64,000 nt of DNA from Penicillus capitatus. Taxonomy: Eukaryota; Plantae; Chlorophyta. The notes beneath the pieces were generated by a model. The model searched no databases and was not told the origin of the DNA. It saw only the letters and a list, made by a program, of their open reading frames with translations. Made by a program: the position numbers and the translations under genes. The stretch spans positions 1 through 64,000 of the forward strand of contig OZ287710.1 of assembly GCA_965649825.1 (NCBI GenBank), written 5' to 3'. Shown in pieces: positions 1 to 64,000 of this stretch (the stretch's first letter is position 1; the number at the start of each line of letters is the position of its first letter).

Positions 1-977
1 CTGGATGCTTTGCAAGGTGTTTTACATACAGGATTCCTTACAGTTTGTCGGCATGTTCCGCTCTGAGTGTAACGCGCATGCGTTCTCTGCGGCTGTTCCG
101 ACGCGATTCTCCGAACGGCAAACCGCTCGAGCCAGCTCCGCGTTGCCTGCGCAGAGGAACGAGGCGAGCATTCTCTCTTGCAGAAACAGCAAGGGCTCTT
201 CGTCGAGACGGCCGTCTGTTTCGGGCGTTTCCGTCGCAAACGCCGTCGACAGGGCGATCTGCACGGTGTAACGCGAATTGGTTTGAGAAGTTGGCGTGGG
301 CCCTGACTCCCTCGAACATGGAAGGCCGAACCGAACGACGCCTTCTGCGAGGACCAGACGGCCACGGAGTCGTCGTTTCAGTTCATGCTTGCGCGTAGTG
401 TCGAGGGAGGTTTTGGAGGACGCTGTTCTCTGCGATCAACTAAGTGGATCGCGTTGTGCGTCAGCTGTGCAAGACTACTGTTCTGTCTGCGAAGCCGTCG
501 ATCAGGCAGCTTCGAGAGCAACTTGTGCGATGGCACTGTTGATCGCGGTCGGGGCCAGTTGCGATCTGATGCTATCGCCTACCTTCTTTACGGCGTATTC
601 CACTGTGCAGAGCGCACCAAAGAGGCAGATTGTCACTGGAAAGGGATGGTATGCTGCTGCATTCTCAGTGGAGTCGTCCATACCGTTCTGTTCCAGTGTC
701 CTGCGAGTACTGATGCTGTGGTGGCTGTGACGGAGAATCTGTTTTCTGATCGGAGACCACTCGTCGAAGATCTCTGCAATGAAAGATGAACAACTACCGC
801 CGAGTTTTCAGCGCGCGGGGCGTTCTAGGACGATGTCGTCAGTGCTGGCAATGCTCTCCTGCGCGGTAAGTGCATCGTGGAATGCATGAACGACACTAAT
901 GTCACGCCTACTCTTGGCTCTGATGACGGTGAACATGGCAGGACGCACAGGGACATGACCATCTGCCGTCTGAAATT

Positions 978-2080
978 ATGGACGCACCTCAGACAGTGAA
1001 TACCTGTCGCTTATTGGTTCATCGACGACGAATGGTTACTGCACACTTTTTGCGCAATCGCAAGGTGACACGATCTCTCTCTCCCGAACGGCTCGTGACG
1101 GGATGATCTGCGCGGGGAGTTAGGGATCTTCGCGGAAGATGAAGAGGAAACCTTGCGAACTGCGACTGCAACGTAATACGAAGGAGGTGGATCTGTTGCT
1201 CAGAGCAACTGTCAAATTGGATATCCGCTACGATCGGCATCTGGAGTTTTTGGAACAGCTGTGCGAAATGAGATCGTTGCTGTACCCACTTGGTTTGCAG
1301 AGGGACTCTGTATCTCAACGCCCGTCACCACAGTGCTTCTGCTGGAGTCATCTGCAACTGCGCAACTGGAATGCGGAGTCGGTGATTTTGAGTCGTTTCT
1401 AAGAAGAGAATGAGCAGCAGAAACTCTTTTATATCTTCAGATACGACCGTCTTGAGTGTTTATTTCATACCGCTGTTGCAAACGGACACTGTATGTTGAG
1501 CAAAGAACTCGCATCACAGATCGGTGCATCGTATTGTTCCAGAATCTTTGTCGCGAAGGCGTTGCCTAGAAGGATGCTCAAATCAGAGCTTGCCCATATC
1601 GCCATTCAACCAGTCTATCCAGAACTATCTCGACCTACGGAAGAGTTTTCCATCAAATAAGATTTGGCCGCAGACGAAAGCGAAGACGAGCATACCGAAA
1701 CCGGAGGTATCCGTCTGAAGAGTGTCCTTGCACCGTTGATGGATCTCGATTTCTTTACGAGGCCGACACCTCCTGCGCTGAGAGCACGACGATTGACCAG
1801 TGAAAAGGTAGAGAAGCGAGAGATGCAAGAGCATCTGGAAAGAGCTAACGTCGACCGCGCTGAACGCAGGCCTCACTTCAAGGAAAGAACAGCGGAAACG
1901 AGCGCGTGGCGAGAGAGCATGCTTCGATCGCTCGAGAACTGAGAACAAAGTGCGTCTCCGTGGCTCTCGTGTGGAGGGATCGTGAATGATATGGCGTGCT
2001 TGCCTGCTTGCATGATCAGATTCTACACGAGAAACGCAGAACGCGAGAAATGGAGATGCGAATGTGCTACAGCAGGATAG
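978..2080 (+). CDS. Hypothetical multi-exon protein, partly reconstructed
   Basis: ATG 978 (MDAPQTVNTCRLLVHRRRMVTAHFLRNRK) joins in frame via a GT-AG intron to GSSRKMKRKPCELRLQRNTKEVDLLLRATVKLD (ORF 1139-1402). 3' exons DESEDEHTE...SEK|ASLQGKNS...RTK|FYTRNAEREKWRCECATAG* splice in frame to TAG 2080. Middle exons unresolved; no family recognised. Confidence 0.4.
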
Positions 2081-2255
2081 CTCTCTATCGGTTCAGATGT
2101 CTAGGCTGCAGCAAGGTCCAGTCATCTATGCACGTCTGCAATTGATCACCTTAAGAAAGCTGTTTGCGTGAAACGCGAGTTTTAGCGCTGTTGGTCATTT
2201 CCTTGATGATACTGCTGTTGGTACTACCGACTGGGAAAAAGCTCCTTGAACTGCG

Positions 2256-3040
2256 ATGAAAAGCGCCAAGACTGTCATCCAGTTTGACGGAGAGTATCAG
2301 TCCCCAGATTTGGCAGACCACGTGTCCTCCTTCCTAAAACATCAGACCAGCTCCTGTACGGACATCGATCTGACGAATCTTCTTGCACAGAATGACATTT
2401 CAACGATCACTTTTAGATCATTTACACAAAAGTCCAATGGTTAGAAGAGATCCAGAATCAGAAGCTCCATTACGCTTTGAAACCTTGATGTGCCGACAAG
2501 ACTAAACGGGCCGAGAACCTACCATCTGCTCTGAGTAAAAACTGAGGATGCGTGTTACAGTAACTGCGCTTAACAAGTGGCCAAGGCCCTCAGTCAACCA
2601 CTCTGCCTTTTCCAGACATAGTTGAAGTTTCTACAGGGCCGATCAGAATAGAAGGAAACGGAGAGTGGAGCATTCAAGTCGACGTCGTACAGAAACTAAA
2701 GCGTCATGATACGATGCATGACCAAGCAGTTCGCAGAGAATTTGAGATTAACAAATCCGTCTTATTGTATTACTCTGTATGCAAAGCCAGGAAGAGATCA
2801 ACATTCGTCCCTATGTGGACCAAATCTCATCAGATCGTCGAACCCGTTGCAACCAACATTTGGATTGTGGAATCGAGGAACATGAAAAGATTCGCGAAGG
2901 TTCATTCTGCTGGCGCGAGACATTTGAGACCCAATTCCTTCGAGGTCATTCGTGTCTTTGAGATGAGTTAGCATTTTATGTCGTTTCAGGCTACTCAGTA
3001 AATGAGCTTTCACTTTGATACCAAATCTGATAATAACTAA
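2256..3040 (+). CDS. Hypothetical protein, exon structure unresolved
   Basis: ORF 2256-2444 plus an open frame ~2593-2971, with ~45-60 nt GT...AG intron-like segments between and after. No recognisable motif. Confidence 0.25.
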
Positions 3041-3240
3041 GAAATTCTGACGCTGAGGGGAGAATGGGTACAACCTTCAGTTACATGACAATGACTTGAC
3101 ATCTAGATATCCCTACTCTGTCCATGCTTCACAAACTGTTTACTTGCGACTGCTTGTGTTTCCTTTCGTTCGATCCTCAACAGAGCGTCATGGTTTCAGT
3201 CGTGCAGCTCTTATGTGCTGCCTGGTGCCTGTAGTGGAAG

Positions 3241-3352
3241 GGGTTTTGTCGTGACGTACGCTGTGAGGGTTTTGTGGTGACGTTAGTGTAGTTGAACCGT
3301 ATATCTAGCCTATAAATACGGCGGAATGCATGTGTGTTCGTGCATTCTGCCG
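3241..3352 (+). promoter_or_regulatory. Putative promoter of the coiled-coil gene: 17-nt direct repeat, TATA box and hairpin
   Basis: GGGTTTTGTCGTGACGT (3241-3257) and GGGTTTTGTGGTGACGT (3267-3283), 16/17 identical, each ending in TGACGT. TATAAATA at 3311-3318. Inverted repeat 3319-3330/3341-3352. ATG at 3372. Confidence 0.5.
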
Positions 3353-3371
3353 TTTTCCTTTCGGTTTCATA

Positions 3372-6300
3372 ATGGCGCGGCAAGGCGACAGAAGCTCCCG
3401 ACAAGTGCGTTTATTTCCGCCCTTCGCTCGTCGCACGTTGTTTGTGCTCAGGAGGAAGCCTACCATGAATACAACCCAGAGGAGTTCGTGCGCTATCTGC
3501 ACGACAGTCAAACGCAGACCAATACGATCAAAGCTGTGAAAAACTATTTCGATAGGTACGTCGATAGGCTTCCTCTGAACTCGTTTCCATTTTGTGTACT
3601 GTAGATGGCAAACAAATCTCCGCAGGTCCGAGGCGGATCTCCACAGTGCCGTTCAACGCAATGAGGAAGAACGACGACAACTCCGAGAAGACCGTCAGGA
3701 GTTTTTGGCTGAGTAAGTCTCGTGATGCCAAGTTTTGACGCGACGGTTCGAATGCAGGAAGCAGCGCGAACAAGCAGAACGCGAACGACAAGGAGAGGCT
3801 TTCGCAACGTGAGAAGAAACGAAAGAGGGAGTTCATGCGTTAGTTGCGTGCTTCTTAGGAGGACGGCCGAGTTGTCGAAACGCGAAGACGAACTACGACA
3901 AAGAAAGATGCACATCGAAGAGGTCGATCTGCAAAACAAGGAAAAAGCGGAGGATATCGCAGCGGGGTAATGCACCATCTCACACTCATAGTCACATCAC
4001 AGATGTGTGTGTAGTTATCAGCGTTTGAAGGAAGAACGGTTGAAGTACGAGGCTGAGTGTGACCAGTACGACTAATCCCAGACGTGCTTGACCATATATA
4101 TGCATGCGAATGTGTGATGCAGGCGCGATCGGGAGCTGGAGAATGAGACGCAGATCGTCAAGACAGCTCGTGTTGAGCTTGACAGAGAAAGGAATCTTCA
4201 TGCTCAAGACCTGCATGCTTTCCAAGCGGAGTACGTGTATTTATGACGATCTCACTCTTTATGATGCTCTTTTAACAGGAAGCGAGAGTTTGCTGTCACA
4301 CAGAAGTCTTGGCATGAGCAGAAAGAGAAGTGAGAGATGACTAGACCGAATTGATGCTGAAAGGATGTGTGACTGCAGCACGGATCGATTGCTTGCTATG
4401 CGCGAAGAAGAGATTAAACAACGCCTCCTTGTCGTGGATCAACGTGACCAGGAGTGCCATGAACGCGCTCAGCGGGTTGAAGAACGGTAACGATATTCTG
4501 TGTAAAAACAGAAGAGTAAGATTTGTTATCTCTGTCGATCAGTTTTCAAAAGATTCAAAGCGATCAGAAGGATTTCGAGGAGGACTTTGCGGCGTAAGTA
4601 CTAAATCATCATGAATGTGACATCCGTCATCGATTGATTGTGTAAAGGCGCGAGGAAGGACTGAAGAGGCGAGAAGAGCTCTTCCAGAAGGAGGTAGCAG
4701 AAAGAGAAGGCGAGATGCAAACCACAAAGGAGCTGTCGATTAAAAACGCCAAACGGGAAATCGAGCTCCAGAAACAGAAAGCAGACTTTGAACATCAGGA
4801 ACGAACGTAAGCCCGGTGTCTCCTGTCACGATCATTTCATTCGGAAACGCATGTCAGACGGACAGAAGAACTTGCCGAGTGGGAAGAGAAGCTCATGACA
4901 ATGCAGTACGAGGTGTCTCAACGAGAAGACGGTGTGAAAGAGAGAGAAGTTGAGTACGAACGCAAGTAAGACAATCATCTCGCAGGAAGACCGGAGATTA
5001 AGATTGTGCAACAGGGCGTCTAAGTTGCAACAGGAGAGAGATGCATTGCTCGAAGAGCGCAATACATTTCAAGACGAATGCAACGAGAAGATGCGGATGC
5101 TCAATATAAAGGAGCAGAAACTCGAGGAACGTGCGACTCTGCTCGATCAGAATGCGGCAGAACTCAGAGACAATATGGTCGCCATGGACGCAAGAGAGCA
5201 ACAGATTCAGCAACGAGAGACAGCAGTGGTTCAAGTCGAGCAGAGTCGCGAGGAAGAGCGCACAATGCTCGAGAATGCCAAAGCCAATATCGAAGCCCGC
5301 GAGCACAATCTGACGCAGTCGATGCACGATCTGGAGACCGAGAGAGAACGGTAATCGCAGAGGGCATTCGTGGATGTATATGATGTGACGCGTTATGTGC
5401 CATGACAGTGTGCGTGTGTTGGCCGCGGAGACAGAGAGCGAGAAGATCCGCCTGACAGAATGGTCCGAATTTCTGCAACAGCGTTCATCTTCGCTGGATG
5501 AAAAGCAGAAAGTGGTTATGGAGAAGTAAGCGCTGCCATGTGGCTGACCCAATGTAAAGCGTTGTTCTTAGGGAGGAGTTCCTCGTGGAACGTGACCGTG
5601 AGATGGATGTTCGCGAGGAGAATCTGCGAAGCGCAGAAGTTCCGTTCGCGCAGAAGAAAAAGGAATTGGAAAAGCGCGACGAGTTTCTGAGTGAACGCGA
5701 AGAAGATATTTACACGCGAGAGGCAAACTTCTTACAGCGCATGGAGAACGGTGATCAAGAATTGGCAGAAATGAAGAAACAGGCCGAGGCTGATCTCAAA
5801 GAGGCTGCTCGTGTGAGAGAAGAAAGCGAACGAGAGTGAGCATGAATCTTATCGCCAGACGACATTGCATGAAACGTGTGACCTGCAGAAAGGACGAAAC
5901 GCAACGGAAGAGTCAGGTCACCGGGGAAGAACTCAGCCAGTATGTTCCAGTCACATCATTCTTCGATCTAAGATTGTATGTATGTACAGACGCGAGCATG
6001 ATGTGGAGTTCCGAGAAAAGCAGCTGAAAGAGCAAGAAGACGACTTGGCTGTACGGGAAGAACGCTGGAAACAATTCCAGCACTTGATGGATACCGAGCT
6101 TCATCAGACCATCCAATACCGTCGATCAAGTCGCATCGCGGGGGAACAACAGACGAGGCAGGAGCAGTCAACCGTAGCACCTGCAGGATCGGATTTCCAT
6201 GAGGTGGATGACGCAGAAGAGGTCGATCTGCATCACGAGGCGCACCATCAGACTGTCGATCAAGTCCCTCCTCCTAAAAACAGCATTGCGGCTGCCGTGA

Positions 6301-6688
6301 TGCGCAAGAGAAGAATCGGCATGGCTTCACTATCAGAAGATGCTGCTGTCGTTGTTGAAGTGCCTGAAGGGCAGACATCTGACCACCCTGTCCACACTGC
6401 CAAGAAAAGTGTGAAGACGATCGTCTCGTCGACGCGCACCACACAGAAGAAAGCGTTCCATGGATCATCACAGAAGAGGACACAAGAGGAATCTGATTCC
6501 GGAACACCAAAGAAGGTAACCGCGAGGAGGGATCTTCTGATATGACGTTTTCCCCTTTGTACGTTTAGCAAAGAAGATCGGATGCATTACGTGAAGGAGA
6601 AACTGGCGCCGGATGGAACCAGAGACTCCGTCGTCCATCAGTGAGCGGCGAATCAAGCAGCCACAGGACGCAAGACAAGAATGCCTAG
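3372..6688 (+). CDS. Long coiled-coil protein (~817 aa, 18 exons): short head, E/R/K/Q-rich rod, low-complexity basic tail
   Basis: All 17 GT-AG introns remove in frame. Exons: 3372-3404, 3452-3555, 3605-3712, 3758-3808, 3859-3966, 4015-4065, 4123-4230, 4279-4329, 4379-4486, 4543-4593, 4648-4806, 4858-4965, 5015-5350, 5409-5525, 5572-5835, 5889-5939, 5990-6515, 6569-6688 (2454 nt, ends TAG). Confidence 0.8.
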
Positions 6689-7179
6689 TGTTGCAAGAAT
6701 CGCGTGCATGTTGTAGATGCACGTGATACTCTTAATTAAAGAAACAGAACTGTGGGATGAACTATTAGATGAATGATCATTTTAAAAGTGTTTTGGCAAC
6801 TGCGGTATCTGTTATTGTAAATCCGCACGAAATAGAGTACCTGTCTCGTGAAGCGTTACATGAGACGATGTCTGCGCGACGTTTCAAAAGGCTCTCGAAT
6901 TGGCCTATCCCAATTCGTCATCTTTGGTGTAGCATCGAGTGTGGTCATCGTCCCAATGGGACCCACAGATACCTTGTCTAATCACATGTCGTGTTTCAAG
7001 CAGCATGCATGGCCTTCTTCATCTAGACGTCGCGTCAGATACGGATGATCTTTTGCTCGCTCCTTTTGGTGGACAAACATTGATGTGACGGATAGCATTC
7101 TCCTTTGCTGTTGCTACTGAAATTTCTCACCGTTTTGAAACGCATGGCTGACATTGTGAATGTTAGAATGTGCATGGGT

Positions 7180-7184
7180 TTACA
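7180..7184 (-). terminator. TGTAA (UGUAA) polyadenylation signal after RPT4
   Basis: TGTAA lies a few nt downstream of the RPT4 TAA. The same motif follows NOG1-like (59052-59056) and Derlin (57367-57371). UGUAA is the known chlorophyte poly(A) signal. Confidence 0.5.
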
Positions 7185-7190
7185 TTTTAG

Positions 7191-8384
7191 TTATTTCTTT
7201 CCGCCGTCTCCCCAAGAGGTATCGTAAGTGATAGTGGATTCCAGTTTTTTCGTGTCGTTCAGTTTGCGAACGGCCTTCATGAAATCCTCATGCACAGCAT
7301 AGTCTCGTTCATCTCGGATGGCATACATGCCAGCTTCGGTGCAGACATTACGTAGATCAGCTCCGTTAAAATTCTCGGCCAGCTTCACGACAGCTTCGTA
7401 ATCGATGTCCCCGTGTTTGCTCAGCGGCGCAGCATGGATCTTCAGAATCTCCATTCTGGCCTGTTCATTGGGCAACGGTATCTCGATTTTGCGATCCAGT
7501 CGTCCAGGACGCATCAGTGCAGGGTCCAATACATCGGGTCGATTGGTGGCCATGATCATCTTCACTTTACCCATCTTCTCAAATCCATCCAACTGACTCA
7601 GCAACTCCATCAACGTTCTCTGAATCTCACGATCCGCCGATGTCCCTTCGCTAAAACGCCGTCCGCCGATCGCATCGATCTCATCCATGAAGATGATGCA
7701 CGGTTCATGCTCTCGTGCATACTCAAACATCTCGCGTATAATTCTGGCACTCTCGCCAATGTACTTGTCCACGATGGCACTGGAAACGACTTTGAGGAAA
7801 TTCGCATCGATGTTGCTTGCGATAGCTCTGGCCAACAAGGTCTTGCCTGTTCCGGGCGGACCGTACAGCAAGACGCCTTTTGGCGGATTGATTCCGACAC
7901 GGAGAAAGAGCTCAGGATTCAGCAAAGGCAATTCCACGCTCTCCCTCAATTCCCGAATCTGATCGGAGAGGCCACCGATGGATGAGTAATCGACGTGACC
8001 CGGGTCTTCCGTCAACATGTTGAAGACGACGGGATCGACTTCGCGTGGGAGACAACGCATGATGGTGAGTGTCGTCATATCGAGAGCCACACGGGCACCA
8101 GATACGAGCTTCAGTTTGTCAAGCTTGCTGCGGACACCGACAACATAACGTGGTCCCGAACTGGCCTTAACGATGTAGCGTTCTTCGTCGAGTTGACGTA
8201 GTACTTCGCCAATAATCTGACCCACACTCTGTAGCGCCTTGAGCTCATCTTCGGATTTATCAAACTCGCGCTGGAGGTCGCGAATCTCGAGGCGCTGTTT
8301 GCGAACGCGCGTGTCGATCTCTTTGTGCTTGACAAGACGCTGACGATACTCAACCAGTGCTTGCTGTTTCTCGTTGTCGTCCAT
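7191..8384 (-). CDS. RPT4: 26S proteasome AAA-ATPase subunit Rpt4 (intronless)
   Basis: MDDNEKQQ start (ATG 8384). [35 protein letters not shown], Walker A GPPGTGKT, Walker [32 protein letters not shown]. Confidence 0.97.
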
Positions 8385-8512
8385 GACGCTTTGGATTCGA
8401 TGTACGACAACTGGAGGCAAAATGCGACCCTCAATGTGCGTGACGAGGGTTTTGAACACAGAAAAGATCTCTCAAAAGCAAAAGTGTTTGTGGAGATGAA
8501 GAGGGTATGCGT

Positions 8513-10699
8513 TCAACCGGAAGTGGATGAGAGAACAGGACTGACGGTCGTCTCCTCTTCAGATGTATGCTCTCTGCGACTGACCCGCATCATTAGGCCA
8601 TTTTTGGTGTGGATCGTCGCTCCTGTCTCCATTTGGACACTCTCGGGTGGCCCTGCTAATTCAAAACTAAACAGAAACAGCAAAGCGTAGATGAACACAG
8701 AGTTGCAGATGGTCTGCATGATATGCGTACTTGAATCTTCGGATGAGCATGGCGAGACAGACAGATGCCTCAAGGAAGGCAAACTGATCGCCGACGCATT
8801 TTCGTCCGCCTCCTCCGAAAGGTAGAAAGGCAAAATCCGATGCCTGTTCATCGGGATACAGTGAAAAACCGGAGAGATTCGGCTTATATCCTGCCCATTT
8901 CTGATCTGCACTCTTGGCAAGAAACGGTTCCCGAAATCGATCGGGGTTGAAGACCTCGGGATCTTTCCACAGATACGGAGATCGATGCAGATTCCACGTG
9001 GAGATGATAAGGTCCGCCCCAGGACCGATGGGGAATCCCTCTTCTGGACCATTGAGCCCACCAGGGAGTGTGTCTGCATCGATGGCCCTTCTGAGCAGCA
9101 CAGGTGGCTGAGGATAGAGTCGGAGCGCTTCGGCCAAAACCAATCTCAGATTCTCCATTTTCCCTATGGACTCCATGGTGGGTACATCGTCCTGGACGAC
9201 GCTATCCACTTCTTTGGAGAGGATTTGCATCCACGTACGATTCAGACCTAATAAATACAGAGCCCAGGTCAACACAGCTGCCGTCGTCTCATGACCAGCT
9301 ATCAGAAACGTCATTAAATCGTCCTTCAGTTGAAGATTTGAGTGATCTTCCCCACGCATCTCGATCAGAAATCGAAGGAGGGAAGGATCTGCCACCTGAT
9401 GTAGTTATGGAAATGGTAGTCTGTCCTAGGAGACAGATATGCAGCATACCTTGGAATAGTCCCTGTTCTGAAGCGCCTCTAAATCGTCTTCCTGAGCGGC
9501 CGCTTTGGCCGTGTCAATGAGGTAATCCAGATTGCCTTTTAGCATGTCGATCTGGGAATGGAAGCGGCGCAGTCGAGGGACGACATATCCTGCCCCTGGG
9601 ATATTCCAGTATGGAAAATAGAAAAGCGATCGATGTTCTGCCTCCTGCAGAACGGCGTAGACAGCCTACAAACATTTCGGACTGTACTCATGATCGATGC
9701 CATTTACCAGGAGACCTTGATCACAGGCGACTCTTTCGAAATGCTTCCAAAATCGAAATTGAAGACACCCAGTCCGATAATATCCAAAGCAAGGTTTAGA
9801 AACTCGTCCTCCATGTTCAGGACGACGGAATGACCCGGACTCGAATCGAGTAAGGTATTGAATTTGCGAGTGGTCTCCAGAGTGCAGCGACCGAACATGG
9901 CAGTCATCGTCCGAAGGTATTGATTGTGAAAAGCAGGAGTGATCACTCGACGACGGACCTTCCATGTTTCGATGTCAGCTGGTATCAATCCCTTTCCCAT
10001 AATGGGCTCCAGAATCTCAGCCAGAAGTCCCTTATTGTAGTTAAGCATGTTCTCCTAATAAGACGCTCGCTGCACACCTCTGTCTTCGTCCATTCGATGA
10101 CCCACCTTGAGAATGTATTTGGCCACAGTGGGATCAGAAATAATGAGAAAAGCCTTAGGACCAAACTCCAACTTCCATACGCCGCCAAGCTTGACAAACC
10201 TGCCAAATTTATGAGAAACGCAGTCATATGCAGCGCAACTGGGCTATGGTTATACCGACCAGTCCTGGAGAAAGAGGAAGAGCGGACGGCCCGATGTCAA
10301 ATCCGACATCTTGCCATCGCAAACAGGCACACTGGGACCACCGAGTTCTGGCTGAAAATAACCTCGACTGATCCGAGAGAGTGCGACAGAGAAGCCGTGT
10401 TTAAAATCCCCTTGCCCCACGGCGAAGGCATAAAGACAGAGGATCAGTCCTGGCGTCAGGAACAGACCCACACCCACTGCCAGCGATGTAAGGGCGTTGT
10501 GACAGACAAGATCGTCTCCACGCAGTCCTACGTCTCTGTCTTGAAGAGATGGGTGTATCGGGTCGCCGCGCAAACGTCTTCGCTGTCGAAAAGACTTCGG
10601 GATCGCGTTCCAGGAGACGGGACGGTGAGAACGCGATATCGGTGAATAGCCCAATGCATAGGGAGTGGGTGAACATCGCGATGAAGCGTGGCAGCGCAT
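8513..10699 (-). CDS. CYP97B: Plastid cytochrome P450 CYP97B (carotenoid hydroxylase family), 5 exons
   Basis: Spliced [55 protein letters not shown]-helix [25 protein letters not shown], heme motif [18 protein letters not shown]-terminal [10 protein letters not shown]. Start is ATG 10699 or in-frame ATG 10765. Confidence 0.93.
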
Positions 10700-10761
10700 C
10701 TCGATCGCAGAATCGCCACGTTCGCGTAATGGCGATGGAGATGCATAACACTTTGATGTTG

Positions 10762-12200
10762 TCATTCACGATTTCTTGCCATCAGCACTTCCATGAACGC
10801 ATTCATGTTCAAGGTCCCTTCTTTGTTGGAGAAGAGGTAGAAAACAATGTCCACGATTTCGGGGCAGAGCTGGACGCCTGTCAACTTGTGCAGCACTTTT
10901 CTGAAACTCTCCGGAGAGATGGATCCGTGAACATCTTGCATAAAACTCAGTCCCGTTCGCATGGCAGAAATCTTGTCCAGAATCGAATAGAACGCCAAGA
11001 AATCGTCCATTTCGATGATGTAGTTGGAGAGGACGTCGTCCATAACAGCCACCTGTTCAGAAATGATCATCCAGGCACTGTAATCGGTGCTGTACTTTGT
11101 TAAGGTGCTGCGAGACCGTTGAGAGTTTAGCCGCCGAGCAGAGGCTTCGGGCAAAGTCGCGGCCACCGATGCCATTCTTGTTAGCATAGTCATAATGACT
11201 GAACTCCAACATCAGCAACTTCTGATGAAGATCGACGAGAAAGGCCTTGAATTCTGGCAGCTTCAGCTTCTCTGTCCCATCCTTCCCAAAGAACTTCAAC
11301 AACATGCCCGTTTCTTGATCCCTTAACCATTACTCAACAGACAGCTTCGCGATGGACTGCGTGCTCTACTTTTCTCCGGCATTGAGCCCCGTTCGCATAC
11401 CACCTCGACTGAGATTTGTCTGGCGGCTTCTTTGCTTAATGAGATTCAGTATTGCCTCGAATTCCTCCCTATCAATCACACCTGAGCTGCACATGACAGC
11501 CGTCTAGACCTGCTTATGCGAACGAACCATTGTCATCGATGTCGACGATGTCAAAGATGATCTGAAGGTGTTTGAGGGGAAGACTGAGAATGGTCAGAAC
11601 AGTCAAGTATTCGTAGAACGAGATGAGATCGTCTCCATCCATATCAAACACTTTGAAGAATGTTATGTGTTCAACAACGGGCACTTTTTCTCCCAATAAC
11701 GCTCCGCTTCGTTCCATGGGCGATCCCTCGGGAGGATAGACCGGAACGAGTGCTCTTAGCAAATCCACTGCTGTCATGTAATGCACGTCGTCGATCTTGA
11801 TGGAAGAGAAATACGCAAAGACTTTCTCTGGAGGACTGAACGAACGAATTCTCTTCTCGTAGGCAAAGAAGAGTTTTTTGCGCATCTCCAGACTGAGGAA
11901 TGAAAAGTTCTGCAACCAGCCAAAGATACGACTGCGCTCGTCTTCTTCTTTCAGTGGAGCGATTTCTGACTGGGCACTGTGGCCAAGTACCCAAGCGGCA
12001 GCCGTCGTTGCTCCCATTCCGAAGAGCCATCCATTCCATCCTTCGGTTCGACTCGACCTTCCAGAAGGAGCGTTAACCGGTCGCGTTTCGTAGGACCCCG
12101 ATGCAAGCAGACTCTGCAGTCCAGTGCAAAGCTGTCTCGTTGACAGACAACGCCATGCGCGCCTAAGAGACATCATGTCTGTTGCGATGCGTCGCATCAT
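10762..12200 (-). CDS. MICU: Mitochondrial calcium uptake protein (MICU-like, EF-hand), 4 exons
   Basis: Arg-rich presequence; FFAYEKRIRSFSPPEKVFAYFSS; EF hands DMDGDDLISFYEY and DIDDNG|VIDREEF; LLKFFGKDG, LEFSHYD, VDIVFYLFSNKEGTLNMNAF. Confidence 0.9.
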
Positions 12201-12454
12201 TATCGCGTGCCTGTCGATCTTTTAGACATCCATTACGCAATACCGTGTCGTACGTACATTTCAGGCGCGTGTCCCGGATGGGACGCCATTCTTCTGTGTG
12301 TTACGTCCTATGTTTTCCACTCAACCCATCTCCAAAAGCGTTACCTTTACTCGAGTTGTGAAAAGAGAGCCAAAACCGACGATGAAACAAACGCAGTCGG
12401 CGTTAATGATTCGAGGTGCGGTTGGCACTGAGGCGAATCCGTCCTCAGAGACAT

Positions 12455-13666
12455 ATGATGCTGCGGGCAGAGTCGCAAGTCACGACGACGACGACGACGC
12501 GTCTCAAAGATAGCCGAAAGTCAAAATCGACAGCGAAACTGCAGGACAGACCTTCTGCCGCCGCCGTAGACGAAGCTGTTCGCACGCCTCCGTCTTCAAA
12601 AGACACAGGCACTGCACAGCAGACCTCGACATCGGATTCGACTCAAAGTGTGCCGTCGTCCTCTCTTTCGGGACCATGCGAACGTCGACTCTGCAGTTCC
12701 TATCACCTCCCCTTGTCACGAATATCATCCGTCGAGGGGATGGAAATGGCTGCCACATCACTTATCGATTCCACAAATGTGGGAGAAGATTCGCGAAGAG
12801 GCGAAACACGACGCGGTGAGCGATGCATGACGATGTTCGGTGATGTGACAGCTGTGTGAGATAATGGTCTAGGACACGGAAGTGTGTTTGGCAAGCTTCT
12901 TGCATTCATCTGTGCTGGTGCACACATCTATTCCTAAGACAATGTCTTTCATACTAGCCAACAAATTGGCTAGCTCTACGTTACTGGGAACGCACTTAAT
13001 GAAACTCATTCAGGATGTCTACGAATGCGATCCAGTACGTCACATCTATAAAGAGTGAGAAGAGTGAGATGAATGTGTCAATAGACTATACTAGATGCCT
13101 GCTGTGCTGATATGCAAGCAGTGCAGGATCGAGATCCGGCTTGCGAGAAATACACCCAGTGCATGTTGTACTTTAAAGGCTTCCAGGCCGTGCAGAGCTA
13201 CCGAATTGCACATTGGCTATGGAATAATGACAGACGAGCATTGGCTATTGCATTACAGAGCCGCATCTCGGAAGTCTTTCATGTTGATATTCATCCAGCA
13301 GCTGTGATTGGCCGTGGCGTCTTTATGGATCACGCCACTGGCGTCGTCATCGGCGAGACGGCCGTTTTGCATGAGAATGTTTCCATGCTGCATCATGTCA
13401 CACTCGGAGGCAGTGGGACAGGAACAGGGAAACGTCATCCGACGATTGGACATGGCGTTCTGTTAGGGGCAGGGGTGAGCATCCTGGGACCCGTGACGGT
13501 GGGCTGTGGTTCAAAGATCGGAGCAGGAGCCGTCGTCGTGCAGAGTCTCCCAACACACTGTGTGGCCGTAGGGGTACCTGCGCGTGTCATTAAACGCGAT
13601 ACCTCCTGCGAGCCTTGCACCAGCATGGATCAATGTGAAGACTTTGTGCATAATTTTCAGATCTAA
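12455..13666 (+). CDS. SAT: Serine O-acetyltransferase (CysE/SAT), 4 exons
   Basis: Spliced MWEKIREEAKHDA|DTEVCLASFLHSSVL...LANKLA; DRDPAC, FKGFQAVQSYRIAHWLW, VDIHPAA, DHATGVVIGETAV, HPTIGHGVLLGAG hexapeptide repeats. Confidence 0.95.
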
Positions 13667-13771
13667 ACACGGGAGGAGTTTTGTTTCTGTGACCCCCTTA
13701 GCGCTCTCTATGTTTTGCACGACATGGCTGGATAAGTCTGAGGGAATCCACTTCCTAAATTGACCATTAAT

Positions 13772-14597
13772 ATGTCGAGCATTGTCTCGCTGTTTGTTAC
13801 GCATAGTGAACTGAAATCCTTCACTGCCGAACTTCGATTTCCATTAGATGTAAGGCCAATGTTGTCGCACTCTAAGAGAGGACACGCTAAGTTGCACAGC
13901 GTCTGGTGTCCGATGTAAAAGTGCAGCTGTCGAGGCGATGTGGCACGGAGCCGACATCAATGAAGCTCGTCTTAAAAGACGACGCCCATGCGACACTGTA
14001 CGATGTCCTCGATGACGACCGTCCTCTGGGCTACTATAGTCCCTACGAAGGGTGAGGCCAAGACATCCTATTATGAAGACTTACCGCGTACAGATGCTTC
14101 TTACACATTGTGGATCTCAATCCAGACGGCACAGGCAAATGGATGGATGATTTGAGTGGCGTGGAGAAGTACACGATGCCCGATGAAGAATACGATAAGC
14201 GAGAGGACTCATTCCGTGCATTCAAGAAACGCATGGCGAGTTCGAAGGCAAACAAGAAACCTCCGTCCGCCAATGATGTCGAGATTAAGTGTGACATCAG
14301 TGTCGGCTACAGATGTCAAGTGGATCCAGGAGAGAAACGCGGTATCGTACGGTAAGATGCCATGATGTGACTGTGTCTGCGAGACAGCGAAAGGATAGGT
14401 TTGTGGGACCTGTGCCCCAGCTGAAGTCCGGAATCTGGATTGGGATAGAATATGATGAGCCGGTAGGAAAGAACGATGGCTCTGTGGAGGGCACATCTTA
14501 TTTTACCTGTCCCCCAGGACACGGTGCATTCGTCCGTCCGACCAAAGTCCGAGTAGGAGACTACCCACCCTTCGACGACTTTGCTGACGAGATCTAA
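13772..14597 (+). CDS. TBCB: Tubulin-folding cofactor B (UBL + CAP-Gly), 4 exons
   Basis: [26 protein letters not shown]|RLVSDVK..., LGYYSPYEG|[33 protein letters not shown]-Gly [20 protein letters not shown]-terminal DEI. Confidence 0.93.
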
Positions 14598-14872
14598 CGC
14601 AACACCTCCCTTGACGATAATCTCTGATCTGTGGCGGCGCAGTCGATGGACGACGTCATCAGAGGTGTTGTAGATTGCGAATGGGTTCGTTGCTATGTTT
14701 GTATGTTACACGTGTGAGACATGTCTTCTGATTCTGCAGAACAGACGCCAATTGCTTGCCGAGACATCTCACTGAGACAGACCACCTATTCTCTGTCCCA
14801 TTCCGCTGTACAGGATGGCAACTCGGCCACTTTCGATGAAAAGAATGATGACGGCAGTCCTTCGATAGTGCT

Positions 14873-16467
14873 CTACGTATCTGCCGACTGCAGAACAGTT
14901 TCTTTAGCTGTCGCTTCCTTCATCTCTCCATTCCCATTAACAGGTTCGCGCACCGGAGCCGATTCGCAAAGACTGGCTTTTGTTATGTCCCCTGCCTCTC
15001 CGTAATCCCTGCTGCCACTTTCGCTGTGTTTGATATCCTCTACGACGCATGTTCCAGTATCTTTGCCTTTGGCCTCTTCCATCGTCGACTCCTCCAGATG
15101 CTTCTCCTCGTCAGGCTCTTCTGCGATCTCACCGATGGAGGGCGCCGTCTCTTTGTCTTCAGGAAAACATGTTTCTTCCCCGTTGTCTACAAAACGGGGC
15201 GATTGCGTCTCTCCCTTGTCGACTGGTGTGCCTTCGCACGCATCTGACTCTTCGACGATGGGTTCTTCTGAAACGCCATCGCTCGTCCGTTTCTGATCAG
15301 ACGATTCTGCATTCGATGGTGCTTCTATCTCTGTTGTCGTCTTATCCACCTCCTTCTCCACAACTCCCTCTTCGGATTTCTTGTCCGGCGACATTGAAGC
15401 ATCGCCAGCTGGATCATCCTCTTGTGCTTCGCTCTGTGGTGACGTGGATGGAAATACTGTAGACCAAAGTTGCTTTGCTGTCGCATCTGTTATCTCGTCT
15501 ATTGTCATCTGTCGCCTCTCTTCGCTCTCGGTTATTTTTGGCAGCACTTTACATACGTCCATCATGAGAGACACAGATGCTTTCTCCAGTTCCCGACTCA
15601 GTTTTCGTCTGTGCCAGACGGTTATGCAACAGTCGCTATCCATTTTGTCGACATCCATCTTCTGTGAGGCAATACCCATCAGTTCCTGCATTCTCGATTC
15701 GACGGCCGTCAGTTTCTTCAGCACTTCCTCAGGACTGCGTCTGCGCATCTTTCTTGACCTCCCTGCATCACCATCTTCTATTGCCTCCTGGTCTTCATTT
15801 CTTTCCTGCGGGTCATCATAACATATGAAATCCCTCACTCTTTTGCACGGATAGTTCTCACTCTTTTTAATGATTCCTGTCTTCGTTGATAGTATCGTTC
15901 GAGATGGGATTTCGTCCACAGTGACTCAAAGTAAGCCGACAATCGATCGCCCATGATGCGAATTTGATTGCCAATAGGGTTATACAGCGTGCAATTCTTG
16001 AACACCTGACGCACGTCGTCGCGAAAATCCAACGGCGTCTCATACTGTCGCTTCGCTGGTCGAAGCTTCGTGGTAATGGTCTTGAAGTCCATCGGCTGCG
16101 ATACGATCTTGAAATAGTCTGGGCAGTTGAGGGCGATCGGGTCAACCGGGAGCAAAAACGGACCCGAATTGTTGTTCTTCTTCAGCTGCGTCAGCAATTT
16201 GCGACACTGAGTGAACATTTCTTCCATCGTCATAGATCCGCCGACGTCGTGTTTCGGTCGTTTGTTGCCTTCCGTTCGATCTGGAAGGGGCGGTCCATTG
16301 GGTTCGCGTTTGAGTTTCCTTCCCGTATTCGTTGGCGGCTGCGGGAGCTTCTCGACGAAACGAATGCGCTGTTCCAAAATGTCTTGCTGCGCCTCCAGCA
16401 GCAACAACTCTGCACGGCGCAGACTTCGTGTCTTGGCAGCCGGTGCTCCTTTCTTGCTACGATGCAT
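14873..16467 (-). CDS. GTE: BET/GTE-family bromodomain plus ET-domain protein with acidic tail
   Basis: Bromodomain SGPFLLPVDPIALNCPDYFKIVSQPMDFKTI...DDVRQVFKNCTLYNP. Intron (~15813-15862) joins ET-like HRRKLSRELEKASVSLMMDVCKVL. A further short 3' exon ending ~14769 is possible. Confidence 0.85.
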
Positions 16468-17531
16468 CGTCGCTGTCGATGTCGACGGAAACACCATAAA
16501 CGGACAGCGTGCAAAACGAGGCGTGGTGAGACGAGAGCAGGCGTAATGCTGGACGGTGAATTCTAGATGGCGTTACGCCAGCAGTGCTTGTTGCCTTGGC
16601 GTTGCGTTGAGCAATGGCTGTGGGCTCGACCGCTTTTAAGGGTCCAGAGAAATGAACGGTCCGAAGCTACTACGCTTGGAGCGGGACACGTCAGCGAGAT
16701 GACAGACGATGCGACAGCACGATGCGATGGCCGAGCCAGCGAACACACGACGATCGATGTCAACCGTACAGTAGGTATAGCAATGCACTGCTGCCGCATG
16801 GAATTGTGGCCTAAATTGGAAGTCCGTTTTCGCGTCATCGTTATCTTATGACGCGTCGACTCGATGTGGCCATCAAGATCGTGCGAAACCAACCTTCTAT
16901 CCCGAAGACAAAATACCGTGAACGGATTCCCTACTTCACCTATTTGGCCTGTAAAGAAGAAGAAACATCTGTTCATTGCGTCATCTCGTCAACGCATGCC
17001 GACGCGTTTACATCGCTAGCGCGTCTTGTGACTAAGGGTGGCGGGCTATGGCAAACAGTCGTTGTGTTTGTGTTGGTTACCCATCTCTTCGCGACGCACG
17101 CAAACAGAGCCGCACTTTGTGCATGTCTCCGCTTTCTTATAATCGCACGGTGTCCTCTGTATCCTGAGCATTGTCTTTCCCATCGGTTCTCTGACGATTA
17201 AACAGCGAGCAGTGGTTACCTGCGGGTGAGGGTGGATGTGTTTGGGACGGATCGGCGGAGTCGTTAATTCTTCATGCGACTTGAACGAGGCATAGAAGTC
17301 TTGTCATGACGCCTGTTGTTCATTCCTATTGTTTCAAAGACGTCGCTAGAGGGAGATATGATGACGGCCACAACGTCGAGAGCGAAGGCGAAGATCCGCG
17401 GACTCACCATCCCGTCGCCCACGTAACCTCCGTGGATGTCGCCGTTGTATTGGACTCAGTAGAAAGCGGCGGTTGGGCAAAAAGAAAGAACGTGGCATTC
17501 CATCGAAAAAACCCCGCCGTATTGAATTACT

Positions 17532-19947
17532 ATGCATCTTGCGCGACGCCGTTTTTCTTCTGCAGCCGCCTCCCCCTTCAGCGGCTACGTCGAGAATAAT
17601 CGACCTCCTCCACCAGACGAGCTGTGCCCTGTTGGAGTGGACGACGAAATGTCCAGTGACGCAACGTTTCTCTGTCAGGAGTCGGAGCCGGAAGACGAGA
17701 TGCATGGATATCTTCACGAACAGAATGCTCCACTCTTCGAGGCGCGTTTGAGGGAACAGCAACAGCAGGCACTACCGTACTGTACACGAACGGCGAATTT
17801 TCCTCCTGGTCTTGACGGATTCCCGACGACGTCTGGCTTTCCTCCACAGAGACAGCCTCCGCCGATGCCGAATATGGTTCGTTTTGGCACGGATGTTTTT
17901 CAGAGAGAAGTGTTTCGACCTCGACGCGGTCCGGCTTTGAGTTGGGGCTTTCAACAAGAGTTGGCTGAATACGAGGCATCCCTCCAGAATGGATATGGAG
18001 AGGTCGGAGGAATGCTGTATCCACAACAACAGAATGGCTACGTGCTGACAAATGAACGACAACCGATTCAAGCTCAACAGTCACGGTATCCCTATGCCTT
18101 GTCGAGATAGATATCTCACTCGTGATTGAAGGAGAAGCTATCAGGGAGGGAATAGAGATGGAATGAATCACACGCAAAACGAAGATACGCGCGGAACAAG
18201 GAAGAGTGGGCAGCAACAGCAGCAGAAGCCCAACAAGAGCCGAAGGAGAGGCCGTCGAGGAGGTCGTGGAAAAAAGAATCCCGAACGCTCAGCGGATGAT
18301 GCGCCAAAACTCGAAAAGTTTGCTGACTGTTGTTTCTATCAGATATGGGACGTTGGATTGCATAGGAACCTTGAAGACGAACTCGCTCAAGAAATGGCCA
18401 ATCACATGTCGAACAAGAGCGCATTGGCACACAGTTTTTCCAGTCTCCGGCTCCACGTGGCAGGCGGAGGCACGATGATCATTCTGAATGATAAGGAGAT
18501 TACTGGAAACCAGATATCACCGTCAAGGCAGTCCAGAGATCAAAGGGGTGTTCTTCCAGAAAGATCATCCGTTGTCATCGAATCCTCCTGCCCCAGGAAT
18601 GAAGAGCCCATCCCTCACAGTGCAGCAGAGATGATACATGAGACGGATAGCAATGGAAAGGCAGCGGTCTGGCCAAAAGGGTGTGGTGCCTTCTTTCCGC
18701 CCCAAGTGCTGAAACAGTTGCAAGAAGATCCACAGAACCTGAATCCCGATCCCAGCTTTGTCAGTCAACCGTCCACTCCTGTATCTGGCCGCCATATCAA
18801 ACATAGTCCCTATACACCATCGGAATCTACGCAGTCGATCGATAGAGGGATGCAACAGCAACATCGCATAAAACCAGGAACTGGGTGTTTCATTCCATCC
18901 TATTCTCGAGACCCTGCCTCTCCTGAAATGGACCCTTCGCAGGTACTGGAAAGTGTCTCATTGGTGGAGAGCCTGGCATGTCTGGAGAATTCTGAGGAAT
19001 TGCTTAACCCGGCCCATGAGGCTCTGTCGGGTGATCGCGAGCTGCTAGATGGTGCAGATTTCTGTTACTCGGATGAATCGGCACACTTGCTGGAGAACAC
19101 CCGACGCAGTTCCAGGGTTCAAGAAGATGCATCTCAAGTGGGTTCATCGAGCCAAGATCCTGCGAATGATCTGATCCAGCTGATCGAGAACGATGATTAC
19201 ACCACCTTCACCAGCCCCTTGCATTTGGAAGACACATTGGATGGCCTACAGGCAGAAAGAGAAGCCCATGAAGAAACTGAGCAGAAGCTCATTGATCTTC
19301 AAATTGAAAACAACGAGCTGCGTAGCGAGGCGAAACGAGGCGAAACGCTTGACACCGAACTGCAGAAAATGAAGGAGCACAATGCCATTCTACAGGTGCT
19401 CTTGTTCTTTGAATGGAACAAGAACAGGAAAGCAGCGTTGAAGAAAACAGTGCCCTTGGGATTGACCCCTACCACCAAATGCAGTACTGCGGAGGAGGAA
19501 CTGTTTCGTGAAGTTGTGAGCAAAAAAGAAAAACCCGCGAAAGAGATCAAGAAAGACGATGAGATCCATGCGCTTAAAGCAAAACGTCCAAAGAGTGCTC
19601 TGAAGTCTGCATCTGTATTATCGTCATCGTCATCATCGAAGCCTGTGGATGCCAAGAAGACTCTGAAGCCTGAGAAGAAAGCCGCAAAGACAAGCGAGGG
19701 CACTAAGAAGAAAGAGGCTGACGACTCGAAGCCCAATTCATCATCCGAAGCAAAGTGTCATCTCAACCTCAAGTCCGCCACTGGAGGCAGTGGAGTCAAG
19801 AAGCATCCCGTGCGATGTTCAAGCCATCATCATCGACCAGCAGACGACATTGGTGAGGATGTTAAGAAAAATAAACGACCTGTTGCAGGCAAGACCAGTG
19901 TGAAGCATTCAAGAGCGGCATCCTCATGTAATACGATGCGTTTTTGA
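17532..19947 (+). CDS. Large low-complexity/disordered protein with small coiled coil and Lys-rich tail
   Basis: ORF 17532-18110 splices in frame (QSR|RSYQGGNRDG-MNHTQ) to the 594-aa ORF 18163-19947. True start uncertain (possibly MSSDATF at ~17649). Confidence 0.6.
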
Positions 19948-20420
19948 TCAACTGTGCATGGACACTGCAATTGTATCACGTCGCCATTCTCGTTCTCTTG
20001 TCTCGTTTTGAATTATTGCGGCAGTCAGGCTATGGCTGCGGGTCTTATGTATAAAATCAATTGGGGTCTTTGCATCTGATGTTCTTGTCTGTGCTGCTTG
20101 CCTTATTGAATAGATCAGTAGCCTTAGTTTCATCATCCCGTATTTGATTTTTGCCATCCGAGTGACGAAAACAACCTTGCTGACGATTGCCTTTAGCGAG
20201 CTGTGTGTTCACCAGTTTCATAATAGGGGGTCAACAAGAAATGATCTTTGTTCTTTTGAGACGACGCCTGTGGAGCTTAACGGAAAATAAGACATTCTCG
20301 CATCGATCTGCATCCTTAAGTATTACAGACTTGGCATTTATTGAGTATGTGTGACATGCATGTATGAGATCACACAATATATCTATCCACAGTCATGTGA
20401 GAAGAAGGCAGCGCCGCCCG

Positions 20421-22520
20421 TCAATACGGATCCGACGGTCGGCGACCTAACAGTCCCGCTTGCTTCCTTGCGTCTGAGATTCGTTGGGCGAGCTCCTACG
20501 TGAATGCCAGTCCTTTGTGAGATATAAAGCTAGAAGGTGTTCTCAGACTTCTATTTCGCGATGGATCTCTTGTTCTGCTCGATGGAGGTGTTTTGACATG
20601 GCCTCTTTTTGCGATTCATTGGTGTACCCTGAATACCCAGTGGACGTCCACAAACTGTTCATGTTAATGTCCTCCGGTGGCACGAGTCGTAGAAAATGGA
20701 TATAGGGTTTCTCCATCGTCTTCACAAAACAGTGTGGCGTCGCGGTTTCTAACTCGACGATCATCTGCGCACGGCCTGTATCCAATCTCGCCTGTGATCT
20801 TTCCTTGATCTGCAGCACAGAATATCGTTAGCAAGAGAGATACATTATCCCCACATACCTTTTTGTGTGAACTAACAATAATCGAGACAATCAGATTGTA
20901 GAAGGTAACGGTGTTAAGAAAGAGAAACACAGAAAACAGAATCGTCACAGCAATAGATCTCTCCGAATCCAGAAGCGGATCGTAAGTGAACCGTTTGAAC
21001 ATACTCCCAAACAGCGTAAAGAAACAGTGGAAGACTGTTCCATAGTAGAAGTCAATCTGCATCGATACACGGCACACACACAGATCACTGAATGACGATG
21101 GAAGAGTGACCACACCTCATCATTGATCTCCATATCCAGATCCTTTTTGAAGAGGGTAAAGAGTGCCACAGCAAAAGATACGACGGTTGTCAGCCAAAGG
21201 AACAGAAAGACGGCAGCATCTCGTAGCACTTCATTCAGGTTGTCGATGAAAGCGCATTCGACTTGCAGCACCGCCCTGCAGACCATCAGTATTGTTCGTA
21301 GAGAGCGCAGCGGAAGACGCACCGAGAAAAGTACTGAATCTTCAGGACCAGCAACACTGTCTGCGTACTGAGCATGATGGCATAGGTATTGGCCTCTACA
21401 CCTGTGGTGAAGACGTAGACAACGAAGCAGAGCATTTGACAGATCTGTGCCAATGCATCGAAGAGATTCCAGAAAGTGAGCCAGTGTCCAAGGCCATTAT
21501 AGATCACTTCGCAGGTACTGATGTACGAGAAAGGCAGCATAAAAACAGTCGCCAAGAACGATGCAACGATGGAAACATATTCGGAATCGTCCAAACCCTC
21601 CTTGGTAGCATGTTCGGTATCGTGATTATCATGTGTGTCCCAGAAATGTTCTTTCAAGTCATTCGGTTCATAGAGAGCTGCATGGACCAAGAATGCTGTC
21701 AGCCAGAAGAAGAACAGACAGAACTCCACGAAAATCACATTCCTGGCCCATTGCCACTTGAATCCGACGACGGCTCGAATCAAAGGAGAAGAGAAGAGAG
21801 CCGGTGGACATCTACCGCCTTCCAGTAATCGCACAATGGGATACAGCAAACCTCCTTCCCATGGATCGGCTGCATTCTTCAATGTGACCACATAGGCTTC
21901 GGCTCTCCAGTATTGACATGGACCTGAAAGCGACAGCCACTTGAAAACAAAGAGTGATGTGATAGGCACCAATAGCCGTCGAAGCACGAGCAGGTTCGAG
22001 TCTTTTCTGCCAGATGGCCAGCCAAGGGGCGTCTTCTGCTTGATTACTGGTTTCCCAAATAATGGGCTTGCCTTCAAACCCTTTCATCACCACGCCCTCC
22101 TACACGGTATAGAGGGGAGACGTGACGCCATTCTCGAATCTTATGGATCACACTCTTAATCGCATGTTTCCCAGATACACAACTCCTTGCGATGCAATGA
22201 GTTGCATAACTTGCCGTTCGGTATAGGATGCAAAGAGGTCCTTCATGTACTTTCCGCGTAGAGTCGGCTTGCCTCCATTGCTCTCTTCGTTCCTCTCCGT
22301 CAATTGCCCTGTCCAAAGCATCGCGTGTATGCGTCTCGATGAACGAGAAACGCACGTCGCAAAGATAGACGAGACGAAAGGTGATGAGAAGATTGCGAGG
22401 CGTCCTTCTCAGTCTCTCGTGACCTAGACGCATAGATTCGAAGGCGCCGCCTATGAGAAATGCGTGTGAACACCCTGAATACGCCTCCGTATTGGGGATA
22501 GGCGACTCTTCCCATCCAGA
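20421..22520 (-). CDS. TRP-like 6-TM cation channel
   Basis: Spliced SPLIRAVVGFKWQWARNVIFVEF (pre-S1/S1), WLTFWNLFDALAQ (S3), LLVLKIQYFSR (S4), FIDNLNEVLRDAAVFLFL (S5), S6 FYNLIVSIIVSSHKK, TRP-box-like DTGRAQMIVELE. 5' exons and the last exon are approximate. Confidence 0.8.
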
Positions 22521-22810
22521 CATCGACAAACGACCGACGTTTGAAAAACAGAGTGTGCGGCAAAGGGAGACACGTTTGGTTAGGAGGCCGCGTGTGTGAA
22601 TGCCGCCGAGTCTTGCATCGAGATGTCTGAAATGTCACACCAGTCTACGTCAATGCTGTCTGACACGCGTATTCGACGAAGTAAGAAATCTTATCGCAGA
22701 TAGCCGACCCCGTTTAGCCGATTGCCAGGAAAATAACTACCACGCGAAAACGCGAGAGCTCAGTCCATCTCAATGAGAATGAAGCCTCAACAAGCACACG
22801 TCGACAGTTA

Positions 22811-23548
22811 TCAGTCCTTTTCGCTGATGGCAACGAGATGCTCTTCGATTTGAGAAACGGATAGAACAGCAAAGTCTTTGCGTTCGGTATGGACAACACC
22901 CACTTCGATCTCCGTTGCCTTGAAGTCTTCAGCCAAGACATTTTGCAACGCGGCAATGGCTGTCTGAATGCACTCGTCTTTCGAGAATTCCTGATCTGCC
23001 TTGACTTTCTTTTCCAATAGGTTTGTTGCCTCCGTGTCCTTAGCACCGGCACTGCATGCACGGTAACCAGCATAATATCCAGCGGGGTCCACACGAAACA
23101 GCTGTGGTCCATGCTCATCATCGATTCCCAAAACGACTGTTGCGACACCGAGGGGACGCATGCTCGCATACTGTGTCTTGACCTGTGCCTTATCGGCAAT
23201 ACGTTTGGCCAAATAATCGACAGGAATTTCGTATCCAAAATCCATGCGAAACTGCGCAGCCATCTCTCGAGCCTCTTGCAATACCGCACGGGCGTCCGCC
23301 GTCAGGCCAGTCAAACAGACGCCAACAGATCGCGTCACTCGATGCAAGCTTGTCACACAGGAAGGTTCGATCAGTTTGTCCGGGACCTTTTTTTGTGTCA
23401 CCACGCAAACGGTGTCCTTTCCGCGAACTGCCACAGACGTATTGCCTACGGACTTCACAGCCTTGAAGGCATATTCCACTTGATACAGGCGGCCTTCGGG
23501 ACTGAAGATAGTGATGTATCGGTCGTAACCAGAACCGCCTCGGGACAT
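22811..23548 (-). CDS. PSMA6: 20S proteasome alpha subunit type 6 / alpha1 (intronless)
   Basis: MSRGGSGYDRYITIFSPEGRLYQVEYAFKAV...QKKVPDKL...YLAKRIADKAQVKTQYASMRPLGV...DFKATEIEVGVV. Confidence 0.97.
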   Translation of the reverse strand: MSRGGSGYDRYITIFSPEGRLYQVEYAFKAVKSVGNTSVAVRGKDTVCVVTQKKVPDKLIEPSCVTSLHRVTRSVGVCLTGLTADARAVLQEAREMAAQFRMDFGYEIPVDYLAKRIADKAQVKTQYASMRPLGVATVVLGIDDEHGPQLFRVDPAGYYAGYRACSAGAKDTEATNLLEKKVKADQEFSKDECIQTAIAALQNVLAEDFKATEIEVGVVHTERKDFAVLSVSQIEEHLVAISEKD

Positions 23549-23578
23549 GGCGCAGGAAGACGTTTTTAATATAATGAC

Positions 23579-24512
23579 ATGGATCGTCACCTAAACCTTC
23601 ACCGATTCTATGTGTCGACGCCTTTGCAGACGGGACGCACGAGCTACACGCTCGATCCCGTCGAAACGCGACATGCCTTGTCCGTTCTGCGTTTGAAAGA
23701 TGGCGATCCCGTCGAAATCTGCGACGGAAAAGGCAGACGAGTCACGGGTCTGGTCGAATGGATTGGACGGAGACCGAAATGTGTGAATGTAGGTATGGAT
23801 CTGTGGACGGTTTGTTTAATGACGACCTTGTGCAGGTTGTGTCCGAGGGAGATCCGATTGTCGAACCACGTCCTTCTCCAGAAATCGTTCTCTGTGTTGC
23901 GGGTGGCAACTTGAAAGGAGGACGGGGAGATTGGCTGGCAGAAAAGGCAACGGAGCTTGGAGTATCTGTCCTTGTCCCTGTTCTCTGTGAGAGATCGCAG
24001 GTACGTTTCGTCTGAACGATGATCTGTGTTGCTGCAAACAGAGCTTGCCTGGTACAGGCGTTAAGTAGAAACGGGAACGGTCGGTTGGAGAGATGGCGGA
24101 GAGTGTCTCAGGCAGCGATGAAACAGTGTCTGAGGACACACCAAATGGAGATAGAGAATCCACGATTCCTCTCCGATATGCATTTCCGAACACGACCGGA
24201 CGCCTTGCAGATTCTTGCTACCGCCGGAGGCCAACATCTAAGAACGGCGCTTCGCCATCGCGATTGTGCACCTTCAGAGTAGCTGACTAGAGGACGAACG
24301 GAACACGTGTAACGCGGTTTTCTAGGTGGCCAGATAGTATTGCCCTTTTCGTTGGTCCGGAAGGAGATTTCACTGAAGAAGAGAAGAAGAGATTGATGAT
24401 GCATGGTTGTGTGCCCGTATCTCTTGGACCAAATCGTTTACGTGTCGAGACAGCAGCTGTCGCACTTGTCAGCGCAGTACAGTTGCTGTTGTTCGATGAC
24501 AGCACCCATTAA
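23579..24512 (+). CDS. rsmE: RsmE-family 16S rRNA m3U1498 methyltransferase, 4 exons
   Basis: LHRFYV...RHALSVLRLKDGDPVEICDGKG, DWLAEKATELGV, RWRRVSQAAMKQCLR, IALFVGPEGDFTEEE, VSLGPNRLRVETAA after removing three GT-AG introns. Confidence 0.9.
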
Positions 24513-24735
24513 CCCAATATCACAACTTTCGCTGCAAATGTATTGTCTGTCTCACCGTCCCAGGCCATGTCCACTGCAACAGACGTGCAGTTTGAAGGAT
24601 TGCTGTGTTCAGAATGCTTTCGACGATAACATAAACATCTTCTATTCGTGGCCTCCAACAAGTCTTTGAGGCTAACACCAAAGGCGTCGAGATTGTCTGA
24701 AGGAACCGTAGCGATGAAGGTTCTTTCCTTATCGA

Positions 24736-26838
24736 TTATTCCTTTTGTAAGCAAGTGATCTTTTCTGCTTCGTCATCGTATCCAAACTGTTTCAGTATGA
24801 TCTTTATCTTGTCCACCTGCGTCGATGTCCATTCTTCCGCCCTTTTATCTTCCGTAACCGATTGAACTGCTGGAAGGATTTCGCTCTTGTCCAAACATTG
24901 TGTTGTGGATGCACTCTTCAACAGCATCACCAGTCCCTTGGCTGTAAAAACAGACATGGGGCGTTTCATCGCCTCCAACATCAAAGGCCTGATCAATTGA
25001 TGATCAGTGCTACCAACTTCTTCCAGTTTTCCAAGTCGATAGAGCATCCACGTAATTTTGAGCAGTTCTTCTTCTGTGTAGCCTTCAAGTCGCTGTGACG
25101 TGGAGCATTCTGCTGCAAACGCAGCTAAATCTTCTTTGCTCTCGTATTCCATCTCCCTCCAAACAGAGAAGAACTGTTGGAAGTCTTTCGCCGTGAGTTG
25201 TTGCATTCTCTCTTCCTTTCTCAGCTGCTGCACAACTTCTCCAAAACACATGTTGAATAGCGGACCAAGAACAGACAGTCCATGCGCCAGATGGACAAGA
25301 ACAGAATTGTCCCATCCGTCTAGACACACGGGTTGAAAGATTTCTTTGGCAAGCGATGCGACATTCTTCATCCCGAGCGTCTTCTTGATGTTGGGGTAGA
25401 GGAAGATTTTGATTTTTGTCTCCAAGTTGCATTTCAGTAACTTCTCTGTATCTTTTAACCGATCGATAACTGGCTGAGTGTATGCCTTCTCCAACTGCCC
25501 TAATACTCTCTGCGCTTTGAAGAGTTCGAAGAGCTGCTTTGTGGAGTATTCTGCCATTCGAACTTCGTTTGTCGCTTCCTTTCCCAACAACTCGAGCAAT
25601 CGACTGTCTCTGAAAGTGACTTTGGACCATCCAACGTAGATGTCGACCAAGAAATGAGAGTCGAGAGAACAGATGCGTTCGGAATCCACGACAGCCTTCA
25701 GAATCTCTCTCCAGTGATTCGGATGCATATGCTGCAATTCGCCCATTGCCCAGATAATACGACTCAGCGATCCATCAGGCAAATACTTCCATTTGTGAGA
25801 GTAAATAATTTCTCGGACAAACAGTGTCACGATCTTAGGCTCACAGAAATTCAGTCGTGCACAGCCAATTAAGATCTCTTCGAGGTGCTTCGCCAGAAAT
25901 CCATTCAATCTGTTCTCTTTCAACACCTCTCCCAACGTTGCTCGCACATGTGTATCATTGTCATACTTAAAGTGTCCCCATGCATTCAGCAGCTTTGGCA
26001 GTGCAAATGTCGGAAGAGCTGACAGATGTGCCACTGCTGCCTGAGACAGGATCTTAATGTGCTCCGGATTGGAGTAGTTTCCCGCATGAAAAGCATCCAA
26101 GAGATTAACGATCGATTTGCCAAGGGTGTTTCGTATCCGGTGTGGCTTGATCGCCTCCTCCGCAAAGGCCCGAAAAACACTCACATCTTCCAGCTGCATC
26201 ATCGAAAAGCCAAAGGCCACTTGGGCGAGTCCCATACCATCATACGTGATCAATCTCTTCCGAACGGTCGTTTCTTCTACGAGCAGTTTGAGGAATGACC
26301 GGATGATGTGGGGCTCGGCCACCAGACGATGCTGTTTCTTCATCAGTCCAACTGAGTGAACAATTCTTGCCATCTGGTTTGATGTGTATTTCCTGATCTC
26401 TGCCTGGGAGAGCGGTCCTTGGATGAGTTTAATCAAGAGCTCAGGTGTCATGCTTTGGCGTTTTGTCCATTCGGCTAGACGCAGCACCATACGATCGCGT
26501 TTGAGAACCGGCGACATCTTTTGCGAATACCATTCCGAAGGGAGATCATACACCAAATGCGTCGTCTCTTGTAATGCATGCTTTTCTGTCATCTCCACTT
26601 TCTCGTGACCAGTGGGTTCCAGTTTCGAATCGGCGACGGCCAGTGTGGAAAAGTTCGTCGCTGATGTCCAACCCTCTGTCTGATACGATCCGACGAAAGC
26701 ACTGGGCAATGTTGCCGAACGAGAGACGGAGAACGGTGTGGACCATGTCCAAAGTGAGATGCACTGACGCCATGCTGCCCTACATTCGTGCCGATCTGCC
26801 AAGTGCGACGTCAAGGAGATCCCTTACCTGCAGCGCAT
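24736..26838 (-). CDS. Organelle-targeted helical-repeat (OPR/RAP/FASTK-like) RNA-binding protein, ~39-aa repeats
   Basis: ATG 26838 (MRCR) splices via a GTAAG...TAG intron to AAWRQCISLWTWSTPFSVSRS (presequence-like). The rest is one exon with ~12 degenerate helical repeats. Confidence 0.7.
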
Positions 26839-26847
26839 GATGCAGAA

Positions 26848-28710
26848 ATGGTACGACAGATCGATCGGTCCATGGCACCGAGGCTGGTGACGTCGGCGAC
26901 GTGGAAGGTGTCTTACCGCCCGCCGCCTCAGAAAAGCAGAACTCGGCGATGCATATCTCTGACACCACGATGCACCGTATGTCTGTCCGAGTACTCTGTG
27001 TGCAGAACATATAGGGGGATTTGTAGAGTGCTGGAAAGATACAAAATCTGGAAGCGGATGTGCTCCAGGCACTGTCTTCGGTGATCGATCCGGATTTGGA
27101 TCAGAACATTGTCGAGGCTGGGTTCATTAAGAATTTGCAGATCACAGATGCACAGGATGTCTCGTTTTCGGTGGAGTTGACAACTCCTGCATGCCCGATC
27201 AAAGCAGAATTCGAGCGACAATGCCAGGAAGTCGTCGCGAAGCTGGAATGGGTGGGTCAGGTCGATGTCACGATGACTGCATCGTCTCCGATCGAGCAGC
27301 CTTTGTCCGGTCGGCCTGGGGGACTCAGAGACGTCACACATATTGTGGGAGTGTACAGTTGCAAAGGAGGTGGTGCTCTCACTCTTTTGGTCCTCTGGAA
27401 TGCCGAACGTCGGTGAAGGTGTCGGAAAATCGACGGTCGCTGTTAACTTGGCCTATACCTTGGCACAGATGGGTGCACGAGTTGGCATCTTTGATGCTGA
27501 CATCTATGGACCGAGTCTACCAACAATGGTCTCGCCAGAATTGAGAGTCCTCCAAATGCACCCCGAAACAAAAGAGATCACTCCCACTGTGTATGAAGGC
27601 GTAAAATTGGTGTCTTTTGGATTTGCTGGGCAAGGCAAGCGTCCAATCTCTGCTTGGGGCAAAAATGGCGATGCTGTTTTGGTGAAGGCAGTGCAATTAT
27701 GAGGGGCGCGATGGTATCTGGTCTCATACAACAACTGCTGACACAGAGCAATTGGGGTCATCCATGACCGCATGTCACAGTGAGGAAGGTGTATGTGCGA
27801 TTCAGGGAAGCTGGATTATTTGGTGGTGGATTTTCCTCCTGGGACAGGAGATATCCAGTTGACGTTGTGTCAGTCTGTAGCCTTCTCCGCGGCAGTGATG
27901 GTCACCACGCCACAGAAACTCTCATTCATCGATGTTGCAAAAGGCATTCGCATGTTTGCTCGCCTCATGGTATGTGCCCTTTCGATGACCCCATTCCTTT
28001 GCAAGAATGGAATTAGGTGCCTTGTGTGGCCGTGGTTGAAAACATGTCCTACTTCGAAGCAGATGGAAGAACATACTATCCCTTTGGAAGAGGCTCCGGA
28101 GAACGGATCCAGAGAGATTTCGGATTGCGGCATCTCATTCGATTTCCAATCATCCCAGATCTTTCTCTCGCAAGTGATGGTAATGAATTAACGTTGTCGA
28201 AGGAAGCTTGCTGTGGTCGGTGGGTGCTTAGACGGAAAGCCTCTCGTTGTGGATCACCCAACGAGTGACATCGGCCGAGTCTTCACAGACCTAGGCGCCG
28301 TTGTTGTGCAAGAGATCGCCAAGCTTCGCAAGAGAGAAAAGAACACAGCCAGACACGACACCGAACGTCAGCTCATTGTGATCTCGATGCCTGGAGAAGT
28401 CGATGAGGAGTTCTGTCTGGAACCGAAAGTCGTTCGCGAGAATGACACCTCGGCCAAGAGCATTGAAGAATGGACAGGTAGGAACACCATCACGCGTCCT
28501 CATCATCTCTTTCCAATGGTTGGGATAGGGAGCGCGATGACACCTCTGATAGATGTGGATACTCCTCCATCTTACGAGATCGAGGCGATTCAGCCTCTGG
28601 GGAACTATGCTGTGCAGCTGACGTGGAAGGATCAGTTCAATCAGGTGGCGACTTTTGAACTGTTGGCGTCCCTTCCACGCGTCAAGATTTCTTCTGTGTC
28701 TCCTGTATGA
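26848..28710 (+). CDS. HCF101: Plastid Fe-S cluster carrier HCF101 (DUF59 + Mrp/NBP35 ATPase + DUF971), 7 exons
   Basis: [18 protein letters not shown]...[15 protein letters not shown]|[66 protein letters not shown]. One GC-AG intron (27635-27687). Start at 26848 or 26872. Confidence 0.95.
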
Positions 28711-28859
28711 GTGCCTTATCTTTTCAGTCAAGGTTCATTGCAAGTTACACGTTTGAATTATCTGTTACCAAAAGCAAAGTCCTGTCACACAGAGAGATGA
28801 ATCGAGCCCACTCGCAGCGGTAGGAGCAATCTTAAAAGAGCAAACGATCATGAATTGAA

Positions 28860-30290
28860 CTATACAATGCCGTACTGCTGTAACACAGCCCGGGCTTCGT
28901 TGATGGTCTGTGGCAAACGGCCATCTTTAAAGTACTACATCAAACACACATTAGTAATGCACACATCCGGCCGAAGCACTGACCTTGTGCCAGTGCCTTT
29001 TTCTTTGGTTGATAAACCAGTTGTTGATCTGCGTTGCGCTCAGCCCAGTTTGCGCTTCCAGATCTCTCTTGGCATCCTCCTAAAATGCAAAGCGCTCTTC
29101 GTATCTGTTGCAAACCCATTCCATCTTACTGAGGGATACGGCCAGACGAGGTTCTTAGACCACCATTCCTTTAAGATGACCGTTGCATCGGGGGGCAATT
29201 TTCCTTTCTTCTTTCGCCCGCTGATTTCATTATTTAAGCTCAGAATCTGGAATGCATACCTGTCACATCAACGCCATGCATCATCTCTCCTTCGACAGCG
29301 ACACTCGAAGGGCGTACTTTCTTTTCAGCCGAGCGCGCATTTCTGTTTCATCTCCTGTGTAGACATTTGCGGCGGCGCGAATACTTCCAGCGCTCAGGAT
29401 CGATCCAATCTGCTTCTTGAAGAGATTGCATGTGTTCTCCGCTTCTAACCAGGTCATGGTCACTTCGCGATTAAAGGACTCGATGGCACTGCAGGACTGT
29501 TTGAGGAATGCATCCACCTCGAGGGAGCTATCATCAAGTCCCTGAGCGTGAACCATCTCCACTGCCTCTGCAATTTCCCGAAGAGACTTCGCACGTTCCT
29601 GCTCAATTCCACTACGACGGTTGGCACTTTCTCCGATCATACGCCCTGTTCACCCGTTACACCATCGGTCAAGTCATGAAGAGCATGACAGACAGCATAC
29701 CCTCGAAAATGAGTTTGACGAGGCGTTCGTATTCAGGATTGGCCATGACTTGAAGTTGTTGGGAAGGTAAAGACGCGACATCCCGTCGAGTTTCCTCACG
29801 TTTCCCACGCAGCACATCATCGACGACTTCGCCGCTTTTTGTATCGTCGGCCATTTTCACTGTTTGCTGTTCCATAAAAAGCGGTGCGCCCTAGAACAAA
29901 GTTTTTCATCTTTCCCGCCTATGTGTGTTCGTTCGGCGTTCGTCCGTCAATGTCATAGGCGTTAAGCGCGTGTCTCGTTCACAGGGTAAACCTTTGGCAT
30001 TGAACGGCGCAAATGAATGTTCTGTCCTCGCGACAGGACGGGATGCGACACTCCGAGGGTCTACTCAAAACAACAAGGCGCAGAAACGAATGCCGCGTAC
30101 GTCCATTAATCACCAAACCGCCACCATTTAAACGCGGACGCCGAACAACCGCATCGCGACGATGGAGACCACGCACTTGCCCAGTGGTCGCACAAGAACC
30201 GTGTGTACTTTCTGACACAATGGGAAGTTGAAAAGACTCCGGTGTCGCGTCATAGAGCTGTGTACTGAGATAATCCAATTCCTCAGACAT
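28860..30290 (-). CDS. KNOX: KNOX-class TALE homeodomain transcription factor (KNOX1-KNOX2-ELK-HD; GSM1-like)
   Basis: Spliced [16 protein letters not shown] (KNOX1-like), [24 protein letters not shown] (KNOX2-like), [13 protein letters not shown]|ILSLNNEIS (ELK), homeodomain [30 protein letters not shown]|[32 protein letters not shown]. The two most 5' exons are less certain. Confidence 0.93.
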
Positions 30291-30450
30291 TGTCTTGCCC
30301 TCGCCTTGGGATCCACGACGGACGTCGACCGTTTGTAACCGATGCGTGTTATGCTTGCGAGCCTGCTTACGAGATCGAAGCGAGAATGGCCGAAAGGCAA
30401 TGAATCACGGTGCGTCGAGGTTGGAATGACGTGACGTTGAGGACATCGAT

Positions 30451-31538
30451 ATGCGCGTCGTCTCGTTGCTGCCATCGGCGACAGAGATCGTCGCCTGCAT
30501 CGGCGGAGAATCGACACTCGTCGCTCGCAGTCACGAGTGCAATTTTCCACCCGGTATCACTCGACTACCTGCACTGACGGCGGCAAAGACGTCGTTCGAG
30601 AATTCGAGACAGATAAACGATGCAGTGACGCAAACGCTAAAAAGCGGAGCGGGGTTGTACACGATTGATGCCGATCTCTTGAGAGAGTTGGATCCCGATG
30701 TGATCGTTACGCAATCCGTCTGCGCCGTCTGCTCGGTGGATTACACTATGGTGAAGAATCTGGCAGAGACGATGACGAAACAACCAACCATCGTGGATCT
30801 CAATCCCCAGTCGCTAGAAGAGGTCCTTGAAGGATGTCGACTGGTAGGAATTGCTCTTGGGCTCGAAGCTAACGCAGCATCTGTGATACAATCCCTTAAA
30901 CAACGGGTGGAAGGTGCGATGGACATCGTCCGGCAGTTTCCTCTGAAGCAGAAGCCGAAGGTCTGTTTGCCTTCTTTGGTCCTCCCGTTGAGGCGCCGTC
31001 TGCAAATGCAGGTTGCCTTCTTGGAATGGGTGGATCCAATTTTTGTGGGAGGTCATTGGACACCGCAGCTGATTCAGATGGCAGGAGCATCTCATCCACT
31101 CAATCCACCAAAGTCACTCTTCTCTTCACTATTTTCCTTGCAACAGCTGCACTGTGTTCAGGGGATCTGGCGACGCTCTGGCATCATACGCCATATCTAA
31201 CGAAGATTTCTGCGATGCCGATCCAGACTGGATCATCATCTGTCCTTGCGGGCTCGACATCGGCGAGAGCGAGAAAGAAATGCAGACGATCGTAAAGAAA
31301 GAGTGGTGGTGAGAGATCGTTGATGTTGTTTTATTTTATTCAAAGGTTTTCGTTTAGGCTTCGACTGCGAGCCGTGCGAGAACAACACGTCCTACTGGTG
31401 GACGGCGATCAGATGTTTAATCGTCCAGGACCTCGTCTTGTGGATGCGCTCGAATGGCTTGTGGCCCTTTTTCATGATTTGCCAGAACGCTTGCCTCCTT
31501 CCTTTCCTTGGAAGCATCTATTGTCATCAGTTGAATGA
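30451..31538 (+). CDS. BtuF-like cobalamin/Fe-siderophore periplasmic-binding-protein fold, 4 exons, no signal peptide
   Basis: MRVVSLLPSATEIVACIG...VARSHECNFP, LRELDPDVIVTQSVCAVCSV, FLEWVDPIFVGGHWTPQLIQMAG, DPDWIIICPCG, VDGDQMFNRPGPRLVDALE. Three GT-AG introns restore frame. Confidence 0.85.
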
Positions 31539-31689
31539 TCATACCGTTTAAGGAATCTAATACACCCACAGCTTTCGTAGGCATGGATTTTCACACACAA
31601 GCATTGAGACACAAGCATTGGTCAATCTCATTCAAAAAGCCACTCTCAAGAACCATGAGAACAGCATCTTGGTCAGAAGCCTCCACTGG

Positions 31690-33702
31690 TCACGTTGCTC
31701 TGCCTTTTGCCTTTGTCCGTTGCTGCTGCTTCTCTAACTGATTCGAGATGGCCGTGAGCAATGCAAAGACCAAAGCTGTCATCGTCATCATGGAGATACC
31801 CACCTAGAGTGAGAAAACGCACACAAGTGAGAACAATGGTGTGAGCAACAGGACCTGAATCCACCAATGCTTGTCGTCTGAGTTATCACCAGAGCGTCCC
31901 CCGCCTCCTCCCGAGTCACCATCCCCACCGTTTCCTCCATTGCCGCCGTGTCCAAGCCACATCATTGTTCCGATTTCTCTAATTCTCTTTAAGCGATCGA
32001 CTTCCCTCCATTGATTGTATCCCCTCGTGGAAGTGGAGGCCGCCTGTGTGGCTTGTGTCTTCCTTGTCTCTTGCAGAATGGATGGGGGAGTGAAGAAAGA
32101 AGATGAACTGTCTTTTGCACTGTCTCCTGATGCATGACGGCTTTCCTTGGCATAGTTCTTAATGTAATCCAATCCCCTGAACTTTTGCGTCGGGGGTGAC
32201 ATCGAAGGTGTTGATGGCACAGATGCTGCAGGTGGGACGATCTTCTCTTTCTGGGACGGAGCCCGTTCCACTTTGACAGGCGATTCTCGCTGCTGTTGTG
32301 CTGCACTTCCAATTTTCATGGCTCGCAACCTCCTTTCTGACTCCATCCGCATTTGCTCCTTTAGTTCCTGTTCGCTCTCTGCTTTGGATTTCTCTGCAGG
32401 CTGAAGGATGGGTTCTTCGAGCACCTGCTCCTCATCTGCACTGTCAACAGATTCTCCCGTCTCGATCTCAAAGTTGGCAATCTCATCAAGAATCTCTTTG
32501 GCTCGATGAACAACGACAGATGATTCCTCGTGGGCACAGTTTTCTTCTTCCACCCCCAATGAACCAAACGCCTCGACATTATTCTCCAGTATCACCTCGT
32601 CCAATTTATAATCTTCTGCTTGCGTGGACACCTCTTCGACTGAATCTTCTTGAAGGGTATCAACAACGTCGCGATTGTCAGAAGCCTGTTGCTCCTCGAT
32701 GAGCTCATCCAGCACATCATTGTCCGCAATATCCTGCATGGCCGTCTCGGTGAATTCCGAAACTGTTTCCTGCTGTCTTTCTTCAGCGTCGGACTCCGTA
32801 GAAAGGACTTCCTCTGGAATCACTGCTTCCAGTATTCCTTCATCTATCACGTCCAGAAACGCAGATGGCTTCATTTGCTCTTCGGAAATATGTTTAGCCG
32901 AAAGCGGCTCTTCTGATGGGATACCTAACAAAGATTTGAATTCATTATCGACGTGATCTTCGTGCCATCCTTCCACTTCTGGCACTAGGCTTTCTTCCGT
33001 GCCTGTCTCTTTCTCGTTCTCCGGTTCCACAACACTTCGACTCTCGTACAGATGCGCAGCTGCGCTGTGTGAGATGGACGCATGTTCATCTTGGACGTTC
33101 TCTAGCAGGTGTGCGTTTTCTTCCGACTGCTCTCTTGAAGATTCCTCCTTCTGTGTTGCACCTCCTTCGAAGTTCATCTCTGCGTTCGCGACATGATCAT
33201 TTTTTCGTCTCCAAACGATCGGCGTTGCCGTCAATGTTTCCGACACCGTTTGCTGTAGTTTCTCCAGGATCGACGGAATCTGTCGTCGAACAGAGCGTTC
33301 CCGGTTGCGGGGCAGTCTTTGCCGCCGTGTCGCGGCATGACCCGTTTGCGTAAGACTCTTCAGCGCTTCAGTTGTGAGGGACGCCCCTCGGAAGGCGGCT
33401 GCCGTTAAAATGGCTCCCACTCCGTATCCCTCTTTCAACAGACCGGTCACCACTTCTAACTTTTTCCGCGACTCCTCCTCCGGAGCAGAACGCGAATGGC
33501 GCTGCGGCGAATCGTTCGTTGACTCCTCGTTGCTTTCTGTTTCGAAATCTCCCGTGCTCGCGACACTACCTGTCGGTGCAGGGAAGCGTCTGTGGAAACG
33601 TACGTAGACCCCACGTACAGGATGTCGCGGTAAAGAAGATTCTTTGCTAAGAAAACGCGACGGATTGGGACCCGACGCCACCGTAGAGCCACGAACGTCC
33701 AT
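31690..33702 (-). CDS. Acidic, largely disordered protein with transit-peptide-like N-terminus, poly-Gly stretch and C-terminal TM anchor
   Basis: 632-aa ORF. A GT-AG intron after HWWIQ joins VGISMMTMTALVFALLTAISNQLEKQQQRTKAKGRAT* (stop 31690-31692). Confidence 0.65.
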
Positions 33703-33830
33703 AAAGCAAAGCGCGAGGATCCTAACACGACGAAGGACCTCGGCGCGCCAGCGCGGCGATCAAGTCGTACACGACGATGACAACGACGTTCTTGCAAGCG
33801 TTCCGTCGGCCACATCTAACGAGGCGCGCG

Positions 33831-34628
33831 ATGTCTTACACCTACCAGTTTGGCATTCTCGACGGAGAAGCAGATGCCAAGTGGAAGATTGGCGTGTAGG
33901 TGGCCACGACCATCGGTGGCGGCGGATATCGCTGTCGTGGCGAAACGGACGTCAGCTGCCCCTACACAACTCCTGTTGATCCAAAGAAAAAACCCGCCGT
34001 TTCAAGTGTGCGCACTAGATGGCGGTGAAAAAAAAGAGAAAGGAGAAGTGGTAGGGTCAATGGGCATTGCCAGGGGGATTCGTAGACGAGAACGAACCGT
34101 TGAAAGCAGCAGCAGAACGTGAATTACAAGAAGAAACGTCCATTAATCCCAAGGATGTTCATCTCTTCCAAGTCCTCTTCTACCGAATCCGAATCTTCTT
34201 GATACCAGCCAGCTCTCACTCACTCTTTAGGTGGGCAGCTACGGAGATCCAGGGCGAGATCCTCGAGGGTGGGCGATCTCTGTGTTGTACGGGGCGGTCG
34301 TTGAGGGACCAGACATCGGAGTTCAAGCAGCGGTCTTATGATCTATCGGTCTTCTACGTGTCAATGTATGCGATTCCAGGATGATGCTTCAGATGCTCGA
34401 TGGTTTGATATTGCTCATCTACCCAAATTAGCTTTTGATCACAAGGTTCTTGTGAGAGATGTCATCGAGAGAATTAGACAGCGTTCGTCACAAATGGGTC
34501 ATGATGCCTTCTTTCCCTTACACGAAACATCACCTCATACATGTTCTCTAGGTGTACTTGATGCTGATTTGGATGCTGCGCTGATTTCGGAAACGCTTAG
34601 GGGTACTTGGCGTCCTCCATCCGATTGA
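33831..34628 (+). CDS. Nudix hydrolase (bacterial-like ADP-ribose pyrophosphatase/MutT type), 6 exons
   Basis: Spliced MSYTYQ|WPRPSVAAD...LLLIQRKNPPFQ|GQWALPGGFVDENEPLKAAAERELQEET (Nudix box)...|VGSYGDPGRDPRGW...|DDASDARWF...LAFDH. Confidence 0.9.
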
Positions 34629-34694
34629 AAATGTTGGGAAACAACGGAAGGAACTCAAGACAAAACTGCTGTTGGCGACATATCGAGGACGTTG

Positions 34695-36312
34695 CTAATT
34701 GAGACCCCACAGCTCAAGCTTGATGATCTTGAACTCTTCTTTAGACGCAATGCATGGACTTCCAAACGTATCACAAAGACCACTGTGCCCATAGAGAAGG
34801 TCGGAATCTAACCAAATGGCAAAGTGTCCCGTACCACCCACCGCCAAAGAATCCGGAGATCCAAACATGAAGAAATTATTACGCACTTTAGAATCTTGTT
34901 TCCATGGATAACAAACACGATGCGGCTGCACGACACACACATGTACTCAGTCAGTCACGAGCTCCGACAAGGTGGATGATATGGGTACCTCGAGTTGGAA
35001 GACAAATGTTTCGCCCGTCCCGTAGAATCGCGGTCCCATCTTCCATGCTTCTGAACAGTATCCGCCGAAGATAAAATCCGAAGTGTCTTTCACTAACAAA
35101 ATAGTCGGAACAACGCCAGCTGCTTTTCTGTACAATGTCTGCAGGCTAATCCCATGCTTGTCAGTCGAATAGATCAAGTTCCATGAGGAATGACGAAAAC
35201 GTGGTGGTACAGCACTGGTGAGGCAACGAACGAGCTCTTCGTTGATCAGCTCACTCTTAGACGTCATTCCAGGAAAAGGTCCATCCGGAACAAGATGCTT
35301 GGGAGGAACCACCATTCCCTCAGCGGAAAAGGATGATGTTTGCTGCAGTTCTGGAATGACAACAGGTTCGACGGTTGGTCCCTTCGACGGCTGACTCTCT
35401 TCGACCGAAGCGGCACGAGAGGCAGCATCAGACCATGTTTCGATCTGTCGATTGATGAATGATTGTGCGGCGACGCTGGCTTCAAAGACAAGTTGTTTGA
35501 GTTTCGATCCACCCCCTCCGTCTTTCCACAAAACTTGCCAGACACTCGTACCAGATTGATGCTTTCGATCATCTGTACCCAGACTGTTTGCTTCTGTAGT
35601 ACCACCCCAGGAACTTCGTTGCAAGTTGGGGGGTCCCTTGGGTGCGACAGGCTTCTCATCGACTCCCTTCCGGGTCATTTTTCTTGGAGATGCCATATCT
35701 TCTGTTGCTTTTGATTTTCCAAAAAGGTAAGATGTCCAACTTTTGGATGCCAGTTTCTACAGGCACATGGAGTTTTCAGTCAGCTGTGCCAGACAGATCT
35801 CACCGGTTGGTGATTGAGAAGACCAACCTTTTCGGCCGATAAATTGGTCATACCGACGAACTGAGTGGCACCAATCCTCGCTTTAGATTCGAATACTTCG
35901 ATACACTCTGGATTTGACGAAAGTGAGGCTGGGACCTGGACACCGCACGAACATACTCTTCCAACCACCCCGTCGCGAAAGCACGCACTTTTCCTTTCTT
36001 AGTGTAAAGAATAATGGGATACTCCTCGTGTAGACGATAGTTGATGCTTTCCCGACTCTGGAGGGTGCGCGGCGTTTTTTCTTCTCGTGGGGTTTCAGCT
36101 TCTTCGACGTTACGAAAGCGACGCGAGATGGTCGACGTTAAGGCCTGTTCGAGTGTCTGTCCGCCCGTTTGTTTGAGCTGTTCTCTGAGACGGTAATTCT
36201 CTTGCAACAAGTATTTTTCGCGAAGACGATAGGCTTCAATGCGAGCAAGGGCTGTCGCTAATGATGCCTGGGTGTCTTCCAAAGTTGCTAACAGACCAGA
36301 CGGCGTTTGCAT
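34695..36312 (-). CDS. TLDc-domain (OXR1-like) protein with N-terminal coiled coil, 4 exons
   Basis: ORF 35848-36312 splices KKGK|VPASLS...NHQP|KLASKSWTSYLFG in frame into ORF 34947-35696. TLDc: WNLIYSTDKHGISLQTLY, IFGGYCSEAW, FYGTGETFVF, NNFFMFG...LAVGGTGHFAIWLDSDLLYGHSGLCDTFGSPCI. Confidence 0.88.
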
Positions 36313-36467
36313 GGTGATTCCGCGTACGGCGATCCTGAGTCTGCCGCATTATACAAATTATACTGCATCGAGGTCCCGAGGCGATCGATAAGCCAGCGGC
36401 CCTGCATGCGAAACGGGACCGATCAAGAAAGCGCATACGGTCGAAGAAAACAACCACCTTCGGCAAA

Positions 36468-39400
36468 ATGCTTTACTTCACTGTCATGGCGCTGTTGGTC
36501 GCACTGCGACACTGGGATGGCGCAATGGCGGCGACGGATTACTATACATACGATGGCCTTGGAAACAACGTCGCGAACCCATCCTGGGGGCAAGCAGCAC
36601 AATGCTCATGTCCTCTTGCTGATTTCGGTGTGTAGAGCGGCGAATACTGTTTTCTTGAGGGCACAGTTGGATGCCGCCGACGGCTACACGACCAACAATC
36701 TCGACGTGAGTGCGGTATTAGAAACCTCTTCTATTCACACATCCTTCTTCAGCACGCGAGCGCTCTGCCCAGCGCACGACTTGTCAGCACATCTCTAGAC
36801 TTGCCACCGTACAAGAGTCGCATACGGGCGGCAGAGCGCAGGACCGACTTTCTCACATTTATTGGCCAATTGATCAAACATGACATTGGCCTGCGAAAGG
36901 AAGACACGTCAGAGACAGAGCCAATCACTGTACCCTTCTGCGACGAGCACTTCGATAGAGACACGTGTGGTCTGGATGAAGCGGCGCTGCTTTCAGAGAC
37001 TCCCGAGACCATCGATTTTTACCGATCGGGATTCGAGATCGATGAGAACGGCGAACGGCAACAAATCAACAGAGCCACGGCGTTTCTCGACGGCGGAGCG
37101 GTCTACGGGCACGATTCGATTACGGCGAATCACTTGCGATCTTACGTAAACGGTAAACTGCGGACCTACAACGAACTACTGCCACTCAATACGATGGGAC
37201 TCCCAATACCAAATCCAGCAGGCAACGAACCACCAGTGAGTCTCAGGTAGACCTTCTTCGAACCTCTCTCGCTCACCGACCCGATTCTGTTTCTTGCAGA
37301 GTGGCCGGAGATCCTAGGGCGAATATGCATCCCGTTTTGCTGGCGCTGCATTCACTCTTCGTCAGAGAACACAACCGTCTGGCAGATGAACTTGCGAAGG
37401 ATGGCCCATTACTGTCCGACGAACACATTTATCGACGAGCGCGTCAGTGGGTCACTGCATACCTTCAGAAGATTTGTTACTATGAGTACTTGCCGGCAAT
37501 GGGCATCAACCTCCCCCTGTACAACGGTTATAATAGCAGCGTCAACGCAGGTAGATACCTCCTGCAATGATCATTGAGCATGGTTCTCGCATATAAGGGA
37601 TCGACAACTTCTTTTCGACGGCTGCTTTTCGTCTGGGCCACAGTCAGATTCTGGATGTCGTCTATCGCATCGATGATAAAGGGAGGGAAATTTCTGAAGG
37701 GCATCTGCTGCTTCATCGGTCGTTCTATAACCCGACGCTCGCACTCTCTGATGGCATCGAGCCTCTTCTCAGAGGAGCTGCGATTTCTCGACAAGCCGAA
37801 ATCTCGCCACAGTACTCAAATGCGTTGCAGAACTATCTGTTTGGCAACGCAGCTTTCGGGGGACGAGATCTCCTTGCACTTGATATTCAGAGAGGGCGCG
37901 ATCACGGACTGCCTTTCTACAATTCTGCACGTACACAACTCCAACTGCCTGCCAAGACCTCATTCGGCGACATCACGGGCGACTACCGTTTAGCTGCCAA
38001 ACTCGAAGAGATCTATGGAACAATCGACAACGTCGAAATGCCTTCTTGCACAAAGAAGCAAACCCGTGTGCATGCAGATGGATGCTTACATTGGAGGTCT
38101 CGCCGAAGATCCCCCTGCCGACCAAACGATGGGAGAGCTCTTCGCCGCTTCGTGGGTAGATCAGTTTCGCCGTATCAGAGATGGAGACCGCTTCTATTTC
38201 GAGAACACTGCCAACGGACTCTTTTCCGCAGACGAGGTATCAGCGATTCACGAAACAAGTGAGGATGGACGCCGATACGTTATGCATCCGCATACATCGT
38301 CTGCCTGCAGCATTGAGAGATATCATCTTGAGAAACACAGATATCTCTGTGCTGCCTGAGAATATCTACTTCAGCAACAGAACGCAGCCATGGCCTCCTT
38401 CTGCCGATGACACCGCCTCCCCTGTTGCGTCCGACACTTTGACGTCCAGATCTTCAGAAGATGCAGGAGATCACTTGACAGGAAAGGCGACAGAGGAGCT
38501 TGTACCATCCGTTTATACACTTCAATGGCAAATGGAAAGGGTAGGAACGACCGATTACATGCGTTTTACACTGATCTGTGCAGCTACGGGGTGGGTCGGT
38601 CTCGGATTTGCCAAAGGTCTGGCTGGACCCATTCAGCACGGAGCATGCACGTTCTATGTCTCCTTACTGCAGATGCTTCCAGTGCAATGATTGAAGCCGA
38701 CATCGTGATCGGTGCTGTAGAGTCAGGCGTCGCGAGAATTGCCGACTATTGGGCGACATCTTTCGCACAACCTCGTCTGGATACATCTTTGGGCGGAACA
38801 GACGATGTCGAGCTTGTGGAAGGATATGAAGTGGACGGCATCACCACTATTGTTTTCAGAAGAAAAGTCACGACGACGGATTCTTGGGACAGATCGATCA
38901 GCACAACATCACCGGTGCCTATCATTTTCGCCTGGCACTCCACCAATGACGATCTCCAATACCACTCGTGTGTCCACACAACGCACACATCTCGCTCTGT
39001 CTGAGTTCCCATCTGCAGTGTCACGCGTCGTGGAAAAACCCTTCTGGACTTGTATGGAAGACTCCCGTCTACATCTGCATCCTACTCGGAACGATCGGAC
39101 TCTCTTGACTTGGCGACGATCAGAAGAAGCATTGTATTGGACAGGAGTTCGGATCTCAGCCTGGGCTGGAACATCGTGGAAGGGGGTGAATGGCAATTGC
39201 TGAATGCCACAATCCGAATGAAAAGTACACGTGACATCGGCTTCGGCAGCAAAGGACGTTTTCTTTGCAGCAAGTGGTCTGAGCTTCGCTGCATTCGGAA
39301 TTGAGAGGGAAGATGGGACGTTTGGCGGATCCGATGTCATCAAGATCGAATCGAACGGACCCTATTGCACGGTGCACGATGCATGGGCCACAGACGGAGG

Positions 39401-42400
39401 GTCCATTGCGTATGACTACAGCATTGGTGGCAACGACGATTTAACAGATGCGCATTGCACGACGTCGGAAGGATACATCGAGGCAACATTCCTGCGCTTC
39501 ATCAATACAGGAGATATCGCAGATGTTCCACTCAACAAGAACGGTTTCACGGATGTCTTCTTTCTGTGGAACAGATCCGACATCGACGCCACCTTAGAGA
39601 CATCGGAGTATGTTTCCAATGAGGAATCCGTGAGATCGAGGACGTGTGCTAGGTCAAAATGGCTGAGTGTCGATTTCTTCGCCGCGGATGACTCGACAGC
39701 GCGGCAGGAATCTGACGATCTCTCCCCAGAGGATCCCGATTTAGAAGCGACTTCTCCGGCAACGGCGGTGCCAGGGGGAGAAACATCCCCTGATCTCTCG
39801 ACCACTTCTTCGAGTTTCCAAGGGAGCGTCACTGTCGATGAGGACACAGAGTATCGCATCTTTTACATCGTCAATGAACAAGACATCACCTTTCAGCTCT
39901 CTTTCAAAGGTGCCTTTCGACACACGTCTACGCTTTTCGTAAACAAAAAACAGGAACTGGATTCGTCGGGCTTGGAATTCCGGGAGCCGATCAAAATATG
40001 AACTCTGCAGATATCATCATCGCAGCCAATGACGGCGCTGGCGGCTGCAGTGTTGGAGATTACTGGTCGACGACGTTTGCAAAACCGGAGTTGGATACAG
40101 AAATTGGAGGAACAGATGATCTCAGAGATACGTCATGCACTGTGGAAAATGGCTACATGAACGCGACGTTTACGCGGTCCTACACAACCGACGACGATTT
40201 TGATCGGCAGTTGGAACGTGACGCGTCTGCAGCGACGTTCATCTACGCCTACCATCCATCATCGGACGGTATAGAGTACCATGGAGTATCTATGTAAGCC
40301 ATCAGCATGGATCCCGACCTCCTGTGCTCTGATACGTTTTTCAGGCGTGGGGTGATCGACATCGATTTGCAACCGACTACCAGCGATTCCGAGGAACTGC
40401 TGTCGGTGGAGTTCGACGAAACAGCAACGAAAGAACTCGCAGATGGATACACTGTAATGACTGCGCCTGGACGTCCGCCTTTCTGCTGACAGTGCGTCTG
40501 TTCAGATCTGGTGGAAAATTGTTCAAGACGAAGGATCAAGCACGACGCGCAGACGTCGTTCTCGGAAGCTGATGAACGATGCCACGTCATTAGATGGCGG
40601 AGGAGAAATCATTTTCAAACTTCAGCGCCAGTCCACTGGGTGGATGGGTTTCGGTATCGATCCTGCTGATGCCTCGGTCAACGGTATGCAAGAAACAGAC
40701 ATGTACATCGCATGGATCGATCCAGATTCGACTGTTCACATCATGGATGCCTGGTCTGTGGGTTTTATGCCTCCCACTCCTGATGCAGACCAAGGCGGAG
40801 AGAACAGCATCCTGCAATATGCCGGAGAAGAGAAAGACGGCATCACAACAGTCGTGTTTAAACGAAAGGTGGATACCGGCGACACATATGACCGCGTGAT
40901 CAAGAGCGCGACTCAAGTCCGTGAGGAGATCTGCTCGCTGCGTTCTTGGATGTCTTCGAGCCTTGCAGGATATTGTGTTTGCATATGGAGATGGAGATGG
41001 TTTGCCAGCTGGTGGTCATGGACCTTGCTGCCGCGGTAAAGATAAAGTGAACTGGAATGCGGATGGCGCGAGCGTGAGTAGTGGAGATGGAGATAGCCAA
41101 CCGAACGAGAAGCTAAAAGCGGCACATGCTTGGTTGATGCTCCTCGGTTGGGGCATCTTTGCAATTCTGGGCTTGATGGTCTCCCACATCGGCCGCCACT
41201 GGCGACGGTGGCAGGTATTGCACATTACATTCGAATGCATCGCGGTCTCCTTTTCTCTTCTTGGCCAAATTCTTGGCTTTTCGTACACAAAGGTGCGCGT
41301 CTTGTATCCGAAGCCTCATGAAAATGTCGGTCGGGTCTCGCAGGGGAGTGTTCGAGGGGCGCACGGAATTCTGTCTCTCCTCCTCTTGTTTGCATTGTTT
41401 CCTCAAGTTTGGATGGGCTACTACGCGAAGAAGACCGACTCTTTTCACTGGACAAAGCTCCACCGAGGATTGGGCTATTTCGTCGTGGGCATTGCCTGTT
41501 GGCAGATGTGGTTGGGGATGCTCCTCTATGACGTCGATACGCGTCTGGTCGATTGCTACTACGCTTGGCTCATCTCCGTTGGGGTGTACCACTGCCGTCC
41601 ATAAGTCTTATCTGTTTAAGGGAGCGCGTGTGCTTCTCAGGTATCGTTCCATTTCGCTGCAGACACTGTCAGTGTTTTCGAGATCAAGACACATCTGAAC
41701 AGGAAAGGATTTGACGTGGAGGATGCCGCAGCAAGAAAACAGAGAAAAATGTCTATGAAATCCAATGCCAACGGGTCTGATCCTTTTATCTGCTTTTGGT
41801 GAAAACTAAGAGCACGCTTTAGAAACGAAGACCTTGCTGCATCGTCTAACCTCTCACCAGAAAGGTCTTTTGTGTCACAGTCGTTGCTCTCTTTGTCTGC
41901 TGGACATCTGTCATGTCAGCTTATCGGAGAAAGAGCAGTCCTCTTCCCTCAAGGCATCGGACAGAAAGGATCGGAAGCAGACGAACAAAGTCGCACATCC
42001 GCGTTTCCGCGTCTTGTCTAATATGGTTGTCTATGTTGCAGGATGAAAAGACGTCGTCGCAGAACGGTATTTCATCTCACTCCTCACTGGAAACAGAATT
42101 TGAGTGAGATCGTGCAGATGGTCGAAACAAGATTGACACCCAGACCTTTGCGGAGTCCTTTGGCGCTGGAAAACAATGGACGGTGATTCATCAGAAAGTT
42201 TACGATATGTCGCGCTTGATCGATACGCATCCGGGTGGACCGGAACAGATCATCGACATTATCGGCAGAGACGGTACTGAGGGATTCGATGAACAACATG
42301 CCGACAGCGAAGCGGCTCATCGGTTTCTCCCGTTTCCCCTCCTCTGTATCTTACCGTCTTTGACAGGATGCTGGAGAAGGCGTGGATCGGAGACCTGATC

Positions 42401-42418
42401 GAGGCATCGGACTCTTAA
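36468..42418 (+). CDS. Multi-heme fusion: signal peptide - animal-type heme peroxidase - 4x DOMON - cytochrome b561 - cytochrome b5 (~21 introns, ~1600 aa)
   Basis: MLYFTVMALLVAL signal; YDGLGNN...WG|AANTVFLR; GQLIKHD; AGDPRAN; REHNRL; FRLGHSQI; DIQRGRDHGLP; DQFRRIRDGDRFYFEN. DOMONs ~38500-39030, 39130-39690, 39830-40370, 40450-41060. Four b561 His (AAHAW, VLHIT, GAHGI, KLHRG). b5 WTVIHQKVYD...HPGG...EQH. Every junction can be spliced in frame to TAA 42416-42418. Confidence 0.8.
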
Positions 42419-42519
42419 CCGTTGTATGGAAAGCATGCCAACTTGTCGTTGCCTTTGAATGCATTAGATGCGTGCATTACCGACGCGTACCTGTTCGCCG
42501 ACGCGCTTTTTGCCTCACG

Positions 42520-45500
42520 ATGGCAGAAAATTCTCCTGTTCAGTTAGTCGATGCAGATGGGGAATTTTGTATAAAGCAGATAGAGGAGTTTTCGCAATCC
42601 TCTAAGCTTGTCTCGGCAGGACGCAATTATCAAGTCGTAGCAATCATGGGACCGCAGAGCTCTGGAAAGAGCACGCTCGTGAATCACGTCGTACGGTTTT
42701 GCGTTCTCATGTCTTCTGTCTTTCGCAATGAGGCCCATAGTTTGGCACGGGTTTCCAAGAAATGGACGCGGTTTTGGGTCGACGCCAGACCACACGTGGC
42801 ATTTGGATCGCAAAGGCGCCAGATAATTCGGAACTGCTGACCATGGTATTGGATCTCGAAGGCACCGATGGTCGTGAGCGTGGCGAAGATGACACGACAT
42901 TCGAGCGACAGAGTGCACTGTTTGCTCTGGCTGTTGCCGATGTGGTGCTCATCAACATTTGGTGTCATGACATTGGACGTGAGCACGGTTCTGGAAAACC
43001 ACTCATCAAAACCATTCTTCAAGCAAACTGCCCTACATCATCATCGTTAACAGATGTGAGAAGTGCTTGTCGTTTGAATAGGTGAATTTGAAACTCTTTA
43101 CCCCGAGTACCAAAGACAAGAAGACGGTGTTGGTGTTCGTGATTCGTGACAAATCGAGAACACCGCTTGAGAAATTGGCTGAGGTTCTGAAACAAGACAT
43201 GTTGAAGATCTGGGATTCTATCATTAAGCCAATCGAATATCAAGAGACGCCTTTCTACGATTTTTTCGAAATCCGCTTCGAGGCTCTACCAAACTACGAA
43301 GAAAAAGAAGAAGACTTCAAGACCGAAGCAAAGGCTCTCCGCAAAAAATTCAGCCTCGAAGGTATGATGATTCTTTTCCGTGCAATGAGACATAAATAAT
43401 GTGAACTGACGAGGCGTTTAGGCCCAGAGACGTATGTTCTTAAAGATGATAATAAGCTTCCTGGCGAGGCTATTCCGCTAAGTACCTCCAAGGTGTGGGA
43501 AGTGATCAAGACGCACAAGGATTTGGATCTACCAGCCCATAAGGTATGGATGATGATGTCTTGTGGCCAGCGGTCTGTAAACTTGTGTACAGATCATGGT
43601 GGCAACGACACGCTGTTCTCAAATTCAGCAGGATCAATTGGAAGCGCTGAAGAAAGACGCGTGTTTTGGCACACTCGTGAAAGAAGCAGCCGAGAAGCTG
43701 CACGAAGACTTTGGAGAACGCATGACGTCATTGATCGATTCCTGCATCACGGGGTACGACAAACAGGCCCAAATATGTCCATAAGACCTTCTTCTGCAGT
43801 TATGATACGGATACCATGTTCTTCGACCCAGACATTCGTGCTGAAAAGAGAGAAGAACTCTTGGAGAAGGTCTGATCGGTGGACGAGGAGTGTCCATCTG
43901 TAGACATTCAATCTGTTGTGGCTACTAGGTGACCAATATGGTCAAGGGTCCCTATGAGCAGCAAATGAAGTATCTGCACGAGACGCTCTTTGCGGAAATG
44001 GAGAAGGACTTGAAAGTTGGAACGACTGTGGAAAAGAAGGGTTTCTCGGAATGCGCAGCTGCTTGCAAGAAAGCAAAGGTCGACTCTTTTGCCGAGAAGC
44101 AAAAACTCTTGCAGATACGTCACATCACTCTGGAATCCTCGGCATTCCTAACCGAGTTTGCCCGCGCTATCGACACACTGATCGACAAACTAAAGAAAGA
44201 AAAGGTTGATAACGAAAGAGACATCAGCCATCCATCAATGACGTGTCTTTGTTTTCTAGATGGTTGGTGTCAAAGAACAAGTCGAGAAGCTGTTTGACTC
44301 TGTCCTCTCTTCACCGATGGTCGGTCTGTTGGATACGGCGCCTTCCAATCTCTGGGATCAAGCGCGACACATTCTGTCATCGGCATTGGCAGCGGGATAT
44401 CAACTTAAGAGCAAAGAACTAACGGGTTATGAGCTCAGCGATCAGGAGTTGAAAACACTGGACGAGAATCTGAAAGGCATGGCCATCCAGCTCATGAAAG
44501 TCCATACCAAGGAGGCAGCGAACACAGTTCTCAGTCGAATGAAGGACAAGTGAGAAGGAGACTGTGCCGAGAAAGATTCGGCAGTTTGTGCTTTCAGATT
44601 CTCCAATGATTTCAGTATGGACGAAAATCAGCTGCCCAGAACATGGACGCCGAAGGACGACATTGCAAAGATTTCAAAGCATGCGCGTTTGGCATCAGCA
44701 GAGGTGCTGGCTCAGCTGACCATCTTCCAAGGGCAGGCATCCATTCCTGAAGCGCTCAAGATCGAAGAGTCCATTCGCGAAATGGCGAAGAGGGACTTTG
44801 AATCGACATCCACAGAGCCAAGAAGCGCATCGGCCAAGAATGGAACACTGGATATTCATGTGGCAGTGGAATGGCCAGACATCCCAGCTGAACACGTCCT
44901 GATTCAGCCAGCTGCTGTGCGTACTGCCTGGAAGCACTTTATGACAGAGACCAAACTCCAAATTACTCAAGTAATCTTGGGCTTTGAGGACAAGGCTCAG
45001 ATGCTGTGTGATAGGCAACGCTGACGCAACATGCCAATAAACTTGCAGGCAACCGATTGCCTCCTATCTGGGCAATCTTTGCCATGATGTTCTTGGGATT
45101 CAATGAGTTCATGGCATTGGTCTACAGTCCGATTATGGCACTGGCATTGATCGTGGTGATCCTGTTCTGTCGGAGTCTCTACATCGAAATGGATGTGGAT
45201 AACGAAATGCAGAAAGGCGCTTTGCCCGGGGCTATTTCTCTGGCTGGCAAATTTGTGCCTTCTGTCAAGAGCATCTCAAACAAATCCATCGATTCTGTGA
45301 TGCAGTTCATCAAGCAGGAAGAGGCTGAACCGAACAGAACGGCAGATGGTACATCTGGCGCAGCATCGTCCTCCTCATCCCAACCCGAAGGACTGCGTCA
45401 GCGCATTCCTCCTGCCCAAAGTCTATCAGCGCGATTGCATTGTGTCTGTCGTCTATATTGTGTGAGATGCAGGTGCCGTAGAGGAATCGCAAAAGCAGGA

Positions 45501-45546
45501 AGGTCCATCTGCTGCTGCCCCTGTTGAATCGGCTAAAGACAAATGA
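42520..45546 (+). CDS. RHD3: RHD3/Sey1 atlastin-like ER-fusion GTPase, ~11 exons
   Basis: [20 protein letters not shown]|[53 protein letters not shown]-terminal [20 protein letters not shown] hairpin. One GC-AG intron (43023-43081). Confidence 0.95.
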
Positions 45547-45603
45547 GCGATGCTTGTGCACAGTCCTGAGATTTTCAGGTAGCTGGATCGTTTACTGGCA
45601 AGG

Positions 45604-47800
45604 ATGAGTCTGTCTATGCCTCTCCATCGATTCTCTTTAGAACACTATTCATCGATTGTCCTCCCTCTTATAGACCACCTCAATATTGATGTGACAGCGT
45701 TTCAAATGTTATCCAGTGGATGGTTGTGCGTTCGTGCGTCTTGTCGGATACTCGACGGACGTCACATCATTGTTACGCGACGGTGGCGAACGTCATACGA
45801 TTTCTGTAAGGAGAGATCCAGACGTCGTCGTCAAGGATGAAAAACAAACACAAAGGCAACGAGCCTATTGGCAAAACGCTCGATGTATACTTTAAGAGAT
45901 CGCTTAACCAGCCACATCCAGGGCGCATCCACAGCCACTCTGCCACACGCGAAAACTTCATCAAGTATCCCCTATATCCTGCCTTCCTATCTATGTCTCA
46001 TAATTCAAGTCCAATCCAATGGGTGCAGAAATCTGTTGGATGCATCCACAGTCGGCCATTGTCGATCGGATCCACTCATGCGTGCGGCATGGTACATGGA
46101 TATGCGTACACATCGCCCTGAGGTATTTCGAATCGATCCACAGTTATGTGTGTCTCATAGCAATGGGATGTGTGGAGGTAGGTGATGACGACCTTCCCTG
46201 GCGAAACGCTGTATCATCTCTGTTTCTGGGGTGACAGCGGAAGGATCGCCGTCGGCTGCGACAGAGGCGTTCGGACAGAACACATTGATTCAGACAACGA
46301 TGACAGGCAGCTGCACGATGATGCCTCAAGAATACGATCTGTCAATCTGCTTGGTGTCTTAGAGATCTACATCCAATGGATCTCCCTGTTGCCTTTGTCC
46401 GGCCTTATAGCCACGATCGCCTGATCTGTGCCTCCAAGCATGCAGATGTGGTTCGGATTCTCGACGGATACCATCACGATCACGTGTGTTGAGCTAACAG
46501 CGTTTTGTTCAGGAGTGAATGATAGGACGTGTGTTGTCTAGGTAGAACTGGGCCTGCAATACCCGCCGACTGGACTCTCATCTCATTGCCCTTTCGTCCC
46601 ATCATCTCCAGGATTCCGTGACCTCAACTCTATGTCCAGTACATCGGTGCTTGCTGCACGTCACATCAGACAGATTCTGGAATGGGATGCGCGATCTTCT
46701 TCCGATCCTCATCGGGTCTATCAGTTTTCTGGGCGACAACAGGACGTTGCTCTTGCCACTGGCTTTTGCTCCATCCAGTCCATCCAGAAGGAACATCTGG
46801 TCGTGGCCGCTGGCTGGGAAGGCAAAGTCAGCTTCCGTATGGGTAGACAGCACCGTAATAATGGATGCTGTTGTATGCACAGATCATGATGTGGGATGTA
46901 CGTAACCAACGGAATTCGGTCGTATATCCTTTTCATACTCAGCTCCTCTCCACCTCCCTGCCATCCCCAACGAAGAAACCGCTGAAGATTCTCTCCATTT
47001 TGCTGCATCCGGAGAACTCAGCAAAATTGGCATTTCTTGGACTGATGCAGGAAGGCATGGTCGTTGGTCTGCTCGAAATGAGATCTTTGGCAATTTCACA
47101 TTTGAAATGCATTTCGCCGAAGGACGTCGAAGAGAGTGACCACAGCCACCTTATGCACAGAATGGCATGGCAGCCACAAAGCGATACCATCCTTTCCGGT
47201 ACCATTCATTTTTGCAGTTCACAGTTTGATCTTGTACCAATGCAGGGAACAATAATAGTCAGCTCTGTTTTGTCCGTTTTAGTGGAAAGCCAGATACTCA
47301 GATCAATCAGGACCGAAATGCACTTCATGTTGTCAAGTCGGCAACAGAGGGAGCAATCCTCGGAGTGGAGCATCACCCCATGCTGGATACGACGATTTGC
47401 ACCGCTGTACCTCAGACGGTGCTCAAACTCAATAAGTATACACCTTGGCCTTCAATTCCGGACGACATTGCAGAAAATATACCCTCAACGAGTGACTTAG
47501 GGTGAATGAAGCTTTTTGTCGTACAATAACTAGAGAGCTCTAGTCCTCTTCTGTCGTTGTGACATTAGTGTACGATACCAAGCAGCATCTCTACGCGTAG
47601 TACACCGTCTGCTAAAGATAGCGCCGTGTTAGATGTCGATTTCGCGTTTCAGTCATCAACCCTTATTCAGCACACATGTCCTTGGCGAGATTATTCGACC
47701 CGATCCAGTGTGTCGTGTACTGTGGAAAGCGCCTTTGCTGCGAGTGTCTGCTTCGCATCGTCAATAGCTCCTGCACGGTTGGCGGTTGCTGTCTACTAGC
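45604..47800 (+). CDS. Divergent WD40-repeat protein; boundaries approximate
   Basis: Spliced segments ILEWDARS and LVVAAGWEGK|IMMWDVRNQRN, plus HRMAWQPQSDTILSG and GRIAVGCDRG, resemble WD40 blades. Many small introns not fully resolved. Confidence 0.5.
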
Positions 47801-48071
47801 CGACAACGGATAGATGTCTCCTGTCTTTTGGCCACTGCATGATGAGGTAAGTAAGTATAAAGTGAGCCTTGTTAAAATAGAAACATCTTCATCTTCGCCG
47901 TATGATCATTACCAGAGATTCAAGTATAGAATTCGAACGGAATCTGTCGGAAGAGATTCAAAAAATAGTAGACGATCAAATGAGAGAGCAGATTCTCCGT
48001 GGAATACCCAGCCAATCACAGAATCCCCCTCGGTACTATTCTGTCAGGAGATGTGGCAGTCGTGTTCCACA

Positions 48072-49406
48072 TCATTTGCCTGCTTCTGGCTCAGGTTTCT
48101 TTTCTGCTTCTGGCTCAGGCTTCTTCTCAATGCCGCCAGTGGGAGCCAGGCCGACAGCCACTTTGAAGGCATCGTAGATACCCCACTGTAGCCCCGTCAA
48201 GGTACCGATCATGATAATACGTAGTGCAAGGCCACGGGTGAAGAGACCCACCCAACCGACCTCTTTGACAATATCGCCCATCGTGGCACCTTTCTTGGCA
48301 TTCATTTTGGACACCAAATTGTCAGCAGGATGCGAAACGATAGCGCAGAAGACACCAGCGATGTAGCCTAATCCACAACGCCTTCATTTTCGCCATTGTT
48401 CACACCACAAGAAACGTACCTGCCATGAAGGAAACCCCGATCTTTTCAGGCTTCGTGCATTCGGATTTTGGTTTCGGAATCACATACTTATAGAGCGCTT
48501 GGACAACGTTCTCGAAGCATGCTGTTGAGGCACAGGAGTGTAAAACAGATAAAGGGGGCGAGAGCTGACAGCTTACCAAACTTCATCATCGTGTAAGGCA
48601 CCTGTCGGCCCCAGAGCGGAACCAGACCTTTGAATAGACCTCCGTATCCTTCCAGTGCCACAAATTTGGGAAATCCGTCCATCAAACCTTTGGCAAATCC
48701 TGGATTCGTTTGCACTTTCACCTACAACGGCCAGCTGCCCAGCAGCTTCTTTAGTGGCGGCTGTACCTTCACAGCTTCCATTGGACAGAGCGCAACATCT
48801 GCAATCACTTCAGCAGAGGCAGAGCCTGCCAAGAAAATGCCTGTCTGATACTTGACGGCGTTATCTGCCGTAAACATATCCGAATACTTCCTGCACCCTC
48901 TCTCTCAAGATCACGAGATTTATGCGGCAGACAGATTACTTTTTGAAGTATTCGTAGAATCCAAATTTGCAGGCACCCTGCATAGAGTATCCAATGAGGG
49001 TCGGCACCCAGCCTCTGAAGATTCCAGCGATGCCTTGTTCACTAAACACCGTTCGGAAACCGACGGGAATATTTCGATATTTTCCAGGATCCGTTTGCAT
49101 GTTGCATTTGACGACGTCGAGAGGAGTGACGCCCATGTGCGTCAAACCGCAAGACAGGACGCCGCCAATCGCACAGGCCGTATAGTAATCACTCGAGTGC
49201 AATTTTATCGGCTGTTTGAAGAGGGCTGAGGGAATGAAGAGAGTGGACTTCGATTCCAACGGCGCCGCCACGAATGGCTTCGTCGTCTTTGACGGACCGC
49301 TGACCAAGGCAACGGGATCTTCCACTCGAGGCGCAGCTTCTCGCGGAAGACTCTCCTGTGAGCGCGTGTAGAGATGAGAGGGGAGAAGATCTTTGAATCC
49401 CGCCAT
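48072..49406 (-). CDS. MPT: Mitochondrial phosphate carrier (SLC25A3/MPT), 5 exons
   Basis: YYTACAIGGVLSCGLTHMGVTPLDVVKCNMQ, GWVPTLIGYSMQGACKFGFYEYFK, ADVALCPMEAVK|VKVQT, LWGRQVPYTMMKF, RIIMIGTLTGLQWGIYDAFKV. Confidence 0.96.
48081..48128 (-). repeat. 24-nt tandem duplication encoding (EKKPEPEA)x2 at the phosphate-carrier C-terminus
   Basis: tgcttctggctcaggtttcttttc followed by tgcttctggctcaggcttcttctc (22/24 identical). Confidence 0.85.
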
Positions 49407-49485
49407 GATCGCGAGACGAGAAAGAAAACAAACGCGCAAAGAAGAACGGAGAATGGACAGGCAGAGATGCAAAACATTAGACAAG

Positions 49486-51417
49486 ATGCTTCGTTTAGGA
49501 TGGCGATCGGGTGCGGCTCGATGGACATCGTCTGGGTTCTCGATACGTTGTCTGTCGCCATTGGCGGCGCACTGGAAGGGATCGACGCCGAAGACGCCCT
49601 ATCGGCAGGTGGCGAAACCGATGGAAGCTGGCACGTCGCATTTGGCATCGAAAGAAGGCAATGAAGAATCGGTGGCGGATTTTGAGGTTGTCACGAAGAG
49701 AGAAGAACCGAAAGCGCCGTTTTTGAAGCACGCTGAAGTGAGCGAGACTATTGCTCTAGAAGAGCAGGATGCCTCTCGGCTCAAGGGATTTGATGAGATG
49801 GATATTGAAGAGAACCTCTTGGTAGCTCCTTGTCAGCAGCATCCTAATGCAAAGATATGTCTTTGTGTTGGCAGGAACGATTAAAGGCGGCCGGAGTTGA
49901 AAAGCCGACGCCGATTCAGTCCACCGCCATTCCAGTGATTATGAAGAACGAAAGCTGTGCGCTGCAAAGCTGCACAGGATCGGGGAAAGTGAGCAAACTA
50001 AATGGTACACGGATCATCGTTTCTCGCTCCTTCTGAACAGACATTGGCTTATATCTTGCCCGTTCTGACGCGCGCCATACGCCTGGCACAGGAAGAACTG
50101 CGAGACCCATCCATTCGGATGGAAAACAAAGGACAGCTGCAGGTGAAGTCGGAAAACCAGTCAATGGAAAAAAAGAGACATGTCTGGTGTAGGCTCTTAT
50201 AGTAGCACCATCTCAGGAATTGGCTATGCAGATCGTACGAGTGGCAGAGATCATTCTGCCGGACGACGCCAGAAAAGCTGTACAGCAACTCATTGGTGGT
50301 GCCAACATCCATCGACAGGTATGCCCCAAGCAAGTCCTTTGTCTTTTCCTGACGTGGAATACAAACTTCAGACAGAAGCCCTCAAGACAAAGCCACTGAT
50401 CGCCGTCGGGACGCCTGGTCGTCTGGCAGAACTCTCCCGCAAAGGTCACCTCCTCTCACACAAGTGTCCTATCCTTGTCCTGGACGAAGTCTGTGTATCC
50501 TGGACACTGGAAACGGTCGTCACAAAGTGGTTGCTAGGTCGATCAGTTGACCAAGACTCAGTTTCGGAAGGACATGCTGCGTGTGACGGAACACACTGGC
50601 AAGAAACTGCCTCGTCGTCAAGTGATTGTCCTCTCTGCCACACTGACCCCTTCCGCGGTCGAGCGACTGTCCACATGGACTCCCGGTACACAATTCGTTT
50701 ATATCGGATCTCAGGCAGCCATTCAATCTATGGCTCATCCTCTTCTCGAGCAAACAACGACCGTGCCTCGATGGGGATGGGGCAACAAATGGATAGAGGG
50801 ACAGACACAGAAAGGTATGCTCATCTGGTCCTTTCTCGCCGAATACCACCTGTGACGCAGATATTTCTGTCACGCATGCTTCGGTCAGCATGCCGCCGAG
50901 CATTCGTCATGGCTATGCCATGATCGAAGACAGGAGACTAAAAGTCGACGCCGTGCGTCGGGCGATTCACGCCATGGATGCGCAGAAATGCCTCGTCTTC
51001 TTGAACTTCGCTCGTCGGACACAGGACGTGCGTTTCAAGCTCATGGCCCGAGGGATGCCCGTCGGTATGCTGCATGGACAGATGTCTAAGCTGGAACGTT
51101 CCAATACATTACGCCAGTTTCGCAACGGCGAGCTTCGTGTCCTCGTCGTCAGCGACATCGCTGCTCGCGGTCTGGATTTCTTCGACTGCGATGCCGTCTT
51201 TAATCTGGAGCTCCCTTCCGATACCGGACACTACGCTCACCGTGCCGGTCGGACAGGTCGGATGGGACGTGTCGGTTGGGTACTGTCCTTTGTCGAGAGA
51301 CAAGAACTCTTCGTCGTCGAAAAATTCGCAGCCAAGATGAAGATCGAGATCCCGCAGGTCGAGATTCGCAACGGCGAAGTGCGTCTGCGGAAAAGAGCGT
51401 CGACGCCAGCAACGTGA
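49486..51417 (+). CDS. RH47: Organellar DEAD-box RNA helicase, RH47-like, 6 exons
   Basis: PTPIQ, SCTGSGK|T, APSQELAMQIVR, QQLIGGANIHRQ, GTPGR, LVLDE|VD, SAT, LHGQM, SDIAARGLD, HRAGRTGR. Arg/Ser-rich presequence from ATG 49486. Confidence 0.9.
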
Positions 51418-51483
51418 CTGAACATGATATGCATGTGACATTGCTGTTTGTACGTTCGTCCGTGGCGATCTCTTTGCATCGCG

Positions 51484-52596
51484 ATGTTCGCTCTCAAAGC
51501 GCCACGCCTCGACAGGGCTCTTGTCCTCCATACGGCGCCTCTCGTTTTCTGTGGAAAAGCGACGAGTCGTCGATTGAATGCCACGCGACAAGTGGCGTCT
51601 CGGCCTCGGCATGTGAAGACGGTGAAGGCTGTTGGTGTGGATGCGGTAACGGCGAGTGTTGGTTTCGACGTTGCCGTGTCGTCGGTATCTGATTCGCAGA
51701 AACTCATCGTTGCCGCGATCGGTACTGTTGGGTTGCTGGTGCTTGGAGCCATCGGTCTCGCGACACAGCTTAGTTCCAATGGACGACGGGTCACATCAAT
51801 ACCGCCAGCAAAGCTCGATGCCTTGCTCCGAGACAAGAGCACACTTTTGGTGGACATCCGCAATAAGAGCGAGATCAAAGCATCAGGATCTCCGTCCATG
51901 AAAGGATATTCAGCCAGTTCGAGATCTCTTCCCTTCACCAAAAGAATGAAAGACGGGCAGACACAAGTGGTGCAGAATTTTGGCGAGGCCTTTTCAAAAA
52001 TGAAGGGAGTGACGGAGGATTCCGTGGTGGTCCTATTGGATGCCGCAGGACGTCAGGCACAGGCAGCCGCAGAAGAGATCCTCAATTTTAACGATTTCAG
52101 TGTCGTTTACTGTCTCTCCGGCGGCGCAGCAGCCCTCGAGGCATCCGGTTTTGCATGGAGGAAAAAACCGGAAGGCATTTCCCTGTCTTTTCCCAAAGTC
52201 GATCTAAAGGGCTTCGATCTGGACAAGATCGCCGAATCCTATAAACAACGACCGACACTGTTCAATACAGGACTGGCCCTCAGCGCCTTGGCGGCTGCAG
52301 GCGTCGTGCTCTTTCAGGAATTCGACATCATTCTGGAGACGGTGGGGGTCTTTGGCGGTGTCAATGTCTTCTTCAAGAGGTTCTTTTTTGCAGAAGATCG
52401 TAAGAAAACAATTCAGGAAGTCCGTTCCTTATTCAACGAGAAGATTGCAGCGAACGAGGCTGGTGATGATTTAAAACGACTGGCCTCGACGATTTTGGAA
52501 GTCTCGGAGGTGCGGAGTCCTGCCGTGCCTCCTGTTACGCCTCCCTCTACCGCCGCCGACAGCACGGTGGCGGCTGTGGGCGAGGCTCAGTTGTAA
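51484..52596 (+). CDS. STR4: Thylakoid rhodanese-like protein STR4/TROL-like (intronless)
   Basis: Transit peptide, TM, rhodanese-like LLVDIRNKSE...GSP, second TM, then EFDIILETVG...KRFFFAEDRKKTIQEV...FNEKIA...DDLKRLA, typical of STR4. Confidence 0.8.
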   Translation: MFALKAPRLDRALVLHTAPLVFCGKATSRRLNATRQVASRPRHVKTVKAVGVDAVTASVGFDVAVSSVSDSQKLIVAAIGTVGLLVLGAIGLATQLSSNGRRVTSIPPAKLDALLRDKSTLLVDIRNKSEIKASGSPSMKGYSASSRSLPFTKRMKDGQTQVVQNFGEAFSKMKGVTEDSVVVLLDAAGRQAQAAAEEILNFNDFSVVYCLSGGAAALEASGFAWRKKPEGISLSFPKVDLKGFDLDKIAESYKQRPTLFNTGLALSALAAAGVVLFQEFDIILETVGVFGGVNVFFKRFFFAEDRKKTIQEVRSLFNEKIAANEAGDDLKRLASTILEVSEVRSPAVPPVTPPSTAADSTVAAVGEAQL

Positions 52597-52710
52597 GATT
52601 TGCGAAGGAATGTCGCGTTGGGACGGTTCAACGAAACAACAGTGGTTGGTTCTTATGTACAATGATCGTCTGCGGTGTCATATGTTGTCAAAGCTCCTTC
52701 GGTTTTTCGA

Positions 52711-53127
52711 TCAGCGAATCTGAGCGGCAATATCTCTGACGGGCAGACCCGTGACGTCTTGAAGAAAAGGATTAACAGGTAGCTTTCCCGCAAAGTAACA
52801 TCCGCTTAACAGTGACGTCACCAGAGACAGTCCCAGTAAAACCATAGCCACGATAAATCCAGGGGCTAACTCAGAGGCGCACTCACAGTCGTCATTCGGA
52901 CGATAGCGCATCAAATCCAGTCCCGAACGGTAACAGCAACAGACACAGGACCTGTATGACAAAACAGGACATAGGTGGAGAGTATCGTTTGGGATGAAAA
53001 CGTACGAGCACTCTCCCTCCATATTCTCGCATTGTTCTTCGAGGGATGCTGTTGACTGGCAGCGGCTTAGGAGATAGAAATCGACGAGAAGCAGGAAGAG
53101 CAGGCTGCGCTTTAACAAAGAGGCCAT
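52711..53127 (-). CDS. Small Cys-rich single-pass membrane protein (orphan)
   Basis: Signal peptide MASLLKRSLLFLLLV, Cys-rich ectodomain (CVCCC), TM FIVAMVLLGLSLVTSLLSGCYF, short tail. ATG-initiated 138-aa ORF. Confidence 0.6.
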   Translation of the reverse strand: MASLLKRSLLFLLLVDFYLLSRCQSTASLEEQCENMEGECSYVFIPNDTLHLCPVLSYRSCVCCCYRSGLDLMRYRPNDDCECASELAPGFIVAMVLLGLSLVTSLLSGCYFAGKLPVNPFLQDVTGLPVRDIAAQIR

Positions 53128-53212
53128 ATTCGAGTGAAACTTCAGCGGTGTGCTTTCATTTCACAATGCAATTCGCAACGGTGCGCGCACCGTTCATATT
53201 GTCGATCCAAAC

Positions 53213-55045
53213 ATGCCCATCGTCAGTGTCGGCCGAGACAAACTCTTTGCGGCGCTGGGCGAGACGTTCACCGACGATGCGTTCCAGGACCTTTGTTTTG
53301 AGTACGGGATCGAACTGGATGACGTCACGTCAGAAAAGGAGATGGCACGCAAGGAACTGAACCTCAAAGATGGCGATGCCATTTCCAGCGTTGAAGCCAG
53401 CGAAGAAGTGATCTACAAGATCGACATCCCAGCCAACCGCTATGACATGCTTTGTCTGGAAGGCATTGCCCGTGCCTTGAACATTTTCAAAGAAAAGGCG
53501 GTCCATGTGCATTATGATGTGACGTCGATGAGCGAGGGGGTGCAGCAGATGGTGGTGCATCCACAGGTGGCACTTGTACGTCCCTTTGTCGTCTGTGCCA
53601 TTCTGAGGGGTATTCAATTCGACCAGCAGCGCTACAACAGTTTCATCGATCTTCAAGACAAGTTACACCAAAACCTATGTCGTCATCGAACCCTCGTGGC
53701 GATCGGAACGCACGATCTGGATGCCATTCAAGGGCCCTTCAGTTACGAAGCGCTACCGCCTGAAGAGATCGAATTCGTGCCGTTGAAACAGACTACAAGC
53801 TTCAAGGCAGGAGATTTGCTGCAATACTATGTAGAGAACGACAAGAAGCTGGGAAAGTATGTGCCGATCATTCAGGACAGCCTGGTGTATCCCGTCATCT
53901 ATGATGCCAATCGAACGGTGCTCTCGTTGCCTCCCATTATCAACGGTGCCCATTCGGCCATTTCGCTCGACACTAAGAATGTCTTCATCGAGTGCACGGC
54001 CACAGATATCACCAAAGCCAACATTGTTCTCAATACCGTCTGCTGTATGTTTTCTGAGTACTGCTCCACACCGTTCGAAGTGGAGCCCGTCGAGGTGACG
54101 GATGTGACGGGCAAGAAGCATATCTACCCAGATCTGAGCTACCGTGCCATGGACGTGTCAGCGGCGTACATCAACAGGACGATTGGCGTCGACCTCTCTG
54201 TCCAAGACATCGTCCAGTACTTAGAGAGAATGACCCTTGAGGCCGTCGGCAATGAAGATGGGACCATCCGTATCAAGATTCCGCCGACCAGGAGTGACAT
54301 CTTGCATCCTTGTGATGTCATGGAGGACGTAGCCATTGCCTATGGATTCAACAACATTGCTGAGACAGTGCCCACGACGGCAACACAGGGCAGGGAGCTT
54401 CCCCTGAACCAGCTGACAGAACTCATCCGTTTGGAATGCGCCATGGCTGGCTACACTGAGATTTTGACCTGGAGTCTCTGTTCCCACGCCGATAACTTCG
54501 AACGACTGCTGAGAATCGACGATGGTACGACAGCCGTCTGCATCGGCAATCCCGCCACGGCCGAATTCGAAGTCTGTCGCACGTCTCTTCTCCCCGGCGC
54601 TCTCAAAACACTCGGTGCCAGTGGCAACGTCCCAAAGCCGATTAAACTCTTCGAGATCTCAGACGTGGTGCTGCTGAGCGATGAAAAGTCCGTCGGTGCC
54701 AAAAACGAACGCCGCCTCGTGGCCGTGCACTGCAACAAAGATTCAGGATTCGAAGTGATCCATGGACTGCTCAATCGATTAATGGATATCATGGACATTC
54801 CCCTGAGTCCAGAGCAGAATGCTGGAGGCCTCTCTTATGCCTGGAAAGCGGAGGATCATTCCACATTCTTCCCAGGAAGACATGCCACGGTGCATCTGTG
54901 CGAGAAGCCCGTTGGCGAATTCGGTGTTGTCCATCCAGATGTACTGGGTCAATTCGGAATCGATTATCCAGTGTCGGCCGTCGAACTCAATCTCCATCCA
55001 TTCTGTTTCGATCAATTCCACAAACCATTCGAGACTCGGCTCTGA
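53213..55045 (+). CDS. FARSB: Cytosolic phenylalanyl-tRNA synthetase beta subunit (intronless)
   Basis: MPIVSVGRDKLF...FEYGIELD, YKIDIPANRYDMLCLEG, FIDLQDKLHQN, PPTRSDILHPCDVMEDVAIAYGFN, GEFGVVHPDVL. Confidence 0.97.
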   Translation: MPIVSVGRDKLFAALGETFTDDAFQDLCFEYGIELDDVTSEKEMARKELNLKDGDAISSVEASEEVIYKIDIPANRYDMLCLEGIARALNIFKEKAVHVHYDVTSMSEGVQQMVVHPQVALVRPFVVCAILRGIQFDQQRYNSFIDLQDKLHQNLCRHRTLVAIGTHDLDAIQGPFSYEALPPEEIEFVPLKQTTSFKAGDLLQYYVENDKKLGKYVPIIQDSLVYPVIYDANRTVLSLPPIINGAHSAISLDTKNVFIECTATDITKANIVLNTVCCMFSEYCSTPFEVEPVEVTDVTGKKHIYPDLSYRAMDVSAAYINRTIGVDLSVQDIVQYLERMTLEAVGNEDGTIRIKIPPTRSDILHPCDVMEDVAIAYGFNNIAETVPTTATQGRELPLNQLTELIRLECAMAGYTEILTWSLCSHADNFERLLRIDDGTTAVCIGNPATAEFEVCRTSLLPGALKTLGASGNVPKPIKLFEISDVVLLSDEKSVGAKNERRLVAVHCNKDSGFEVIHGLLNRLMDIMDIPLSPEQNAGGLSYAWKAEDHSTFFPGRHATVHLCEKPVGEFGVVHPDVLGQFGIDYPVSAVELNLHPFCFDQFHKPFETRL

Positions 55046-55327
55046 TATCAAACGCGAAAGGCGTCTGTCTGTCTGTGAGTCTCTTGCATTGCGGAAAGTG
55101 TTGGATCAGCGCAGATGGCGTTCAAAACGTTGTGTCATTCTTCCCCCGTGGTGCGCATCGTGACGCTTCGAGGGATCTGAATGAGGGACGTTGCGTTGTT
55201 TTCGCTGCGTTGTAGTTTGCATCACTCACACGACGAAGCGAACTGGTGCCGAAGGTACAGAGACGGATGGATCGGGTGTTCTGCATAGAAGGCGGCTGAA
55301 CATAGGTGACGACGTCGTCTTTCACGC

Positions 55328-56237
55328 ATGTGTTTGGAAGTGCTTTACGTCGATCAATGCGCACTTCACAAAACGTCGCTGTGGAATTTGCAGCACGAAA
55401 CAAAGCACGTCTATCTCACTCTTTACATAAAGAATGAGATAATGGCTGATGCAGAGCTGTCCCAGAGTCCATTTTTCGTCGAGGATCTTCGCTGCTGCAG
55501 CAGATACGCAGCCACATAACTTGGATCGAGTGACTAAGAAAGTCTACTTCGATATCTCGGCCGGTACTGAGAAACTGGGTCGAGTGGAGATGGGACTGTA
55601 CGGAGAAGATCTTCCGCTGACGACGGAGAATTTCCGCTGCCTCTGCACAGGCGAAAAGGGTTACGGATACAAGAATTCGATCTTTCACAGAATCATCAAA
55701 GATTTCATGATCCAAGGTCAGTCACATCAAATCGTCGCGATCCTAATATATGAGATGCCTTGACGCCAGGTGGCGATTTTACGAATGGAGATGGAACTGG
55801 AGGCAAATCGATCTATGGAGAAAAATTCAACGATGAGAAGTTTGTTTGTGCGTGCAGCCCTCCGGCAATAGTCCTCTCTCTGATGGCTGTGTCTGTCTGT
55901 AGTTAAGCACACAGGGCCCGGAATTTTGAGTATGGCCAATGCCGGTCCCAATACAAACGGCTCACAGTAATCCAAACAATACATGCGAGCTCATGCTAAT
56001 CTCACGCATCTTGATTGTAGATTTTTCATCTGCACGGTTGAGACGCAGTGGCTAGACGGCCGCCACGTGGTGTTCGGAGAAGTAGGATGTTATTTTGCGT
56101 GACAAGGGAAGAGCATCCGTTTGCTACGACAGGTGACCAAAGGAATGGATGTGATTCGCAAACTCGAAGCCATGAAGACGGATCCCAGAGATCGCCCATC
56201 AAAAATCTGTAAGATCGAGGACGCTGGCGAACTCTAA
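55328..56237 (+). CDS. CYP20-3: Plastid cyclophilin (CYP20-3-like PPIase); 5' exons uncertain
   Basis: [10 protein letters not shown]...[30 protein letters not shown]|[25 protein letters not shown]|[16 protein letters not shown]|[10 protein letters not shown]. Confidence 0.88.
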
Positions 56238-56349
56238 ACGCACCGAGACCGATGTCTCATTATTTTTGCTGTCGAACAATTTCGTGCATTGAACGCACAT
56301 TTCGACCAAATCGCGTTTTGTCGACGTTCAGAAACGTTTTCCTTCATTC

Positions 56350-57338
56350 ATGGCGCGTCGAGTGCAGACCACTGATGACTTTGGTCTCAGCGACTGGTGG
56401 TCCTCCATTCCGCGAGTCACCCGATTCCTCGGCACCATGTGGCTTGGCACGGCCGTCGCCGCCACTTTCGGGATGCTCCCTCTGCCTTACCTCTATCTCG
56501 ATTTCAAATCCATCTTCCGGAGAGGACAGGTGACCTTCCCTGTCCGTATGGATGCCTCTGAGCCCGACCATCATAGATTTGGCGATTGGTAACGCATATG
56601 AGCTTCCTTGGTGGATTCTCTCCACACTTTGCCATGCGCATGATCTGGCTGTTTATATATTCTCCAACGCTGGAGAGAACAATGGTCGAATACGAACCGG
56701 GAGAATACGCTTTTCTCGTTCTCTTCTCCCTCTGTTCGTTCTCTATTCTCGGCATGTTCAATCCGTTTACCCCCATTCCATTCACTGCCAGTCCAATGGT
56801 CTTTACGATCATATACCTTTGGTCCAGAGAATTTGCGAGTCAGGACGTCTCGATCTACGGAATGGTCTGTGATGTCTGGCGTGCGTTGCTGCTCTGTGTC
56901 ATGAGTGTGCTGTGGTGTTAGATCTCGATAAAGGGGTTCTATCTTCCATGGGCAATGCTCGGCATTGCGATGGTGTTTGGTGCAACCACACCTGCTCTTA
57001 TGATCGATGTGACAGGTTAGCGCCCCGAAAAGCGTGCCATACGGGTTCTCAAGATGTATGGTTTTCAGGAATTGTGGTTGGTCATCTGTATTACTTCTTG
57101 AAGACCATCTTACCTGCTCAGACAGGAAGGCATCTTCTGAAGTGCCCGTTGTGGCTGTCGCGATTCATGTCGCGATTCTACTTCAAGACGGCAGGTGCCG
57201 TGCAACCAAGTACACGCTTAAGAGTCTTTGCATGGGCGTGATGATGTGTGGTTGATTTTAGACACGAACGACAATCAACAGGGATCTGGAAGTGGCTTTC
57301 AAGCATTTAGAGGTCGCAGTCATCGGTTGCAAGACTGA
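56350..57338 (+). CDS. DER1: Derlin-1 (ERAD rhomboid pseudoprotease), 5 exons
   Basis: WWSSIPRVTR, Q|IWRLVTHMSFLG, IIYLWSREF, YLPWAML, G|IVVGHLYYFL. A final exon gives FQAFRGRSHRLQD* (plant derlin-1-type end). Confidence 0.9.
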
Positions 57339-57612
57339 GTGGTGTTGTAGACAACACCACTGTACGTGTAATACGCTGATCCTCGTGGCTGACTGTTGCC
57401 ATCTATTCCCTCCTATGATGCTCTCTAATACCTGCACAGCTTTGATACATGGTAGTATTTCCTTAGTGGACACCAAGTTGTCTCTTCTCTCATGAATACG
57501 CTTCAGCGTCGACGCCCCATTTGAGTGAAAAAGAACTCCAAGACTGCGCAAGGAGGAATGCAATGTCGCACAGGTTTCGGCATGAGAGACGTCGCTGTCA
57601 CGCCACATTCGA

Positions 57613-59049
57613 ATGTTAAGTCTGCGCCACGCGTCGCTATGCTATCCTCTGCCCCCGATCGTCCACATTAGCAGACACAGGGTAAGATAGTGGGTCTCAC
57701 GCACGCAGGAGAAGGCGACGCTTGTACTGTAGTCTCTTAGCTCGGCTCCTGTTCATCAAGCTGTTTACGAATGGACGACGAAAGAGCGTTGTTATCCAGT
57801 ATCACTCGGAGCAGCAGAAACAACGCTATCCGTCACCGAAGAGTCTTCTCTGACAGATCCCTCTCGTCCTAAAGCTGTCACATCACCGACAAAATCCACA
57901 GGTATGGTCATTCTCATGATACAACGTCCCATCATCTAGCTGATGAATAGGACTGTTGTATCAGCTGCCTCATGTTGCGACTCCAAACGAACTGATTGCG
58001 TCAGCCATCAAGCGTGCAAGAAGGGTAGGAAAGAACAAGAAACTCTCAGGTCCTGCAGCACAGGCACGTAATCTCGCTGCTAGGCAAATGGACAAACTCA
58101 TGAAAGAATTCACAACGCCATTGACATCCTATCTCAAACACTTTCCTCTCATGGATCGATTGCATCCCTTTGAAGCCGCTTTGCTGGATTTGACAGTCAC
58201 TGAAGACCGGTATCTCAAGGTCTTGGCTCGCGTCCTGCAGCTCAGAAAAACAGCAACAGCCGTAAGGTGCCCCCCATTTTGCCTCGAATTAGACATTGCG
58301 TTGTCTAGATGGGTAAAGAGTATGCATCGAGAGGATCGCACGCGGATAGCAAAAAGGAAGCGGAGCGCATTGCGGAGGAAGGATTTGTGGCCATGGAATC
58401 TCTTTTCTCAAAATACCGTGGCGTTCTGATCGATTTGGTCGATGTGACACGCAAACTCCGGCAACTGCCAAAACTGGATCTCGGGATTTCGACGCTGGCT
58501 CTGGTCGGTGCACCTAACGTTGGAAAATCCTCTCTCGTACAGATCATCTCTTCCGGTCGTCCCGAAATCTGCAACTACCCTTTCACCACGCGCAGTATCA
58601 AGATGGGGCATTTCTATGTGGATGGTAAGCGGCATCAAGTGACAGACACTCCTGGGCTGCTGAATCGTCCCGAAGAGGACAAGAACTCTCTTGAACTGCT
58701 CACGATTGCCACGCTGCGTCACCTGCCGACGGCTGTCGTTTTCGTTATGGATGCAACAGAGGAATGCGGAACGTCTTTGGAAGATCAGTTCGCCATCCGG
58801 GCACATCTCAAAGAGCATTTCCCTTCCAAATCATGGATGGACGTCTTTTCAAAACTCGATCTGCTCATCGATTCGGTGCATCAGGCGGAAAACGCTGTCC
58901 AAGGAGGTACAAAGCAGGTCGAGGCATTACGGAAACTGCATGGGGCCGTCAAGGTGTCATCTGTCACACAAGAGGGCGTCGATGTGTTTAAAGAACGAGT
59001 GATGCAGCTCTTCGCCGAAACAGCCCCTCTTCCTCACAGTTCTGTATGA
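57613..59049 (+). CDS. Organellar NOG1/Obg-family GTP-binding protein, 4 exons
   Basis: LHPFEAALLDLT, G1 LVGAPNVGKSSL, G2 YPFTT, G3 DTPGLL, G4 SKLD. Presequence-like exon from ATG 57613. Confidence 0.88.
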
Positions 59050-59129
59050 GCTGTAACTCAAAGGTTTTTAAAAAGGACTCTGAGTCATGAATAACCCACT
59101 AATGAAGCTACGGGTCAAAACGAAATGGC

Positions 59130-60735
59130 TCACGGCAAGTCTTGTGAGCCGGTATCGATCGCGAAGTCATTGATGTCTTGCGGCTCGGCCATTTCATCCC
59201 CTCCATTGTTCCACTCCTCCTTCTGCATTCCTGGAGGCGTCTTGGTGGGGCCCATCGTTTTCCATGGCATACGATTCCACTCGCCAGGCAGTGTCGGCTT
59301 CGTTGGGGAAGGAACGGGAGGTCTCGTCAGCTTACGCACGACGGAAATCGTTCTTCCTAACAGCAGAGACTGATCCAACTCCAACGCACGATTCACGCAG
59401 TCCTCGTAGCCGAACTGAATGAAACAGAATCCCTTGGATCGGCCAAATCTATTCTTGGCAAAATAAATGTTGACGATGGGGGAGCAACTATGGAAGTGTG
59501 CAGCCACGACTTCTTCATTGGCAAGAAAGTGCACGTTCTTCACACAGACAGACCATCGATCGACATCTTGAGGCGGTTGGTTGGGTGGCAGGGCTGGGGG
59601 ATAGTAAGCTGCAGGAGGTGGTGGGGCTTGAACAGACTGCACCTGCTGCTCTAGCCGTGCGATTTTCATTTTCAGAGATTCCACTTCAGATATCTCGGCG
59701 GCAGACAGTCCAGAGGATTCTTCCCGGGAAGGTTGCGGCTCTGCCTGTCTTTTCTTTCCACGAGGGGGATCGCGTTTCAGCTCCCATTCCTCAAAGGCAC
59801 TGCCATCTGGTTTGCGAATGCGATCGAGAATGCTCTCTTCTTTCTGAACAGGTTGACTGGGGACTTTCTGTTCCGCTGTCATGGGTTCTAGCAACGGCCG
59901 CTGTTCTGAATGGCCATTTCTGTGTGGCGGCTCCTTCTTAGCTCTAAGCTGCATCTCTGGTTTGGTATCCACAGCCATTTCGCTATCATCCGCAGATTTC
60001 TGCACGAACTGCTGCTTGATGCTGCCCAAAGCAGACTGAAATAGACGAGATCTGGGCACTTTGCGATGGGACCCTCCACTCGTTCTGATATGCTTCGCTT
60101 CGGTCATAACGTCTTGCAGATGCGCAACCGTGCCCTCTTGCTGTCTGTCCAGGTCAGGTTGCCATCGATCCATGTCTTTCTCAGACGTCAATCCTCTCTC
60201 ATTCGACCCTGCCATCCACTCCATCAACTTCGAGATCCAAGATCTGAAGTGCTCTACCATGCAAGGCTCTTTTTCTGTGGGTGTCCGGTTTGGTGGAAGG
60301 GTCTGGGGGTTTTGTATGGTGCTCCTTGTTGGGCGTTTTACTGTGCTTGGATGCATGATGCGATTTCTTCTTGTCTTCTCCACTTTGTTGTGCCTTCTTG
60401 TCTAGTGATGTGTCCCACACGATTTTCTGTCTCCCTTTCTTCGATTCCTCCTTCTTCGTTTCCTTTTCGGCAGATGTGGTGAATTCTGGGTGACCCTCGA
60501 CGTACGTTTTGAGCGTTTCGATAATGGGCGTGCAGTCTTTCTCAAAGAGGAGTTTTAATCGCTTGTTCAATTCCTCATGCGGCTCGCCAAGACAGAAAGC
60601 AGCGACGACGTATTCAAGTGCTTCTTCAGGAGGATCTCTTCCCGAAAAGAAATCGCGGACGCTCTCTTTGGCCGCCTCTTTGAGGCGATTACGTAACACG
60701 GGATCCTTTTCGATAAGACTAAGGTTGAGTTTCAT
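59130..60735 (-). CDS. PWI-like N-terminal domain plus PABPN1-like RRM protein, 2 exons
   Basis: Exon 1 LRNRLKEAAKESVRDFF...ALEYVVAAF (Nab2/PWI-like) splices LHG|SNERG into ORF 59130. RRM: SVCVKNVHF...SKGFCFIQF...ALELDQSLLLGRTISV. Confidence 0.75.
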
Positions 60736-60847
60736 GGTTCTGTTATCGACACGAGTGCAGCGACGATAATGCGCAGCATGCTATAATGCACCGCGCGGAT
60801 GACTTCTTGTACTGTCTGACGATCAGTTGACCTGAAAAATCGTCAAG

Positions 60848-63800
60848 ATGTCCGATCCGGGACACAGAGAAAGAATGGAGATAAAAGGAGGTGAACTGGT
60901 GGAGAATGGTCAGAAGAGGAGACGAAGTGGCGGCGATGATGTGAAGAATGGCGTGCTGGAGCATAGAGCGTACGGCCTTGTATGTGAGATTGAAATGAAT
61001 AAGATTTTGGTGACTGCAGAGGTCACACTTCGTTACACTTTTCAGAAGATCAAACAATGAATGGGAAGAACAGAGCTGTGTTGAAAATGGAAACAGAAGA
61101 CTCGGTGCCTCGAGACGATGACAGAGATCCGAGGTTGATCTGCGTGGATCGTCCCAATGCGTGTCATGTGAAAAGACAAGCGGATCTGATCACCTCAGCC
61201 TCCAGCGCGGCAGAGGTGATCCCGAACGGGCGTGTGGATATCAGGATCGCTGTGCTTTGGCCATTTGAAGGTAGAGAAGGCAAACGGATCTGATGCATCG
61301 CCTAGACACCGTTCGATATTGTGCTCGGACGACGAAGATCGAGAATCGCTCTCTCCTTCCGTTGCTAACAAAATGCATTTTGGTCAAAACAGTACAGGAA
61401 ATGACGGAGAGCGGACAGATGATCATCTGTCATGTGCGTGCAGCCTTCAACATCCAGGTGCTGTTTGTGCTGTCAGACTGATCGGCCTCTGAGTTTAGTT
61501 CTTAGTCGAAAATTGTGCAACGGAGAAAGATACGTGTCACTATATCAAGGTGCTTCGAAGAAAAGAGAGATTTGTGCATCCGCATGTGTGGTATATGCAA
61601 ACGTGTAAAGCTCCCTCCGTGCAAGAAATGAATGAGATTGGCCGAAAGCAGTATCAGCTGAGCGTTGAAGTGCATCGGTTGAAGTTCACTTGGCATCCCT
61701 CGATGACAGAAGAAGAAACAATGGTACCGCGAATTTCAGTGGCGCATCTTTAACAAAAGGTTGCGTTCTCAGGCAGGAAAGCTGATAAGCGCTTACAACC
61801 AATATCAAGAGACTAAGCTACACAGATGTTACTGCGAAGCTGTGGAGCAGTTGAAAGAAACAGAGGAATATCTACTGGACGCTAGAGAGGCACTGTTTTC
61901 GTTGGGTCCAGGAAGTCATGACGCTCAGACTGTCTTTGATCGAACCCTCTTGCTCGAGAGACAAGCACGGCCGTTCTGCAGAGAGATATCAAATAAAGCC
62001 ATCCTCATGGTATTCAGGTCTACCAAGAGAGGATAAAGAAACAGAAATGCGAAATCGATTTGATAACGGCGCTCGAGACAATGATGGAAACATATGAGAA
62101 ACTAGAAGAGATGAGAAAGAAGCAAGATCACGCGACAACATCACTAAAACTGGAGACAGTGGATCGCAAAATGCCTATCCAGAGGAATATGCAGGTTTCA
62201 TTTGTTGGACGCATCTTGCTTGCACTGACTTGTCAAACAAACAGAGAAGACACGAGCGACGACTATTGAATGCAGAGAATGAAGAAATCTCCGGGATGCC
62301 TCATTTTCCACTACCGTTGCATGAATCTTTCGCCCCTGATGACGGGCCGCTGCCTCGAAGGCTAGAAACAATGTGCCAAGCACATCGGCTAAGGATTTTG
62401 GAGATGTCCACAGAGCTTGAAAACATCAAAGACTCTGGCGTTTCGACCACAGAGAGAGCGACATCTCTTCAGGCTTTGCTCGAGGAACTGGGCCCCGTTC
62501 CAAAAAGAACTGAACGCGCAAGAGCGAATAATCGATCCGTTCATCACTCTTCTATGAGATCTTCAAACACGCGCTCTGTAGCAATTTGAGCTCATGGACG
62601 TCCTTGCTGAAAAATGGATAACATAGGTGAAGCGAACGTCGCAGCTTCTGTGCAAAGAGTTCAGGATCTCTTCAATGAGTGATCTCTCAATGCTAAAGCA
62701 CCATGGAACGGTGAAGCCGGAAATCCGCTATCAAGTGGACCTCGTCATTGATGGGCGTCGGGTTGGAGGGACAGCAGCTTCTTACATGCACTCAGGGTTT
62801 GAAGCAACGTTCTTTCACGCGTTCAAGTGTGACAATGACGCTCTCTGTGCCCCTCAACGTTTCCATGTGCATTGCACAGAGTTCTGCTGCATGCACAACC
62901 AAATCGTATGACGCTAAATCTCTATCAGGCTACTGGGAGAGAAGTGCCAGCTTTGCTCGCTGTCCTCGAAGTGGATGTTCCCAATTCGGTCCCACTCCAA
63001 TCCACCTCCTACGCATTCTCATATCAATCGCTGTCAGCTGGATCTGCAAGCGATGGAGACAAGATGGCGGGCTGGATAGAGATCACAACAGGATGGGAGA
63101 CACCAGAAAAGGGACAGACGATAGAGCGCGAGGCCCTTCATTTGATAGAAAACTCAATTCCAGTTCACGATCAGGATACCACAAGGATACCCAAACCTCC
63201 AAAACACACAGTGCCGGCATTCCGTACCATTAAAGATGGCTCACCGTGCTAAATCTCTTCAGGAGTGCCAAGCAAAAATCGGAGAAATGCACAAGGACGC
63301 TACAGAAGAGCTGGACCAGTCCATTTCCAAAAAGGCTGCGGAGTTAAAGGCGCCTGATCGACATACAGCTAAAAGAACACAGTTCCTCTATCGTCGATGG
63401 AGAGCCATCAACATGGTTAAGAATGGATTACTGAGCGACAGGACTTTGGCGGATATCGCACTGCCATCTCTGGGCTCAGACGATCTGCAATCCATCGACT
63501 ATGCCGAGAAGATCCATACTCTCGACAAATTGATGAACACCTCTTCTGTGACATCTTCGCCGACTCGAACTCTGACAGATGAAGCGGAGAAGTTGTTTCC
63601 AGGTTTGTTCTCACGAGCCGAATGCAGACGCCATTCACAAAGTCTCCTTCAGATTCTCTGCTGCATCGAGAACTGGAGATACGTGATCGGAAGATCGGCG
63701 AATGTGTTATGCAGCTCGAGTCTCTGCTCAGATCGCAAAGAACAGAGTCCCAGACGCAGCTGACGAAAGCAGATATCGTTAAGCAATTTGAATTTCGGCA

Positions 63801-64000
63801 CATAACCAGGATTGCGCCGTTGGACCACGCATTCTCTATCCTGCGAAGATCCGTAACCAAGGAACCGGGTATTCAGGTATGGGTATCCGAGAGACTTCTG
63901 TATGCTCATAGACGTGTGCTCTAGACCCAAATGCCTTCCGCTTCTGATGGTGAGCCATACATTGAGATCGAAGTGCGCTCCGCTTTCAATCTCCCCCAAA
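60848..64000 (+). CDS. CC2D2A: CC2D2A/MKS6-like ciliary transition-zone protein (5' part; runs off window)
   Basis: HRLKFTWHPSMTEEETM|AGKLISAYNQY resembles, from memory, CC2D2A [39 protein letters not shown]...FEATF...QPNRMTLNLYQ resembles its C2 segment. Multi-exon. Confidence 0.65.

Follow-up and report, generated by a model that had tools for sequence, protein, structure and literature searches.

The window, the 64,000-nt stretch of Penicillus capitatus DNA analysed here (contig OZ287710.1, positions 1 to 64,000), carries an 18-exon gene on the + strand, which was rebuilt from the sequence and reads from an ATG codon at position 3372 to a TAG stop codon (Table 1). The gene belongs to a green alga of the Bryopsidales type and encodes an acidic protein of 817 aa (pI 5.21). 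The first 45 residues form the head, followed by a helical rod some 600 aa long (approximately residues 46-645) and by a basic tail of about 170 residues. Charged residues account for 46% of the rod (E 21%, R 12% and K 7%) and LIVMFYW residues for 22%, and one conserved proline in its C-terminal half, P522, is likely to be a linker. The tail, predicted to be unfolded and to lack strands in an AlphaFold2 model, contains the basic clusters RKRR (at 708) and PKKQRR (at 776) as well as a TPKK site (at 775).

Past intron 2, the exon lengths are 108, 51, 108, 51, 108, 51, 108, 51, 159, 108, 336, 117, 264 and 51 nt. Introns 2-16, which span the region from the first base of intron 2 (3556) to the last base of intron 16 (5989), are all in phase 2, i.e. 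the codon is split past its second base, and introns 1 and 17 are in phase 0. Exons 3-16 are flanked by GT..AG introns of 45-58 nt each. A path with 10 introns, obtained from minimal-intron dynamic programming, was implausible, and the donor/acceptor-consistent model was preferred. The rebuilt gene agrees in its exon lengths and intron phases with the initial annotation, which had also taken the 159-nt exon as the sum of 108 and 51 nt. Exact exon sizes thus recur together with one common intron phase, as in a collagen-type architecture, with the 108/51 pair present four times, followed by the fused 159-nt exon and then by a 108-nt exon and the leading 51 nt of exon 13. Eight exons in a row that alternate between two exact lengths cannot be due to chance.

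Table 1 Features of the rod-protein gene in the window, with positions counted from the first base of the window.
Feature	Position	Strand	Remarks
Promoter-proximal direct repeat, GGGTTTTGT(C/G)GTGACGT x2, period 26	3241..3283	+	~90 nt upstream of the ATG
Exon 1	3372-3404	+	45-residue head (with exon 2)
Intron 1	3405-3451	+	phase 0
Exon 2	3452-3555	+	45-residue head (with exon 1)
Head (exons 1-2)	3372..3555	+	includes conserved EYNPEEF...TNTIKAVKNYFD block
Intron 2	3556..3604	+	first in the run of 15 phase-2 introns
Unit 1: exon 3 3605-3712 (108 nt), exon 4 3758-3808 (51 nt)	3605..3808	+	residues 46-98
Unit 2: exon 5 3859-3966 (108 nt), exon 6 4015-4065 (51 nt)	3859..4065	+	residues 99-151
Unit 3: exon 7 4123-4230 (108 nt), exon 8 4279-4329 (51 nt)	4123..4329	+	residues 152-204
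Unit 4: exon 9 4379-4486 (108 nt), exon 10 4543-4593 (51 nt)	4379..4593	+	residues 205-257
Unit 5: exon 11 alone (159 nt)	4648..4806	+	residues 258-310; internal intron absent
Unit 6: exon 12 4858-4965 (108 nt), intron 12, leading 51 nt of exon 13	4858..5065	+	residues 311-363
Irregular C-terminal rod: rest of exon 13 (full exon 5015-5350, 336 nt), exons 14-16	5066..5939	+	plain heptads
Exon 14	5409-5525	+	117 nt; introns 13-16 phase 2
Exon 15	5572-5835	+	264 nt
Exon 16	5889-5939	+	51 nt
Exon 17	5990..6515	+	last part of the rod (to ~residue 645) and the bulk of the basic tail
Intron 17	6516-6568	+	phase 0
Exon 18	6569..6688	+	conserved C-terminal block RRSDALREGETGAGWNQRLR; stop TAG 6686-6688

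The exon junctions are based on the sequence and on comparison with an orthologue from a sister species, locus L001 (ENA ERZ26696514), which is 72.7% identical at the nucleotide level. The loci L001 and L002 are 99.4% identical to each other. Exons 2-16 are identical in length and align with zero gaps to L001, in which all GT/AG sites are conserved and the same fused 159-nt exon is found, and 12 of the 15 introns between these exons differ in length. Comparison of the intron positions, suggested in the initial annotation as a check, found the lengths of exons 2-16 and their splice sites kept. Across the 1,779 nt of the rod exons there is no indel between the two species, despite an amino-acid divergence of 37%. 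Exon 2 is of equal length in both species, with a nucleotide identity of 79%, and L001 splices to an exon equivalent to exon 18 that encodes the same C-terminal block, the C-termini of the two orthologues being ...TQDKNA and ...SSSQRT. The region upstream of the gene is 77% identical to that of the orthologue, which has a single copy of the promoter-proximal repeat element.

It could be argued that the gene model itself created the exon pattern through a chance choice of fitting GT/AG pairs, given that the model was first built from the sequence alone and that some introns offer alternative GT..AG pairs. This is hardly credible, because an orthologue at 73% nucleotide identity keeps the lengths, the splice sites and a gap-free frame, with indels restricted to the proposed introns. 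The exonic substitutions (128/107/216 at the three codon positions) show a codon-position bias, being enriched at third codon positions, and every intron contains an in-frame stop, so that retention of any of them leads to premature termination.

Helical periodicity of the rod

BLOSUM autocorrelation gave maxima at lags of 53 and 106 residues in both orthologues, with z values of 5-6 compared to a shuffle maximum of 3.4 (95th percentile), and this signal was confined to residues 46-363. Fourier analysis of hydrophobicity over the same residues gave peaks at 3.532 and 3.530 residues in the two orthologues, next to the value of 3.533 for 53/15. The power at the peak was 19-26, exceeding the random expectation 19-26 times, compared to 0.4-1.9 at 3.500. 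Stacking of the units revealed hydrophobic columns at positions 6, 13, 20, (27), 34, 41 and 48 and then a step of 11 residues, i.e. a spacing of 7, 7, 7, 7, 7, 7 and 11, and each 53-residue unit accordingly consists of six heptads and one hendecad, or 15 helical turns. In the register obtained by the Viterbi algorithm, units 1-4 share their phase with unit 6, each unit contributing four additional residues, and the basic residues recur with a period of 7.5, near 53/7. Residues 364-640 are ordinary heptads (3.51) that have no period of 53 and lie off the 53-residue grid. The stutter proposed in the initial annotation, in which 53 = 6 x 7 + 11 gives 3.53 residues per turn, thus holds for the six units in residues 46-363, as evidenced by the Fourier peak, the core columns and the lag of 53, but does not extend to the C-terminal half of the rod.

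These features were also considered in terms of a charged single alpha-helix (ER/K-type SAH), which might form the rod or its N-terminal half as a spacer and in which a period of 53 would have no packing meaning. The 46% of charged residues and the d-type columns, which are weakly hydrophobic and mostly polar, would be in line with such a helix. We consider this quite unlikely, given that LIVMFYW residues make up 22% of the rod, that the seam at 3.53 is sharp and that the a-type columns are filled in 8-12 of the 12 rows of the unit stack. The rod is therefore not a highly charged helix free of a hydrophobic seam, and SAH domains are, to our knowledge, without a seam of this kind.

A coiled coil of heptads and hendecads, on the other hand, is expected to have its periodicity moved off 3.50 and one 11-residue core step per unit, and both were observed. 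Coiled-coil theory sets 3.5 against 3.63 residues per turn and includes hendecads (PMC9858780). A periodicity of 53/15 would give a left-handed supercoil with a twist about a quarter below that of a pure heptad coil, and its predicted pitch would exceed that of a canonical heptad coil by about one third. The best explanation for the exact unit length is that selection for the coiled-coil register has maintained it, and a super-repeat of 15 turns per 53 residues in which the two species differ by no indel suggests that the length of the rod is critical. As to the length-tuned isoforms that the initial annotation envisaged by exon skipping, omission of one exon of 36 or 17 codons would disrupt the register, which would be preserved only if a complete pair of 53 codons were lost.

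Origin of the exon units

With a probability that we put at roughly 0.7, the locus is a conserved 18-exon gene in which 318 rod residues form six 53-residue units, each encoded by 108 + 51 nt, that arose by tandem duplication of a two-exon segment. We infer that some 260 bp of genomic DNA, comprising two exons and two introns, would have been duplicated in tandem repeatedly, and that the intron position and phase would have been carried along with the coding unit. One later intron loss would account for the 159-nt exon, and further intron losses together with small in-frame indels may have shaped the C-terminal half, with the unit sequences diverging until the coiled-coil pattern alone was left.

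A tandem duplication of this type had already been suggested in the initial annotation and would be the most economical origin. The exon sizes, the intron phase and the autocorrelation at lags 53 and 106 are in line with it. In a leave-one-out HMM analysis run on tandemised held-out units, only one of the six units was placed in register and scored above shuffles, and others were shifted by whole heptads. Residue similarity between units is marginal, which suggests that the duplication would be ancient. The 108-nt exons share 35% identity in register compared to 27-34% in shifted controls, a background level that is consistent with the earlier remark that the exons show no obvious nucleotide identity. 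Given the HMM result and this background identity, the common descent of the units is argued from gene structure and pattern and not from sequence.

Bursts of intron gain have occurred in some green algae, and it is conceivable that a periodic coiled coil existed first and that each unit acquired its introns afterwards, independently but at matching positions, by a sequence- or structure-biased mechanism, as neither the nucleotides nor the introns of the units retain a similarity that would demonstrate their joint duplication. This course of events is distinctly improbable, as introns would have to be gained independently at least 10 times, always in one phase and at exactly two codon positions, and no insertion motif is common to the exon bases on either side of the junctions. 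The introns are also dissimilar and, at 45-58 nt, too short for introner-like elements; an introner-type origin was rejected on account of this mutual dissimilarity. Moreover, the neighbouring genes are intron-poor. Those encoding PheRS-beta (610 aa) and an Rpt4-like protein (397 aa) are single ORFs, and the 17 introns of the rod-protein gene therefore fit copying of a two-exon segment better than general intron richness.

Searches for relatives and a possible nuclear-lamina role

The gene adjoins the Rpt4-like proteasome ATPase gene in both species, and an HSP70 gene is located upstream in L001. A paralogue was detected neither in the window nor in L001, scans of the window for Rfam families and tRNAs gave no match, and an exact look-up of the PheRS-beta protein returned no record. 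A search with the spliced full protein against 5.8 billion proteins gave no match among the best 8000 candidates, which were probably taken up by coiled-coil words. Phmmer analysis of exon 13 against 1.84 billion proteins matched the sister-species ORF alone and no streptophyte protein. No Pfam family was found for the protein at E<=1, and the PDB sequences gave one weak and probably chance match, the superantigen-like protein 3v05_A (E = 0.023). Scans of JGI metagenomes with head patterns and exon-13 patterns revealed no relatives, and nothing relevant on a '53-residue repeat' in coiled coils was found in the literature. The protein is therefore without a detectable homologue other than its sister-species orthologue. 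Its most likely function is that of a structural protein which forms filaments or a scaffold, and the RKRR and PKKQRR clusters together with the TPKK site in the tail hint at a possible nuclear location.

The overall layout resembles that of the NMCP/CRWN proteins of the plant nuclear lamina, which likewise have a short head, a long acidic coiled-coil rod, a disordered basic tail with an NLS, more than 800 aa, a pI of 4-6 and rapid divergence (PMC11604088, PMC6506774). The protein could accordingly be a highly diverged NMCP/CRWN, with the regular units as a lineage-specific elaboration of the rod. With 817 aa, a pI of 5.21 and an unfolded tail, it falls within the length, pI and tripartite organisation given for a family that is described as extremely divergent (PMC11604088), and the NLS-like clusters and the TPKK site in its tail would fit as well. 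A weak precomputed match to Pfam PF27881 (CRWN_N) is on record for the 129-aa exon-13 ORF of the orthologue, but for the orthologue only. It was not obtained with a local Pfam copy, the corresponding shorter ORF on the contig of the window has no Pfam match on record, and coiled-coil families readily cross-match. The MGLL core block is absent, as neither orthologue has MGLL or MG[LIVM][LIVM]. Best local alignments to head motif 11 and to tail motifs 5, 14 (RYNLRR) and 4 (Ciska et al. 2019) were at the level of region-wise shuffles (p = 0.39-0.99). Two sequences, NLRRS (residues 50-54) and WNQRLRRP (residues 794-801), amount to no more than resemblances to NMCP motifs. NMCPs are reported to be absent from Chlorophyta, with their origin placed after the split from this lineage (PMC6506774), and neither PMC11604088 nor PMC6506774 describes an exon module of 53 residues in these proteins. 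Together with the missing streptophyte match to exon 13, these results make a diverged NMCP/CRWN an unlikely identity.

Lamins and other intermediate filament proteins are, like this protein, tripartite rod proteins whose coiled coil has a stutter, with an NLS-like cluster and with a site of the CDK type by the rod or tail. Unlike them, the protein has no match to the Filament domain (PF00038) that forms their rod, no Ig-fold domain in the tail and no C-terminal CaaX box. An NMCP- or lamin-like role in a nuclear scaffold may thus be regarded as a weak lead. It is doubtful, if conceivable, that this is the first nuclear-lamina-type rod protein of a chlorophyte, found in a siphonous, multinucleate alga of the Bryopsidales, either as a diverged NMCP/CRWN relative or as an independent analogue, in which the 53-residue (~7.9 nm) super-repeat might dictate the axial stagger within a filament lattice. 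If this were true, the plant-type lamina would have originated before the chlorophyte/streptophyte split, or a lamina would have been invented independently for a third time.

Comparison with other rods and significance

Fibrillar collagen genes contain series of 54-bp and 108-bp exons with one intron phase, in which fused exons are the sums of two units. The gene described here is similar in that a repeat is legible in the gene structure, with exact exon sizes, a single intron phase and an occasional fused exon. However, collagen is built of Gly-X-Y triplets with introns in phase 0, compared to the alternating 108/51-nt exons, phase 2 and 53-residue coiled-coil super-repeat observed here, and the likeness implies no homology. 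The rods of myosin II and paramyosin have 28-residue zones, with one-residue skips in myosin about every 196-197 residues. They too are long, strongly conserved in length and broken in their heptads at fixed long intervals. In contrast to myosin, the heptads are broken here once per 53 residues by a four-residue stutter (hendecad) that coincides with the boundaries of exon pairs; we know of no exon correspondence for the myosin skip residues. The bacterial scaffold coiled coils Scy and FilP also mix heptads and hendecads, which sets their periodicity and alters supercoiling (PMC9858780), but they are dominated by hendecads and have an Ala-rich core, whereas the present rod is eukaryotic, intron-split and heptad-dominated, at six heptads to one hendecad.

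The immediate impact is modest, because the protein is at present an orphan whose function is guessed. The gene provides a clean and checkable example of a repeat that has faded from the sequence and can still be read from the sizes of the exons, the phase of the introns and the register of the coiled coil, and it can be used as a test case for methods of repeat detection and of gene-structure analysis. For coiled-coil specialists, the rod could serve to study in what way regular hendecad insertions tune supercoiling and assembly. A role in the nuclear scaffold, if confirmed, would bear on how the nuclear envelope is supported in green algae, which are reported to be without lamins and NMCPs.

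Gene structure and its conservation in a sister species

The window is eukaryotic: its GC content is close to 50% and its introns, GT..AG, are 45-58 nt long. It matches a 493,524-bp ENA contig assembled from a metagenome (ERZ25074695 ctg340356). Rebuilding the plus-strand gene from the ATG at 3372 gave a complete 817-residue ORF. The exon lengths listed after intron 2 in the initial annotation agree exactly with the rebuilt gene, and its assignment of phase 2 to every intron from 2 to 16 was borne out. Donor sites are good (GTAAG, GTGAG, GTACG, GTAAT); most acceptors are YAG, two being AAG. Retention of any intron gives rise to a stop, mostly within a few codons past the junction. For 11 of the 15 phase-2 introns the in-frame TAA/TGA is part of the donor (GTAA or GTGA), so that, given the phase, the stop directly follows the split codon.

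Coordinates of the coiled-coil gene, its landmarks and neighbouring features (window positions unless a locus is named)
Feature	Position	Strand	Description
Upstream direct repeat	3241-3283	+	GGGTTTTGT(C/G)GTGACGT x2; period 26, ACGT core, ~90 nt before ATG
Exon 1	from 3372	+	33 nt; phase-0 intron follows
Exon 2		+	104 nt
Introns 2 to 16	3556-5989	+	first base of intron 2 to last base of intron 16
Exons 3-16		+	108, 51, 108, 51, 108, 51, 108, 51, 159, 108, 336, 117, 264, 51 nt
Introns 3-15	3713-5888	+	retention predicted to end translation early; possible built-in safeguard
Invariant block TFQDECNEKMRML	5066-5104	+	residues 364-376
Exon 17	5990-6515	+	
Exon 18	6569-6688	+	residues 779-817
Rpt4-like proteasome ATPase	7191-8459	-	397 aa, single uninterrupted ORF
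PheRS-beta	53150-55045	+	610 aa, single uninterrupted ORF
Antisense ORF call	L001 6768-7886	-	over coiled-coil gene
Antisense ORF call	L003 3559-4810	-	over coiled-coil gene

Apart from the window's own ORF, a search with the exon-17 translation returned a single relative (67% identity), at a sister-species locus, L001, that is syntenic with the window, Rpt4-like and P450 genes lying downstream in both. The orthologous 20.7-kb region is present on two large contigs (L001 and its second copy L002; ena:ERZ26696514; 959 kb, 2.24 Mb) at 99.4% identity. The two copies are either haplotypes or the product of a large, very recent duplication in that alga. Global alignment of the window locus with L001 (72.7% nucleotide identity overall) revealed zero gaps and identical lengths in exons 2-16, with all GT and AG splice sites kept, while intron lengths differ between the species in 12 of the 15 introns separating those exons. 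Exonic substitutions number 128/107/216 at codon positions 1/2/3, and protein identity over exons 2-16 is 63%. By comparison between species, this alignment strongly supports both the junctions and purifying selection on length. The orthologous promoter is 77% identical and carries one copy of the GGGTTTTGT(C/G)GTGACGT element, so that a conserved upstream element has undergone a 26-bp duplication in the window.

The closest proteins to PheRS-beta are green-algal: an ENA protein encoded on a 2.2-Mb contig (95% identity), those of Caulerpa lentillifera (75%) and Bryopsis sp. KO-2023 (70%), and those of Ulva and Chlorella (61-66%). The host is accordingly a Bryopsidales-type ulvophyte. Compared with the single-ORF PheRS-beta and Rpt4-like genes, the coiled-coil gene has 17 introns within 2.45 kb of CDS, and the genome therefore has a very uneven intron density. 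Identity between the two species is 63% for the rod protein against 95% for PheRS-beta; by this measure the rod protein is fast evolving, so more distant orthologues may simply escape detection. Prokaryote-style gene calls place several antisense ORFs over the coiled-coil gene; they arise artefactually from its GAR-rich coding strand, and because such calls fragment the gene, the spliced protein is missing from protein collections.

A 53-residue period in the N-terminal rod

BLOSUM62 autocorrelation of residues 46-363, the six 53-residue units, gave 53 and 106 as the top lags in both species (z of 5.1/6.1 in the window and 6.0/5.2 in the orthologue; the 95th-percentile maximum of shuffles was ~3.4). 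For residues 364-650 the highest-scoring lags were 56, 105, 35 and 42, plain heptad multiples. Fourier analysis of hydrophobic residues (LIVMFYW; window / orthologue) placed the peak for residues 46-363 at 3.532 / 3.530 residues, with power of 19.4 / 25.9 at 53/15 = 3.533 and 0.4 / 1.9 at 3.500; for residues 364-640 the peak was at 3.512 / 3.508, with power of 7.4 / 6.8 at 3.533 and 12.5 / 18.7 at 3.500. When the six units of both species were stacked (12 rows), columns 6 and 13 were hydrophobic in 12/12 rows, columns 34, 41 and 48 in 10/12 each, column 20 in 8/12 and column 27 in 4/12, and an 11-residue step leads from column 48 to column 6 of the next unit. Each unit thus consists of six heptads and one hendecad spanning the unit boundary. 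A simple Viterbi register assignment on both sequences gave four extra residues per unit and a shared starting register for units 1-4 and 6, and basic residues recur with a period of 7.5, near 53/7, versus 7.0. The proposed 6x7+11 arrangement with 3.53 residues per turn therefore holds quantitatively for the six units and does not extend to the whole rod, residues 364-640 being plain heptads.

The units resemble one another weakly. A loose x-R-x-x-E-L-x-x-R-E-x-E-L motif opens several of them; in leave-one-out HMM searches, however, only one of the six units, when held out, both aligned in register and outscored every shuffle, and others aligned with whole-heptad shifts. The 108-nt and 51-nt exons showed background-level nucleotide identity when aligned in register, and introns compared with each other showed no resemblance. 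As suggested initially, the module resides in pattern and gene structure. TFQDECNEKMRML, the longest rod stretch invariant between the two species, lies directly after the sixth unit, within the region weakly matched to CRWN_N in the orthologue, and may mark a functional site, for instance one of assembly or binding.

Protein properties and candidate families

The protein has a mass of 97 kDa and pI 5.21. Its rod (pI 5.0; 21% Glu, 12% Arg, 22% LIVMFYW) contains a sole conserved proline, residue 522, and its tail (pI 8.3) carries RKRR, PKKQRR and one TPKK. Directly after TPKK comes RRSDALREGETGAGWNQRLR, the best-conserved block of the tail, encoded by the last small exon. AlphaFold2 models of both tail sequences contained the rod-end helix and one short helix, with no Ig-like domain. 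A Pfam search gave no match, and a PDB sequence search gave a single weak match (E = 0.023), probably by chance. Searching exon 13 with phmmer against 1.84 billion representative proteins returned the sister-species ORF alone, JGI metagenome scans found no relatives, and no paralogue was found in the window or L001. The protein is an orphan.

A lamina-like nuclear scaffold function is an improbable guess. It is favoured by a precomputed weak match of the orthologue's exon-13 ORF to Pfam PF27881 (CRWN_N), and by size, pI and tripartite layout in agreement with the NMCP criteria of PMC11604088. However, this match was not reproduced with a local Pfam copy, and no CRWN_N match is on record for the shorter counterpart of that ORF on the contig containing the window (ENA ERZ25074695 ctg340356). 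Furthermore, the protein has no MGLL block, four published NMCP consensus motifs (PMC6506774) scored no better than shuffles (p = 0.39-0.99), and chlorophytes are reported to be without NMCPs (PMC11604088; PMC6506774). The protein is therefore not classed as an NMCP. The likeness of RRSDALREGETGAGWNQRLR to the NLS-linked RYNLRR motif of NMCPs is superficial and not significant in shuffle tests. Lamin membership fails on rod domain, Ig fold and CaaX box.

Origin of the exon pattern

Tandem duplication of a two-exon segment is the economical reading of this gene structure in the two close species compared. A segment of ~260 bp, comprising two exons and two introns, would have been tandemly duplicated repeatedly, with intron position and phase copied each time. 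Later loss of one intron would have given the 159-nt exon 11, and further losses with small in-frame changes the downstream exons of 336, 117 and 264 nt, the 51-nt exon 16 surviving; long divergence of the units would have followed. Independent intron gain in each unit is less favoured: it would require at least 10 separate gains, all in one phase and at the same two positions of the unit, the exon bases flanking the junctions have no common insertion motif, and the surrounding genes are intron-poor. The original proposal is supported for the six N-terminal units, its duplication history being inferred.

A literature search for a coiled-coil 53-residue super-repeat turned up none. The closest known kinds are collagen genes, with an exon-periodic architecture (54/108-bp exons) encoding a repetitive structural protein, myosin skip residues, regularly spaced discontinuities in a coiled-coil rod, and the hendecad-rich Scy/FilP rods with regular discontinuities (PMC9858780). 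For putative isoforms generated by exon skipping, the register of the rod would survive only if an entire 53-codon exon pair were lost.

Follow-up and report, generated by a model that had tools for sequence, protein, structure and literature searches.

Cytochrome b561 proteins normally use ascorbate, and their hemes, like those of DOMON domains, typically have potentials of about +50 to +170 mV, which is far below those of peroxidase Compounds I and II (about +1 V) and above those of the peroxidase Fe3+/Fe2+ and O2/superoxide couples. The CYBDOM proteins, which combine DOMON and cytochrome b561 (HYP1/CRR in plants, FRRS1/SDR2 in animals), join a five-helix membrane part with two His pairs to an apoplastic DOMON whose heme is ligated by Met and His (PMC10784544), and HYP1 carries out outward electron transfer via three b-hemes (PMC10784544). 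Here we describe a gene, found in a 64-kb window (the whole stretch of DNA analysed) of a bryopsidalean (siphonous) green alga, whose product joins such components to a heme peroxidase and a cytochrome b5. The best overall explanation, to which we assign a probability of about 45%, is a single-chain heme relay ending as an electron-fed extracellular peroxide reductase; what the original prediction observed at this locus is confirmed, and its interpretation is partly supported.

A single spliced frame

A stop-free frame runs from an ATG at 36468 to a TAA once 21 short introns (20 GT-AG and one GC-AG) are removed, giving a gene of 22 exons at 36468-42418 (+) with a product of 1629 amino acids plus the stop. 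The model was built by ab initio dynamic programming and then mended against homologues and the orthologous locus L001.

36468-36589, 36636-36705, 36753-37246, 37300-37550, 37598-38031, 38078-38258, 38311-38616, 38673-38967, + strand: exons 1-8
39019-39224, 39271-39607, 39668-39909, 39954-40293, 40345-40453, 40506-40916, 40969-41292, + strand: exons 9-15
41344-41583, 41641-41774, 41823-41864, 41920-41989, 42042-42066, 42118-42322, 42367-42418, + strand: exons 16-22
36590..36635, + strand: intron 1, GC-AG (GCAAGC...GTGTAG), 46 nt
41293..41343, + strand: in-frame, stop-free intron within the b561 module, from homologue alignment and the orthologue intron
42416..42418, + strand: stop codon TAA, immediately 3' of the last b5 helix (MLEKAWIGDLIEASDS, then stop)

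Intron 1 matches the GT-AG intron 1 of L001 in position and phase, and splicing it out yields NPSWGAANTVFLR, with no gap in the alignment to homologues; on both grounds a 28-nt GT-AG reading was dropped in favour of the GC-AG one. Removal of the intron at 41293-41343 joins FSYTK to GSVRGAHG, a gap-free match to Caulerpa FSYTKGSFRTAHS, and an intron interrupts the L001 orthologue at this point too. As a control for chance, the real strand stays open with a minimum of 15 introns of 40-65 nt; its reverse complement needs 32, and first-order Markov simulations need at least 33 or yield no path. The next gene downstream begins with an ATG at 42520.

The peroxidase-DOMON1 junction lies within one uninterrupted exon (exon 7, 38311-38616), as do the DOMON1-DOMON2 junction (exon 9) and the DOMON4-b561 junction (exon 15, 40969-41292). 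The b561-b5 junction is the only one for which splicing had to be inferred, along a putative mini-exon path at 41775-42117, and the frame connecting the b561 and b5 exons is accordingly a predicted one. In L001, manual reading identifies a 42-nt stretch that matches a linker mini-exon in length and phase, where the homology-guided model of that locus instead places one 103-nt intron. The original prediction had given these coordinates, about 21 introns and the domain order listed below, all of which were recovered by the spliced model and Pfam, and had claimed a single-chain fusion, with which the continuous frame, the three intra-exonic junctions and the L001 orthologue agree. We are highly confident that peroxidase, DOMONs, b561 and b5 form one fusion gene.

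Domain layout and heme ligands

From N to C terminus the protein has a signal peptide, then a heme peroxidase and four DOMON domains and, beyond these, a b561-type module of five helices, which a basic linker connects to the C-terminal cytochrome b5.

36468..36533, + strand: signal peptide (cleavage between MLYFTVMALLVALRHWDGAMA and A), from the frame's first ATG; hydrophobic core and A-x-A site read from sequence
36540..38354, + strand: animal-type heme peroxidase, residues 25-532 (Pfam An_peroxidase)
38511..39037, + strand: DOMON 1, Met625/His717 present (Pfam DOMON; ligand columns in alignment)
39155..39590, + strand: DOMON 2, degenerate, no Met/His at ligand columns (Pfam DOMON; alignment)
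39846..40351, + strand: DOMON 3, Met995/His1089 (Pfam DOMON; alignment)
40448..41040, + strand: DOMON 4, Met1190/His1283, adjoining the membrane (Pfam DOMON; alignment)
41119..41661, + strand: b561-type five-helix module, His1319, His1351, His1381, His1414 (family profile, conserved His)
41662..42152, + strand: cytosolic linker, a conserved post-membrane motif and then a K/R/S-rich stretch from mini-exons 18-20
42153..42397, + strand: cytochrome b5, His1582 in HPGG plus His1605 (Pfam Cyt-b5)

The L001 orthologue begins with MKTQQKLLALFCFLAWTNA. The peroxidase domain is complete (E 7e-131, profile positions 1-525 of 530), and among solved structures it is closest to 8S6C (E 1e-97), followed by Dictyostelium peroxinectin A, 6ERC (E 6e-84). 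It carries the distal residues Q103 and H107, the catalytic R235 and the proximal H327; in place of the heme-ester Asp and Glu it has K106 and M238, so both covalent heme-linking residues are missing. Pfam finds four DOMON stretches in the spliced product (E 4e-76), three of them with a Met/His pair. DOMON 2 alone scores 34.8 bits (cut-off 32.7), and both of its ligand columns are substituted, as they are in the L001 orthologue, which has no DOMON 3 and whose DOMON 4 is 70% identical to that of the window protein. Because DOMON 2 lacks both presumed ligands, about seven hemes are expected, the count that had been predicted and one that fits a cytosol-to-outside relay; because it lies between DOMON 1 and DOMON 3, a rigid linear wire is unlikely.

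The four predicted b561 histidines are all found and are invariant in an alignment of eight family members. The best solved match of the family profile is human DCYTB (5ZLE, E 3.8e-4), to whose His positions the four align. The Pfam Cytochrom_B561 model, searched at E up to 1, does not match this module in the window protein; relatives pass it (P0043, 31.7 bits; P0008, 30.7 bits). Hydrophobicity resolves four strong segments and a weaker fifth, helix 5 falling below the 1.4 threshold, and an AlphaFold2 prediction of the module has five helices. In sequence, the loops that follow helices 1 and 3 are K/R-rich, as is the tail beyond helix 5. The linker's post-membrane motif, DTVSVFEIKTHLNRKGFDVED, is 65% identical in L001 and also occurs in P0245, while the whole linker is only 34% identical to that of L001. 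The b5 domain (residues 1557-1623, E 1.2e-15, profile positions 7-73 of 74) contains the HPGG and second His that had been claimed. The predicted topology, with a signal peptide, peroxidase and DOMONs outside, five helices, and a K/R-rich cytosolic linker and b5, likewise agrees with the earlier proposal; if helix 5, only moderately hydrophobic in sequence, failed to span the membrane, the b5 would be outside.

Relatives in green algae and zoosporic fungi

L001 is a syntenic orthologue from a related alga (gene order TLD, peroxidase, DOMON, b5, RHD3/Sey1). Its protein is 56% identical to the window protein and, like it, ends just after b5 (MLAALLLGSIAD, then stop), and nine exons have identical lengths (70, 494, 251, 434, 181, 306, 295, 240 and 205). 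The window protein also aligns colinearly with proteins of Caulerpa, Cymbomonas, Sorochytrium and Paraphysoderma, from b561 across the linker into b5. In Caulerpa P0001, Cymbomonas P0003 and Sorochytrium P0043 Pfam places FAD_binding_6 and NAD_binding_1 after the b5, together a cytochrome-b5-reductase module, and in Cymbomonas P0007 and Paraphysoderma P0102 FAD_binding_6 only; no fused module of this kind was found within the 64-kb window or the 21-kb orthologous locus. The proposal that b5 replaces a flavin module therefore fails, since the closest full-length relatives have both, and domain order suggests that b5 is the family's normal entry heme and that the window lineage is merely without the fused reductase.

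Two further members are DOMONx2-b561-b5 in one uninterrupted open frame of contig L002, and P0249, a 1136-aa called product with peroxidase-DOMONx2-b561 on 3.9-4.2-kb contigs. The family spans a few green algae, including unicellular, non-siphonous ones, and zoosporic (chytrid and blastoclad) fungi, a range that speaks against a function peculiar to siphonous algae. As to the suggested novelty, our literature search found no paper describing a peroxidase-DOMON-b561-b5 architecture, but proteins labelled “hypothetical protein” or “heme peroxidase” in public sets already show the same or a fuller architecture, so it is not unique to the window.

Electron flow and alternative readings

A cytosol-to-outside heme relay is the natural reading of the domain layout, and outward electron flow is probable. 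The fusion would be a type-I-like membrane protein with the peroxidase and DOMONs outside and b5 in the cytosol. In relatives, the NAD(P)H-dependent reductase module fused after b5 implies a cytosolic location for this end of the protein and sets the direction in which electrons run; because this module is missing in the window lineage, a separately encoded NAD(P)H-cytochrome-b5 reductase would be needed to reduce b5. Electrons would then pass from b5 to the inner and outer b561 hemes, to DOMON 4, and via DOMON 3 and DOMON 1, probably mobile carriers tethered on Ser/Thr/Pro/Asp-rich linkers, to the peroxidase heme. The cytochrome chain would thus serve as the peroxidase's reducing substrate, reducing Compounds I and II, such that cytosolic NAD(P)H would be spent on reducing extracellular or luminal H2O2 or hydroperoxide to water, the logic of a cytochrome-fed ecto-peroxidase akin to cytochrome c peroxidase. 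This end reaction, argued from typical potentials, is put forward tentatively.

The peroxide reductase is favoured over a DUOX-like generator and user of H2O2, in which the chain would reduce O2 outside to superoxide or H2O2, either on a DOMON heme or, via Compound III, on the ferrous peroxidase, and the attached peroxidase would spend the product on wall or wound-plug cross-linking or on defence, roles of the kind suggested in the original prediction. The DUOX-like layout (ecto-peroxidase, transmembrane di-heme module, cytosolic reductant entry), the NAD(P)H/FAD module of relatives, the intact catalytic residues and the siphonous host all speak for such a generator. It is nevertheless unlikely, given that typical b561 and DOMON potentials are too high for efficient reduction of O2 or ferric peroxidase, that the DOMON hemes would be six-coordinate Met/His, that the heme-linking Asp and Glu which favour halide oxidation are absent, and that the family extends to unicellular algae and zoosporic fungi. 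Somewhat less likely still is a CYBDOM-type metal reductase with a passenger peroxidase, where DOMON hemes exposed to solvent would hand electrons to chelated Fe(III) or Cu(II), in the manner of plant HYP1/CRR, and the peroxidase would act independently on ordinary substrates. Across 1.84 billion representatives the membrane module's nearest relatives are indeed DOMON-linked b561 proteins, and HYP1 reduces ferric and cupric substrates (PMC10784544), but green algae and fungi alike preserve the peroxidase-DOMON-b561 linkage, which in the window gene is encoded within single exons, and this argues for functional coupling.

Two improbable alternatives concern the b5. Characterised b561 and CYBDOM proteins take their electrons specifically from ascorbate (PMC10784544), and by analogy its use here could make b5 dispensable as an entry point, leaving it a regulatory, sensing or docking domain or a donor to another partner; basic residues in the cytosolic loops and the missing fused reductase speak for this. 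Against it, b5 followed by a b5-reductase module, as in relatives, is a known electron-input pair, and both orthologues retain b5 with both His. That peroxidase-DOMON-b561 and b5 are separate transcripts, the fusion being a modelling artefact, is the least probable reading: the sole junction outside an exon does need five inferred introns (16-20) and poorly conserved mini-exons, and the Ostreobium annotation has a 241-aa b561-only protein, but intron 16 interrupts helix 5, whose remainder is encoded by exon 17, no in-frame start codon in the b5 exon would allow it to be translated separately, every intron falls within 44-60 nt, the frame is kept in L001, and b561 is joined to b5 in seven independent predicted proteins and in the uninterrupted L002 frame.

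Relation to known systems

The peroxide reductase proposed here can be compared with cytochrome c peroxidase systems by functional analogy only: there, too, a cytochrome gives single electrons to Compounds I and II, but the peroxidase belongs to another superfamily and the partners are distinct soluble proteins, neither of them membrane-spanning. In cellobiose dehydrogenase, too, electrons are passed to an external redox enzyme by a flexibly linked b-heme domain that is DOMON-like and has Met/His ligands, and relatives of the window protein give weak CDH-cyt Pfam matches; cellobiose dehydrogenase differs from the window protein in being a soluble enzyme that draws electrons from a flavin dehydrogenase of its own and lacks both membrane module and peroxidase.

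DUOX, of the NOX family, has an ecto-peroxidase of the same superfamily (DUOX1, 7D3E, E 1e-42) fused to a cytosol-fed transmembrane di-heme module. The window's membrane module is however b561-type rather than a NOX ferric-reductase domain, and Pfam finds no EF hands, FAD_binding_8 or NAD_binding_6 in the protein; its peroxidase catalytic residues are intact, and H2O2 production would be unlikely at typical heme potentials. The term “DUOX analogue” in the original prediction therefore stands as an analogy of logic and not as family membership, the NOX-type domains that define DUOX being absent.

The closest counterparts in domain order are the unnamed Caulerpa lentillifera g480.t1, Cymbomonas CYMTET_50709, Sorochytrium RI367_002116 and Paraphysoderma “heme peroxidase” (colinear, 28-39% identity), which differ in having a fused cytochrome-b5-reductase module and 1-3 DOMONs, whereas the window protein and its orthologue stop after b5. 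With CYBDOM the window protein shares the signal peptide, the extracytosolic Met/His DOMON, the five-helix b561 with its two pairs of His and, probably, outward electron transfer (PMC10784544); it differs in having four DOMONs, of which one is degenerate, a heme peroxidase at the N terminus, the likely terminal acceptor, and a b5 at the C terminus, the likely entry point, replacing or supplementing ascorbate.

Gene Structure and Genomic Setting

The fusion gene (36468-42418, plus strand) lies in nuclear DNA in which introns are very short and genes are tightly packed. In the final spliced model, 21 introns, each 44-60 nt long (20 GT-AG and one GC-AG), separate 22 exons that together encode 1629 residues; the original prediction had likewise held that about 21 introns can be removed to leave one frame. 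The motifs of the peroxidase, the DOMON domains, the membrane helices and the cytochrome b5 are scattered across all three frames of a translation of 36300-42600. As a chance control, we determined the minimum count of 40-65 nt GT-AG introns that keeps a frame open across the span: the real strand requires 15 and its reverse complement 32, and first-order Markov simulations either require at least 33 or offer no path.

The model was obtained by a dynamic-programming first pass, which placed the end of the frame at 42416-42418, followed by correction against homologues and the orthologous locus L001, a syntenic locus in a related alga. Judged by these comparisons, splicing by dynamic programming alone got several junctions wrong, and these were replaced. 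The same comparisons discarded two ab initio introns, one of 128 nt in the linker and one of 64 nt that removed the first strands of DOMON2, and introduced a stop-free intron at 41293-41343 that the ab initio model lacked. An in-frame intron at 40521-40568 was dropped, homologous coding sequence being kept there in L001. Intron 1, initially a 28-nt GT-AG intron, became a 46-nt GC-AG intron (36590-36635), which one of the three GC-AG introns of L001 helped to resolve and which agrees in position and phase with L001.

The fusion gene seems to have an unusually high share of GC-AG introns, with one among its 21 in the window and three among 16 in L001 (8430-8469, 9366-9408 and 10778-10818), and its other donor sites are weakly conserved (GTNNNN). 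Introns of the L001 orthologue span 39-61 nt except for one of 103 nt. The long listed ORF at 40921-41604 runs straight through the stop-free, in-frame 51-nt intron at 41293-41343, so an ORF-based annotation would add 17 false residues to a b561 loop.

Other genes of the window were recognized by eye, from translation or, for the P450 exon, from a motif in translation:

7191-8459, minus strand: 26S proteasome AAA-ATPase subunit
8667-9395, minus strand: cytochrome P450 C-terminal exon
13112-13666, plus strand: serine acetyltransferase-like ORF
22811-23590, minus strand: proteasome alpha subunit
53150-55045, plus strand: PheRS beta

Several of these are single long exons, in contrast to the intron-rich fusion gene. 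Scans of the window for tRNAs and Rfam families found none.

Peroxidase and DOMON Domains

Residues 25-532 match the An_peroxidase family of Pfam (PF03098) over profile positions 1-525 of 530, with an E value of 7e-131 and a score of 437.8 bits, the cut-off being 25. Among solved structures the best matches are 8S6C (E 1e-97) and, with E 6e-84, Dictyostelium peroxinectin A; the distal Q103 and H107, the catalytic R235 and the proximal H327 align to GQFLDHD, AGDVRSNE and YRVGH of 8S6C. In mammalian-type peroxidases such as MPO and LPO, an Asp and a Glu form ester bonds with the heme. In the alignment this heme-linking pair is absent from both the window peroxidase and its L001 orthologue, which carry the same residues at the two positions (K106 and M238 in the window protein).

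The DOMON family (PF03351) matches four stretches at E 4e-76, and DOMON2 by itself scores 34.8 bits, above the 32.7-bit cut-off. The ligand columns, a Met in G-M-x-x-A-D and a His in Y-H-G, are occupied in DOMON1, DOMON3 and DOMON4; in DOMON2 the alignment places neither Met nor His there, in the window and L001 alike. These residues were equated by motif position, rather than by direct alignment, with M90 and H174, the DOMON heme ligands of HYP1, a plant CYBDOM (DOMON plus cytochrome b561) protein (PMC10784544).

Membrane Module, Cytochrome b5 and Topology

The membrane module of the window protein has no Pfam match to Cytochrom_B561 (PF03188) at E <=1, the L001 orthologue scores 17.7 bits, under the cut-off of 23, and two relatives exceed it (P0043 with 31.7 bits and P0008 with 30.7), while a phmmer search of the module against the PDB gave no match. 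AlphaFold2 predicts five helices for the b561 exon (pLDDT 85-91), for which Foldseek against the PDB returns only generic helical bundles at E >0.1. An exhaustive comparison of the b561 exon with 1.84 billion representatives gave only 31 proteins in total at E <=0.001, all of them orthologue fragments, members of the fusion family or ordinary DOMON-b561 proteins. The predicted b561 with four His ligands has no direct Pfam match, but the four His themselves hold up: they lie on four consecutive helices as two putative bis-His sites and are invariant in eight family members. A family profile has as its top PDB match human DCYTB (5ZLE, E 3.8e-4), in which the columns of the four His align to residues that we take to be its heme ligands.

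The C-terminal cytochrome b5 (PF00173, residues 1557-1623, E 1.2e-15, profile positions 7-73 of 74) is as anticipated, with H1582 within HPGG and H1605 as the second His. From the ligands present, one heme would be expected in the peroxidase, three in the DOMONs, two in the membrane module and one in the b5, giving seven; the forecast of four DOMONs and about seven hemes therefore agrees in both numbers, but DOMON2 lacks the ligand pair.

Hydrophobicity analysis gives four strong segments and then a weaker fifth, to be compared with the five helices of the AlphaFold2 model, and segments rich in Lys and Arg follow helices 1, 3 and 5. Together with the signal peptide and the NAD(P)H-dependent module that follows b5 in relatives, this arrangement points to a cytosolic b5, with the peroxidase and DOMONs outside the cell or in a lumen.

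One Gene and Its Orthologue

Three of the domain junctions require no splicing argument, since each lies within a single uninterrupted exon: peroxidase to DOMON1 in exon 7 (38311-38616), DOMON1 to DOMON2 in exon 9, and DOMON4 to b561 in exon 15 (40969-41292). The joining of b561 to b5 we infer from five observations. The fifth membrane helix is interrupted by intron 16 and finished in exon 17, whose motif HFAADTVSVFEIKTHLNRKGFDVED is 65% identical in the L001 orthologue and is found in another relative too. The b5 exon lacks a start codon in frame, and the nearby ATG at 42043 runs into a stop within that exon. All five introns at the junction are 48-57 nt long, similar to the others of the gene. 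The order b561-linker-b5 is colinear in independent predicted proteins of Caulerpa, Cymbomonas (two), Sorochytrium, Paraphysoderma and Nowakowskiella. Finally, a 2546-nt Logan contig (L002, SRR27504669) carries two DOMONs, b561 and b5 in one uninterrupted frame that runs off the 5′ end and terminates at a stop about 60 residues past b5, after which about 270 nt follow and no reductase module occurs. This contig represents a second lineage having the b5-terminal form, and a peroxidase may lie beyond its open 5′ end. A called product of 1136 aa (P0249), on ENA contigs of 3.9-4.2 kb, likewise combines a peroxidase with two DOMONs and b561.

The orthologue was reached through the sole match (P0121, 59% identity) to a 506-aa C-terminal query; P0121 comes from a Logan contig of 58.8 kb (SRR33785045). 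Homology-guided spliced alignment there predicts a protein of 1442 aa, 56% identical to the window protein. Nine exon lengths are equal in the two genes (70, 494, 251, 434, 181, 306, 295, 240 and 205 nt), which indicates that intron positions are conserved, and in both the stop codon comes right after the last b5 helix. The gene order is also that of the window (a TLD-domain gene on the minus strand, peroxidase, DOMONs, Cyt-b5 and RHD3/Sey1), so synteny around the fusion gene is conserved. Overall, the fusion exists and has been conserved: the single gene originally proposed is borne out by the spliced frame, the Pfam domains, the junctions within exons and this orthologue.

The upstream neighbours, the TLD-domain gene and a small ORF, are both on the minus strand and occupy 34947-36312 in the window and 5265-6636 in L001. 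Downstream, 101 nt (42419-42519) separate the fusion-gene stop from the next ATG (42520), which belongs to a co-oriented RHD3/Sey1-type GTPase gene, compared with about 150 nt in L001; the gap implies that UTRs are very short or overlapping. DOMON3 (39846-40351) and intron 14 (40917-40968) are present in the window gene and missing from the orthologue, which indicates that an entire DOMON domain and an intron were recently gained or lost within a single gene. Downstream of Sey1 the window is colinear with two loci from a close relative (L006 and L007, ENA ERZ26696514), which end inside Sey1.

Relatives and the Flavin Module

In Caulerpa lentillifera g480.t1, Cymbomonas CYMTET_50709 and Sorochytrium RI367_002116, Cyt-b5 is followed by FAD_binding_6 and NAD_binding_1, and a Paraphysoderma relative has b5 with FAD_binding_6. 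With three such modules as tblastn queries, neither the window nor L001 gave a match. Since relatives carry b5 and then FAD/NAD domains, and the window and L001 lack the latter, b5 appears to be the normal entry heme of the family, and the window lineage would rely on a reductase encoded elsewhere. The proposal that b5 replaces the flavin module is thus wrong; relatives have both, and the window and L001 simply lack a fused reductase.

The single-exon PheRS beta gene offers a measure of organismal distance. Its product is 70% identical to its closest named relative, Bryopsis sp. KO-2023, 75% to Caulerpa lentillifera g565.t1, 77% to the protein of L001's organism, and 95% to a protein encoded in ENA ERZ26696514, where its contigs reach 2.2 Mb. 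These identities place the window in the Bryopsidales, siphonous ulvophyte green algae. At the similar distances of 77% and 75%, the fusion protein is 56% identical to that of L001 and about 39% to that of Caulerpa, so the Caulerpa protein may, from these sequence identities, be a paralogue.

Public gene models of two relatives seem to be defective. The Ostreobium quekettii protein CAD7700700.1 (P0243, 241 aa) contains the b561 module and linker only and is apparently a piece of the orthologue. Caulerpa g480.t1 has an Spt4 zinc-finger domain ahead of the peroxidase, for which the Pfam alignment begins at position 61 of the 530-position profile, and the Spt4 part is probably a merged neighbouring gene. 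This suggests that annotation of the family in Ostreobium and Caulerpa suffers from fragmented or merged models.

Proposed Mechanism and Alternatives

The most far-reaching interpretation, to which we give a probability of roughly 0.4, is that these proteins form an undescribed, ancient eukaryotic and NOX-independent family of transmembrane redox enzymes in which cytosolic NAD(P)H would drive an ecto-peroxidase directly through 6-7 b-hemes, the bryopsidalean branch having become uncoupled from its reductase. The chain would run from the b5 reductase (where present) through b5, b561 and the DOMONs to the peroxidase, and the enzyme would span the membrane as a peroxide reductase fed with electrons, or else be a novel type of oxidase handling ROS. 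Electrons would pass from b5 to b561, then to the DOMONs and the peroxidase, and for the relay from b5 through b561 to DOMON the CYBDOM proteins offer a precedent (PMC10784544). A metal reductase of the CYBDOM type is a less probable alternative. The long spacers rich in Ser, Thr, Pro and Asp, the ligand-less DOMON2 and a DOMON number that varies from 1 to 4 across the family all suggest that the DOMONs would act as tethered mobile carriers and not as a rigid wire.

What happens at the end of the chain bears on the likeness to DUOX. Typical potentials of b561 and DOMON hemes lie far below those of Compound I and II, and above those of O2/superoxide and of peroxidase Fe3+/Fe2+. On this basis, the favoured end reaction is one in which the cytochrome chain would reduce Compounds I and II, the reduction of peroxide being paid for by cytosolic NAD(P)H. 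A DUOX-like generator, as first envisaged, seems unlikely, if somewhat less so than the metal reductase. DUOX and NOX have a NOX ferric-reductase membrane domain, FAD_binding_8, NAD_binding_6 and EF hands, and a Pfam search of the full window protein at E <=0.01 found none of these. The original mechanism is plausible in its outline of an electron chain running outward; its flavin module fails as described, and H2O2 generation is probably wrong.

Comparison with Known Systems

In the literature covered, with many subscription papers beyond its scope, we found no description of a peroxidase-DOMON-b561 fusion, and public records label the relatives just “hypothetical protein” or “heme peroxidase”. 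The expected novelty survives to the extent that the architecture is undescribed, yet it is not unique to the window. The protein would also offer a compact natural multi-heme wire for study.

To our knowledge, the outward transmembrane electron routes of eukaryotes are the NOX, DUOX and FRO flavocytochromes and the ascorbate-fed b561 and CYBDOM proteins. Compared with the latter, the window protein adds a peroxidase outside, catalytically intact as far as its sequence predicts, and a b5 inside, and its relatives have a complete NAD(P)H-b5 reductase-b5 unit on the inside. Should the chain function as a whole, it would add a third design to the known routes, one in which for the first time a peroxidase is wired directly to cytosolic reducing power, with a bearing on extracellular H2O2, wall chemistry and metal redox in algae and zoosporic fungi.
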